Assembly (NCBI GenBank): GCA_965235115.1
Contig: OZ249439.1
Coordinates: forward strand, 18,228,001-18,292,000
Origin: Laetmonice hystrix
Lineage: Eukaryota
Length of the DNA: 64,000 nucleotides
Direction of reading: 5' to 3'
Positions 1 to 64,000 of this stretch are shown here, one piece after another (within the stretch, counting starts at the first letter, position 1; the number at the start of each line of letters is the position of its first letter). The translations under genes were made by a program, and so were the position numbers. Under the pieces are notes generated by a model, which was not told where the DNA came from, did not search any database, and was given only the letters and a program-made list of their open reading frames with translations.

Positions 1-113
1 GTCTCTGGTCATTTCTCTGTATGTTAATGGGTAGGAATACGTTGTGGTACCAGCACTTTGAACCACAGGTCAGACTCGAAGGTATGACCCCTTTGGTTAC
101 GTTCGTGAAATAA

Positions 114-1326
114 ATTGGTCAGCATGATTACAATGGTAGCATCGCACCATTCTGGTATTCCCCTCGTGAACACACCATGTGGGATGGACTGGTGAACACA
201 CCATGTGGGATGGACTGGTGTGGACAAGTTACCACTGTCCATGTTGTATTGGTCAGCATGATTACAATGGTAGCATCGCACCATTCTGGTATTCGCCTCG
301 TGAACACACTATGTGGGATGGACTGGTGTGGACGAGTTACCACTGTCCAGGTTGTATTGGTCAGCCTGATTACAATGGTAACATCGCACCATTCTGGTAT
401 TCGCCTCGTGAACACACCATGTGGGATGGACTGGTGTGGACAAGTTACCACTGTCTAGGTTGTATTGGTCAGCATGATTACAATGGTAACATCGCACCAT
501 TCTGGTATTCGCCTCGTGAACACACCATGTGGGATGGACTGGTGTGGACAAGTTACCACTGTCCAGGTTGTATTGGTCAGCATGATTACAATGGTAACAT
601 CGCACCATTCTGGTATTCCCCTCGTGAACACACTATGTGGGATGGACTGGTGTGGACGAGTTACCACTGTCCAGGTTGTATTGGTCAGCCTGATTACAAT
701 GGTAGCATCCACCATTCTGGTATTCCCCTCGTGAACACACTATGTGGGATGGACTGGTGTGGACAAGTTACCACTGTCCAGGTTGTATTGGTCAGCATGA
801 TTACAATGGTAACATCGCACCATTCTGGTATTCCCCTCGTGAACACACTATGTGGGATGGACTGGTGTGGACGAGTTACCACTGTCCAGGTTGTATTGGT
901 CAGCATGATTACAATGGTAACATCGCACCATTCTGGTATTCGCCCGTGAACACACTATGTGGGATGGACTGGTGTGGACAAGTTACCACTGTCCAGGTTG
1001 TATTGGTCAGCATGATTACAATGGTAACATCGCACCATTCTGGTATTCCCCTCGTGAACACACTATGTCGGATGGACTGGTGTGGACAAGTTACCACTGT
1101 CCAGGTTGTATTGGTCAGCATGATTACAATGGTAACATCGCACCATTCTGGTATACGCCTCGTGAACACACTATGTGGGATGGACTGGTGTGGACAAGTT
1201 ACCACTGTCTAGGTTGTATTGGTCAGCATGATTACAATGGTAGCATCCACCATTCTGGTATTCCCCTCGTGAACACACCATGTGGGATGGACTGGTGTGG
1301 ACAAGTTACCACTGTCCAGGTTGTAT
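114..1326. repeat. 108-bp minisatellite, about 11 copies
   Basis: TTGGTCAG recurs at 115, 249, 357, 465 and onward (period 108). The first copy carries an internal 26-bp duplication (166-217). There are 1-bp deletions near 709, 945 and 1247. This array explains all ORFs in 1-1330. Confidence 0.97.
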
Positions 1327-3071
1327 AGCGCATTACGTGATCATATGTAAGAGTCTATTAAATGAACCCACCCTGCTCCAGCATAACTACGTTAATCTGT
1401 CTTTGATGGCATGTGTTCTGATATTATCTTAGATTACTACTAAGGAACCTAACCAATGTGTGTTATTTACATTGTTTGAAGGCCTTGAATAGAACACAGA
1501 ACTGTTGTAATTCTTCCCTCTGATCGTTATGAGCGGCTGAGCCATAACGGACAGGTTCGCTCGTCTTCATTTTACTCGGCACTGCACTCTATGAAAATGG
1601 TTCTTGGTATAGTTTATCTAATTACAAACAAAAAAATCAAAGGATTGCTGTGTCGCTATAGCAAATTACCCACCATTAATCAATAGAGCAGGACGCCGTC
1701 CGTGACTCCTATTTTTGTCCATTACACCAGCTTGCCGCCACGCAGTGGGTTATGTCACCTGCTGAGTTTTCCTGCTCCTGTTCCCTACAGCTCATGCCTT
1801 TTTATATACCAGTTAATCTCACAGACCTCAGACCACATCGTTCTTCACAGCTTGAGATCTTACTAAATCATAAAGAGATACCGCATTCAAGATGTACCCT
1901 CTAATATAACACTTCCTGCTGTAGTTTTTGTCCAGAGTACGGTTACACAAACCTCAGGAACTATTAAAGTCACTATGCACCAATTGATACTCCTTAAAGT
2001 ATAATGAAGACGAGTGAACCTGTCTCACCACAGTAATTAAATACCGGACTACATACCACAAGTGATATTCTATGCGAACTACAGATATGCGTATGTATTT
2101 GTTCTCTACGATAGAACTGTATGCAGGTCTTGGTTAGACACAACCAACTCGTTCCCGCCAGTCAATGTGACTATCTTGGCTATCACAATGGTTTCCCTGT
2201 TTCCCTATCCCTTTCTCCATATCCTACCTCTACAACAAAATGTTAGGGTCAAACACTCTCAATGCGCTCAAACCACATTCTCGCAATATCTAATTTCTGA
2301 TAGGCCCTCACAGTTCACACCAAAAGCACTACATTTAGTCCGGTATTTATGCAATGACTTTATAAGTTAATACTTAGAAGTGGAGCATGTAGATCGCCAC
2401 ACCATCTCCTTCAGAGATCTGTGTCAGTTTCCTTCAAGGTCGGCCACCGAGTGGAGTGGATGTCAAACATCCCTGACACATGACAATGTTGATAATCCTA
2501 CCCACCACATCCTAATCCCCGCTAACCTGGAAAGTGGTCTCACCTCAGCTACATCTCCTTGACTTCTCCTCTGTGGCAGTAATTAGTGACCACAAGCTGA
2601 GGTCTTACCGCTGTCCCGTTACACATCGAGGTAATCTCCAAAGTATACACCAATTATCTGTGGATAATATAGTGCTGCTTTGGTGGAAAGAACCATACAT
2701 TAGATTTCAAAACCCTCTCGGTGTGAAATACTCAGCCGAGTGCTGATAATATCAACTACCGGTAAATTCATGACAGTCCCGGGTTTCGCAGTGAAGAGTC
2801 TGCAGCCTTCACTCATTTTCCTCCAATCCTTAAATCTACCTGCGACCAAGAAACCCTGATTGTACTGAGAACACATCCTAGCAACTCAACATCCATCAAA
2901 GACGACCTTCGCAAAAATCAAGTTTTTACCGAAATAATTCCCTGCGTCTCACCACAGTCATTAACTTTTGTGTTCCCGACTGAGACCTCTGGCACCTCGA
3001 GGCGTTCTTGCGGGTACCTTCTTGCGTATCATCCAATAATAATCATGTGTGATGCCAAACCATATCAGTGT

Positions 3072-3327
3072 ACTGCCGTGAAATGACAAAAGGAAGCAAG
3101 TCCAACTTTCATCAAAATCGACTTAAGTGTAAATTTGGATTCAGGGAAGTAAGTCCTATCTATCAATGGGTGTATTTCTGCTAAACATCCTTCTATAAAG
3201 CTATCAGTCACATGACAGAAGGAAGCATGCCCATCCAACTGCACTGTAGAGACAACTTGTTGTATAAATGTCCATTTCTTGAAACTTGAACTTTTGGACT
3301 TGCTTCCTTTTGTCATTTCACGGCAGT
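3072..3327. mobile_element. MITE with perfect 34-bp terminal inverted repeats, Tc1/mariner-like
   Basis: ACTGCCGTGAAATGACAAAAGGAAGCAAGTCCAA at 3072-3105 has an exact reverse complement at 3294-3327. A degenerate internal TIR copy lies at about 3212-3231. The right end reads CAGTG-TA. The TA duplication is imperfect on one side, so the superfamily is inferred. Confidence 0.85.
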
Positions 3328-3426
3328 GTATGTGTGTGTGTATTATAGGGCTGGCGGTCCTATTGGCCAGCTTGTTGAAACCCCATGCATAACGATGTAA
3401 GGTATCTCACAATGACCCCTGCCCAG

Positions 3427-3655
3427 GGGCCCGTTTCACCAACTAGTATAGAATTTATTCTATACTCGTTGGTTTCATCCTCGAAACATCCCCGATTTGG
3501 GGACATCCCCACTCAAAGTGTTCCACTAAAATGCCCTCCTTGGGGACATCCCCAATTCAGGCAATGTTAATTTCACGGCCATTTTAGTGAAACGGGATGT
3601 CTCTGAATCGTGGATGTCCCCACATGGGGATGTCCTCGCTTAGTGAAACGGGCCC
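3427..3655. mobile_element. PIF/Harbinger-like MITE
   Basis: TIR GGGCCCGTTTCAC...GTGAAACGGGCCC with a 3-bp direct repeat CAG at 3424-3426 and 3656-3658. Subterminal GGGGACATCCCC motifs occur in both orientations. A 3-bp TSD and GGGCC ends fit Harbinger. Confidence 0.85.
3439..3472. mobile_element. 34-bp hairpin insertion nested in the Harbinger-like MITE
   Basis: 16-bp arms CCAACTAGTATAGAAT / ATTCTATACTCGTTGG (1 mismatch) with a 2-nt loop, flanked by TTTCA on both sides (3434-3438, 3473-3477). Removing it restores the longer alignment between the two MITE ends. Confidence 0.75.
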
Positions 3656-5358
3656 CAGAGTCCATTTTCATGCTACAGAGCACATTTCCAAGGTTGTCAC
3701 TCACTACTCAGCAGCCCCTTTCTTGTGGAAATGCGTACTATTGAATGAGTTTCGATAAAAGCACATGGAGGTATATGATACAATTTCGTGCACGCTTCAC
3801 CCCACCTTTTTGTATAGGTCCAATGCTTTAGGTAGCCACTCACATAAATATCACATAAGGCGTATAATTAACTTTACACAGGTGGCGGTGGGCCTCTCAC
3901 ACCTCTCATTAAAACACCTATCAGCCAGGTGTGCACAAGGGATACCGAGATCACACCTGGTTTGGCAGATGCGTAATCAGCTTTGCTGCAGCCTCACTGA
4001 TGGTTTTTAGGTTCCCCTACCTTCTGACCCACGCTTGAATTCATCTGTCACCTCAATACTGTATAAGAGCTGTAATAATAACCCTGAGGTCGTTAAATCA
4101 TGAGGCACATAGAGCAGACAGCACCAAGCAAACCCAACAAATTTTATGAGCTTCTAATGACTTTTTGAAAACCTCAACTTCAATGGACACAAACAACGTG
4201 AAAATGCTCTTTCTATACAATTTCTTTCACAGTAGCCTTTCCATCCCCTCCCTATACCTAACCTAGAGTGGGAGAGTAAGTTCCTCGGAACCCTTCTACT
4301 TGACCTTAACAGACCTACCTCCATGCACCCCCTCTGTACCCTATATTGTACTCGTGACTGAAAATTCTAAAGGAGTTCGGTTTGACATGCTACACGACAT
4401 AATCCTTTTTTCTCGGTGACGTGCATGCCTGGTGACCATGAGAACCTGACCACTTACGTACAAGCTGTTTCAGCCAAGTGTCTTTGTTCCCCATAACAGG
4501 TGCTCAGTTGACTCGGAGACATCAACTGACAAGGTTAACCTACTTGTTCTAATTTGCACTAGAATTTCCATTGAAACTTCACACCTTCTTCACAGTTTCT
4601 CGTTCACGTTAGAAAGGCCTAAAATTCTTGCTGACACCTTCTTTCAGCAAATCTTGAAAGACATTTGAGAAAACTAGGGGAAAGGTTACCAAGATCAGAG
4701 GTGAAGAGGTTATCAAGAAGGCACTGACATATAATGGCCGGAATTATTAACCTCTTCCATCAACTCCTGTCTGGATTCAGCCTCAGTGAAGGGCCCGGCT
4801 GAAAGCTCTCCAATACGTCATGTGTTACCAGCCCTGCTGAAAGGATGTGGGGCGGGAACCCTTCAGTGAGTCATAGGGTGCTAAAAACGGCTCGCGTATG
4901 TCAACCTGACCACATTAATCAAGTGCTTGAAAAAGGAGATCGGTTCTTTTCACCAACAGTCACCTCAGGGTACTTACCATGCTTTTAAAAAAATACTTTG
5001 ACACATCATGCGGGTCGGGTATCTGTATCAGGGTATCTTGGAATAGGGTATCTGCTGAACTGTGGAATACTTAACATTTAAATCTAATTTCATTCCGTAA
5101 GTAAAACGGGGCTGATTGGAAAAGGAATGGACGTATCATTATCAGGCCTATTATAAAGTGATATCTGACAGTTGTATTAAATGGCGATTGTCACTTTCAT
5201 GAAACCCGACTGAGGCATCTGCAATTACATTTCTATACCCTTAAACTCTTGAGCCTTGGAAATGCAATCTTGCCGCCAGAAAACCACAATAATGAATGAT
5301 TTTTTTATTACTTCCATTTAATCAAGCTTCGCCCCATCGCCGTGGTACTTTCTCACCC

Positions 5359-5902
5359 TAGTTAACGATGCCATCTCGGGGTGGGTTGACTAGTTAACGA
5401 TGCCATCTCGGGGTGGGTTGACTAGTTAACGATGCCATCTCGGGGTGGGTCGACTAGTTAACGATGCCATCTCGGGGTGGGTCGACTAGTTAACGATGCC
5501 ATCTCGGGCTGGGTTGACTAGTTAACGATGCCATCTCGGGCTGGGTTGACTAGTTAACGATGCCATCTCGGGTTGGGTTGACTAGTTAACGATGCCATCT
5601 CGGGGTGGGTCGACTAGTTAACGATGCCACCTCGGGGTGGGTTGACTAGTTAACGATGCCATCTCGGGGTGGGTTGACTAGTTAACGATGCCATCTCGGG
5701 TTGGGTTGACTAGTTAACGATGCCATCTCGGGCTGGGTTGACTAGTTAACGATGCCATCTCGGGGTGGGTTGACTAGTTAACGATGCCATCTCGGGGTGG
5801 GTTGACTAGTTAACGATGCCATCTCGGGGTGGGTTGACTAGTTAACGATGCCATCTCGGGTTGGGTTGACTAGTTAACGATGCCATCTCGGGCTGGGTTG
5901 AC
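5359..5902. repeat. 32-bp minisatellite, 17 copies
   Basis: Unit TAGTTAACGATGCCATCTCGGG(G/C/T)TGGGT(T/C)GAC; 544 bp = 17 x 32. Confidence 0.98.
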
Positions 5903-6604
5903 GGTGGTTTACCAGCCCTCAGTTCGTGATGGGTGAGTGGCTGACCTACAGACAGGGGACGTGTGTGACATTAGTAGACTGATGGAGCGTGAAATATGTC
6001 ACTCCGTCATCCGACAGGTGGCAGCCCCAGTATGTAATAGCAGGTTGTAGTAATCTCAACTGGAGCAGTGCCCACTCGATCTGAACGGGTCAACCTGGAG
6101 GTGTCCGGCTCCGCTTTGACCGTGGACGGGAATTTTCTTCCTAAAACGCTAACCTTATATAGGACCAGACGTGGAAACGTAGGGACAGCGCTGAAAGCCA
6201 GGAGATGTTGGTCGTCAAACACTCCCACAACTGGTCCCTTGTGTATTGTGTGACCTACCGAGGAGGGTCACCGACAAAAAACTCTCCTGGGGTCGGCCTC
6301 ATCAGGGTGAAATCACGACGCCAGAGGGCGTCACTGACAGCTAACTGACTGTAAATGGCAATGATACTCAGTATGACATTTACACCACTTGAAAAAAAAT
6401 GGGCGTTCCTTCGGGGAGATTAGAGACAAACTTATCACAAACTCACATGTAGATATATGTCATCGGAGAGAGAAGGTAAAGAGTGTCCAGGCTTTCGTTC
6501 TGGGTGTTCTCGACAGTTAGACATTAATCATAGCTGTCAGAGCTGATTTTAAAAGCTCAGGTTGTTTTTCATTTAGCACTTTAGGCCTTGGCGCACTATA
6601 ACCT

Positions 6605-6763
6605 GACGTCTCAATGTATGACCTCCAACATTGGCGCTCTGCTCGGTTCTAACATCCGACGTCTCAATGTATGACCTCCAACATTGGCGCTCTGCTCGGT
6701 TCTAACATCCGACGTCTCAATGTATGACCTCCAACATTGGCGCTCTGCTCGGTTCTAACATCC
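6605..6763. repeat. 53-bp tandem repeat, 3 identical copies
   Basis: GACGTCTCAATG starts at 6605, 6658 and 6711. Confidence 0.97.
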
Positions 6764-9243
6764 AAGGTCGTTACTATCAGCCTCTATCCCAATCTGACAT
6801 GTGGTTTTCATACACTGCACATACCAGATATAAATGAGAAGTCATACCAAGCCAACTCCGCCCCCTCCCAACATGGTGATATGGGCCCAGTAAAGCGCTA
6901 ATGAGTTGCCAGGATATTCAAACAGTCGGAGCACGTAAAGTGCGATATGTCTAAACAACGATGGTGTAAACCAGAGCAATAACTTGCCCTCTGTTCAGGC
7001 ATGGTTTACTAGAACCTAACATGGTTATCATTAATCACGACAAAACTATCCGGAACGTTTCATACAACACGTCCACATAGGCTGACACCCTTCACGCTAA
7101 CACAACCCGATTTACTTCCAAGTCATTCCGGCAGGGCACCTTTTTTCATTCTTTGATTTATGCTTTTCCCATGAGTGGACAATTCAAAAGTTAGCAATAC
7201 ATTGTTGGTGACATGCCAATGATTAAACAGCCGACCGTCTCCTCCTTGCTCCCCGGCCGTCTATCTACAACAAACCACTCCGAGATCAGGTACATAAATC
7301 ACGGAAGGATTCCGCACCTCCTGCCAAAAAAAGGCCTGTTTATTTTCGCAAATGTAAATAAACCTGACGTTCTGGCAAACATCAAATGAATTTATTGCTA
7401 CATACATTGTGCTGGGGGAATTAAGTCTGCTCCAAACCCGCCAGAGGTCGACCCTATGGGGTCGGCTTACTCGTGTAAGTCAAGGTATGTTAGGTGTACG
7501 TAAAGAAAAGTAACAGCTTACAATTTGTCCCTCAGGTGTAGATTCTTGCTGATAAGAACATTACTTTATCAAACTATCAGTCTATTGGATGTTTTAAAGT
7601 CTTACAAAAAATACAACGTACTGAATATGATTCAAGGGAATACAAACACATGAATACAGCCAAAAATAGAATTTGTTTCGGCGAAGAGGATACACATGTA
7701 TCAAATCATTGAATGTTAGTATTTTTATAATTTCAGTTTTTTTAAATGCCAGGGGCATACCAATGATCCATTCAAGTATTATGTGCAATTTAAGGACCCT
7801 GCGACTGTTTGCCTTGAAAATAAGAGTTACTGGTTCCACAGATTCAATGAAACCACGAGTTCAACTTTGCGGAAAGCTACAATCCTTTGATCGCAACTCC
7901 TTATAAATCATTTTGTTGACTGTCATCTGTTTGAAAGTTATCACGACAAACATCTGATTACTAAGCCATACAGAACCACAGCGCAAGTCTAAACCTGGTT
8001 CTGATCCCAAACATTGTGCTGGGGCCCGATCGAATCAACACGTCTTTCTAAATCCTCTACACTAAATATTATGGACACTTTACTTGTATTGCACACAGCT
8101 AATTAATGGTCCAATTTTAAGAGCCTCCTACAGAACTTAAATGTTATTACCCCGGCACCGCTAATGTTCATGCAGGGCACGAGGGCCCGTTATGTACATA
8201 CTATAAAATACACTATCATCAAATAGTTGTTTGTGAGGTGTAAATCAGCCATTCAAAATCTTACACCTAACGCTGGATGGTTTGTATGGAATAAGACACG
8301 TGCAGAACTTTGGGAACTTGGTGCAGGTTCAATATTAACTCATTTTACAATGTCTGAGATACCATGTCAAGCACTGATCCCTCATTCAACAGCGTAGGTG
8401 CGTTGTATCAACATGTGCCGTAATATATTATTACAAGCGTCACGTACACAAATCTGAAGATGAAGAAGAACCTAGAATAAAATACAAAAACGATGAAAAC
8501 TAAAAAGCACTTCAGTTCTGAGAATTTTTAACAACAATTTTGATTTGGCAGTTCAGTGAATCCTGAAAATCCAGGACACTGATTCCTAATACCATACCAT
8601 CTATCTTATCTACCATTATCTTTTTAGCAACAAGGCATGTCAACAAAATATCCTATTCTCGGAGGTACGCGTTTACATAACTCATAACACTAACAACATT
8701 CTGTGAAAGTGTTTAGTCTACTACTGTGCATACCTTGACCTGACCTTGTTTCAAGGTCAAACTTCAGGGCCACTTTCTTTCTAACAGGAGGCAGACACGA
8801 GGAGCCCCAAAGGTCCCGTAAACCCTTGAGGGAAACCGGCTGCACACTCAAGGGTCCGATCCTGTTTACTCTCGGGCTCTTGAGTACAATCATGTTGCAA
8901 TAGAGCAAAGTTAGCATTCATGAGACTTTGGTGTGTCTTCAGTCCTATGTCCTACCTTCCGTCTTCATTCTCATCATGTCCAACAATCAATAGAACTTTG
9001 ACCCAATACAATATACGGACTCCTGACCCACTTCTTACAACCGTTAAATCCCCTCTGACTCAATGTTGTGTTCAAGTGGTCAGAGTTCGAGACGTGGCCC
9101 CTACCGGTCGGAAATACAGTAAAACAAGGACGGCCAACTAAGTGTATATGTACCTGGGGATGACCTCAATCACAACATGTTGTGGACGGCTATAATTCAT
9201 GCCCATAATCAGTGACTTGGTGACAGTGGAGTCCATCTCTTAC

Positions 9244-9318
9244 CTCCAGGTTCATGGACCTGGCGCAGGGTTCAAACTCTTTTATGCAAGCGTCAACACA
9301 CTCAGATTCAAATACAGA
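9244..9318 (-). CDS. Candidate 75-nt internal coding exon (SVFESECVDACIKEFEPCARSMNLE)
   Basis: Strong acceptor TCTTTTTCTCTGCAG and strong donor GAG|GTAAGA. Open in phase 0-0. No family recognised. Confidence 0.45.
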
Positions 9319-9967
9319 CTGCAGAGAAAAAGACCCAATTTCAGCGGGTCAAGTCAAGGGAAGCGCATGGGGAGAGGTTAATTAGCTATCACCAAAAACA
9401 GCCTCTTCTGTTCCTGCCATACTACAGGTGGACCGGTCCCAAGGTGACAGTCCACAAAGAGTCTCCCTGGGGATGGCGGCTGCGTCCCAAGGCTCCTGTC
9501 TCTGAACGGGGTGGAAGTCAACAAAGAGATGGACGAGCTTAAAGTATTATGACGGATTTAGGCCGCAATCCCCTTCGGCGGTCATTTAAAAACGGCTGGG
9601 GAGTGCTGAGCCACATGGTCAGTCATGGCGTGCTGTCAAAGGCTGATTGGCATGCCATGTATCCAGGCCGTTTTTAGTTTAAATACGTCTGAGTACATTT
9701 GGAAGTAAGAACTTGTTCGGGTGTACAAGATATATACGGGTGACACAAATCTCTCTTCATAGCGATTTAATCAACCATTGGGAATCTGAGTGATACACTA
9801 CAAGAAATTCCCAGAAAATGCATCCACAACAGTTATTTCCACGACACGGAAACCCTAAGGAGGGAGCTCATCCCGCTACGGCTTTTTTTGTCAAACTTGT
9901 ACGTGCTCAAGGACAACGTTCATTGCATCTAAATAGTCTGGAATGAAAATAACCGCAGAGTTCAGTA

Positions 9968-10011
9968 CAGCTTGAAGAATTCAACCTTCAGCTTGAAGAA
10001 TTCAACCTTCA
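9968..10011. repeat. 21-bp tandem duplication
   Basis: CAGCTTGAAGAATTCAACCTT x2. Confidence 0.9.
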
Positions 10012-10219
10012 AAGCGCGGTTTCTCTCTGAGTGGTATTTTCCCTGCGGGCCCTTACCGAGGCGTTGTGACAGGTGGTCAAAACTATACACCCAACTGATG
10101 AAACCCACACAGCAAGGACTGACCAGTTGATACTCAAAGAGCCACTCACCCTACAACCACTTTCTTTATCCCAGTAACAATTACTAACTGATCTTCTTTG
10201 ATGTTATCTTCCCCAAAAG

Positions 10220-10340
10220 TGGGTAATCCCCACCTCCCATTTGACAAAGATACCGCACGGCGTTATGTAAGGTGGCTCTCATGGAGTTATAAAGACGGTG
10301 CCCAGTTGGACACCATCGAGTGGCTCCTCCAAACGGCCAG
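10220..10340 (+). CDS. Candidate 121-nt exon (GNPHLPFDKDTARRYVRWLSWSYKDGAQLDTIEWLLQTA)
   Basis: Pyrimidine-rich acceptor ending AAAG, donor CAG|GTAATT, one open frame. No phase-compatible neighbouring exon established. Confidence 0.3.
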
Positions 10341-10917
10341 GTAATTAGTCAGAGGAACGCTCGTTAGCAATGATACCCAGGATGATTCACGTAATTTATT
10401 GCCTCACAACTTTCAACACGCTCTGATTTCAGATTATCGCACAAAACTGGACCTCCATAAAACATACTGCTCAGGTACATTGGAGGGCCATAAGTTACGC
10501 AGGGGGATATTTCATCTTGCACTGTTGAGCACAACACCATGCTGCATTAACAATAAGCTAACGAACTTTATTACCTGACATGTATTTTACTGCAGGCCTA
10601 TATATATGGCTATTATGGCGGTTTCTCTTTGAGTTCAAAGAACGATCAAAAGGTCCCATTCCAATTGCCAGCTTATACTGCAATAAGGCCAAAATTCTTA
10701 ATCCTTTGAATTCAAGGGGACGTTTTCAAAAGAACTTCCGTCATACCAATACATGTGAACTAATTCAATCAAAACGTAAAAAGACACATAATGGTTAAGC
10801 GTAGATTGATATTACTTTGACGGAGAGATCTTCAAGGCCGATTCTAAGTTTTGTTTTCTAACGTAATACAACTAAAATGTATAGCGACATATTTCTAGCT
10901 GGGCCCTGGTACACATG

Positions 10918-11013
10918 TATTTGATACCTGTTGGTCGTCCCGGACCAGCCTAAGGTGAGGTAGGTATTTGATACCTGTTGGTCGTCCCGGACCAGCCTAG
11001 GGTGAGGTAGGTA
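10918..11013. repeat. 47-bp tandem duplication
   Basis: TATTTGATACCTGTTGGTCGTCCCGGACCAGCC starts at 10918 and 10965. Confidence 0.95.
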
Positions 11014-12121
11014 AACGAGCCCCCCCTCCCCTCGGCTTCCCGCCACGCCCGCCGAGGGGAATGTTCTTGGTGACCCCCGACTGGCTGCTAGCCCCACCCA
11101 GTCACCAGGTGGGGTGTGTTGGGGGACTACCCTCACATTAACACAACGGTTCTCTGCCGTCATTTGATACGGTTAGACCCCACCGGCCGGGTCCACATTT
11201 CACTATCACACCCGTGCTCTACTATGGTTCCTTTGTTGATAATTAACAGTGTGACCCCGAGTATACGTCTTGGTTTTACACTCAGGGACCCGCTATGTGC
11301 TCTACTTGACTCTCAATCACCGTTTATACACACTCTTACGTGTGTTCACTGTGTCATGGCTGATTACGGTGGCTCGATTCGTTCACACTGAACGCAACAT
11401 TAGAGGAACGCTGTCCAATCCGATACTAGCGGTTTCAACTTTCTGGCGTTTGCCGTTAAAAACGAGCCTGCTCTAGAGTCTGCTCGGGAGTCTAGATATA
11501 TACCAAACGAGGGGGTGGCACATTTTTATGGCCCAAAACTCCGATTTATTTACAACCTTTTTTCGTTGACCGTCATCAACCACAATTGCTTTGCTAAAAT
11601 CCGCTGCCACGACCTGCCCTTCCTCCACTAAACCACACCTGCGAGGACTCCTTAAGGGGTATAAATGACCGCCCGACGGCTCCTTAACGGGCGGGGGTTG
11701 GCCTTTGTTAGAACCAACGTCAGGTATTGTAGAGGACGGTTTAAGGGTGGTAACAAACAAACCGAACCTTGGGTCGTCCAGGGAGGCGGGCCGTTCAAAT
11801 CGGTGAGGACCAGCTTATAGCGGCCGTCCATATGGTCTCCTATCACGCCCCCCCCCCCTCACAACGGCCGGCCATGTTATCACAAACTGAACTGATCTGA
11901 TGGCCTGTCAGATTTACCTGTCGTCATGCAGGTTAATGTCGGGGCCGAGTCTCAGCTCGGGTTGGTCAGCAGTGGGTCAGCAGTGGATCTATGTCCTACT
12001 CCTGCCTATCGTCCCCTACAGGGGTCTCTCTCTCTCTCTCGTATCTCATTGTTGATCACATGATGTGATGAAGAAGAGAAGATTGACAAGGTCACAAGTG
12101 GGTGTAGAAGATGTTTCTTAC

Positions 12122-12154
12122 CTTGGTGCCGTTCCAACTATCACGTACATGATG
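12122..12154 (-). CDS. Candidate 33-nt microexon
   Basis: CTACAG|...AAG|GTAAGA. Open in two phases. The pyrimidine tract is weak. Confidence 0.2.
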
Positions 12155-12921
12155 CTGTAGACGTTTTAGACTAAAATCTCCGTGTTTGTTCCGGAGCCGG
12201 TAGTGCTCCACATGAAGCCCCCTCCCTGAGGCAGTCAACTCCGGTGGTGTCAAGGTCCCTTACTGATGTCATCAGACTTCACTCTGGTCGTTCTCCAGAT
12301 CTTTGATGAAATTGTAAATAAAGTTTCCACCTTTCCTACGAGTGCTTCCTCTCTTCACTGATCATCCCTGGTATAAGGGTCCCCTGTCAACACCTGTGGC
12401 GGGCAGATGTGTCAGCCACCTCCTCAGCATCTGAACTGTTGTTCTACACGATACGCACACACTTCACACGTGCGTCGAGGTTCATGCATGTGCAGCGGAC
12501 TGTAGTGGTGTGCGGTATGGCCCAGCCACTGCCTTCCCTGATAACGTGCACGCACGCTCCGCGCGGTCAACCGGGGAACTACCACTGCCGACCACGGCCT
12601 GGGACTTGGGGGAAACCACCAACAATGGCCCCAGCGAGCCTCTCTCTGGCCGGCCGCCTGGGTCAGTGTCAGTGGTGGCCCCCCACCCCACAACGTCTCA
12701 ACCACAGATAAAGGCTGTCTGTAAGGGCGGCAGTGGAGGATGACAGACCCCGTTTTGTGCCGTGAGCTGGGGTTAACAGGGAGGGGACAGTGACCAGCTC
12801 CGCTTGATTGAGTTCTCACGGACAACACACAGCGGCCATTTGTTAGTGAGGTCCGATATCAGACACCGGGTCCTACTGGGAACACAGGGTCCAGAGACAG
12901 GCAGGGCTCATCATCTCAGTC

Positions 12922-13003
12922 TCATCCTCCAGGGAGTAATAAGACCTCAGGAATGTCCGTAATGAAGAGTTTCAGTACAAAAGGCTTTCTTCGCACTCTA
13001 GAC
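12922..13003 (-). CDS. Possible second coding exon of a short secreted peptide (SRVRRKPFVLKLFITDIPEVLLLPGG*)
   Basis: TTGGCAG acceptor (weak tract). Phase matches the 13365 donor. TGA at 12924-12922. Confidence 0.2.
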
Positions 13004-13364
13004 CTGCCAACGGTCCACATCTAAATATATGATATCAAAGTTCGTCTATTCTGTTTCCCCCTTCAAGAAATCAAAAGATAATTCAAATCAGGTCTTCGTC
13101 AAAATAAGATTCGCGTCAGAAATCGCTGTCTGAATACCACCGATGTTTGGAGCTAGGGGCCAATGCATTTTAAAAGAAGAAAAGGCAAAAGGAATTGAAT
13201 ATATGGGACCTACTAACGTCACCAATGTGAAACAAGAATACGTTGGGATTTAATTACATCGCTAAACATATTGCAGAAATTAATCCTAAGAATACCATAC
13301 CCTCTTCGAAGATAAGCAACAAATGTTTACATGGCTTTGACTTGTTTGGGGCCAGGTATTTTAC

Positions 13365-13459
13365 CGCTGCAGTATGCTTTGAGTATTGTTGCATGGCCTG
13401 AGACTGCCGACGTCTGCAGAGACTGCGGTAGACAGTAATAACAGTAGGAAGACATACAT
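13365..13459 (-). CDS. Candidate signal-peptide exon (MYVFLLLLLSTAVSADVGSLRPCNNTQSILQ)
   Basis: ATG at 13459 in an exon bounded by the TTCTTCTTTAGTTAG acceptor (13514) and a GTAAAA donor. Hydrophobic core plus AVSA cleavage-like motif. A second frame of the same exon is also open. Confidence 0.3.
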
Positions 13460-16400
13460 AGTCACGTCTGATACCATCAAAGAGGGTTCCAACAAAGCAG
13501 CAATTTGTCGACCCTAACTAAAGAAGAAACCACAGCAACAAAATAAGATCGGCACTAGTGATCATCTGTGGTCAGTAAGGGATGCGTGGCCGCCCTTCAC
13601 TTGAGATGGTATCGTGGCTCGTAGATCACGCTTACCTCTGACACAAAATACTTTATGACACCCATTGTCACCTACTGCGTACGGCCACTACAAGGTGGGT
13701 GTGCAATCACAGGTATGAAGAAAAAAACATCAAAAGAAAGCAGCACAGGTAGCAGACATAAAAGATTCACCTGAGGACCGACGTGACACTTATTGGGTGG
13801 CGGTGGGTGTAATTTGGGTGGTAATGAACGCCGGAAAGGGCCCGTGTTCTTATTGTGTCATCAATCTATTTTTAACACAGATACATTCCTGCAAAAGGTT
13901 TGGAATGCAAACACTTTCAAAACACATGAAGTACTCCATCAAAACAAGTCAACTGGTCGGTCCACATTGTAACGAAACTTGGTTAATATGACAGGTGGCC
14001 CTGGACACTTTGAGCAGTCCAGCTTAACATCAATTGACTGAGATTCACTTAGTTGGTTCAAACTCCTGAACATCATAGCCTTCAATTGACAACATCTGAC
14101 AGAACCACCCCCAAGAGATACCTCCCAGTTAATGAGGACGCCGTAGCTCTTCAGATACAACTTGTTTTCATTCACAGGGGTTCTATACACACCAAAAGGA
14201 AATCAAGGCAATTAACAAGAAAAGGACATGGTTGAGAGGCAGCTGGGGCCATGTTATTTGTGGTTGATTCGATTTAAAACTTTCTCAAGTCCCTCCCGCC
14301 GAGCAGTCCAGGTGTTATTTTGGGTTAAATTAAGTAGAAATATCCTGGGCTGGAAACATGCTTACCTTCATTTCGACAAGCCAGACACTGTCTAATAGGT
14401 GGGCGGGTATTGTGAGTGGCTCCAGCTAGACCCAACATTTTGCAGCTGTCTATTTCCCCTTCACCGCTGTCTACTCTATAAAGAGTCAATATCGGTTCGA
14501 ACGCGGAAAAATCGAATTGTTTGGTCCCTAACATTAGCTTTTGTCTGCTATCATTATTGATGTTGTACTGTGGATAGCAAACGTAGCGTAAATAATTATG
14601 TTTTGGCTGTGGCCCAGTTAACATCCGCACTTGAAAATTTACCCTACTTACCAGCTAGGTAAGGGGAGACGGCGATGACGCTTATATGAAACGGCACTCG
14701 TTGTTTTAAAAACAAAGGTAAAATTTGTCTAACAAAATCAAGAAGCGACGGAATTTTCATATACATATGAATGTTATAAAACTGTCACTGTTAATCAACA
14801 CTAATATGTCGACTATTGTTTGTAGTCTCGTGTTGACGATCGAGTGCGACTCATGAATGAGGTAGAGTCACGATTTTAAGAGTAACCCATTCAGTGGCAG
14901 GTCTAACTTTCCACTAGTCAAATATTCCATGCTTGCCGTTGTGCTCAAATTGTACTGTCTGACAATAATCGATTCCTCAAATGGAAAGAACAAGGTCACT
15001 TTTTAAACAGTCAATATAAATGTTTGCACATTCGAATAGTTCGATTTCTACTGAATTGGAAACACTTATATAATTCTAAATTTGGTTTATTATAATATTA
15101 TTCAAAATATTTGCCTCTCCCGATGACGTCGAGGCAAAAACTTCTGTAGGACGTGGAGTTTCTGATCCATTCACTGAATGAAATACATACAAAAGGGACA
15201 AAAACCACTACAGTGTCTACTATCCATACATTAAATAAATATTGATGCCTATTATAGAACAAGAATGCTGCATCTTGTACAGAGTATACTACAATAACGT
15301 TCCGACCGAGATACTATATCCAACAATGCCTTTGGACAGAAGTAGAGATTTCCAACTTCTGTGCCCAAGAAACCCATCTAAACGTGATCATTACTGAGCT
15401 ACCTATTGTCCCGACACATCAAGCCATGAGTGCAACTCTAAAAGTCCAAAAGTCTTGTCTGCCAACATCATGAAAGACTCTGAAAGGTGACCGCCATCCT
15501 AGACAAACAATGCCTTGCTTGGTCCGAGGAGGAAGTAATATGAAACGGTCCAGCCACCTGAACGTGAATGAACACGAGTGACTTGAGGTGTGACGTCGGG
15601 GAGAAACCTCCACCACTTACATTAACTATAGTCAGCGGCCACGATAATAACTGGATCAAAGAGACCATCCATCCACCCAATGCTGTTCATGTACCTTTTC
15701 TAACAATTCTACAACTTTGTGAACATTTCGTGAAATAACCACAAGTTTCTCTGCCTGCTTTCATGCAGGCCGGAAGCGAAGATGAAATTGGAGGCCACGA
15801 TTACAATTTATTATACAGAAGCCCCCGAAAACGTCAAGCATGAAAACATAAATTCGGGAGCAGATCCCCCTGATCTTTAGACCACACACAGGCCAGTGCC
15901 ACCCTCACCTGACCTTTATAAACCTATGTACGGAAGTCGTCACCCACCCAGGACCGACCCGGCCGGAGTCTGGTGGAGAAACCCGAGCCTGAGGGTCGGG
16001 AGATGGCCGCAGATCGTGGGTTCTGTGACATGACACAAAGGGTCGCCCCTACTCCCAACTCCCTACTCTCTCAGTCTGTTTACTGTGGTAAATAAACACT
16101 ACTTTGTGTGCAACTCTATTCTCTTTGGCCATACAAAGTGTCTATTTGCCGTTGGCCGTGGCCGTCTAAGGGGTGGATCCAGCGGTCCCAGTTTGGCCGG
16201 CCTCCCATTTAAAGAAGAAACTTGACGGCACCAACACAGAGTGGAAGTCACCGTCTTGGCCCCTGGGTTTCTACCATCACTGAAGGCCTCGGCTATATGA
16301 TACACTCAGCATTCAGCCCACCATACAAATCTACATTCTTTGGGTACAGCGGGTGAATTTAGAGGCTAGGTAGGACCTTTTGACACTAACTTAAAGAAGG

Positions 16401-18870
16401 TGGTCAATGAGAGATACATTTGGATAGGGTTTGATTGCTCAAAGTCTCACTATACCCAAGAGATGACTTGATCAGTACCTCTAAATCTTTCTCTCTTTCA
16501 CAATATCTTCAGTTGGAATATTTTTTATTCAATATTCTAAAATCAATGTACAAATGTGGGAAAGACTGAAAACAGCAGTCGCCCTGTCTGACACGGGTGG
16601 CGCCATCTTCCTATGATATACCGCACTACACAGGCCGGTCTTCATTCCGACATCACTGAGTTTCCCAAACCATTCACTTCAGGTATTGACGCCACGCCTG
16701 ACAGATTTAACATTCCGGTAACTCATACATTACCAACCTAAAGTTATAGAAACCTACCGCAATTTAACAAAAAATCGCAGGAATAAATATCAGCTACAGC
16801 AAAACTTGCTACCACTGCTTGTGGCGTGGTTACACTGATTAGGTCGGGTTTATGATTTATTTACTTCTCAGCTGAAATATCTCCATTATGATGATAAATG
16901 TAGGTGATGTAACATGTATTTCCAACGTCAGTCACTGTCACGGAGTGTCGTACCCGTGTCCACCCTGAAGAGGTTGGATGTAAAGGAATATCATGGCCTG
17001 TGACAGGTGCCTGTCAAACCCCAGGTACTGTCGGGGCACTTTACATTCGTAGCCATACACGTATAGTTGACAGGCGAGGTTGAGTTTTGAGAACATGTGG
17101 GAGTTTCTACCATGAGCAGACCTTTAATGGGTAAGTCACCCCCAGTCTCCAATGGCTTTTGCCTCTTTCAATTTACTTGTCCAGCTAACCTCGATCATTC
17201 TTGAAGTCAGCCCTTCAAACATCCACCAACAAGCTCAAGGTCATGTTTAACTACAAGTATCCGTGACTGGTCTATGAATACTGGAATATGGTTACGTATA
17301 TCCTGAACCATGCAATTCAATTTAAGTAAATTATTTAATGACAACATTATAATCTTTACAAATCAATGGTAAAGGTTTCCAATAAGTCCACGGGATGCTG
17401 CATCGAATATTTTTGTGATCACCACAGCGTTGTTTTTCATGGCATGAAATGAATGTAGAGAATGCATTGTGCGGTCGTGAAGATCGCACCCTCCTCAGGG
17501 TTGATGCATACAGCTGGACTGATACCCACCCACCTCATTATACGACCTGACTTTTTCTGTTGTTAACGTGGTAAATACCGAACACCATTCACTTCAAGTC
17601 GGGTATCGTGTACACCTGAACCTCTTGAAGCACCGTCCTCCGGTCACATGACCAGATCGGAGTCAGGTCCAGGTATCTACATTCTACTCGCTGGATCTTT
17701 TCTTCAAAACAAAATATATGAAATATCGTAATCATTTCATTTTCTTGTAACTCTCCTCGTATCGGTGGCCTGGATATATCGGGCCGATAGATTTATTATT
17801 CATCAATGGTACTTTTAGTAAAGTAAAACGTTGATAAGATTTACTTCTTATTGCCTAATTCTTTTGAAAGACTATCAAGTTTCCGTAAATGTTTTCATCC
17901 TTCTGATACTTGTGTTAGCAATAACTCACTGATCAATTCTGAATGCATTCCATCCCACAGGATCTAACTAATCTACCTGTCTGACCGTGCCTGACAAGAT
18001 AATTTGTACTTGAGAAAGGTGTCAAGACAAGGTGTCAATGTTCCTGAATGGCGTTCTGGTGATGGAGTCTGGTTGACGGAGTGGCTGGATACACCAGGTG
18101 GGCCCTGAGCATCTTCTACCCCCAGCACCACCAGCACCAGCACCACCACCACCACGATGACCCCCATCCAGACCACCATCAAGAGCTCATCCCCACTTCA
18201 CCCAGAATGTCGTCAAGGAAGACCGTTCAGTCATGTCGTTTCAAGTATGTTGATGTATGCGGCAACCTCCCCCCCCCCCCCACACACACACACATCATGT
18301 GCTCCACTCCTCCCAGGCCCTTTACCCTTAAAGCCGGAAGGTGTTGGGAGCTTAACAATAAGCTTTCCCTGAATCTCGATCCTCCTAAAGTCCGAACAGA
18401 GAGGATAAATTCTTGATATTTTACAGCACAATATGGCTTTAGAATCTAGTAACCCGGAATTTCTCTAAGTAAATTGAGATGTACTCTGACTTGTAATAAA
18501 ATCCTACTCAAAAACCTATTTTTGCCTATCACCGTGGTATGTTTGACCAGCTAAAAATCTCTCTTACCTTAAATACTGGGAAAATTTGTCGATAAAATCT
18601 CTGCAAAACTTTGTGTCAAATTTCAATTAATGTCGGCAAAATTACCAGACCGAACCAAGTGTCTCGTCGCTACCCTGAGTACTCTATTTACCTCTACACA
18701 CAGTAAACATGGCCCGCTCCGAGCCGAGCATGCCACAAATGTTTTGACCCATGTTCTCCTAATTAACCTTCTGACCCGGGGGTCAGCCTGACTAATGACA
18801 GCCATGGAGGTCTCTCCAGTGCGGTATAGTCTGACCTCTGTGGGTTTTGTGGTTTCCCACTCCCCACCCT

Positions 18871-19062
18871 CCCCCGCCATCAGGTCAATGACACGGCGGC
18901 GACCCTCAACACTCCCGGCCTCATGGACCCTGAGTGACATGTTGGGTACAAATACCTGCACATCTCGGTCCCCCGCCATCAGGTCAATGGCATGAACACG
19001 GCGGCGACCCTCAACACTCCCGGCCTCGTGGACCCTGAGTGACATGTTGGGTACATCTCGGT
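18871..19062. repeat. 99-bp tandem duplication with 6-bp and 12-bp indels
   Basis: Copies at 18871-18969 and 18970-19062, within minus-strand ORF 18623-19045. Confidence 0.95.
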
Positions 19063-21734
19063 GAACGCCTCCTGCAGCGCTGGTTTATTTTGATTCCTGA
19101 ACTTGGACACTCCTGCACAGGCATTGCTTATATTAACAGAACCTCACTGCTCGAAACACAGGTATTCTGACATACCTCAGTCCTGGATAATTTTATGGAG
19201 TCATAGAACATGATCGATGCCCACACGGCATTTATTTCGGTTTTCTTTCACATAACATTAATACAATTTCACAATATACGTCATTGAGAAAAGTCTCGGC
19301 TCGTATCAAAAAAAGAAAGCCATCATACAAACTAGTCAGACCCCATAGCAAAGCGCCCTTTCAGTTTGTTTGTGCAGTATCTGTATACGTATAAAGGGAA
19401 GCATTGATCCAGGAATACCGTTTTGTGCGCCAACATTCCTACATTGTGGGGACCGACGTTGCCCCTAAATTTAGCATGCCATTCCTGATCACCATGAGAA
19501 CTAGCAGACAATGTCCGGCGGACAATGTGGCGGCGGTGACCCCGTCTTGGCGCCGGGTCAGCCCGACAATGTACCCACATGGGCCCTGTGTATACCTCAC
19601 CTGAGATGGCCACGTGCTAGTCTTCAGGAATGTGTCATTGTACTCCTTACTTACCGACAACAACCAGACTATGTTCACCGTACCCGTTATCATCGGCCCA
19701 TTGGGCACCCAGAGGTATAGTTTTTATGTTGGTGTCAGCTTTAGGCTCATGCCGATGTCATAACCTTGCCAATGGAGGTACGTCATAAAAACACCTGCTA
19801 ACGTTGATATTAACACTTATCAGTCAGGTACACGATACTAATAATATTAATAGAAAGACTGAGAAAAATCAACAAAATCAAAAAAAAGCATATCAGACAC
19901 AACATAATCATTCCGATTTATCCCTCTATGAACGCTAATTCTGAGCAGCAATTTAAATCTTTTATTATTGAAAAATATATAACTTGAAACTCAATATATA
20001 TTTTGTCTTTTCATTCTTACAGCTACCGGTCTCTGTGATTGACTACAAACTACCCAATAATCGATCATTAGCTTAATTACCAGTAGATGTACATGCACTA
20101 CTATAGTCCGTTTACCGACAAGTTTCTCTACCCGGATTCCACCACACCTTTCAATACATTCAGATGCAGGCGGGCCTGATTCAAACCAAATTCCATTAAG
20201 GAACGTTTGGTATATCATACACTAAGCCACATTAAATCGGTTAGGTCCAGTAAACCCGAACAGGCCTTTCCCTTGTACCTGAAATTTAATAGATGCTACT
20301 TTGTGATGAGCTCCCCACCCCACCCCCCAGCCTTCAAGCTCTTCTTTCAGCAATGCCGAGAAAATAGTGGCCAGATTCAACTGTTTGAAACAGGTTCTGT
20401 CGAGCGACAGTCTAACCATCTTTTCACCTGGCTGATCTGGCTTCAATCCCATGATTTACCCCCTACCCCAAATGGCAGTTAAACTGCCTCTCGGTGGCAT
20501 GGAGGGTAAAAGGGGGCAAATAGCCGGGTCCCAGTGCGGGCCAGGTGAGCAGACAGGGTGCACAGCTCGAGGGGTTTTTACCGATCGTCTTTGTCCCGCT
20601 CCTCTGTTGTGGTGAATGTGACAAAATGTGAGTTGGCCGACTCAGCAGGCAGGCTGGCGGGTAGGCTTAGCCTTGTTACCCTACCCCTGCAGTCGTGCGT
20701 ACCCAAGGTACCGGCGGGGATTCCAGCCCACCAGCCACATCAACACCAGCCACAAAGCTTCCACTGACCTTTGACAAGGTGCAGACATAGTCTTGTACTC
20801 CTCACAATGGTCTATCTAGACTCTGTCCAACTGCTCCTACCCTTCCTATAATCTCCTTTCTAACATCCTCTTCCAACTCGGCACCCCCCGAGGAGAACGC
20901 AGAATTACTGGGATGTGTAGAAAAAACGAATGTGTTGGGTATCCAGAGCATCTCAAAGTAAACTATACCTTCCACTCAACGGTTCCGTGTATAAAACCAG
21001 TATAGGGGTCTCTGGGCATACATAAAAATAGACGAAAACACAGAAACACGTACAAACCTTTCAAGATTGGCAGTACATCACTTTAACATTACCGTATTCC
21101 GCTCAACCACGTGAAAAATGTATTAACTTATTGAATATTTAACGATTGTAAATTGAAGATCCATAAGCCTCAGGGCTTCACATCCTTGTTTCACCATCAC
21201 ATGTATTACGATCAACAAAGTCTGTACATCTGTATATCAATATGTTTATGATGGCGGAATAAACTAATAATAATAGTATGGTTTTATGTCCGTTCTACAG
21301 CAGATAATGTCAATAGATCAACCCCCATCTGGTGAAATTCTGAACTCTGAGAACTCACAGCTGCCAGCTACCTGTGCTGGTATCTCGCCACGAGTAAACA
21401 TCCATCGTCCACCGACGTGTTGGAGCATAATAATTTATTATTAACACAGACTAAAAAAAAAACTCGAATCTAAATTATATCCAAACCCATCCAGGTGTTC
21501 AACGGCCTACATGGACCTCTGCCCACATTACTCCTATTAATTTATAAGTATAAAGTTAAGTATAAAGATGCCCAGGTTATTACTCATTGTGAATTATCTA
21601 AAGTCAATCGACTTAATCATATTTTTCTTTGCTTGAACAGTATCACATACCGTACGGAGACCCTATCGATCCACATGGCGACTTCTGGTACCATACCGAG
21701 CCCTTTAGTGGCTCCGTCTAGCAGTAAAGTTCGT

Positions 21735-21785
21735 ACTCACCTGAAAAATACATACAAAGGGAAAGTTAATGCAATTGTTGTTACT
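21735..21785 (-). other. Juxtaposed 3' and 5' splice sites (recursive-splice-site-like)
   Basis: The minus strand reads CATTAAC TTTCCCTTTGTATGTATTTTTCAG|GTGAGT, with the junction between 21741 and 21740. Confidence 0.5.
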
Positions 21786-23245
21786 TATTAAGCTGTATAT
21801 AGGTACTCGGTTAACTGAATCAAAAGTTTATCTGACATGATAAACACTGTACATGACGATCCTCCCATCAACTCATTCCATCCATGTATCGTTTGTCCCC
21901 ATCATTGTGGGGAGAGGGAGAATATGCGCTTCAACATTTATTTTGGCACAAATCTGTTTATACCAAATACAATGATCTAGGATATAAGAACGAAATATAC
22001 GACGTGACAACATTTTTGTTTTTCAAAACATGTTGACGTAGCGCCAGTACCTCATGGATATAACGTCTGACCTGAATGGTAGGTAATGCTACAGTACTAC
22101 AGATCTACAGGGTAACATCAACCATCCTGTTCCCAGTCCACCAACCATGTGAATCCCCATTGAGGGAAGTCCTGGCAAACGTATGCTGTGTTTTGGACGA
22201 ATCAACCAGTGTGTATTGACAGCTCCTGTGAGGGTTACTGTCACGTGAACAGTGCCCGGCTTTGACAGGTGTGGGAGAGTTCCAGTGAACTCCAGTGGTT
22301 CACTGAGAATGCCGTCATGGAGCGCGACACATTGGTCTCTCCACTACTGCAGCACCCCCTACCGGCAGACGGCCGAACCGCCAATGTTAGCAGCGCACCC
22401 CACCGACACTTTATGTGTAAGGTTGCATAAGTCACGCAACAGCCTTTCTGTGAGAATTACACCCTCAGAACAATACGTACGAGTGCCACTATGGTTATAA
22501 GGGCATCGAAAGGGGCAAAATGGTGTACCCCTGAAGCTTGAAGCTTTAGCTGCGTCTGTCTTGGGGAAGAAGGTGTGCCCATTGCCATGGCAATTGATGG
22601 TCTGTTTGTGGCGCGTCGCATGCCCCCACCAGTCGGAGTTCTCGGCTCCCACCTCCTTACAACTTAAACATGTTAATAATACCCAGAGTTCTCTTGAAAA
22701 GGGGATCGGCTAACATAGTCTGCATTCTCCCTGACATCGTCCCCAGTCTCTGACATACAACCATACCATCTCTTGTTCTGGGTCATCTCAGATGTTTTTA
22801 TCTCCTGTCCTTCCCGTGGTCAAACGACAGCAGATGCACGAGCTCTTTGTTACTTGCTATTAACATTCAGTCTCGGGACACGATTACGGGATAAAAAACT
22901 AAAATAAAAACAGTTTGTTGACGCCATCTGACTCTCATCTATCTTTGTAAGAACCCTCAAATGTGTGGTTAAATTGACGAGTCCAACTGCCACACGAGAA
23001 TTTATAACTTACATGTTTACCCCAAACAATAGGATCGTTATAAGAGAGTGAAATTTCAAGGCAGACGTCATGGAAGAACGCTACAAATATGTGGTCAATT
23101 GTTTCCAGCCTGGACTTTCCTAAACCAGGCAGTTTCCCACAGCCACGGCAGTGTTGTACAATCAATTACCTACAGTATGTCCCACTCCCACACCCCGAGG
23201 TATTGTGGACCGTGGATGGATGGTTGGGGCCCGTCGGCCACCATC

Positions 23246-23261
23246 GCCACCAGAGGGCGCA
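23246..23261 (+). promoter_or_regulatory. CTCF-like motif
   Basis: GCCACCAGAGGGCGCA matches the CCASYAGRKGGCRS core. Motif match only. Confidence 0.5.
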
Positions 23262-25156
23262 CCAGGCGGTCTGTTAACTATGTGTTTGAAAGCCCCACTC
23301 CGACGGTTTGGCTCTGATCTTGCTAATGGTTATGTGATTATCTGTAACTGCCTATAATCATTTTTACCCTACACACAACGAGTCATCTCATAACACGTCT
23401 TTTTCCATTTTTTGCTTAATAAAAAGAAAATATCAGTCTACTCCCGTGTGGTATATATGAATTCTATCGAGGAATTATAAAGGAAGAAGATGGAATAGGT
23501 TTTGGGTCATGAATAAGCCCTTCCCCAAAGGTTACCGTTACAGTGGCCGGCAGGAGGAGATAAGGCCCTGTTTACCCTCCTTCAGCCTGCAGGACACGTT
23601 AATAATTCATACCATAGCACAATCAAACAATATCTCCAGCTGCACCAAACTTCCTTTAGTCTTCTTTACACTTCAGGTTTCTAAACCCACAGGATCAATA
23701 TGATCACTCACGTCCAAGCATCAGGCAGACAAACAGAAAGCCGAAGACAAACAGAGTTGTCCTTAAATGACTAGAACAGTACACCTGGGGTTTCATCTCT
23801 TCGGATGTGCAGCCCAAACACGACCCACGCCCTACACGGCTGTGTTTTAGACTGAAGTGTCTCCATATAGTCAGAGTAATCTCAGAGGTAAACTTTGCTG
23901 TCCTCACTGTCTGGTTCATTCAATCATTGCTTGGATTCACATCCACATCAAGAAACTATCCGTAAAATTGAGACATGATTGAGAAGGGATCACAATAAAT
24001 TTCATGGCAATATTTTTTTCGGTGCTTTATGTCAACGTTATATACACGTTGGAAAAATAGATTATGCGTACTTCATATCTATTGGTAAGTCAGTGATACA
24101 AGTAAAATCTGGCACAGATGCAGTTTATGAAGTAAATGATTTCACAGATAGAGAAACCCACTTCAGGTGAGCGAATCCAAATTGAATATTTCAGTACACA
24201 AGGAATTCAGTTCAAGAGTAGGTTGTGACAGGTTGACCTGACTGTGTCGCACATGTCCACCCAACTTGCCGAGTAGACCAGCAAACTTTTTGTCACAGGA
24301 AATTAAGCCCTGTCAACCGTAGTTAGGCATCATGTCTGCGTGAATGTGTGAAGATTTAACTCCGAAACAAGAGATCAGGAACTAACTTTTCGGACTGGTG
24401 CTCAAGATGAAGCTGTGAACCCAACATTAGATATCTATTTTGTAATCTGAAATAAATTTATATGTGAGGTACAGGCTTTTAAAGTATACATAAATTATAT
24501 ATTTTGGACAATGCAAGCCCCAACACCAAAGTGTGTCTTTTAAATATGCCAGTGACATACGCTAACACAGTACAATTCCTTCCCTTTCATGTTTCCCCCA
24601 TGGAATGCTGAGAATGTGATCAGCCTTTGAGGGACGCCGCAGTTGAAGGCCTCCAGGAGTTCAGGTCTCCAGTTAACAGGTCCAAAAATCACCAACAACT
24701 GACATTCTGGTAGTTCATCAGATCGCACGAAATGAAACTGCTAATCTAATTCCTACCTAGCTGTTTTACAGGGGTAAAGTTTCACTACCTAGGGATTTTG
24801 ATCACCCCTCGCAAGTGTCAACTTGCGATAAGACTTTATGAATTTTTCAGTTTTAACCCGTTTCCCTCTTATGAAAGCTAGTTAAGCTCTGTAAAATGCA
24901 CGTTGGTAAACAGACCGATTGCTAGATCTGGCATCTTCCCAAATCAGTTCCTGACCATAAAGCCTCAAAAGGATGTAGAGCGATATTACTGTACTTGATG
25001 ACCTATCAGCTTGGTTTGACCTCAGTTAATGACAGCATGCTAGATGGATTGTCAACCAGGATTAATGTGACCACTATTGTATGTTCTAAGGTATAAACAT
25101 TTCTTTGGAGTCAAATCACACACTCATCAGGTACGTTACATAACAGTTATGTTATA

Positions 25157-25206
25157 CCAACGAGTATAGAATAAAATTAGAATATTCTATATTCTATACT
25201 CGTTGG
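25157..25206. mobile_element. 50-bp hairpin insertion, same family as 3439-3472
   Basis: Perfect 17-bp arms CCAACGAGTATAGAATA / TATTCTATACTCGTTGG, flanked by TTATA on both sides (25152-25156, 25207-25211). The loop contains the palindrome TAGAATATTCTA. Confidence 0.75.
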
Positions 25207-25628
25207 TTATACGTTGTGCTGATATCTTTATTGTTGGGCATGATGACGATCATATATTATAAGGAGTCAAACCCTATTCTGTTGATTCTCAAACAAATTT
25301 ATACTTAAAGCATAACTTTCACGTTTCCGGCCTCTAGCCATGCCGGAGGCTGTATTATCGGTACTTAGATCCCATCAATCCAAGTCCATGTAATGGGTCC
25401 TGCCTTAATCAGAACATCTGTAATTCTGAGAAAGATGGACAGGTCCATAGATGTATAGGTAGGTACCAGGTTTTACACTGACCCGCCCAACCTAACCTCC
25501 ATGATCCCAGATCAAACAGTGACCCAATGGGATCCCTGGTCAGCATCGGTTCCCACACTAACACCAAGGCTGGCAGTGGTCAACCAACGCAGCAGGATAC
25601 CAGACCACACAAAAACTACTCGTGTCCC

Positions 25629-26250
25629 ACCACCATCTGCATACACAGCGGGATGTGAGGAGGAGGAGGTATGAATATGATGACTGTCTGGTCCATGTTA
25701 GATCTACACCCACGCCATGTACCACCATCTGCATACACAGCGGGATGTGAGGAGGAGGAGGAGGAGGAGGAGGAGGAGGAGGAGGAGGAGGAGGAGGAGG
25801 AGGAGGAGGAGGAGGTATGAATATGATGACTGTCTGGTCCATGTTAGATCTACATCCACGCCATGTACCACCATCTGCATACACAGCGGGATGTGAGGAG
25901 GAGGAGGAGGTATGAATATGATGACTGTCTGATCCATGTTAGATCCACACCCACGCCATGTACCACCATCTGCATACACAGCGGGATGTGAGGAGGAGGA
26001 GGAGGAGGTATGAATATGATGACTGTCTGATCCATGTTAGATCCACACCCACGCCATGTACCACCATCTGCATACATAGCGGGATGTGATGATGATGAGG
26101 AGGTATGAATATGATGACTGTCTGGTCCATGTTAGATCTACATCCACGCCATGTACCACCATCTGCATACACAGCGGGATGTGAGGAGGAGGAGGAGGAG
26201 GTATGAATATGATGACTGTCTGATCCATGTTAGATCTACATCCACGCCAT
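25629..26250. repeat. Compound minisatellite: constant 80-bp core plus variable (GAG)n tract, about 6.5 copies
   Basis: Tracts start at 25657, 25749, 25895, 25990, 26088 and 26183, with 4, 22, 5, 6, (GAT)3(GAG)2 and 6 triplets. Confidence 0.97.
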
Positions 26251-28710
26251 CTACAGACACACATCACGTTGGAAAACCACGTTCAGCCAACCTGACCAAA
26301 TCCCGCTCCAAGTATTTTAATGGCTAACTCCATTGCCGAGCCCCAGGCCGAGGGAGAAATGTATTCTCAAAATAGTACATATCATCCCTGATTATATAGT
26401 CATAGTCTGTGGTCACACTGAACCGTACTGCTATAAGGTCGCATATAGAACGTTGGTGTTGACTCCCCGCCATCACAAAGATCGAACCCCCAATAAAATG
26501 CACATTAAAGTGACATTAACTCTTTTTCGTGACTATATATTTGGTTTTGGTACATTCCGAACTGTACAACGACACAGCAATCAAACATAAACTTGCCATC
26601 CCAGCTTGGGATAGCAGCCTATATGGTCGATACCGTCGTCTGGGAGGTGTCAAACGATTGCACGTACCACTGCATTAAACCATAAAATCATGGCTTCAAA
26701 TCGACTTGCCTCGATTGTCAAGGGACCATAGCCGTAAGCCCCTGGTCCTCCCCAGACAATTACCATAGGCTCTACTTCATCTTCCATAACACAGGTCTTA
26801 TACTATAGATGATGTAGAGTTGAACAGCTCCACCGTTTCTGTAACACTTTAATTTATTCAACAACATGACTGCCCACTCCATCTCGGTCCGAACACAGCA
26901 GATCTGATGGATTTTCAGAATTGATTTTTTTACAGATTCAAATGGCATGACCTTATTTTCCACTTTATATAGCTGAATATGAACCTGCCGACGGAATGTG
27001 CCCTATATTAAGTTTAATTGCATCCTCTTTTTATGCCTGAAATAAAATCTTTTCTATGGTATACGTGAACACGGTTAGCAACCCATCCAGGGAAAATAGC
27101 ATTCGTTCTACTTCTTCACAATTACACGGCACAAACATGGGCGCGCGCTGTCTGATTCCTGAGTACGAGGGCTATAAGGTTTCGCACGAGTTCCTAGTGT
27201 TGATCAATATGTTCACGTAAAGTTAGGGGTGGTCCATATCGGGTCACTGCTCACAAACAACACTGAATCACTGACGTGTACAAAGAGAGGACTACACTGT
27301 ATGATCTTACCGTGGTTGAAAGAGACGTAACAATAAATGGGCCTCAACCATACTAGACGACCGGAGTCTTGTGAATGACAGTGAGTATATTACAAGAGCG
27401 TTTCTGTATAAATTTTCCGCTTTTCAAAACGATCCTCGTAACAGATGCATGGGATGACAATAACAGAACACTTACATATGCTTAAATATACGACTGCCAT
27501 TACGAAAAACCGTCACATCTCGAATTTATGGGAGACTAAATATGTGCACTGACGATTTCATGATACGGACTTTCGTAGGCATTTCAATAAATTTGATCTA
27601 AAATTCACTGATTACGAAAAGATGAGGTGGAAGGTAGAAGGGAAGCGGTAGATGTAAAACCATCTGGTAAATTACCTGTGCTTCTTTTAATCGCCCCCAC
27701 ATCCACCGCTGACAAAGGTGACATTTACCATCTTCCAAACTCTTGCACAATGTGTATCTCCTCATGATGAAACCTCAACATGTGCACTTCCCTTTTTTCA
27801 TTTAACAAAATACTTATTAAATGTCTAGTCACATTGTTAACCCACATCATTATTCTAGCCAACTTCCTTTATATGTATGTCAGATTTTGAAACCACTTTC
27901 AAATATACAGCACTGTTGGATTACACTTCTTTCAAGTACAATACTTACATTAAATTTCTGACTAACTTCAAAACTGGTACCTTAGCCTAATATGCCAAAA
28001 TAAATCTACCAACATTTTAATAAAGTATTAGGGATTGGGGGTCAGCGAGTAAGGAAACCATGGACTACTCTCACCTGATGAAGCTGACCCCCACTGACAG
28101 TCTGCCACAGTCGGGATCACATGATCTCGTCATGTTCTACAGCCTAGGAAACCTGTGAATAAGTTCTATGACCTAGTTTAATCGGGTTGATCGATGATTT
28201 GTACATCCATCTACCTGGCATCACCAAGTACATATACCTAACGAACTGATGCCTTCGGGGATTTGGCAGTCACTAGAAGACAACACATATGAAATAGATA
28301 GAGGCCTTCAAAACATTTTGTCCGTAACTGTTCTATTTAACTCCCCCATACTGACTGAGGTTCTGGGGACTATGACTATCGGTTATCTGAAAGTGGTCAC
28401 CTACTTACTGACAGGTCTGAATGATCATTTCTATCTTAAATTTTAAATTAGAAAAACAGAATTTGCTGAATAAGTCAGTGGACTCTAGTTATTTTGGTAG
28501 AAAGTAGCATTCATAGAAGGAGTTACCGGAAAGACTTTTTCCGACGGGGCGTTCTGTCTTCCTGTAGATTTCACAGATAGAACGTGTTTTACATGACTCC
28601 ATTGTGGCCTGCAGGTAATGGGCTGGCCATCAATTACAATAAACTCACAGTAAAACTGCCCCACTGTTCGCAACCGTCCACGTCAAGCACACAGGTTTCA
28701 TTGACTGTGG

Positions 28711-29118
28711 TCAGAGAGAGAGCAATAGGTCAGGGTAATGTTAGTCCTCATGTTATACATAGGTCACCAATATAACGATCACTCAGAACAAAACTCAGAG
28801 AGAGCACTAGGTCAGGGTAATGTTAGTCCTCATGTTATACATAGGTCACCAATATAACGATCACTCAGAACAGAACTCAGAGAGAGCACTAGGTCAGGGT
28901 AATGTTAGTCCTCATGTTATACATAGGTCACCAATATAACGATCACTCAGAACAGAACTCAGAGAGAGCACTGGGTCAGGGTAATGTTAGTCCTCATGCT
29001 ATACATAGGTCACAGATATAACGATCACTCAGAACAGAACTCAGAGAGAGCAAATGGTCAGGGTAATGTTAGTCCTCATGTTATACATAGGTCACCAATA
29101 TAACGATCACTCAGAACA
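28711..29118. repeat. 82-bp minisatellite, 5 copies
   Basis: GGTCAGGGTAATG starts at 28728, 28810, 28892, 28974 and 29056. Confidence 0.97.
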
Positions 29119-32100
29119 CATTCACAAAATGTTGGTCGGGTTTACCATGATAATTATACAAACCTCATATCACATGTTACACGATTTCGCCAATCTGACG
29201 TACTTGTTAGACGACCATGGCGGGCCGTAGGCCTATCATTCTCAGAGGGCTGCTACTACTTGTACCTTCTCCCACGCCAAACTACACAAACCAGTCAGTA
29301 ATTAATTACGACTGTACAGGTCACTCGATCAATGCCTCAGAGTAATTACTTCGGCTTTCTCTGTCCGTGCATGGTGAGACAAATGCTGCCGGTGATAGAC
29401 TTGGCACAGCTCAAGGCAAACCTGTACATGCCTTGGCGGAACTTTCATCGAACTTTTATCGGTTTATCAAATGTTCACTGACAATCGTCATTGACAGAAA
29501 TAATCTCCGCGTACCTGTCTGCCAGTGTCTGTGGACACAGTTTTCTCGTATCCACCTATGTATAGGTGACTTAGAATCTTTACACTGCCTAAACGAACGA
29601 GAGGTGGACATCATTCTGATAAATACCAACGACACTTCAGCCCAGCAGCAGACAGTGTTATGAAAAGAACAAAAAGCCCCCCACCACAAGGCAGGAACAC
29701 ACTGGGTTCCCTGACAGATTTATCCGTCCGTGCATCTTACTAAGCTATAGTCTATACCAAGCAGTTGGCAAGATCTCAGATGACAGAGTACCAATGCATG
29801 TTCTGTGTTCAAAATAAAAATCTTTTTGATATTCTTTGTCACAGGTGTACATTGGCGAGCATCTAGCAAGCCCATCCTTCCTGCGATCTTTGTTCGCCAT
29901 CTCTTTGTCAAATCCACGATATTATTCAATACGTACATTTATTTTAAAAAGCGCACCATAACATTCTAGGGACCGCCCACAATTAACGTAAAAACATTTA
30001 CCACATAGCTCCGATGCTAGTTTACGTTTATTGCAGCCAACACACGACGTTTACTCGAGGAACTTTTATTATACCCCCACTTAGCTGCTTGATATTTGCT
30101 CACCAAACTTTGCTGAATGACGTCAAGCTTACTTCTAACTACACGGTATGTGCATTTCCTTTCGGGTGAGTGTGACATTCCACATGTTGGGGTGTTGGAA
30201 CTGAACAGAAATAATCTCCCTGTACGCTGTATGAACAAACACATAAATAATTTCCATGACCTCTTTTTCCTGAACTCTCATATCTTCCACCATTAATGAG
30301 GATTTGTACCTGTATAGTATAGCTCCATCTCACTCAGGTATCACCTAATTATCGTGGGTATCTGGGTTTCCAAGGAGACACACCGTTTCCCCTACAAGGC
30401 ACTACGTATGACTTAAACAATCATTGAACGACCCTTACATTTACAACAAGGGATACACCATCATGACTGACCAGGAATTATGACAAACTGTACATGTTGA
30501 AAAAATAACTTAACAAAATAACTAAATCGTTGATCCTTGGCGCTTGCCTCAGTTTGACCGCATTACACATTATTACATAATCAATATCTTTGGTCCCTTC
30601 GTGTTCTATAGATTTTGTCTAGTAGCACAAGATAAGAGAAACGATAACGCCACCCTTCACCTGAGCGCACGCTGCCCGATGACTTCAGGAGACCTGGTAC
30701 GGAGGTTTTCGGTGTGTTTGGATAACCACCAGGTTTTACACTCCAATGACAGTTTGATTGCACAATAGACCTCGATGACAGTAAATCAGTGTGATTTAAG
30801 TGCTGCGATGAGACTTAGGTTATATGTTACAGCAAACATCACATGACGGTCCAGACATACAAGTGGTGCTCATATAGATTTAAGATGTTTGCTCTCCAAG
30901 CGACAACGACGGATCATCTACCATTCACATTCCATCATCATGATGTCAACGTTAAGTCAATCAGTTTTTATGAATCAATATATTGTGGAGCTATTCCATA
31001 AACTCGCCCCGTATTGAGTTGTTTATTGCGCCCTGAGGTTTTGTTTAGTTTCGTCTGTTTTCCACTAGACCTATCCAAAAGTACTTTCTTCTCTATTGTC
31101 CTTCACATGGAAAAAATTCATTTTATAACTCTACCCTTTTACCGTAATGAAAAAAGTTACGCTGTCTCATAAACAATCTTGTAGCTCTCCCAGCTGCTTA
31201 AATATGCTATACCCGCACGCGTGACTAACTTTAGATGTCAAGAAATCAATGGAAAACCTATACTGCAAACGCCACCGTATAACAGTTTCAGTAGATCTGG
31301 GTGACCGACTCTACGTCCCATCCATCTGTTACAACTTATAACAATGACGACGGTCTGAGTTTTTCGGTATACTCTATGATGGTTGTTATATGAAGAAACC
31401 AAACAATTCAAGTACATCTGTACCTGTATAAGCTCACCGTTAAATCGTCTACACCAACAGAATATGCCTCCATCAACATGCCAATATTGCTATATCAGGG
31501 GGGATCCCTAATCTCACTCATGTCGGGTACCGGTAATTACTTAAAAGAAAATAAATTAGTTTCAGAGTCTCTCGTGGATGACTGTACGTGACTCCGTAGC
31601 ATTGGAAAACCTTAATTAACATGATAACAGCTAATACGAGACCTCCCTTGCAAATGCTAAACGATTATTTATGAATTCATCTGAGTCCAGATTACACTTC
31701 ACAATTAGATTTTGTTTTTACAGCTACTGTAGTCATTTTGCTTAGCTCTCTGAAAATAGATCATTCATAAATCTTTCGTCTGACACAGATAAAGACTGGT
31801 GGCACATTCCCATCTCCCGTTCGTCTGGCTGTCCGTCAGAATCTGATATCAATGGCTCTGATTGTCATGACAACATACGTAAGGGGTAGACCCGGCCTGG
31901 TGTAAATAATTCAATCGGAAACTTAACTGAGTGGGGATTAGATCTAATCTGGGCAAGGGCCAGCACTTCCTTCTACACGACAGAAACAATCACCATGCTA
32001 CATTTCTCGGAATTAGGACATTCCCACTTTGAAATACATTTACGATTCGCTCACTTTTTGTCTTGATACTTTGAACATGGGGTGGGGCGGAAATTATACA

Positions 32101-34662
32101 TGTACTTGGATTATTTGCTTTAAGAAATCCCTTAGACATCCACGTACCTGGAAAATTGATAATTCCATTAGGTATAAAAAGAAATGTGCATAATTTGAAA
32201 TAGTAAAATCCACATAGGCACGAGTCGATGGGCTAGGCCAATGTGGCTGGTTGTGGCACGCTGCCCGTAATGGTTCAACCCCCCCCGACCTCACACAACA
32301 TTTATCAACCTAATTCTGTAGGAAATTCTACGGACACAGCATACAATCATGGGACACCCATACTGTGTAAATCAGCTCCATTCTTCAATCAACACAAACG
32401 CATTCTCTATATTTGCAAGCCTTGATATGTTTACTCAGCACATACCCACAGTACCAGAGTACCTTTATTTGATGCCAAGTTCTCTATTGTATTGATGTAT
32501 ATATGCATGATGTTATGAGGGCTGAGGAAACTGGTCATGCTATGGGGCAATCAAACTATACTACTGTATAATTTTCAACCAAATATAACTACAACGTATT
32601 TTATAGGGTAAAACCAAAGAACAAGGGGGCTAATCGGGGATTCCAAGTGGACCATTTCACAATGAAAGCAGTTGTAGATTATGTTAGTGCACGGGAAGTC
32701 GACAATATGAATATTGTCAGAGAAAGCTGTCAATTACTGCCTATAGAAGCCTCTACGTCGTTAACCTATTATAAGATCTTATATTCCGGTAAATCTTGCT
32801 GGTTTTTTTTACCAGCACCACAATACATTGTGTTTTCTGGCTTGGTTCCTGCTGTTCTGTCACCCACTACTCATATTTAGCTATCTGTGCTGACTTGAAT
32901 ATGGGTGTGACCCAAGTAATTGTAGATGTTTACAACTATGACATTTTCTACACTTAATGCTAAATCACTGAATCCATGGCTCTTTTCGTTGGGCGGAATA
33001 AACTTGAATATTTTCATAATTTCATCACGAAAAATATTTCTTGCATTCCGACAAAAAACAAAGATGGGCCGTGTACTCTGCCAACACCCATGACTGACGT
33101 ACGTCAACGGTATGTGGGAAAAGCTCTCAGCAAGCCGACTACTGGTTGGCAGACACAGGGAACAATGGTTGCCAACTGACCCCTACCCTATCCTTCACCA
33201 CAAAACATGGAATCATTCTCACGGACGCCGTGGGTGGACGACAGCAGATCCCGGCCTCTATCAACGTTCAACACCATAGTCGGTAAGGGTCAAGGAGGAT
33301 CCATGATTTTGGGACTTCAAAAGGTCCAATTAAGAAAGCTCTATGAAGAAAAACTAGGCTAGACCTCCGATCTGCACCGGAGGGTGACAGAAATATTGCT
33401 TTGGGTTTCACCCTTTCCCCAATTAACACCCTCCTCCAATCTATCCCCTTTCATATGTCTTTACGTCAGTATAGAGACAGGAATTGACATCCCCTCACCT
33501 CGAAGATTCCACCGTATAGTACGTCTGCACTACGACAACCTCTCTCATTACTACATGTATAAATGGTGTTCTGTCCATCCCCCAAGTGTAGGTTAATCAG
33601 GCATGTACGTACGGGGCTTTGTGGCCACTACCAGCCAACCCTAAACCCCATAACAGACCCCGCCCACAACCCACCCTATTCTACTACTCGGGTTGTTCTA
33701 CTTCCATTATCATAATCACATACAGTGCCACTCCGCTAACATGAAAAACTGCTCCGACATGTCAACCCTGTCAGACCTTTTCTCTGCTTCCAGCCCATTT
33801 ATATGTAACAATCTACATGTCCATGATAATATGGGACCTAGATTGTGTTACTATACCCCATCCCTCAGATCACAACAAGCAAACTGATGCTGTTGGCACC
33901 TGTCATTCAATGTCTGTGGCCTTGGCATACCTGATGAGGATATCACCTGGCTGTTAAATGGACACGGTCAGCCATGCAGTTGTTCCCGTTAACTTCTATC
34001 TCCGAAATCCAAATAAATTCGTACAAATCCTCAAATGTAGCTTCCCGGAGGAGGAGGATGGAATGCTCACCAGTAGCGTGGGTTGATGGAGTTAGATCAA
34101 CTCTGGCTTCAGTGATGACTGAACTCACCTGTAGACTCCTGTATCGACGCCGTCCTGTCACGGTGTGAGTTGGTATAATCACCAGCTGCTCAACTATGAT
34201 AACATCACTGGTATATTGGTCCAGGTAGATGGGTCTGTAAATGGGTACGGTACCCCAAACATACAGAGTTTGGTATCCTCCCGCACGACGGGGGCTGAGA
34301 TCTGGTTCAGGTGAATGCTAGCATCCACATCATCACAAAGCCTGCTAGATTACCGTACACGCTCACCCCCATCAAGGTGTGCGTGAGTGTGGCGTCGTCA
34401 GTCAGTGGTGGCTGCAGCGGGGGCAGTCGATCGTTGATGTCGCGTCGCCGCCGCCAGTCGCTGTCGCCGGCCGATACCAGCGCTGACAGGCGCGACATAT
34501 AGCCACACGTCATCCATAACTAGGCCAGGACCTGGTGAGTGACGCCCGGGTCAGTGGTCGCGTGCAATCAGTCCCGCCCACCTACATCCCAGGGATGTTC
34601 AGAACCACAGAGCTCAGTAAATCCCAGCCTCCAGCCCGTACTAATCCACACCCACTGCTTAC

Positions 34663-34781
34663 CTGGATCCCATCGAGTTAATCCGGTTTTACAAGTGAGC
34701 ATTATGTTTTCACTGGGCGCCCACGCGCCTACACCCTTGTTACACATAAACGTCACATAAACATAAACTTTTACCTCTGAC
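34663..34781 (-). CDS. Candidate exon with Sushi/CCP-like cysteine pattern (VTFMCNKG...IMLTCKTGLTRWDP)
   Basis: GGTATCAG acceptor, CAG|GTAAGC donor, open 119 nt. Resembles the CCP pattern VxYxCxxG...TCxxxGxW. Assessed by eye only. Confidence 0.3.
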
Positions 34782-34854
34782 CTGATACCACAGGGCAAAC
34801 AGGTTCAGGCTGAAAATAAAATTTTATTTGTTTCTTCTTTTTACTGAAAATAAA

Positions 34855-34889
34855 GGGGGGGGGGGGCAACATCGTGGGGGGGGGGGGGG
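34855..34889 (+). other. G12-N9-G14 potential G-quadruplex
   Basis: Two long G runs separated by CAACATCGT. Confidence 0.6.
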
Positions 34890-37219
34890 ACACAAGATGT
34901 CCCAACGAATATTATAGGCTCCAACACAAACACCACCGTCTTATATATCTAATAAGAATGGTTGCTCAAAGACTTTTCAATTGCTAATGCATCAAATGAG
35001 ATCTCCACTTATCAGTTATCTGTTTGAGCTCATTTTAAAGTTTAAACAAATGTTTCTGACTTAAAGAATATAATCGCTCAAGGCAGAGACTGCCTTCTTG
35101 AGCAGCTATAGGCAGGCGGTTCACTGAGTCCTGAGTAATAGACCTGTCTATCCTGCCGGACCAGTTCCACCCACTACCTTGACCTCCTTGGCAATCCTCA
35201 TCCCAGATCAATATGACCAACTGGGTCACCGGCAGGATCCGTGACCGCCCCCCACCCCTCCCTCTGGGATGAGATGGACCTGGCATTCCATACCTCTCCG
35301 TACAATGATTCTGGTGCAACCCGCTGATGGAGACTGCCTTACAGGTAAATGGGTCAGAACCTGACTTGTCATGACAGACATGATTCTGTAGAGGCAATAA
35401 TTATTTTACATTTCTCATTATTTATACAAAAGTCCGTAAATCAGAAGTCGCCGGTATAAAAATGCAAATATGTCACCGTAATTCTCTGAATAGACTCACA
35501 TTAAAAAAAAAAATGCCTGAATGATCATAAGAGACAAAAGAAAAAGTGAAGGAAATTAAGGATCGAAGGAAGGAATGTATGAAAAAAAAACCTGCAAACA
35601 AGATGACCTTTTCAAATCTTTGAATAATTTGTTCAATACAAATATGGGCCTGTATACGCTACACTGGAGAAGTGGCAAAAATGTTAAATCAATATAAACA
35701 ACTCAGATCCCACCTCACGTTTTCCAGGGATTTTCTGGTATGTAATCGTCTGGTCAACAACCTACAAGCAATGCTTGCTTCTATATATTATAGGCCTAAC
35801 GTCTGGGACTGTACATGTTCAGACAGCTAGATCTACATAAGGTATGTTCAGTCCTGGGTAAACAAGCCAGCCAAGTATCACCGGCTGGGCTCACCATGGG
35901 AGCCGTACCATTATGTATGCCGTGCCAACAGGCCACACTTTACATGGCTGTCTAGATCATGTCTTCATCTAACATAATCTGACTTGGTAATGATCTGTCT
36001 GCATACTCTCATGTGTTCACTCATAACAGATGTTCAAAAGTACATGGTCAAACACCCAACCGCTGCACAGTTATGCACGATGGCTCCAGCAGCTCATCAA
36101 CTAGAGCCAGGATAACTTTGTGTGGAATTTATTATCTGCCCCCGGTGGTCTCGTGTAATTATGATATACGACACTGTAATATCAGGCATTATGATATCAC
36201 TAATGAGAACATCAACACTATAGGTTTCTCATCTCTGATAATGAAAATTAATTAGCCAACAAAGTCACCTTATCCTTGGATGATCGTAACGGGAGAGTGT
36301 GTTTGGCCAGAGCTCTGACATGTACCTTCTCCAACCTGATACATCATGTCGAAGTCATGAATTATTCACAAACATCAAGGACGTTCAATGTATATCTCTA
36401 TGTACATTCATGAATAATAACGAAATTTGTCAGACTTCACGACGCGAGGGTTCACCGACCGAGGCGCCGGCCTGTGTCTAACAATACTCTAAATGAGGCA
36501 GCCACGACGAATGTCATCGCAAGGATTCTGACCACATATGATGCGTATGCTCATTGGCATTAATGATATCGTTAACTTGTATAGAAACGAATAGGTACTA
36601 CTCATAACAATTTTATTAACGATTAGTTTTCTATTCACTTTTAACGACATGACCTTACTAAAACGGACCTGATGTCCTGTTCCTATATCCGTACGTCCTT
36701 TACTTAAAACGTTAACTAAAACTCAATATGGCCATGGCTGTTTGGGCGTCACGTCAATTACGTCATTGACAGGTCGACATCTTATAATCACCGAACTGTG
36801 ACAGAAATTCGCAACCATTACAACATTTTAAACATCGTTCTGTCCGTGATGAAACGATCTGTTTAATAATTATGAGTGAACTAACGGATTCATCATTTTA
36901 TGTATTGAATTTGTACTAGGAAAAAAAGACCATCGGTTTAAAGAATATACTACCCGATAACGTATGGTGCAGAACAATTCCTCTAACTGTATCACGGCCT
37001 GCAGCACTTCAATCAAACCAAGCTCTGCCTAGCAACGGATACCTGCCCCTTGCCTCCCGCTGATAGCAAGGCTCAGCCAGATGTCACCTAGATTATAGAG
37101 TGGGTCTATAGAAGGAAAGGTCCTTGTGCATCTGTTCTCCGTCCACCAGCTGTTACCAGTAAAATACTGCCTGCCATGGTCCTCACACCATGCCCTCAGA
37201 TCAGAGGTTCACTCTCTGC

Positions 37220-37334
37220 CCACTCAGGATGGAACTGGTCAGGCACGCTGGTCCCACGGCCAGCTCGCTGACCACTCAGTATGAGACTGGTCAGGCACGC
37301 TGGCATTCACTGACCACTCAGGATTGTACTGTCC
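37220..37334. repeat. Degenerate 42-52 bp tandem repeat, about 2.5 copies
   Basis: CCACTCAG...ACTGGTCAGGCACGCTGG starts at 37220 and 37272, with a partial copy at 37314. Confidence 0.75.
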
Positions 37335-37479
37335 AGTGACCACATGAACCCTCAGACGATTGACATATACGTAATATCTGCTTTTATAGATCGCCCTCAA
37401 ATACTGACATTACCCGCATTCTCATCTCACCAAACCCTTATATGAGATTTTTATACGAGTTACAAAACATTAATAGTTA

Positions 37480-37494
37480 GGCGCCATCTGGTGC
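37480..37494 (-). promoter_or_regulatory. CTCF-like motif
   Basis: Reverse complement GCACCAGATGGCGCC. Motif match only. Confidence 0.4.
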
Positions 37495-38550
37495 TGATCT
37501 CCATCAGTCAACTAGTCCATTTGATAACATGTCAAACATTAGGTAAATCTTACTATTCCTGCATGTATCCATGCCTTAATTCGCCTCATCGTTACACATA
37601 TGTATCTGAGCATTTTTAATATAACAGAACTCGATTATAAAATCAACTTTCTTTGTCGCAACATATAGATAATACTGATAATGCAGTATTTTAAAAGAAC
37701 GACATAAAATGTGTTTCTCATTTTACGTTGGGCGGGGGAGGGGGGGGGGGAGCATACAATTACCGAAAGCAAACTGTAAGTTTGTAAAGTGGACTCTTTA
37801 ACCTCTGCACCTGTTAAGCCAGAGGGTTTAAACCACACGTTTTCATTCTCTATAAATGAGTTCAATAAATCCCGGACACAAAGGCTGCTGATGTCCACCC
37901 ATGCGTTGCCTCCGTAGACACCAAAGCTACCGTGAACCCACGCTGCACATGTCGCTGATAATTTTAAATAAATATTACATTAACCTAGCACGGTTCTTTC
38001 AGTTCTATTGGTCATGTGGCCAGAATTGATCGCCTGAAGTCCTGATAGATGTTTCTGCAAAATGGAAAGCTTTTTTCTGGTGGAAGGTATCATACGTGAA
38101 CGGGAGAGCAGTAGATGATAAAATGGCTTACTTCGGTCTGTAGGTAACTAAAGTACTACGGTATATCCCAAAATGTCTCTGTAAGTACTTTGGAAAAACT
38201 GGGAATCCATTAGTCGAGAGTTAATTGACGTTACGCTTTGAAACGTTGTTTGTGCCAAGAACTACGTGTAGCTGAGCAATTAAAACGTTCTCACATTGTT
38301 CTTCTCAGTGTTTTTCAGAAGTATTTAAGGTGACCCTTTGGCGGGGGAGGGGGGGCATACTGTAGAGTAAACCTACACTGTGTTAAATAACCACCCCTTG
38401 GACCAAGTCACCCTGCTCAACTCTTCACAAATAACTCGCAGTACTACAAACACCTGATGGGTATTTAATTAGAAGGAAGTTTCAACCTTAATATGTTACT
38501 CTCTGCTTTTACCTATTCCCGAGATAAGGAATGTCAGGTCACGCGGATCA

Positions 38551-38721
38551 AATACATTTGACCTTTGTTTCAGCCTGATTCTTAATGCAATTCTTTGGCC
38601 AAGTACCATAACCACAGGTAGCGCCTCCAGTCTCCAGGGCTGCCGATAAAAAACCTCTAGTACATTTCCATGTAAGGTTTCCAGCTCCAGGTGCTCCCTC
38701 CTTGTGACGTCTTGAGGTGTG
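38551..38721 (-). CDS. Stop-free 57-codon frame with Sushi/CCP-like spacing (LTWKCTRGF...GGATCGYGTWPKNC)
   Basis: By-eye resemblance only. It overlaps another open minus-strand frame (38496-38735), and splice sites are unconvincing. Confidence 0.18.
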
Positions 38722-38938
38722 TCAAAGCAGCTCAATGTCTCCAGGAACGTCGCTCATATGCTATGGTAGTCCATCTCCTGGCATAGGAACCGACTCCCGC
38801 AGCCAACACTGACTCAATTCTTTCAAAAGGGGCCTCACACGGCTTACCAAGTCCGATTTCTGTTTGTGACATGAATCTGAAATTTGTCTGGATGGTAAAA
38901 ACTGATAAAACAATAATCGTCATTCTGCCTTTAACGAC

Positions 38939-39186
38939 CTCCACTGCATGGTACCTGGTCAGACCTCGATCTCCACTGCATGGTGTACCTGGTCAGACCT
39001 CGATCTCCACTGCATGGTGTACCTGGTCAGACCTCGATCTCCACTGCATGGTGTACCTGGTCAGACCTCGATCTATACTGCATGGTGTACCTGGTCAGAC
39101 CTCGATCTCCACTGCATGGTGTACCTGGTCAGACCTCGATCTCCACTGCATGGTGTACCTGGTCAGACCTCGATCTCCACTGCATG
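38939..39186. repeat. 34-bp minisatellite, about 7.3 copies
   Basis: Unit CTCCACTGCATGGTGTACCTGGTCAGACCTCGAT. The first copy is 32 bp. Confidence 0.97.
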
Positions 39187-42100
39187 ATGTAACCACTATT
39201 TGTTACTGTTTGCCCGACTAGTACTAAGTGGTTTTAAACTCGTGTGGGTCCTCCTTTTAATCCGTGGACGATAATGATATTGCTTGATCTACATAAATAC
39301 CAATTATAATTCTAAAGAATTCTAAATTCTGGAATAATGCTACCTTTGTACAGTGTATCAATTCTAGAATCACTCGCAATGCCTCCCAGTTATATTAAAG
39401 ATAAAATTATTAAATTTTACATAATTTTGTTTAAAAGTTTAGCCAGGCAAGGGTGGTAAAGTGTAATGTTTGAATGTGTTTTGTTGCCTGGAGATTATCA
39501 TATTTGTGGTAGTAACCAGGGAAACATGACAGGCCTTTGTGGACATTTAGTTTTTTTACCTTGTAGATAACAACCTAACAGGTAAATTGCTATTCTCCTA
39601 AATGATTTATAAATGTGTCTATAATGGTCTGGCCCGGTTTACTACAGCCAATAACAGAGGTTAACTCAGATGGAAGTAATGGGTGTCACGACGTTAGTGC
39701 AGCAAAAAGTCACTCAGCCGTTAAATTATACCCCCGACTGAGGGTCACATTCTTATTTGAATAAATTAACCGTAAATAAATGAACTACATTCGAATAAAT
39801 ATTGTAATAAAGATACAAAATTGGTATAATGCTTGAAGACAGGTCTGTAGATATATTAGGGTAGAATTCCGGATATTATTTAACATGCGTAGTGCTAATT
39901 AATGGAGTTTCTTTAGACTGGTTATATGCTCAGTCTCGAGTTGGGACTGCTGTCCCTGTGCCTTGCCCAGTGTGCCTGTTTGAGTAGGATGAAGTTGTAA
40001 GCTGTCTGACATACGGCATTCTAACCTCACGTCAACGGTTCATTCAATCGTCACCCACCAGTTTACGGAGGAAACAACATATTGAGCAATGTGGGAATAA
40101 GATCCAGACAGCGGCTCTTGAAAATCTAGTGTTAGGTTCCCCATCGAGCAGACAGGTATGTAAAGCTATTCATACCCCACAACATCGACTGAATGATACA
40201 CAAATCCTACCGAGGTCTTCTGGGTCAAACTACAAAATAAGTCAGAAATCCAACACACTCTCTGTCTTTGTGAGGCTTAACGCCGCCGGAAAACGTTCAC
40301 TGCTTCAATTTCACACATGAAACAGGTCATGAATGGATCGAGTATTTCAAATATTTCTATTTTGAATCATGTTTCAAGTCTTTTGTGTCAGGTCATCCAG
40401 TACATTGCACCTAGAAGGTAACACGGGACTATAGGTTGTAACGTCTGCACGAGATGGCGCCCGTAATCCTGTTAAAGGAACGGAAGTAACCGCTTTCCAT
40501 GAAACCGTCACAAGACGGATGGCTGGTCCGGATTGACCTTTCTATGACCTTCTCAACCTTTAATTCTTCTCATTGAAAGATTAACTTAAAATGATGATCA
40601 TGATAATAGCACATCCTGTGTTGATGTGGCAATTTGCTGTTAGAACAACGTACGCTACTGTACTCTTAGCCAACAAAGCCATGGACTTTTCGGCGTTTGT
40701 CATTGGCCGCTTTAACAAAATACAGTGTCTGTAAAGTTTTTCACACAGATACTGTTAATGGTGTGTTCCGATACACCTCGGAGCTAAACAAGCAGGTTTT
40801 TATCAAGATTATAGAGGATTCACGCTGGTAGAACGTTTGAACTACTGACGGCATCACCTTGGGACCAGGAGGGCGGGACAATTTTCACAGGGTGATATGT
40901 TACAGAAGAAGAAACCGGCACAATGCCTGTAGGTAATCGTGAGAAAACAGACGCTGGAACCTGGGGTAGGTCTCAAAACCATCGTTGTGTATTATGTCTT
41001 CTATATGCAAGATTTCAATTATTGTGTAAAAGTACCCAATTTTATTTAAGTCTAACATTAGTACTAGTCCTTACCTGAATGATAAATCTCTTGTGATACA
41101 AGAAACAGATCATTACCAGGATATTAACGCAAAGCATAATCTTCTAATATAACCATTCAGGAAGAATATTTAATACCGGCACTTGGAAACAGGTACACGA
41201 ACATTATATTCATCCGTCAAATAGGTATTGCCAGACTTTACAAATGAGTCAAATCTGTACTGAATTTCTTGCTTACATCATTTTCTGTAAAAGCATTTCT
41301 ACAAAGCCATGTGGTATGTTGACTACAACCGAGATCAGTGCCTTCTAAAAAGCCCGGGGGGTCACAAGGTACAGAGTAACTGTTAACATCCTTGCTCTAA
41401 AAATCTATGGAGACTTATGAAAACACCTCAGACTGACCTGCGTAAACCCATCTCAGAGAAACCCTTAATGGCTTATCAACACTCTGCGTAGGAGTAACTT
41501 CATTCATGCTCCTTCTTATAATGGTTATGATGGCTGCTTAAAGTAAAAAAAAACATTTAGTGTACACGTATGACCTAATCCAGCCAGGTTTTAAACGACC
41601 ACTGCTTACATAACTTTCTAAGCTTCAGACCTTAAAATCCGTGTTTCTTTTCCTTATTAATGGGGGAACCCCCTGACCGGAACGAGCTCTGAAATCATCA
41701 TTGCACACCATACACGGTATCACATCCCAGCGTACTCTCCCTCGGTTGTAGATTTGTGTGGAGTTACCATGAAGCAGTCGGTTGATACCTGACACAAGTG
41801 AAGGTCTGTGGTACCTGGCCGATGGGATAACACACCTGGACAGGTGGGGACAATGGTTAGGTTAATACGAGGTTGAGAGTACCCCGCGGGTCAGGGAGGG
41901 GTAAGAATGATGGTGAGAGCCTCCTGCTCCACCCGTGATCGGGATCCTCAACATGGCAGTCACCCGAGGGCACATTCCTATGATCTCACCCTAGCCTGGA
42001 TCATTTACCCCAGGGGTAAGTTCCTGTGATCTCCTCTAACCCGGGTCACTGCCCCAGGGTCGAGTCGGACGATTTTACACTCGGACGGATCCCTGAACGA

Positions 42101-45100
42101 AAGTCTCTCAGGTCTAAGGAAACTGAACTTTTACAAGATAACCTCCTGGTACTCCTGGCAATATCATAGGTATGGGATCTATTTCGTTATCTATAGCGTC
42201 TTGGGTTTGCAGGATTCAGTGATTTCTGGTTTGAATTAAAATCAAGTGAACTGTTCAGTGGTATTCAGTAAGAAACAATAAGACTTCAGTTACAAATACT
42301 GCTAAGAGATTGATTTCTTATGAGAAGCGATTTTTTTAAGGAAGTTAATAGGAAAGCTAATCCATGGCATAGGTTTTAGCAGTACATGTCGTAGGGCTTA
42401 CCATACTGAAGGAAATTTTGTTTGTATGTTGAGTTATACTTTAAAACTGACATTTTACCTCAAGCATTACAAAAAAAATTACAAGGAAATTTATGTTTCC
42501 CTTTTTTTGTTTTTCCAACATTTTTCTTACCGCACTAACTTCATAAATACCTATAGAGTCGGGAACAAAAGACATTTGTGAATCTTGGTCCATAAAAGCC
42601 TACGTACCGCACAACGGAATACTTTTCTATACGACTGCTCCTCGACCTGCAGCTATCCTGGGCCTCGCTCTCGTTTGGGAAGCCCAACATAATGACTAAA
42701 AGAAACACCGCTATAACCAAACACTCTGTTGGAATAAAAAGGACTGTAAAATATAGTTTGTACTCTGGTCGTAGGAAATACGTACTGGTTCGGGAGTTAC
42801 ATATCAAAATGATGTTAATGTTTCATTTAAACACCAGGTGGCAGTAAAGTATGACAATAATTTCTGTAACGCTGCAGAAAACACGCCGAACCCCATGCCA
42901 TGGACATATTTCTATCTGTGCTGTTAAACTGGGCTCCACGTATTGAAATTTGAGAGTAACTTACCTGGTATGACAGATACTAACTTCCCCTAACCGATCC
43001 TCAGAATCTAAACTTACTCAATGCGTCAACAGACTCAACCAAGTATTTGTCATGCTATTCAACTGACAGCATAGCCTGCTTTCTGAAGGTCGTCAGAATG
43101 TACATGGCATACATTTAGCTTTCTGAAGTGTATTATCAAAACCAGGTAGAAGCAGTGTTTGTTTATAAACTATCTTCTTGAAACATAAAAGAAGCACAAG
43201 GATGTTGTGTGAAGAAAATATCTCCCGCGGAGGTCCTACTTCACTCCTGTATGATCTTCTGCGCCTAGTTCTCCATTGACATAAAGTGTTTTGAAATGAT
43301 TTATACTGCTGTAAGCGCTTTGATCCCACCAAGGAATGTACTGGCAGCCCATGGTGTGGGGTATCGTAGCTGGCGTCATCAGTAATCGATCCCTGATCCC
43401 ATTCAACACCATTCACTCAGATCTCCAGGTGTACACCGACATTTCTACACCAAATCTTTGTGTCGACCACCTATTAGATAAGAACCCTTTGTGTGCCTAA
43501 CCTGATCCGCGAACCTCAATACATGAGTAAAAGTTAGTTGTAGATTTATAGATCGTCTTTACTATGTTTCACCGACTATCTATGTGATAAAACAATCGGT
43601 AGACTAGTGCGGCAACCTAATGCTTTCCATCCCCGACCTTGGTTCTGTTTGATCTGGTATTCTCGGGTATGACGACGTTTCAGGCATGACCACCCCCCAG
43701 AGAGTGTTACCCAGAGACTAATATCGTACACAGTGCTCTGCCCTGGCTAACTGATAACCTTCTCACTCACAACATGGGCCCGGAAATATCCCAAAGACCT
43801 ACAACTATACCCCTGAACCATCGACCTTCATTGTCCTTTTCTTTCCCATCCCTAACACTTCACCACCAGGGACCTTGCTTTCTCAGCATACGAGACGTTG
43901 TTAAACGCCTCTCTACTATCGGGGCGAAAAGTCTCGACAAGTATAAGTGTGCATTTCATTTGAAGTCACTTTCTCATCACTTAAAGCCTAAGTTAGGTTA
44001 CACTAAAAGGTCAACACTCGGACAATATAAGAATGTCATTATCCACGTTTCTACGTTGATGGTTTATGTATGTATCTTAACCTTGGAACTCTAGGATTTC
44101 GCTGATAAACTTCAAACACCTGAAACAGAATAAAACGACATTATATAATTTTCCAAGAGATTAGAACATACCCGTTATACAACATTTCCGGTGACGTGGT
44201 ATCCATGGAAAATGTGATGAATATGTCGACCAACTGTCAGCAGGCAGCTCCTAATGTTTGTGAAGTCACTGAGGTTTCTCACAGCAGACTGGAGTAGTGA
44301 CCAGTGATTGAAATGTCCTCTACATCAGGTTGTCGTGTCACATAGCATCAGAAGTCTTGATATCAAGAAATGTCGCTTGTAATCAATGTATGAGTTGATT
44401 AATTAGTATTCTCAACGTTCAGTAGAGAAACAACGTCTTGTCGATGGGCGTCGCATAACTTAGATAAAGTGACATTGTGGGAGGTATTCCACTCGAGCAC
44501 CGATATCCTGACACGCGTATCTACGTAAGAAAACCATGCAGTTCATAGCCCTGACGTGTACGACTTGGTCCACTGCGCTGTGTACTATATGAAACGTCTT
44601 GTACCTGACTCCGCACTGTTACCTCACAGACGATTCTGGTAGTATACTTAATGATTCTTTCATTCAGTCTCTGAATCAAAGGACAATCTACATGATGTAA
44701 CGTGTACATAATATATATCCAACGTAACGACCATGGCCAGAGTCAGGTCGAGACAAAGACATCTCAGGTGAACAGGATGTTGTCCCACGATGGTATGTAC
44801 AAAGAACCCCGCCAGGGCCCAGAAGATGGGGTGGGCAGGTACCTAGACGTTTATCTTGATGTACTACCTAAACACCCTCCAGACGGCGTCACCACAAATA
44901 TCTGGCTCCCACATACCTGGCCATCAACAACAATCAGCTACCCCCTCCAACCAACCTCGTCTTTACCTGTGCTAGAATCACAACTTAGGGGCCCGGCTTG
45001 GATCATCAAGGTATGTCAGATCACAGAATCTCTTCCCCGAAATGTTCTCAGACTAACAACAAATAACGGTGTAAAGACTGATAAAAAAATGCAATCCTGT

Positions 45101-48100
45101 AGATCTAGTTAAATGGTGATTGATGTAAAGCTCAATTAACATACCCCCCCCCCCCCCATTAGTCGAGTCAATGTACATTAAATAACTAAAGGGATCGCCC
45201 AAACATCAACAATGAGGCGGCTTCCAACTTCTTGCATTTTTCCAGAGTCACAAGGTGTTTCTGTTGACCTAATCTTCATGACTTCTTGATCCTTGGTAGA
45301 CCGACACACTGGCGTACGAGAGGTATAACTGCAAACTTCATTCTGTCAAACCTGCGTTCACTCGACAACAAAGATCATGATCTGTGCACGACACCTGGTG
45401 GCAAGCCGGGGTACTAGTTCTCGCTGTTCGACTGTTTTTTTGGGGCGATCGTTGTTGAACTGACAGCTCACAGCCCGAGTAAGATCACTTCAAAACCGTA
45501 CAAGTTAGTCTTTCAGAAGAGGCAAAGACATCAAAATGTAAAGTAACAGTAACGTAGAAATCACCCAAAATATCCAAATTTACGGTCAACACCGTTGCCT
45601 TCAGACCACGTCCCACAATCCTACTTGGTAATCAACTCTAAACAAGACCTTATATAACAGACGCCGGACTATCCAAATGTTCAGTAAATTTAAACCAAAT
45701 ATAAACTGGCCCCATCACGGAGCTCTCTGTTGATACTTGAGGGGTTGTTGGCACTGACCAAGTTCTCAATCTGACAACATGCTCCCTTGTTGCTTTGCTT
45801 GGACTGCCCCCAACAAGAGCTCCACCTAGTGGCAACTTATCTCAGTCCCTTCAAGGCCACTCCGCTAACCATGTGATAAAATCTTACTGATGCCGCTAGG
45901 AAGTCTATTAGTCACTTACTGGAAATGTTGGTTCAAAGCCTCTAAACTTGTCACATAAATCACAATCTGTCATAATAAAAGAGCTTTCAGAAATTACAAA
46001 AGAAAAACACCACCAATTACCTAATTATACAGCAATCCCTTCCATAGTGCTGCCTTCTGAAAGAGATTGCCATATCTTATTTATTTGCCTGGACAGCTTT
46101 CTGATCAGTGATCTCCCTGTTTTAAGGCTGACAGTAGATGTGACTCATAGTGTCCATCTCACCATCTTTGAATAAAAATGGATTTTAAAAAACATTCTCC
46201 TGGCAAGAGAAAAAGTAGCTTTCAAACTGAATGTATGGAGGTCCTGACCTTGTCTATCAAACTTCTTATCCACTCAGTATTACGGTGGTCCCTTTCAACA
46301 CAGCCACTGGCTGTTTGTTATGAATGGTTAGATAACAGAAACACCTATGATACCCTGACAGACGCTGCGTCCAAGTAACTATACTGTGTATCAATGACAC
46401 CGTCTCACGTTCACTGGGACCCTAGCAGTATCTTTACATCGTACACGTACGGGTTCGTCAAGTGAAGGTAACCTTTAAATTGTTTGCCTTCGTTTAACCC
46501 CAGGGCCGTATGTGTCAACTGGGGAACGGCAGATACAATTTACGGAGATATACAATTTAGTATAACTATCGTTAACCTCAGTGACCATTCCTGACCTCAG
46601 GCTGTGTGTTTAAGACTGACGGCTGATGGACAAATCCTTTCTGTTCAACTACTTGGAGAGCACAGGAAAAACCCACAGACGTATAACTGGACAAATTTCT
46701 TTCCCTTCGTTCATGAAATCAGCGAAAAATGTCATTGTAAAACTATTAACTGTATGCAAACCGAAGACAGTAGTTTGGTTTTAAAACAATGTGATATTAG
46801 AGAGAGAATCAGTACTGTCGATAGATCACTCTCATCTTCTCCAAGTTGTTATCACTGCTCAGCCTCAATTACCGACCGTCATTCCATGTCCACATAGCTC
46901 CGGGCGAACAAATGAGTAGCAAACACAGGGGCACGAGACACTACTGATAGCTTTGAAGAAACAAACGTCCTAATTCTAAATATATTCAGCCCTCTATAGC
47001 TAGCGAAGTTGTTAAAAGGTTTATTCCCAAAAATGAATCCTGATTCAATTACTGATACATGTGCTAAGCTATCACCTGTGTTCAAACTACATCATTCAAT
47101 CTCCATCATAATATGATGTTATTCTCTTACGGTACACAAACTTGGGGTTTACGGTCATACCACCATATCAATGCGCCCTCTGTATGTTTCTGATGTCAGC
47201 TGAGGCAAGTTGGCTAAAAGCTGCCTCTTACTTCCACTTTCAGTTTTACTACCACTAATCTAAGATGACGTGAACGTTTCATGCCCAATATCTTAAGGTT
47301 TTACTAATCATAGGATTCAAGCCTTACCCCGGTAATTTACCCTTACCCCCAAACGGTATGCATCAAAGACGGGACACTATCAGCCCGCCCTGCTGACACC
47401 TGTCAATCAGGAGTCCGTGGGAAGCAGGATCCAGGCGTCAGCCACCTGAAAGCTATCCTCATTGTGTACATCTCCTTCTTCACATATGATGTATGGGCCC
47501 TTCTATATACAGCCATTACAGTCACCGGTCGTTCACAAATCACAATAGAACACTTTTACAGTCTTTCGAGCAATTTTTCCACTCACCAATATTCGCAGTC
47601 CTTCTGTTCCTCCCTTCTATGTAGTTTGACGGCAAAAATCTGGTTCATAACATCTGTGTCTGAGAGCTAATTATTCCGACTGTTACACGAGTACTTGTAA
47701 AAAAAAGTGTTACACCTAACATATAATTTGAGTGATATACACACGGACTGTAGGGGATTACAAGTGTAGAATATATTCAACTAATCTCATGCTTTACTCT
47801 GGAGATTTCTGCTTGAATGTTAAACAACATAAAATAATAGAATATATTTCCATCTCACTTTATATGGTAATTACTTCGCACTGAATATGGAATTCGACAT
47901 ATGGAATTCATAAACAATGTAATATAAAATAGCGGGAGAAAGTAATTAACCAAATTCTAAAGTTTTCCTTACATTAAAATTCGTCTTTTTTTCTTGTATA
48001 TCAATGCATAATAAGTACAAAACTAATTTACGACTGGGATATCTTTTCAAAACACGAATACATATGTACAGATGCTGCGTTGATTAACACTCACTTCTTA

Positions 48101-48334
48101 ACATAGCTGTTTATTAAATGTCGCGATTAGCCAGATATATTCTAGGTATATGGTCCCACAAATTAAGGGGCGGGAAGCATCCATTTAAGAAGCCTGTCCT
48201 CTCAGATTCATGGATAGTAACCACTTCTCCATCTCAAACGGAAAAAAATAATTATTGAATGAAACCCTCCTTACAAACGTACATTTTCATTTTGTTATGT
48301 CCATGCTACGCGTGACCTTTGAGACCCCTAGAAC

Positions 48335-48349
48335 CCGCCAGGTGGCGCC
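48335..48349 (+). promoter_or_regulatory. CTCF-like motif
   Basis: CCGCCAGGTGGCGCC. Motif match only. Confidence 0.45.
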
Positions 48350-51300
48350 TTGGCACCGAAAGCTCCGGGTGAGACCATGACTGACTTCCCCCAGGTCAGG
48401 CGGCCCTAAACTCCATCGTAGATCCGCGGCAGAGGCGGCTAACCAACGCCACACACAGCAGTTGAACCATTTGGCACAGACTCAGAGGTATTTCGTCCCA
48501 TGCTATGGAACGTATTAGAAAGGTGAAGAATGTGATGGCTATTAGCCAATGACAAGACCTGTTCAAACACACACCCAGCGACCTCAGACCCGCAGGTGTA
48601 ATAAGGATCAGCCTCAGCATTCTCAGCCTCAGCCTGCGATGCATTTTGACAAGGAGATGACAACTCGTCCACAATCGCCTACGATTTAAAATTTGTATTA
48701 CTTTAATCAAAGAATACAATTATCAGCCAAAATATCAAAGCTAATATAATTTTGAAAGTTAGATTATATCATAGTTTTAGCCTTAATCAGTATCTTCTGT
48801 ACCAGTATTTCAAAAACGTGAATACCACATTTAGAAAACTCGATCGATGACCCCCTTTATCCATTATCCGGCCGTTGTTTTTATGTGGGGTGGGATGTGA
48901 CGTGTGTGTGTACCGGTATTCACTGAATGTACGTCAGGGCGTCTTGGAATTATGAAACCACACACATAACCGGCAGGCCACAGTGTCAGAGTGCAGACCT
49001 TCCTCTGTCGGCTATCAATATAATATGACGTGTAAAACATTAGATCCTACATGTCAAGTCAGAACCGCCTGCCTTTGTACTTTTCCGACCCGACCAGACT
49101 GGAGTATAGGTATACCTACGTGAAAACCTGACTCGTTCTCGAACCTCAATCATTCTAATTCACCTAAAATAATCCTTGACATCCTTACAAAACAGCGGAC
49201 ATAATATGAACAGCCTTTCATAGGAACTGATCCACAATTTAAGTCATCAAACAATGTAACTCTATAGATCATTTTGAAACCTGAAACTATGTGACCTTGA
49301 TGCAAGGTCAATGTAGTTTCTCAAAAATAAGAATTATATGTCTGTACAGCACTATTCCATCGTACCGCTCCTTTCACGGTCCCCATATAAATGGATCTAG
49401 ACATCAGACCAAGCATTATTGGGACCATTCGCCCTTTTACACCAGGCTCTAGGGATGTAGCATTCTGACTTTGAATGACCCTCAGGTGACCTTAGGAGAT
49501 GCCAAGGTCACTTCAAGCTGACACCCTGGACGGATCTTGTGTTTCCTCTATGGCGAACATTTCCGATCGGCCACAAAGCACTGCATGGAGTCTGCCTTAT
49601 AAAGGCACCTAGCTGTGGACATACTGGTAATTATCCATCATGTAAGGGTGCTGGATACATTTGAATGACGTTTACTTTCATCTGAAGGAATTTCGAGATG
49701 CTCCCGATCTATGACAAAAAGGGCTTCCACTTTGACACTAGACAAGTGGTGAACTGTATTCCATGTGATAAATGGACCTCTTCATGGCTTACATAGGACA
49801 TTTCAAACTGTCAATTTTGGCATCTCAATAATGAGCTGTCAATCAGTGATGTATTACAATGTCTTGCCTATTAAATCTGCCATCATAACAATCCTAACAC
49901 CTGCTCTAACATTCTAACACTTTTTAACATTCTCTTAAAATGTGAAGGTGTCCATTTCAAAAATCATTGGATTAGTTTTTTATCGGATAAAAAGAGGCTT
50001 GCAACAATGATATGTAGGGGCTTCTTTCTGTATGACTCTTTGACTGATGTAGGAGCCCAGATTGATCACTACATACTCCATGAAACCAAACATTCCTTGC
50101 GCAGGTGGGTGGTCCTCAATGAAAGGTTCTGGCTTGGAAGACATTGCCAATGACAGACTCCTCATTCATTGCCAATAAGTGAAACTCCTTACATGCAAAC
50201 CTTAACCTCCACTGAACATCTAACCATTTGAAGGAACCTTTTAACAGACTGTCCTGACTTTGATTTATACATGTGTAGTCTACAACCATTCTCCCAATAA
50301 AAATATATCTAATTACAATCATTACAATCAAGAGTAAAACTGATGGATGTCTATAAGTAATACAATTTATATAATATTACTGATACTATTATTATTTTAA
50401 ACAATTTATTCATTAATTTTTTATGTTAGCGATAACATTTTCCGAAAACCTAGAATATTTTCACGTGTTGCCCCATCTATCTCTGCAGTCGAAGCTCTAT
50501 CCGACAGATTTACCCTAACTCGAACTCGCAGTGAATAATGACCTCTCCCTCTGACAGGTCATTATTATGGAAGGCCACCCGCCATTATCTACAACTTCAT
50601 TTTTTCTTCTTCTTTCTTTCTTTTCTCTTATTTTTTTTCTTAGTAAGTTATACCGAAAGACCAGGGAAGACGAGCATATAAATGTCAGTTACCAGACGGG
50701 TAGAAACGTCTCAATGATAGGCTGCGGCGAGTGCTACAGAGAACCAAACACTCTAATGGACTTCGTGCCTCGCAGAGTAAAGGTGCAATCTTTGTGACTG
50801 TCAACACATTAAACTACCTTCTAAGGTGATATGATAGCTTCACTGCTGCCCAAACGTCCCCAGTTTACAGCAACACGTATATCACTCCAGTATTCAGGAC
50901 CGAGTCAAAAAAACAATATACAAAGTTACACCGATTTATTTTCTGAGATAAGAGGCCATATTTGCAAGCATATAAAAGGAGAAGAGCGTTCTCTAACAGG
51001 TCCCTGTCAACGAAAAGGTGATGGACGAATTTGAGGAATGCTATGGTCGCCTATTCAAGTGTCAGGGGTTTTAACTTAGCAACATCTATGTAAATGTCAA
51101 GTGGTAGAGAGTCATGACAGTAACGTCGACCAATGCAAAGATCGTCAAGGGGAAGGCAGGCCGCTCCGCATACCAGTCTTTGACGCTAGGGCTTTCACTT
51201 CACTCGTGTTGTTCCAGAACAATACACTTGAAATGATCTTAGCGTAGCTTTGTTAAGCCTTTTACTTTCACACTTGTATGAATGTATTAGAATGCTCCCA

Positions 51301-51960
51301 GCCCTGACCTTCAAACAGAGGCAGGGACATGGCTCAACCAAACGACACGGGTGTCGCGGATTGCACATCAATACCAGGACATTTCTCTATTTATTTTCCC
51401 ACATTCTCGATTCGTTCAGTTTTTACAGTCTCACATACATACACACAGAAGTTTCCCTAAGATATGCCGCCTCCTTCAACAAACCATGACGAAAGGGAGA
51501 ATTATTATTAAGCACCTCTCCAATATTGGCAGTGAGGTCGTATGTCTACACCTAGATTTTCATACATAAAGAAAATAACTAGAGCATTACCCGCCCTTTT
51601 CAGGGCAGGTTTCATTGTCACGCGGCATATCCCACTGCTAATACACTTTAAATTCTGTTTCTATTTATACATTACTTCTTAAAAACAAATATAAATGCAT
51701 TTATGCAAGGAGTACAACGGTTGTTCATATGAAAGGATGTGCCATGAATATTCTCTTAGTATATCGATCATTATTCGATTAATTTAATATAAACTGATTT
51801 CACCGCTGTATGTCAACCTAATAACTCCGATAAGACGCTTGCTAACATTGCCGCAGTTCTGAGACTATCAATCAGAAGTTAATATCTTGAAAGTATCAAT
51901 CTTCAAAAGCGCGACTTAATGTGGTGACTTTATTCGGTTTTTATTGTGTTCAGTGAACTG

Positions 51961-52018
51961 TTGACAAATACTTGCACGCGGGGCTTGGACTTTTGACAAA
52001 CACTTGCACACGGGGCTT
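51961..52018. repeat. 26-bp imperfect duplication, period 32
   Basis: TTGACAAATACTTGCACGCGGGGCTT / TTGACAAACACTTGCACACGGGGCTT. Confidence 0.85.
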
Positions 52019-52572
52019 TCGGCTTGAGATTTTAAGGCATACCTACATTCTCAAACATATGCTAAACCTTGGGAACTACTATTTTGTAACTTAAAACCCA
52101 GGCACCATGCCATTAATCTTGTTTTCACCACCTAAAGGGACAGCGCCAGGCCTGACGTTCAAGGCCGTGACACCTGAGTGAGATATACCGGTATGTTGTC
52201 TGAGATCCGCATGAGATGAGCTAGGTTACAGCTGCAAGTACGCAGCCTAAATTGTTGCAACAGATTACCAACAAAAGTTTGGATAAATGCTAATACAACT
52301 AGGTCCCAAACAAGGGGGAGTACAAAACTCCTTCCAGATTTGTCAGGATAAAAGGTGTGATACTTTTCTAATGATTTTTCACTGGTCACTATATCTGATA
52401 AATGCATTAATGGTTGTAGCAATGTTTACTTTGGAAACCTGATTTTAAAAGGGTGACTCCAGCTTTGACCGAACTCTAGTTGAAATAGGGATGAGTTGTC
52501 CCATGATTCGGATGATAGCATGGGCTTGGACTGACCAGGAGGTGTTGTGTATATGAGACTTGGGTAACTCAC

Positions 52573-52657
52573 CTGTGGCCACCGGTCGGGTTCTGTCCTA
52601 GGGTGTGCCAGGGGTAGGTAATGGTGTTAGGTATGTTCCCGTACATCTTCTTGTACA
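52573..52657 (-). CDS. Candidate 85-nt exon (YKKMYGNIPNTITYPWHTLGQNPTGGH)
   Basis: Donor CAG|GTGAGT, acceptor GTTGACAG, open frame with protein-like composition. Confidence 0.35.
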
Positions 52658-52805
52658 CTGTCAACTCCAACAGGACCTCAACCCGTCACTGACTGTGACG
52701 TCTTGGACACTGTCAACTCCAACAGGACCTCAGCCCGTCACTGACTGTGACGTCTTGGACACTGTCAACTCCAACAGGACCTCAACCCGTCACTGACTGT
52801 GACGT
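52655..52805. repeat. 52-bp tandem repeat, about 2.9 copies
   Basis: ACACTGTCAACTCCAACAGG starts at 52655, 52707 and 52759. Confidence 0.96.
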
Positions 52806-53251
52806 TACACACATGTCCGTCCTGGTTTTACTATCGGTCACCTGTCCACGCCAAGTTAACGTTAACACCAAGAGGATGTTGCTGTGGAGGTTCTACCAGC
52901 CAGCCTTGGATGTGACGGCAAGGCTTGGATGTGGAAGACCATGGAGGTACAACTCTGCCAATCGTCTCACTCCTAGGTCTAATCGCCGTCTGTTGTGAGA
53001 TGTGACAATGACGTTTGTCACGGTTTGAAGTTTGAAGCGGGTCATACAATGTTAACCAGTCCCGGAACAAACGCTTGCTAACCTCTGTCGGCTGTGAACA
53101 CTCTCTGATGTAGTGTACTCTACCTGTTCATAGGGATCCAACGGTATACGTGGGCTGGGTGAGTGCCGGACTACTTCTGGAGCGTGCTGTGGTGGGCGAG
53201 GGGCAGTATCCGCTCACCCATGGCCCGTTACGTGTTGACTGGATCCTTACT

Positions 53252-53287
53252 AGGAGGAGGAGGAGGAGGAGGAGGAGGAGGAGGAGG
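53252..53287. repeat. (AGG)12 microsatellite
   Basis: Direct reading. Confidence 0.98.
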
Positions 53288-54931
53288 ATGGCAGGGGTAC
53301 AACCTGCACCTGAAGGCAAGGGTAATGGCGTCTGTCATCCTGGTACCTCAGACATAGCCACTGACATTGACAGGTGGTTAATAGAAAATTGATCACTCTG
53401 GATCATGCAATGATTGATGGCAGTGTGTGAAGGTCCACTCAGTCGTTCATAAACACCAAGGGTTGCCTTCTGTAGGTGAGGGAAGTACTCGTCCCTCGAT
53501 TCCGATGATCAGGGGGTCTCAAACTGATACCCCAAGGGTCCACACCAAACACTCCAGACGTACAACCTATGGCATTTCAACAGACCGTGGGTCATTCCCA
53601 CAGCCACATCTCCTGGTTTTTACATCCATAGATCCAGCATCACGTCATCAGTGACAAGAGTCTTGTCCACCTCGACCTGCTCCACCTACAAAGTCATCAC
53701 TGGACGAGGGACTGGGACACACACCCACACACACATCTATGTACAAAAATATTCTCTCATACCAGTGATCGGTCCAATGGTTGCAAGCCAATACTAATCT
53801 ACTTAAAGTCCCACTGAGCTGATATAATGTGCTCATATACATACACAGCCTTCTCTTGACCCGACTACAGGAACCCCACCTGTAACACATCACGATCGGG
53901 TGGCTCTACACCCTCGCCTAGAGACAGCGACCCTGAGGATTCCTATGGCATCTTTAACATCCAATACAGAATCCGACAAAATATTATTTTCATAACCGGT
54001 AGTTTTTACCATAGAACATATTTTGTAAGCACGTGTCTGCATTACTAAATAACTTGTCGAGGTGACACGGCCACTCACACGTTTTAATAACATTCGATGC
54101 ACGATTCCTAATCTTCTCCGACAAGCTTAACGTTAGGGGAAGGCACTTACCATCACAATGTAGTGAGGTTAAATTAATATCGTTACATCACTACTTGTTT
54201 CCTTAACATAATATCAAATCCATTTGCACTAAAAAAGAAGGCAAGAAGGGGTAATGGGTTGATGTGAGGTACTAGTCGGGCAGGCCAAAATGTGTGATCT
54301 ACATGGACATTGCAGCCAAGTGGTACAGTCTGGTCGGGTATAATAAGGCAAACAGATGGACGTTGAAATCGGCCGTCAAGTACCGGCTCAGACTGAAGGG
54401 CAGGAGTATCAACAATGGAATGTGCCCGTTGCGTTTTACCGGCTTACGGGTAACAATAACTTTCACTCGATTCTCGTCAGAAGATCTAATCAAATGTACT
54501 CCAAGCTTACGGTCAGCCAAATTGAACGTATTATTTGTCATGTCATACTGTAACGTATCAGGTTACATTATGTGATTCGTTTTCTTTCCCTATACAACGT
54601 ATTGCGTATATTTCCCATGAACTGAGGAATGCAATTTTCATAAAGGAATCTGAACTCCACGATGTGTGTCTGGAGAACGACTAGCACACCGGATTTATTA
54701 CATGGTTCAGGGGTCACTGTGGATGCTCTACACCACAACAGTATTCAAAGTAACAGCGTTTCAGAAAAAAATCTCGCTACACAGAAATCGAACGACAGTA
54801 AGATGAAGGCTACTGTCTAGTAAAACCATTTTTTTATTCCTGTCTATCTGAAGTATTTTACTAGAGATCTGAAGGAACATGTTGTGGCTCTGTATTGCCA
54901 TGCCGCTGCGCCTCCCTCCGATGTCCACCAC

Positions 54932-54947
54932 AGCGCCACCTAGTGAC
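54932..54947 (-). promoter_or_regulatory. CTCF-like motif
   Basis: Reverse complement GTCACTAGGTGGCGCT. Motif match only. Confidence 0.45.
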
Positions 54948-55144
54948 TCAGAATCCAGCTCTCTCCCAAAGTGTTGGCATCTCCCCACTGACAACGGACG
55001 ACCTTTTCACACCGGGGAGTTTGAAGGGGACTCACACTACTGGATCTCAGAACACCTACTATCTCACTGGAAATTACCGCATGAAGCATATTGATCACCT
55101 GGCAAGATGTGAAGGAGAACTATCCGAGACTATTCATTACTCAC

Positions 55145-55198
55145 CTCAGCTCCCGGCTTAATTACGCTGGTTTTTGTAATGAGGTGGAAAAGGCTTAC
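55145..55198 (-). CDS. 54-nt exon that itself begins with a 5' splice-site motif (RS-exon-like; VSLFHLITKTSVIKPGAE)
   Basis: A long pyrimidine tract CCCCCTCTTTTTATCTTTTCAG is followed by GTAAGC. Downstream donor GAG|GTGAGT. Open in phase 0-0. Confidence 0.5.
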
Positions 55199-57633
55199 CT
55201 GAAAAGATAAAAAGAGGGGGAATGAGTCAACAGGAATAAGGATATGTTACTCAATGGCACGATGCTCAACTTTCGCCTTCAACTGACAACTATCAACTTC
55301 CAGAATGTTGAATTTCTTCTTTTCACGTCCTGTATCCATCTAAAATGTCTCATCCACACACTGATTTATTATTATATATTCATTGCTGCGAATAATACAT
55401 TTCTAAAAATGGCCATGGCCTCACACATTCAGGCCTGCATACCTTTCAAGAGTAAAGATTTTTAAAAAATGAGAGAAAAAAACAAACCCAGCGGCTAAGA
55501 GCCCGTTGTGTTGTTTCCAATTCAGTTTAAATAGCAGACGTCAGTTTTTTCATATCTAAGTGTTAGCCTAGAATAAAGGTAACACATCATATTTATTTAA
55601 TGTACTTGGCAATGAGAACCCAATATTTTCAAACTTTACTATGTCAATAAAAGAAGAAAAATTAACAAAGGAAAACACTCAAGTGGTAATGGGTATTCAA
55701 CTGGCCTAATGGATTTTCTTGGGCCAGATGACGGGAGGGAATTGTGCGGATCTCATAGAGTGTTGACCTGGCGGCCCCAGATTTCGTAAACTAAGAACTG
55801 CCGCTTCCTCCCCAGCTCCTGGTCCCACCATCCCCTCCACCTGGCGGTCATTATCCCGGCCAGATTTCCTATAACCTCGTAATACACTGCTGACAAAGCA
55901 TGGGAGAATGTACACAGATACAAATCTACACCGGCCGCTTCAGGCATTAAGGCACTCACAAAAATTTATACTAGGCACACACAAAAACATCTAAGGTTGT
56001 GTAGAAACAGACAGGCCTTCACAAAGGAAGCGATTGTCTCCGTGCCACAGCATGACACAGGAAGTGTCCTCTGATGTCACATGACGCTCCGGGTCCATAA
56101 AAAACCGGGTGGAAAGTCTTGTTAGAAACAGTTAACTCCCCTATGTGGTGTCGGGAAGGGAAGAGTCAGGTGTGTGGAGGTAATCTGATAACTACTGACT
56201 GATTGCTACCATACTGGCGGCCCCAAGTTCCGTTCAAGCCCTCACATTCACACAAAGCTTCCGAATACCGTCCAATCAGGACAAGAAATCCATACATCGT
56301 CTCAAGCCTGGGGATACGTTTAAGAGATGAAAGCGTGTTGAACATCACTGCTCCTTAAATCACCGACGATAAGTTCTCAATTATAATCAGAGTAGATGGA
56401 GGTGCCAAATACCACACACCAGTGAATATAATTACCCATTAGGTTTACTTAAAGAGGCAGAACGGTGAATGTCAGCCAGGTATGGTGGACTAGGATTTCA
56501 TTCCATATATTATAGATCTAGTTTCCCTTTTTCTTTATTGCAATCTGAATGTATGAGCCTTTTGAGGGCGTTTCCACAGATATTCTACATTTTAACTATC
56601 ATTTTGGTATCGCTCAGTCTTAGTTTAAATCTGCCCTTCCTCCGAGCTGAGCTTGCCATCCTGGGGATGAGAAACATTTTTTTACTGAGTAGTGGATTAC
56701 CCCCCCCCCCCCTCCCAATCAGATAGGGCCCTCCAAACAATCATATATTTTCAACTCAGTCAATACCAGCAACAGTCAGTCTTGGGGTGTCTCCAAAGAG
56801 GCCTTCACCCAACCTGACTCCTGTTGTGGGAATAAAAACATCAATCAAATAGTAATCAAGGTACACTCAGGTAGGTTTGTACCCCTGTAAATACTGATAT
56901 AATTAAAATATAATTGGATCGTCACAATATTCGCGATTAGCGGTACGTGAAGTACTCTGCCCCCCCAAGTCGGCCTTCAATTATTCCATTACGACCACAA
57001 TTAATGACGTTTTTTAAGAGTTAATATGTATCATTTTCAGCATGTGTTTCCTTCTTTTTAGTTGAGTATTTAATGATGACGGAAGAATCCAGCTGTCACC
57101 AAGCATGATCTAATAGTATAATTAAGCCACCCAATAATGTCCTCCATCACATGATTCTTACTGTACAAAAAACCAGACACGCAGACATTTCTTTGGGACC
57201 AAAACGTCCCCAAAATCTCGTCCACACATAAACATATACATAAAGAAAATGGTTGTTACGTTCGAGCATGGAAATGAGAGTTTCTTTGGTAATTAGCTTA
57301 ATTTACGATCTATAATCTATAATTAGTGCCATTTGTGTAACAGCAGATATATTTTATACACGGTGATCTATTCACCTTAACTTCTTCCATACGAAATGGT
57401 AACTGACGGGAGACAGAAAGAGCAGAGAGGGATCTCCAACTCCCTCTGTCCCATATAAACTCATGGGAAGCTGAACAACTTCCTCCTCATACTAAAAACA
57501 TACAACTGGACGATTCGTGATCAAACATGATAACGGAAACATGGTTTCCTTCTGCATGGAATTTTCTGTGTAGGCCTACGTGACATTTTTACTGCCCCAC
57601 TCCGGCAATAGAACAATCCATGCCGACCAACTC

Positions 57634-57649
57634 CCGACAGGGGGCGCTA
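57634..57649 (+). promoter_or_regulatory. CTCF-like motif
   Basis: CCGACAGGGGGCGCTA. Motif match only. Confidence 0.45.
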
Positions 57650-57889
57650 CTGTGCCTCCCTCCTACTTTATGACCCCACTACAACAATACCTCACTTTTC
57701 ATATATCATATAGTTAACTCCCAACGGGTTTCATTCCTTGGATCCTAAACCATACCTGCTAATTAGTCTTGCTCTGTTCATGTGTCAGTGTTTTCTCCGG
57801 TACCATTTGTCTATTCCTAACTCCCTGAAGGCACAGAGCTGTGGGTTAATGGAAGGCTCAACTCTCTTGTTCGTTAATTCTGGCTTGTT

Positions 57890-59746
57890 GGCTTGTGGAA
57901 TATCTAACTATCTGGGCAGGGGCTTCCATGGTTACCATTGAGTTCAAGGCTTGTGGAATATCTAACTATCTGGGCAGGGGCTTCCATGGTTACCATCAAG
58001 TTCAAGGCTTGTGGAATATCTAACTATTTGGGGAGGGGCTTCCATGGTTACCATCGAGTTCAAGGCTTGTGGAATATCTAACTATCTGGAGAGGGGCTTC
58101 CATGGTTACCATCGAGTTCAAGGCTTGTGGAATGTCTAAGTATCTGGGGAGGGACTTCCATGGTTACCATCGAGTTCAAGGCTTGTGGAATATCTAACTA
58201 TCTGGGGAGGGGCTTCCATGGTTACCATCGAGTTCAAGGCTTGTGGAATATCTAACTATCTGGGGAGGGGCTTCCATGGTTACCATCGAGTTCAAGGCTT
58301 GTGGAATATCTAACTATCTGGGGAGGGCTTCCATGGTTACCATCGAGTTCAAGGCTTGTGGAATATCTAACTATCTGGGGAGGGGCTTCCATGGTTACCA
58401 TCGAGTTCAAGGCTTGTGGAATGTCTAACTATCTGGGGAGGGGCTTCCATGGTTACCATCGAGTTCAAGGCTTGTGGAATATCTAACTATCTGGGGAGGG
58501 GCTTCCATGGTTACCATCGAGTTCAAGGCTTGTGGAATATCTAACTATCTGGGGAGGGGCTTCCATGGTTACCATCGAGTTCAAGGCTTGTGGAATATCT
58601 AACTATCTGGGGAGGGGCTTCCATGGTTACCATCGAGTTCAAGGCTTGTGGAATATCTAAGTATCTGGCGAGGGGCTTCCATGGTTACCATCGAGGTTAA
58701 GGCTTGTGGAATGTCTAAGTATCTGGGGAGGGGCTTCCATGGTTACCATCGAGTTCAAGGCTTGTGGAATATCTAAGTATCTGGGGAGGGACTTCCATGG
58801 TTACCATCGAGTTCAAGGCTTGTGGAATGTCTAACTATCTGGGGAGGGGCTTCCATGGTTACCATCGAGTTCAAGGCTTGTGGAATATCTAAGTATCTGG
58901 GGAGGGGCTTCCATGGTTACCATCGAGTTCAAGGCTTGTGGAATGTCTAACTATCTGGGGAGGGCTTCCATGGTTACCATCGAGTTCAAGGCTTGTGGAA
59001 TATCTAACTATCTGGGGAGGGGCTTCCATGGTTACCATCGAGTTCAAGGCTTGTGGAATATCTAACTATCTGGGGAGGGACTTCCATGGTTACCATCGAG
59101 TTCAAGGCTTGTGGAATATCTAACTATCTGGGGAGGGGCTTCCATGGTTACCATCGAGTTCAAGGCTTGTGGAATATCTAACTACATGTATCTGGGGAGG
59201 GCCTTCCATGGTTACCATCGAGTTCAAGGCTTGTGGAATATCTAACTATCTGGGGAGGGGCTTCCATGGTTACCATCGAGTTCAAGGCTTGTGGAATGTC
59301 TAAGTATCTGGGGAGGGGCTTCCATGGTTACCATCGAGTTCAAGGCTTGTGGAATATCTAACTATCTGGGGAGGGACTTCCATGGTTACCATCGAGTTCA
59401 AGGCTTGTGGAATATCTAAGTATCTGGGCAGGGGCTTCCGTGGTTACCATCGAGTTCAAGGCTTGTGGAATATCTAACTATCTGGGCAGGGGCTTCCATG
59501 GTTACCATCGAGTTCAAGGCTTGTGGAATGTCTAAGTGTCTGGGGAGGGGCTTCCGTGGTTACCATCGAGTTCAAGGCTTGTGGAATATCTAACTATCTG
59601 GGCAGGGGCTTCCATGGTTACCATCGAGTTCAAGGCTTGTGGAATGTCTAAGTGTCTGGGGAGGGGCTTCCGTGGTTACCATCGAGTTCAAGGCTTGTGG
59701 AATATCTAACTATCTGGGCAGGGGCTTCCATGGTTACCATCGAGTT
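57890..59746. repeat. 58-bp minisatellite, about 32 copies
   Basis: Unit GGCTTGTGGAATATCTAACTATCTGGGGAGGGGCTTCCATGGTTACCATCGAGTTCAA. The ORFs here are repeat artefacts. Confidence 0.98.
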
Positions 59747-60485
59747 TAAGTAAGAACCAGACTTTATGATTCCGATTCTCAGAGAAATGAACGCCCGGTG
59801 ACTTGACCTTGCCGTCACGTTAGTTCACCTCTTTGCCACAAGATGTCAGACCAGTCGAGTTACGCCAAAACATGTTATTTATGGGCACTCTCCTTCTGAA
59901 GGCTTGCCGGATCTTTTATCTCTCTATAATAAATGAGAAATCCATCTCCGTTGGACCTCACTCTAGGAACTGTACAGATACTGGTCATCGTTTACAGTTG
60001 TCAGTTTACAGATGTTTGTTTTCTCCAACCTGGGAGTAGGACTGACGGTGAACAATGTTGTCACCCGTGTTAGTGTCTCATGAATCATCGAGGAATCTGC
60101 TGGTCACATTGAAAGCTTTTCATGCCAGATTTACACGATCATTAAGTGACAATAACAATATCACAAAATAAGGTCATTAGTAGGATAAACATCTTTCATA
60201 AAACAAGCTCTCTCGGATAAACTTAACATACAACTATAGCTTCAGGAAACAGGAAAAAAAACGGGGTTGTATATGTTAATGTCTCATCGTCATGCGAATG
60301 TCATAATAAACAGTCATATCAGCTCCTTCATCTCATTAGGTCTCAATTCGTAGCCTGAGAATAAAACCACATGTCCCCGGTAATAAGGAATACGTACATT
60401 TTTACTGAGATTTATCACGATCTCTGCAATCCTTACAATGGGCAGGTGTGCAGCCAGTTTTTGTTTCTTGTTAAAAAAAACTCAC

Positions 60486-60581
60486 CTGGAGCGTGGAGAA
60501 GACAAACAGTATGGTATTGGTCGTGGGAGGATTGTGACGCATCAACATAAACACATTCCAGTTTGACAAGACTTAATTTGA
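60486..60581 (-). CDS. Candidate 96-nt phase 1-1 exon (KLSLVKLECVYVDASQSSHDQYHTVCLLHAP), or a recursive site at its 3' end
   Basis: Donor CAG|GTGAGT, upstream TTACTCAG acceptor, open frame. The last 23 nt also form a good pyrimidine tract. Confidence 0.3.
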
Positions 60582-60890
60582 CTGAGTAAGTGCACACGAC
60601 GAATACCATGGAACTGATTTGTTCTGGTGTTTCTGGCTTTCATCTGTCTTCACATTCTTACCCTACTCATCCAACCACCCATGAAAACTATATTGCACTC
60701 CATCAATCTTTGAAGGCTTCATACAGACTTGGAAGGCTGCCGTGCTACAGCTACTCCTCCTTCACTATTCCTTTAATTAAACGGGAATTACATGTACACG
60801 ACTTATGATTGAGAACCACTGTGTGGGAAGAAGGTGAATCTCCAGCTCATGGAGTAGGCCTATACGTTGGCATGAGGTTATTGCTGCGCC

Positions 60891-61175
60891 ATGTCTGGTG
60901 CCCTCCCTCCCCTCCCTCCCCTCCCTCCCTCTACTGACCCACGGGTACCGGTGACCCCAGCGGGCCGGATCCCGATCACAGCCGAGCCGCCGCCACCGCC
61001 CGGCCTGCGTTATGTCACCACCCTGGCCCAACATCAATACGACATTTACCGGAAGAACAATGTATTAGTACTGCACCATCATTCCAATGGCATGTTCAGA
61101 AGTAAAGAACAAGGAGACAAAAAAATCAACTCAAGTCTCATGGACACGTCATGTTTCGACCCGGCACCGGTATAA
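60891..61175 (+). CDS. Proline-rich ORF, possible first coding exon
   Basis: GCC-ATG context, upstream in-frame stop, CpG-rich. The poly-Pro part derives from a low-complexity CCCT run. Confidence 0.2.
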   Translation: MSGALPPLPPLPPSTDPRVPVTPAGRIPITAEPPPPPGLRYVTTLAQHQYDIYRKNNVLVLHHHSNGMFRSKEQGDKKINSSLMDTSCFDPAPV

Positions 61176-61766
61176 ATAAGTGACGAGATGTAGGCCTATT
61201 GTTCTGAAAGCATGTAGGCAAACTATTCTGTAGTTTCTCTCGCTACAGTTTGAGCAGCTCTGATCCAGCATTCATATAACAGCCTCAGCATTAACCTATT
61301 CATCTATTGTTATTTTTCTTTAGACACATTCCACCGCCTTAGACCATTCCATCATTGGAATAGATGTATACTAACACAAATGAGGAACCTATGTTAGACG
61401 GGAGGCGTTTCTCGAAACTAAAGACAACAATAGTGCTTGTGTCGCTAAGCGTGGAGTCAGTGGACTGATGAGGATCACACTCAGTTGAGTGATGAATCCC
61501 TACTGACAGCTTGCAGGCTACATAACACATAACGTATAATTCATTCTAAATCAATCTAAAGCAACGATATTTACTCGGAAGTGAATATTGGCCAAACTGA
61601 GTATAAGTTGAGAAGAAGACGTACATGCTACTCCACAGTAGTTCACTATAGTTGTTTCTGAGGGAGAGCACTGTTTCTAGTTCGTAGCCCCGCCGCTAGG
61701 TGGAGCATTGATGAGAGATAGATATTCATCGTCTTCCAAGTATTAAAGTCTAGCTTAATTTTCAAG

Positions 61767-61898
61767 GAATTGTAAGCGAGGTTTATTTGTACTGGATTTG
61801 GCGCCTCAGAAAGTACGCCAATTTTGAGGCTAATATCGAGGCGATCACTTTGAAGGTGGAGGCAAGCAGAGTACCAGGAGAAAGCCAGCGACCCTGTC
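61767..61898 (+). CDS. Candidate 132-nt phase 1-1 exon (IVSEVYLYWIWRLRKYANFEANIEAITLKVEASRVPGESQRPC)
   Basis: TAATTTTCAAG acceptor, C|GTAAGT donor, open frame. It overlaps a 135-codon minus-strand ORF, so the strand is uncertain. Confidence 0.25.
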
Positions 61899-62049
61899 GT
61901 AAGTAGTGGACGTCCTGACAGAAAGATGTCATGGCAGTCCCCCCCCCCCCCACCCCCACCCCCGACAAAGTTAGAAATGCCCAGGTAAGGACAACCTGTT
62001 GTGATCCATTGATGACGTATGCCGTTGAGTGTTCCACCTGAGTTAGCAG

Positions 62050-62210
62050 GCCGCGGGCCTCGTGTCCAGGGTGGCGGCGGTCCACACAGGGGCCTTCTTT
62101 AATACCACCTGCTGGCTCTATGACGGTCGAGGCCGGGCTACAGGTCTCCGGGGTCCCATCTACTGTCACCAAATCTACCGGCACACCCACGACAAAACGG
62201 TGGGGCAGAG
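62050..62210 (+). CDS. Candidate exon (AAGLVSRVAAVHTGAFFNTTCWLYDGRG...)
   Basis: Open GC-rich frame after TTAGCAG with a weak donor. Vague resemblance to an Ig-like first strand (VxxGxxFNxTCxL). Confidence 0.18.
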
Positions 62211-64000
62211 GTCAACTGATTCCACCATGCAAGCTCTAAAACCCCGGGCTCGAGCAGTAGAAGTGGGATTGGAGTTGTGTCTGTAACCAACAGGTTTCTT
62301 TTCTCCGTGCTCGAGATTCCAGAAAAAGGCATTAATCACCAAAACTATAAGGTTGGGTTGACATCTATTCAACCAGATGTGCAGGAGTCAGGAGTTTATC
62401 TTTGATCTCATACCTGGGACCCTATCTCATAAAGCGCATCTATCACAGCAAGATTTACGCATATTCTGTGCTACACCGTTATATGATCTTCAGTTCAACT
62501 CAACATTTATATTTCGTATATTTACGACTTTGAGAAGTTTTGCAACCTTGACATTTGCATATTTGTAGTTTTGACAAAAAAGTGGCGCCCCTAAATTTTG
62601 CAGATGTCTTCAGATGAAGACCTTTTATTGCACTCTCTTTGGCATTTTTGTTTACAATCACGAAATATAATAGCATGCAAAATTTCGGCGTTTACAGGGT
62701 CCACAAACTTTGGCTGCCTGATTTCTAAACGCCCATGCTCCGCCTCATGACAAAGGCTTGCCTGGCGAGCTGAGTGGCAAGGGAAGACGAGGTCGCTAAG
62801 AAAACCACAACGCTCATTCTGCCACTGCTGACATAAAATGCTTGCACCCATCATAGGACTTTATGAATGCTCTTCACCAGAGCATGTCTCAAATTGCATG
62901 AACTGTTCTTGATTTGGGATCAACGTTCAAGTTTGTAAACTTAGTCGAGGTGTTCCATTTGACTGATTCATTCAGATAGAAGATACCAAACCCAACAACC
63001 ACTTGCCCTGCCAGCCGGGCCGCCTGTCTGTCAGCCGGCCTGCCTGGAGCGCTGCTATACAACACCATCCCAGCACACACAGACGAACGTGGCTGAAAGC
63101 CCTGCCAAAATATGGAGCCCGGGCTTTGGTCATCCGTGAATCACCCCTTCACAGCAATGGAAACCACACCACAGTTGATCCCGCTTAGCACAACAAAACC
63201 ACACCTCGGCCTACGTACCACTGCCCTCTTCCATGACAGCCTGAAAACACAGGTCCAAGACCGTGTACTTATAAATCACCGAGTGGCTTGCCATAAGCTT
63301 ACAGCTAGTCGTCATAGGTTTTCGATGCCAGTCAAGATATTGGTTTTACTTCCTGTCTGAATCTTACCATCGCTATCAATCATGACAAGAGATCTTAAAA
63401 CAGGGCTCCTTGGCTGTCACAGAGCTACCACAACAGCCACACTACCTTCGATACCTCTCATCTAACTTAACGACTTATCCAAATTATCCTCAACGACTTA
63501 AGACACCTGTACCGAAACAAGAGGCCGTTTCTATTACCGAAGTACGCCTCGCAACTCGGTCTGTTCGTGATACATTCGGTCAGCCCCCCCCCCCCCCCCC
63601 CGGCTCGGAAAGGTAGGCGGGGCTGGTCACTGGGGCCAGTTAACATCCTGGGGGAGATTTGTGGAGAGACAGGAAGGATATAATTTACCGCACTCAGACC
63701 CCTCCAAACAAAAGGTACACGATAACATCACTTCCTTGTGTCATATGCCAGCAATTTGGCATTGCTTCCCCTGGAGCAGTGATCCTGGAGATTGCCAAGT
63801 CTGGTGGAGAGAAATGGTCCCAATTCTGTCCGGAGTATGAGAGAGGGGTTTCACGTAAGACCATAGGCCGTGGTTATCTACTACCAGACATCTTGTGACC
63901 TCGGTGACATGTCGACTTATCTTCTCGGAGGGAGACCTATGACGTCCTGTACGAGTTCCCCGACTGGGCTCCTCACGTCTTTATCTCGACTACTCTGCCT

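What the first reader, a model, noticed from the sequence alone, without database searches (positions are those of the whole stretch)
55139..55245. Textbook recursive-splicing exon architecture on the minus strand
Seen: a branch-like CTCAT and a long pyrimidine tract ending TTTTCAG are followed immediately by a consensus donor GTAAGC. A second consensus donor (GAG|GTGAGT) lies 54 nt later, and the 54 nt are open in phase 0. Established: recursive splice sites in Drosophila and vertebrate long introns are AG|GT juxtapositions defined by a short downstream RS-exon whose two donors compete. Inference: this is a ratchet point or switchable 18-aa cassette in an invertebrate long intron.
Basis: partly seen in the sequence, partly recalled or inferred. 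Interest (0 to 1): 0.72.

Follow-up and report, generated by a model that had tools for sequence, protein, structure and literature searches.

The report
Conserved recursive splice site, Shroom intron
Deep inside a 138-kb intron of this marine worm's only Shroom gene lies an "intron end fused to intron start" signal followed by a short decoy exon; a related worm keeps it almost letter for letter, so the intron is probably removed in steps as in flies, though no RNA data exist to prove it.

Summary
It has a conserved branch-like box, a 20-nt pyrimidine tract and TTTTCAG|GTAAGC. A 54-nt stretch follows, ending in GAG|GTGAGTAAT.

- **Location.** I could place it in a gene. It lies 30.9 kb into a 137.6-kb phase-2 intron of the genome's only Shroom gene. 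That intron runs from the PDZ exon to a giant 1,300-codon exon. Two conserved alternative first exons also lie upstream of the site.
- **Chance.** Composite sites of this kind number 5 on the sense strand of the intron and 0 on the antisense strand, against about 0.8 expected.
- **Conservation (the decisive result).** I walked about 75 kb along a related worm's contig, where only about 3% of this intron aligns. The colinear position there carries the same box, a pyrimidine tract, CAG|GTAAGC and AAG|GTGAGTAAT.
- **Not a coding cassette.** The decoy exon is 53 nt in the relative, not 54. In the frame set by the flanking exons it reads TAA at once, so the 18-aa cassette reading fails.
- **Verdict.** A fly-type ratchet point with a cryptic RS-exon is the best reading (about 0.6). 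A plain poison exon is the main rival.
- **Limits.** No RNA runs exist for this animal. The scan has already predicted similar sites in other long introns of this genome; what this report adds is cross-species conservation.

The parts
55221..55230 (-). Branch-point-like box TTGACTCATT. It contains TTGAC and CTCAT, with candidate branch adenosines 24 and 28 nt upstream of the acceptor.
   Evidence: Read. Identical 10/10 in the relative at the colinear place.
55201..55220 (-). Polypyrimidine tract ccccctctttttatcttttc; 17 of the 18 scored positions are pyrimidines.
   Evidence: In the relative the tract is 5 nt longer and differs in sequence but is still pyrimidine (17/18). Composition is kept, not letters.
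55199..55200 (-). Acceptor AG of the ratchet point (cAG|). The first-step junction would join the upstream exon to 55198.
   Evidence: CAG|GTAAGC is identical 9/9 in the relative.
55193..55198 (-). Ratchet-point donor GTAAGC. It directly abuts the acceptor and would be rebuilt as CAG|, AAG| or ACG|GTAAGC after ligation to the PDZ exon or to alternative exons A or B.
   Evidence: Conserved 6/6, while only 23 of the next 39 exon positions agree.
55145..55198 (-). Cryptic RS-exon, 54 nt. In the frame set by the phase-2 flanking exons it reads G TAA, an immediate stop.
   Evidence: It is 53 nt in the relative, with stops in the same frame.
55154..55165 (-). Conserved 12-mer GTAATTAAGCCG inside the RS-exon, of unknown role. 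It may be an exon-definition element.
   Evidence: Identical 12/12 in the relative. The role is inference only.
55136..55144 (-). RS-exon donor GTGAGTAAT, preceded by GAG. This is the competing downstream 5' splice site that would define the exon.
   Evidence: G|GTGAGTAAT is identical 10/10 in the relative, where it is preceded by AAG.

Best explanation
This is a recursive splice site (ratchet point) with a cryptic 54-nt RS-exon. It lies in the 137.6-kb phase-2 intron of the worm's single Shroom gene.

**Proposed course** (all steps are inferred except the sequence features):
1. Transcription starts at one of three upstream exons. These are the PDZ exon at window-relative 86218-86070, alternative first exon A at 79905-79832, and alternative first exon B at 70204-70137.
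2. The polymerase passes 55.2k after about 31, 25 or 15 kb. The short exon is then defined by its acceptor (TTGACTCATT box, pyrimidine tract, CAG) and by the consensus donor GTGAGTAAT 54 nt downstream.
3. The upstream exon is ligated to position 55198, which removes the first intron segment. This rebuilds a donor, (C/A)(A/C)G|GTAAGC, at the new junction.
4. That donor is then paired with the acceptor of the giant exon 106.8 kb further on, or with further ratchet points. The decoy exon is discarded with the rest of the intron, so nothing of it appears in mRNA.
5. If the downstream donor wins instead, the exon stays in. A TAA stop then follows one codon after the junction, which gives a truncated message likely to be degraded.
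For: **Anatomy.** One search shows all the signals.

**Host gene and intron.**
- ASD2 exons on the minus strand are the only ASD2 locus in the genome.
- A giant exon is 70% identical to protein P0001 from a related worm.
- The PDZ half-domain exon at 86218-86070 scores 24.4 bits against PF00595, above that family's cut-off.
- The donor TTCAG|GT and the acceptor ttgcag|T are both phase 2 in both species, and joining them keeps the frame open.
- The neighbouring HERC2 gene ends at about 111.5k.
- Two further first exons show synonymous-type substitutions and have phase-2 donors.

**Enrichment and strand bias.** Composite sites number 5 on the sense strand against 0 on the antisense strand, with about 0.8 expected.

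**Conservation.**
- Colinear anchors lead to record position 668070 of the relative's contig.
- That position carries the box (10/10), a pyrimidine tract, CAG|GTAAGC (9/9) and G|GTGAGTAAT (10/10).
- Only about 3% of this 41-kb part of the intron aligns at E<=1e-3.
- The exon interior is poorly kept (23/39) and its length shifts from 54 to 53 nt.
- Ultraconserved acceptor|donor motifs, a roughly 50-nt poorly conserved out-of-frame exon and a location in long introns are exactly what is described for fly ratchet points (PMC8605326).
Against: - No RNA evidence of any kind exists. The only public runs holding the stretch behave as genomic DNA of one sample.
- The ratchet-point donor (GTAAGC, mismatch at +6) is not clearly stronger than the RS-exon donor (GTGAGT, full consensus). 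In flies the ratchet-point donor usually dominates, so inclusion could be frequent here.
- The intron also holds ordinary conserved non-coding elements, so conservation alone does not prove a splicing role.
- The nearby strong site at 60487 has no counterpart in the relative, so not every such motif here is constrained.
- The single-intron model rests on phase compatibility and homology, not on transcripts. Undetected small exons between 55k and -51k are possible.
Confidence: 0.6

Rival explanations
1. It is an ordinary alternative 'poison' cassette exon. The 53/54-nt exon is sometimes included through its own acceptor and the GTGAGTAAT donor. That places a stop right after the PDZ or alternative N-terminus and lowers Shroom output through mRNA decay. 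The GTAAGC at its start is never used as a donor.
For: - The acceptor and downstream donor are both conserved.
- Inclusion gives an immediate TAA in both species.
- The downstream donor is at least as good a consensus match as GTAAGC.
- Poison exons are a known class.
Against: A plain cassette has no need for a donor consensus at its first six bases. Yet GTAAGC is kept 6/6 while the next 39 positions agree at only 23. Acceptor|donor juxtapositions are enriched on the sense strand of this intron. The two readings overlap, because RS-exons can also be included.
Confidence: 0.22
2. It is a conserved non-coding element, such as an enhancer or other DNA- or RNA-level element, that merely contains splice-like words and is not spliced.
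For: The same intron holds several conserved non-coding islands with stops in all frames. These are at 80.9-80.3k and at 56.1-55.9k, the latter only 0.7 kb upstream of the site.
Against: Conservation follows splicing logic. The three splice words are kept exactly. The pyrimidine tract is kept in composition but not in sequence or length. The spacer is free to vary. A chance match of both a 9-mer and a 10-mer splice consensus inside a 67%-identical block is improbable, roughly 0.67^19 by my own arithmetic.
Confidence: 0.08
3. It is an in-frame 18-amino-acid coding cassette.
For: The 54 nt are open in frame 0. The relative's copy is also open in that frame.
Against: The flanking exons are phase 2, so the frame actually used reads TAA at once. 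The length is 53 nt in the relative.
Confidence: 0.02

Closest known systems
Drosophila intronic ratchet points with cryptic RS-exons (Ubx, kuz, Bx; Hatton 1998, Burnette 2005, Duff 2015, Joseph 2018; summarised in PMC8605326)
   Same: - Pyrimidine tract plus CAG directly abutting GTAAG.
- A cryptic exon of about 50 nt closed by a second donor.
- Position deep in a very long intron of a developmental gene.
- The acceptor|donor motif is conserved while the exon content drifts and is out of frame.
- Several such sites lie on the sense strand of the same intron.
   Different: - The host is an annelid, not an insect.
- No RNA intermediates have been seen.
- The ratchet-point donor is not clearly stronger than the RS-exon donor.
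- Only one of the sites testable here is conserved in the relative.
- The segment left after the site is still 107 kb.
Vertebrate RS-exons in long neuronal genes (CADM1, ROBO2, ANK3 etc.; Sibley 2015; Blazquez 2018, PMC6224609)
   Same: An RS-exon is defined first. A rebuilt donor then competes with the exon's own donor, and inclusion brings a premature stop. The site lies downstream of several alternative first exons, which is the setting in which vertebrate RS-exons were proposed to act as a checkpoint. That last point is from my own recollection of Sibley 2015, which I did not re-read here.
   Different: The host gene and phylum differ. There is no evidence here for promoter-dependent inclusion or for control by the exon junction complex.
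Poison cassette exons (alternative splicing coupled to mRNA decay)
   Same: A short, conserved, stop-bearing exon inside a coding gene.
   Different: Poison exons do not need, and are not known to keep, a consensus donor at their very first bases.

Membership tests
Recursive splice site / ratchet point with RS-exon | Acceptor (pyrimidine tract + YAG) directly abutting a donor (GTRAGT) | tested here: met
   ttttcag|GTAAGC with 17/18 pyrimidines.
Recursive splice site / ratchet point with RS-exon | Lies on the sense strand inside a long intron | tested here: met
   It lies 30.9 kb into a 137,625-nt phase-2 intron between the PDZ exon and the giant exon of a minus-strand Shroom gene. The gene model comes from homology, Pfam hits and phase compatibility in two species, not from transcripts.
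Recursive splice site / ratchet point with RS-exon | Short cryptic exon (about 50 nt) closed by a second donor | tested here: met
   54 nt, then GAG|GTGAGTAAT. The relative has 53 nt, then AAG|GTGAGTAAT.
Recursive splice site / ratchet point with RS-exon | Acceptor|donor motif conserved across species while the exon content is poorly conserved and out of frame | tested here: met
   CAG|GTAAGC 9/9, branch box 10/10, second donor 10/10, exon interior 23/39, and a length change of 1 nt, in one related species. Only about 3% of the surrounding intron aligns.
Recursive splice site / ratchet point with RS-exon | Ratchet-point donor stronger than the RS-exon donor | tested here: inconclusive
   By consensus match, the rebuilt CAG|GTAAGC has 8 contiguous U1-type matches with a mismatch at +6. 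GAG|GTGAGT matches -2 to +6. The two are comparable. No calibrated splice-site score was available.
Recursive splice site / ratchet point with RS-exon | RNA evidence: junctions into the site without the exon in mRNA, saw-tooth intron coverage, lariats | not testable with these tools
   No RNA run holds or accompanies the stretch. The three runs laid are DNA-like contigs of one sample.
In-frame coding cassette exon | Length a multiple of 3, kept across species, and open in the frame set by the flanking exons | tested here: not met
   54 nt against 53 nt. The phase-2 context gives TAA at the first full codon in both species.
Shroom family (host gene) | C-terminal ASD2 domain with an N-terminal PDZ domain | tested here: met
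   ASD2 positions 4-289 are spread over four minus-strand exons, the best scoring 97.7 bits, and this is the only such locus in the genome. The PDZ half-domain exon scores 24.4 bits, above the cut-off. ASD1 was not tested.

The most novel reading that the evidence does not exclude
Fly-type recursive splicing operates in annelids and is kept by selection between genera. That would make ratchet points with cryptic RS-exons an ancestral bilaterian way of handling 100-kb introns, rather than an insect and vertebrate speciality. Here one conserved ratchet point serves three alternative Shroom promoters. It may act as a common checkpoint that either resets the donor or kills the message with an immediate stop.
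Probability: 0.5. Interest if true: 0.6.

Novelty: new member of a known kind. Interest (0 to 1): 0.5.

Why it matters
Recursive splicing has been shown experimentally in Drosophila and in vertebrates. My full-text searches found no paper linking it to annelids or other lophotrochozoans.

A ratchet point kept between two worm genera, in an intron that has otherwise diverged beyond alignment, is comparative evidence that the mechanism is used and selected in a third major animal branch.

It also gives a concrete site that can be tested by PCR in a well-known morphogenesis gene (Shroom). That gene has three alternative 5' exons that would all feed the same site.

For annotation, it warns that including this 54-nt exon in gene models would wrongly truncate Shroom.

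Tried and rejected
- **RNA evidence.** Laying them showed genomic contigs with about 1% variants around the site and none listed between 55064 and 56292. That table is incomplete, so this is weak support at most.
- **Known RNA families.** Rfam gave no hit in the window.
- **PDZ search.** A genome-wide PDZ search missed the Shroom PDZ exon, because the half-domain falls below its listing. The exon was found only through the relative.
- **Long open frames.** None in the window looked coding.
- **Site at 60487.** The relative has no composite site in the colinear interval.
- **Site at 41837.** It has the weak donor GTGTGT. The relative's sequence obtained ends at record 648134, probably before its colinear place, so it is untested.
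- **Sites at 21742 and -6919.** They could not be reached, because the contig look-ups ran short. One next hop needed a GTG-start product of 87 residues that I did not want to type in.
- **A third, more distant species (P0002).** It could not be walked to for the same reason.
- **Islands as hidden coding exons.** The conserved islands at 80.9-80.3k and 56.1-55.9k have stops in all frames and indels that are not multiples of 3, so I rejected this.
- **Strand composition.** GC skew is negative over the whole 264 kb, consistent with minus-strand transcription. I did not calibrate it on plus-strand genes, so I do not rely on it.

Full report
**Observation.** On the minus strand the window reads ttgactcatt-ccccctctttttatcttttc-ag|GTAAGC...(54 nt)...GAG|GTGAGTAAT. 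The acceptor AG is at 55200-55199, the abutting donor at 55198-55193 and the second donor GT at 55144-55143. The 54 nt are open only in frame 0. The 1-kb surroundings occur once in the 627-Mb assembly, and no Rfam family matches the window.

**Where it lies.** The window is contig 4, 18,228,001-18,292,000. I fetched 100 kb on each side. In what follows, coordinates above 64,000 or below 1 are window-relative positions in those flanks.

- *Upstream, on the minus strand.* HERC2 exons lie here: RCC1, MIB_HERC2 and HECT. The last coding exon of HERC2 ends at about 111,500.
- *Downstream, on the minus strand.* A 1,317-codon open exon starts at -51,556. A 437-codon exon and four exons that together cover the ASD2 domain follow it. 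The best ASD2 exon scores 97.7 bits, and this is the only ASD2 locus in the genome. This is therefore the animal's single Shroom gene.

A protein search with the giant exon found its counterpart at 70% identity on a 1.0-Mb contig of a related worm (ENA ERZ26168297, contig_365). HERC2's last exon lies on the same contig.

**Walking the relative's contig.** I walked from HERC2 towards Shroom.
- The walk first turned up a called open frame with a PDZ hit.
- Its counterpart here is an exon at 86,218-86,070. It scores 24.4 bits against PF00595, above that family's cut-off.
- That exon ends TTCAG|GTACAG, which is phase 2. The giant exon begins ttgcag|T ATT CGA, also phase 2. The same holds in the relative.
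- Joining the two keeps the frame open. The simplest model is therefore one 137,625-nt intron, from 86,069 to -51,555.

Two further islands inside it are real alternative first coding exons:
- Exon A, at 79,905-79,832, encodes MPVDEKSEMSEPGFVARMRDSWSK.
- Exon B, at 70,204-70,137, encodes MFAFVSRQLNKRRSKRKSKKDK.

Between the two species their differences are almost all synonymous. Both end in phase 2 at a good donor. All three 5' exons lie upstream of the site, at 30.9, 24.6 and 14.9 kb.

**Chance.** I counted composite sites in the intron, defined as at least 14/18 pyrimidines, YAG|GT and at least 3/4 of RAGT.
- The sense strand has five: 60487, 55200, 41837 (weak donor), 21742 and -6919. The antisense strand has none.
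- Markov simulations of order 1, 3 and 5 expect 0.4-1.0, and none of 150 runs reached five.
- An empirical null multiplies the 87 real acceptor-like sites by the real frequency of a donor-like hexamer after AG. It expects 0.79.
- A site as strong as 55200 is expected 0.03 times per intron.
- I chose the thresholds, so the figures are indicative.

**Conservation.** Exons of the two species are 80-89% identical in DNA, but their introns are almost unalignable. Only about 3% of the 41-kb stretch compared here aligns at E<=1e-3. Colinear anchors at 80.7k, 79.9k, 76.6k, 72.3k, 70.2k, 61.1k, 56.0k and 55.7k lead to an island aligning 55,230-55,100 with record 668,105-667,975. At that place the relative reads:

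ttgactcatt-tcctctctctctctctttcatttc-cag|GTAAGC...(53 nt)...AAG|GTGAGTAAT.

- The branch-like box is identical (10/10).
- CAG|GTAAGC is identical (9/9).
- G|GTGAGTAAT is identical (10/10).
- The pyrimidine tract keeps its composition but not its sequence or length.
- Inside the exon only 23 of 39 further positions agree, and the length differs by one base.

This pattern follows splicing signals, not a protein or a fixed DNA word. It matches what is described for fly ratchet points: an ultraconserved acceptor|donor, a cryptic exon of about 50 nt that is poorly conserved and out of frame, and a location in long introns (PMC8605326).

By contrast, the strong-looking site at 60487 has no counterpart in the relative. 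Other conserved islands in the intron are ordinary non-coding elements with stops in all frames.

**Frame.** Every upstream exon ends two bases into a codon. An included exon would therefore read xxG TAA, a stop at the first full codon, in both species. With the 53/54-nt length difference, this rules out the 18-amino-acid cassette.

**Mechanism (inferred).**
1. The short exon is recognised through its acceptor and the downstream consensus donor.
2. The upstream exon is ligated at 55198.
3. The rebuilt (C/A)(A/C)G|GTAAGC donor then pairs with the giant exon's acceptor 106.8 kb on, or with further ratchet points. The decoy exon is removed in that step.
4. If the downstream donor is used instead, the message carries an immediate stop.

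The two donors look about equally good by consensus, so the balance between skipping and inclusion cannot be predicted. In this respect the site differs from the usual fly pattern.

**What is missing.** There is no RNA evidence. The only run search returned three DNA-like runs of one sample. Laying them shows genomic contigs with roughly 1% variant sites nearby and none listed between 55064 and 56292. That table is truncated, so this is weak.

**Literature.** Full-text searches found nothing linking recursive splicing to annelids, other lophotrochozoans or Shroom.

**Earlier scan notes.** Earlier notes report the same kind of predicted site in the ephrin, RBMS/shep, dachsous and PLC-beta introns of this genome, all without RNA data. 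The kind was therefore already found by this scan on other DNA. What this report adds is the host-gene model and conservation in a second species.

**Verdict.** I rate the ratchet-point reading at about 0.6, a plain poison exon at about 0.2, and the coding-cassette reading as rejected. This is a new member of a known kind, of moderate interest.

Noticed in passing
L015:1434-3070 and L014:2217-2497 (window-relative 95,434-97,070 and 86,217-86,497, minus strand): There are about 22 tandem 91-nt copies of the acceptor plus the first ~85 nt of the Shroom PDZ exon (LQIDAGGKAGGCDRIRVGDQVLRVNDVSV...). They sit in the intron just upstream of the real exon, which gives a row of decoy 3' splice sites. 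The relative has no such array, and its corresponding intron is about 1 kb against about 12 kb here.
   Followed up: partly
L013:5832-5905 and L012:6137-6204 (window-relative 79,905-79,832 and 70,204-70,137, minus strand): Two conserved alternative first coding exons of Shroom, of 24 and 22 codons. Each has its own ATG and a phase-2 donor, and would give isoforms without the PDZ domain. Differences from the relative are almost all synonymous.
   Followed up: partly
window 60464-60487, 21719-21742 and 41814-41837 (minus strand); also window-relative -6919: Four other acceptor|donor juxtapositions lie on the sense strand of the same intron. They read ctccag|GTGAGT, ttttcag|GTGAGT, gtccag|GTGTGT and tttgcag|GTGAGT. 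The one at 60487 has no counterpart in the relative. The others could not be tested.
   Followed up: partly
window 44100-44130 (minus strand); relative L032, record 649213: The relative has a second strong ratchet-like site (tctcctttgtttcag|GTGAGT). At the colinear place this genome keeps TGTTTCAG|GTG but with a poor donor (GTGTTT). This may be a site decaying in one lineage, but the alignment is not significant on its own.
   Followed up: partly
L013:6320-6900 (window-relative 80,900-80,320) and window 55880-56150: These are conserved non-coding islands inside the intron. They contain blocks of 20-40 identical bases (for example GTTGGCACGCTTTGGCACACACGCCTC), have stops in all frames, and look enhancer-like.
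   Followed up: partly
window 57890-59750, 192-1326, 5358-5902, 25797-26254, 28715-29118, 38935-39191: There are many young tandem arrays inside the intron, with periods of 58, 108, 32, 95, 82 and 34 nt at 92-97% identity.
   Followed up: no
window-relative 112,000-148,000 versus -100,000 to 84,000: The CpG observed/expected ratio is 0.36-0.50 across the HERC2 gene body but 0.5-0.75 across the Shroom intron. That fits heavy gene-body methylation of the housekeeping gene only.
   Followed up: no
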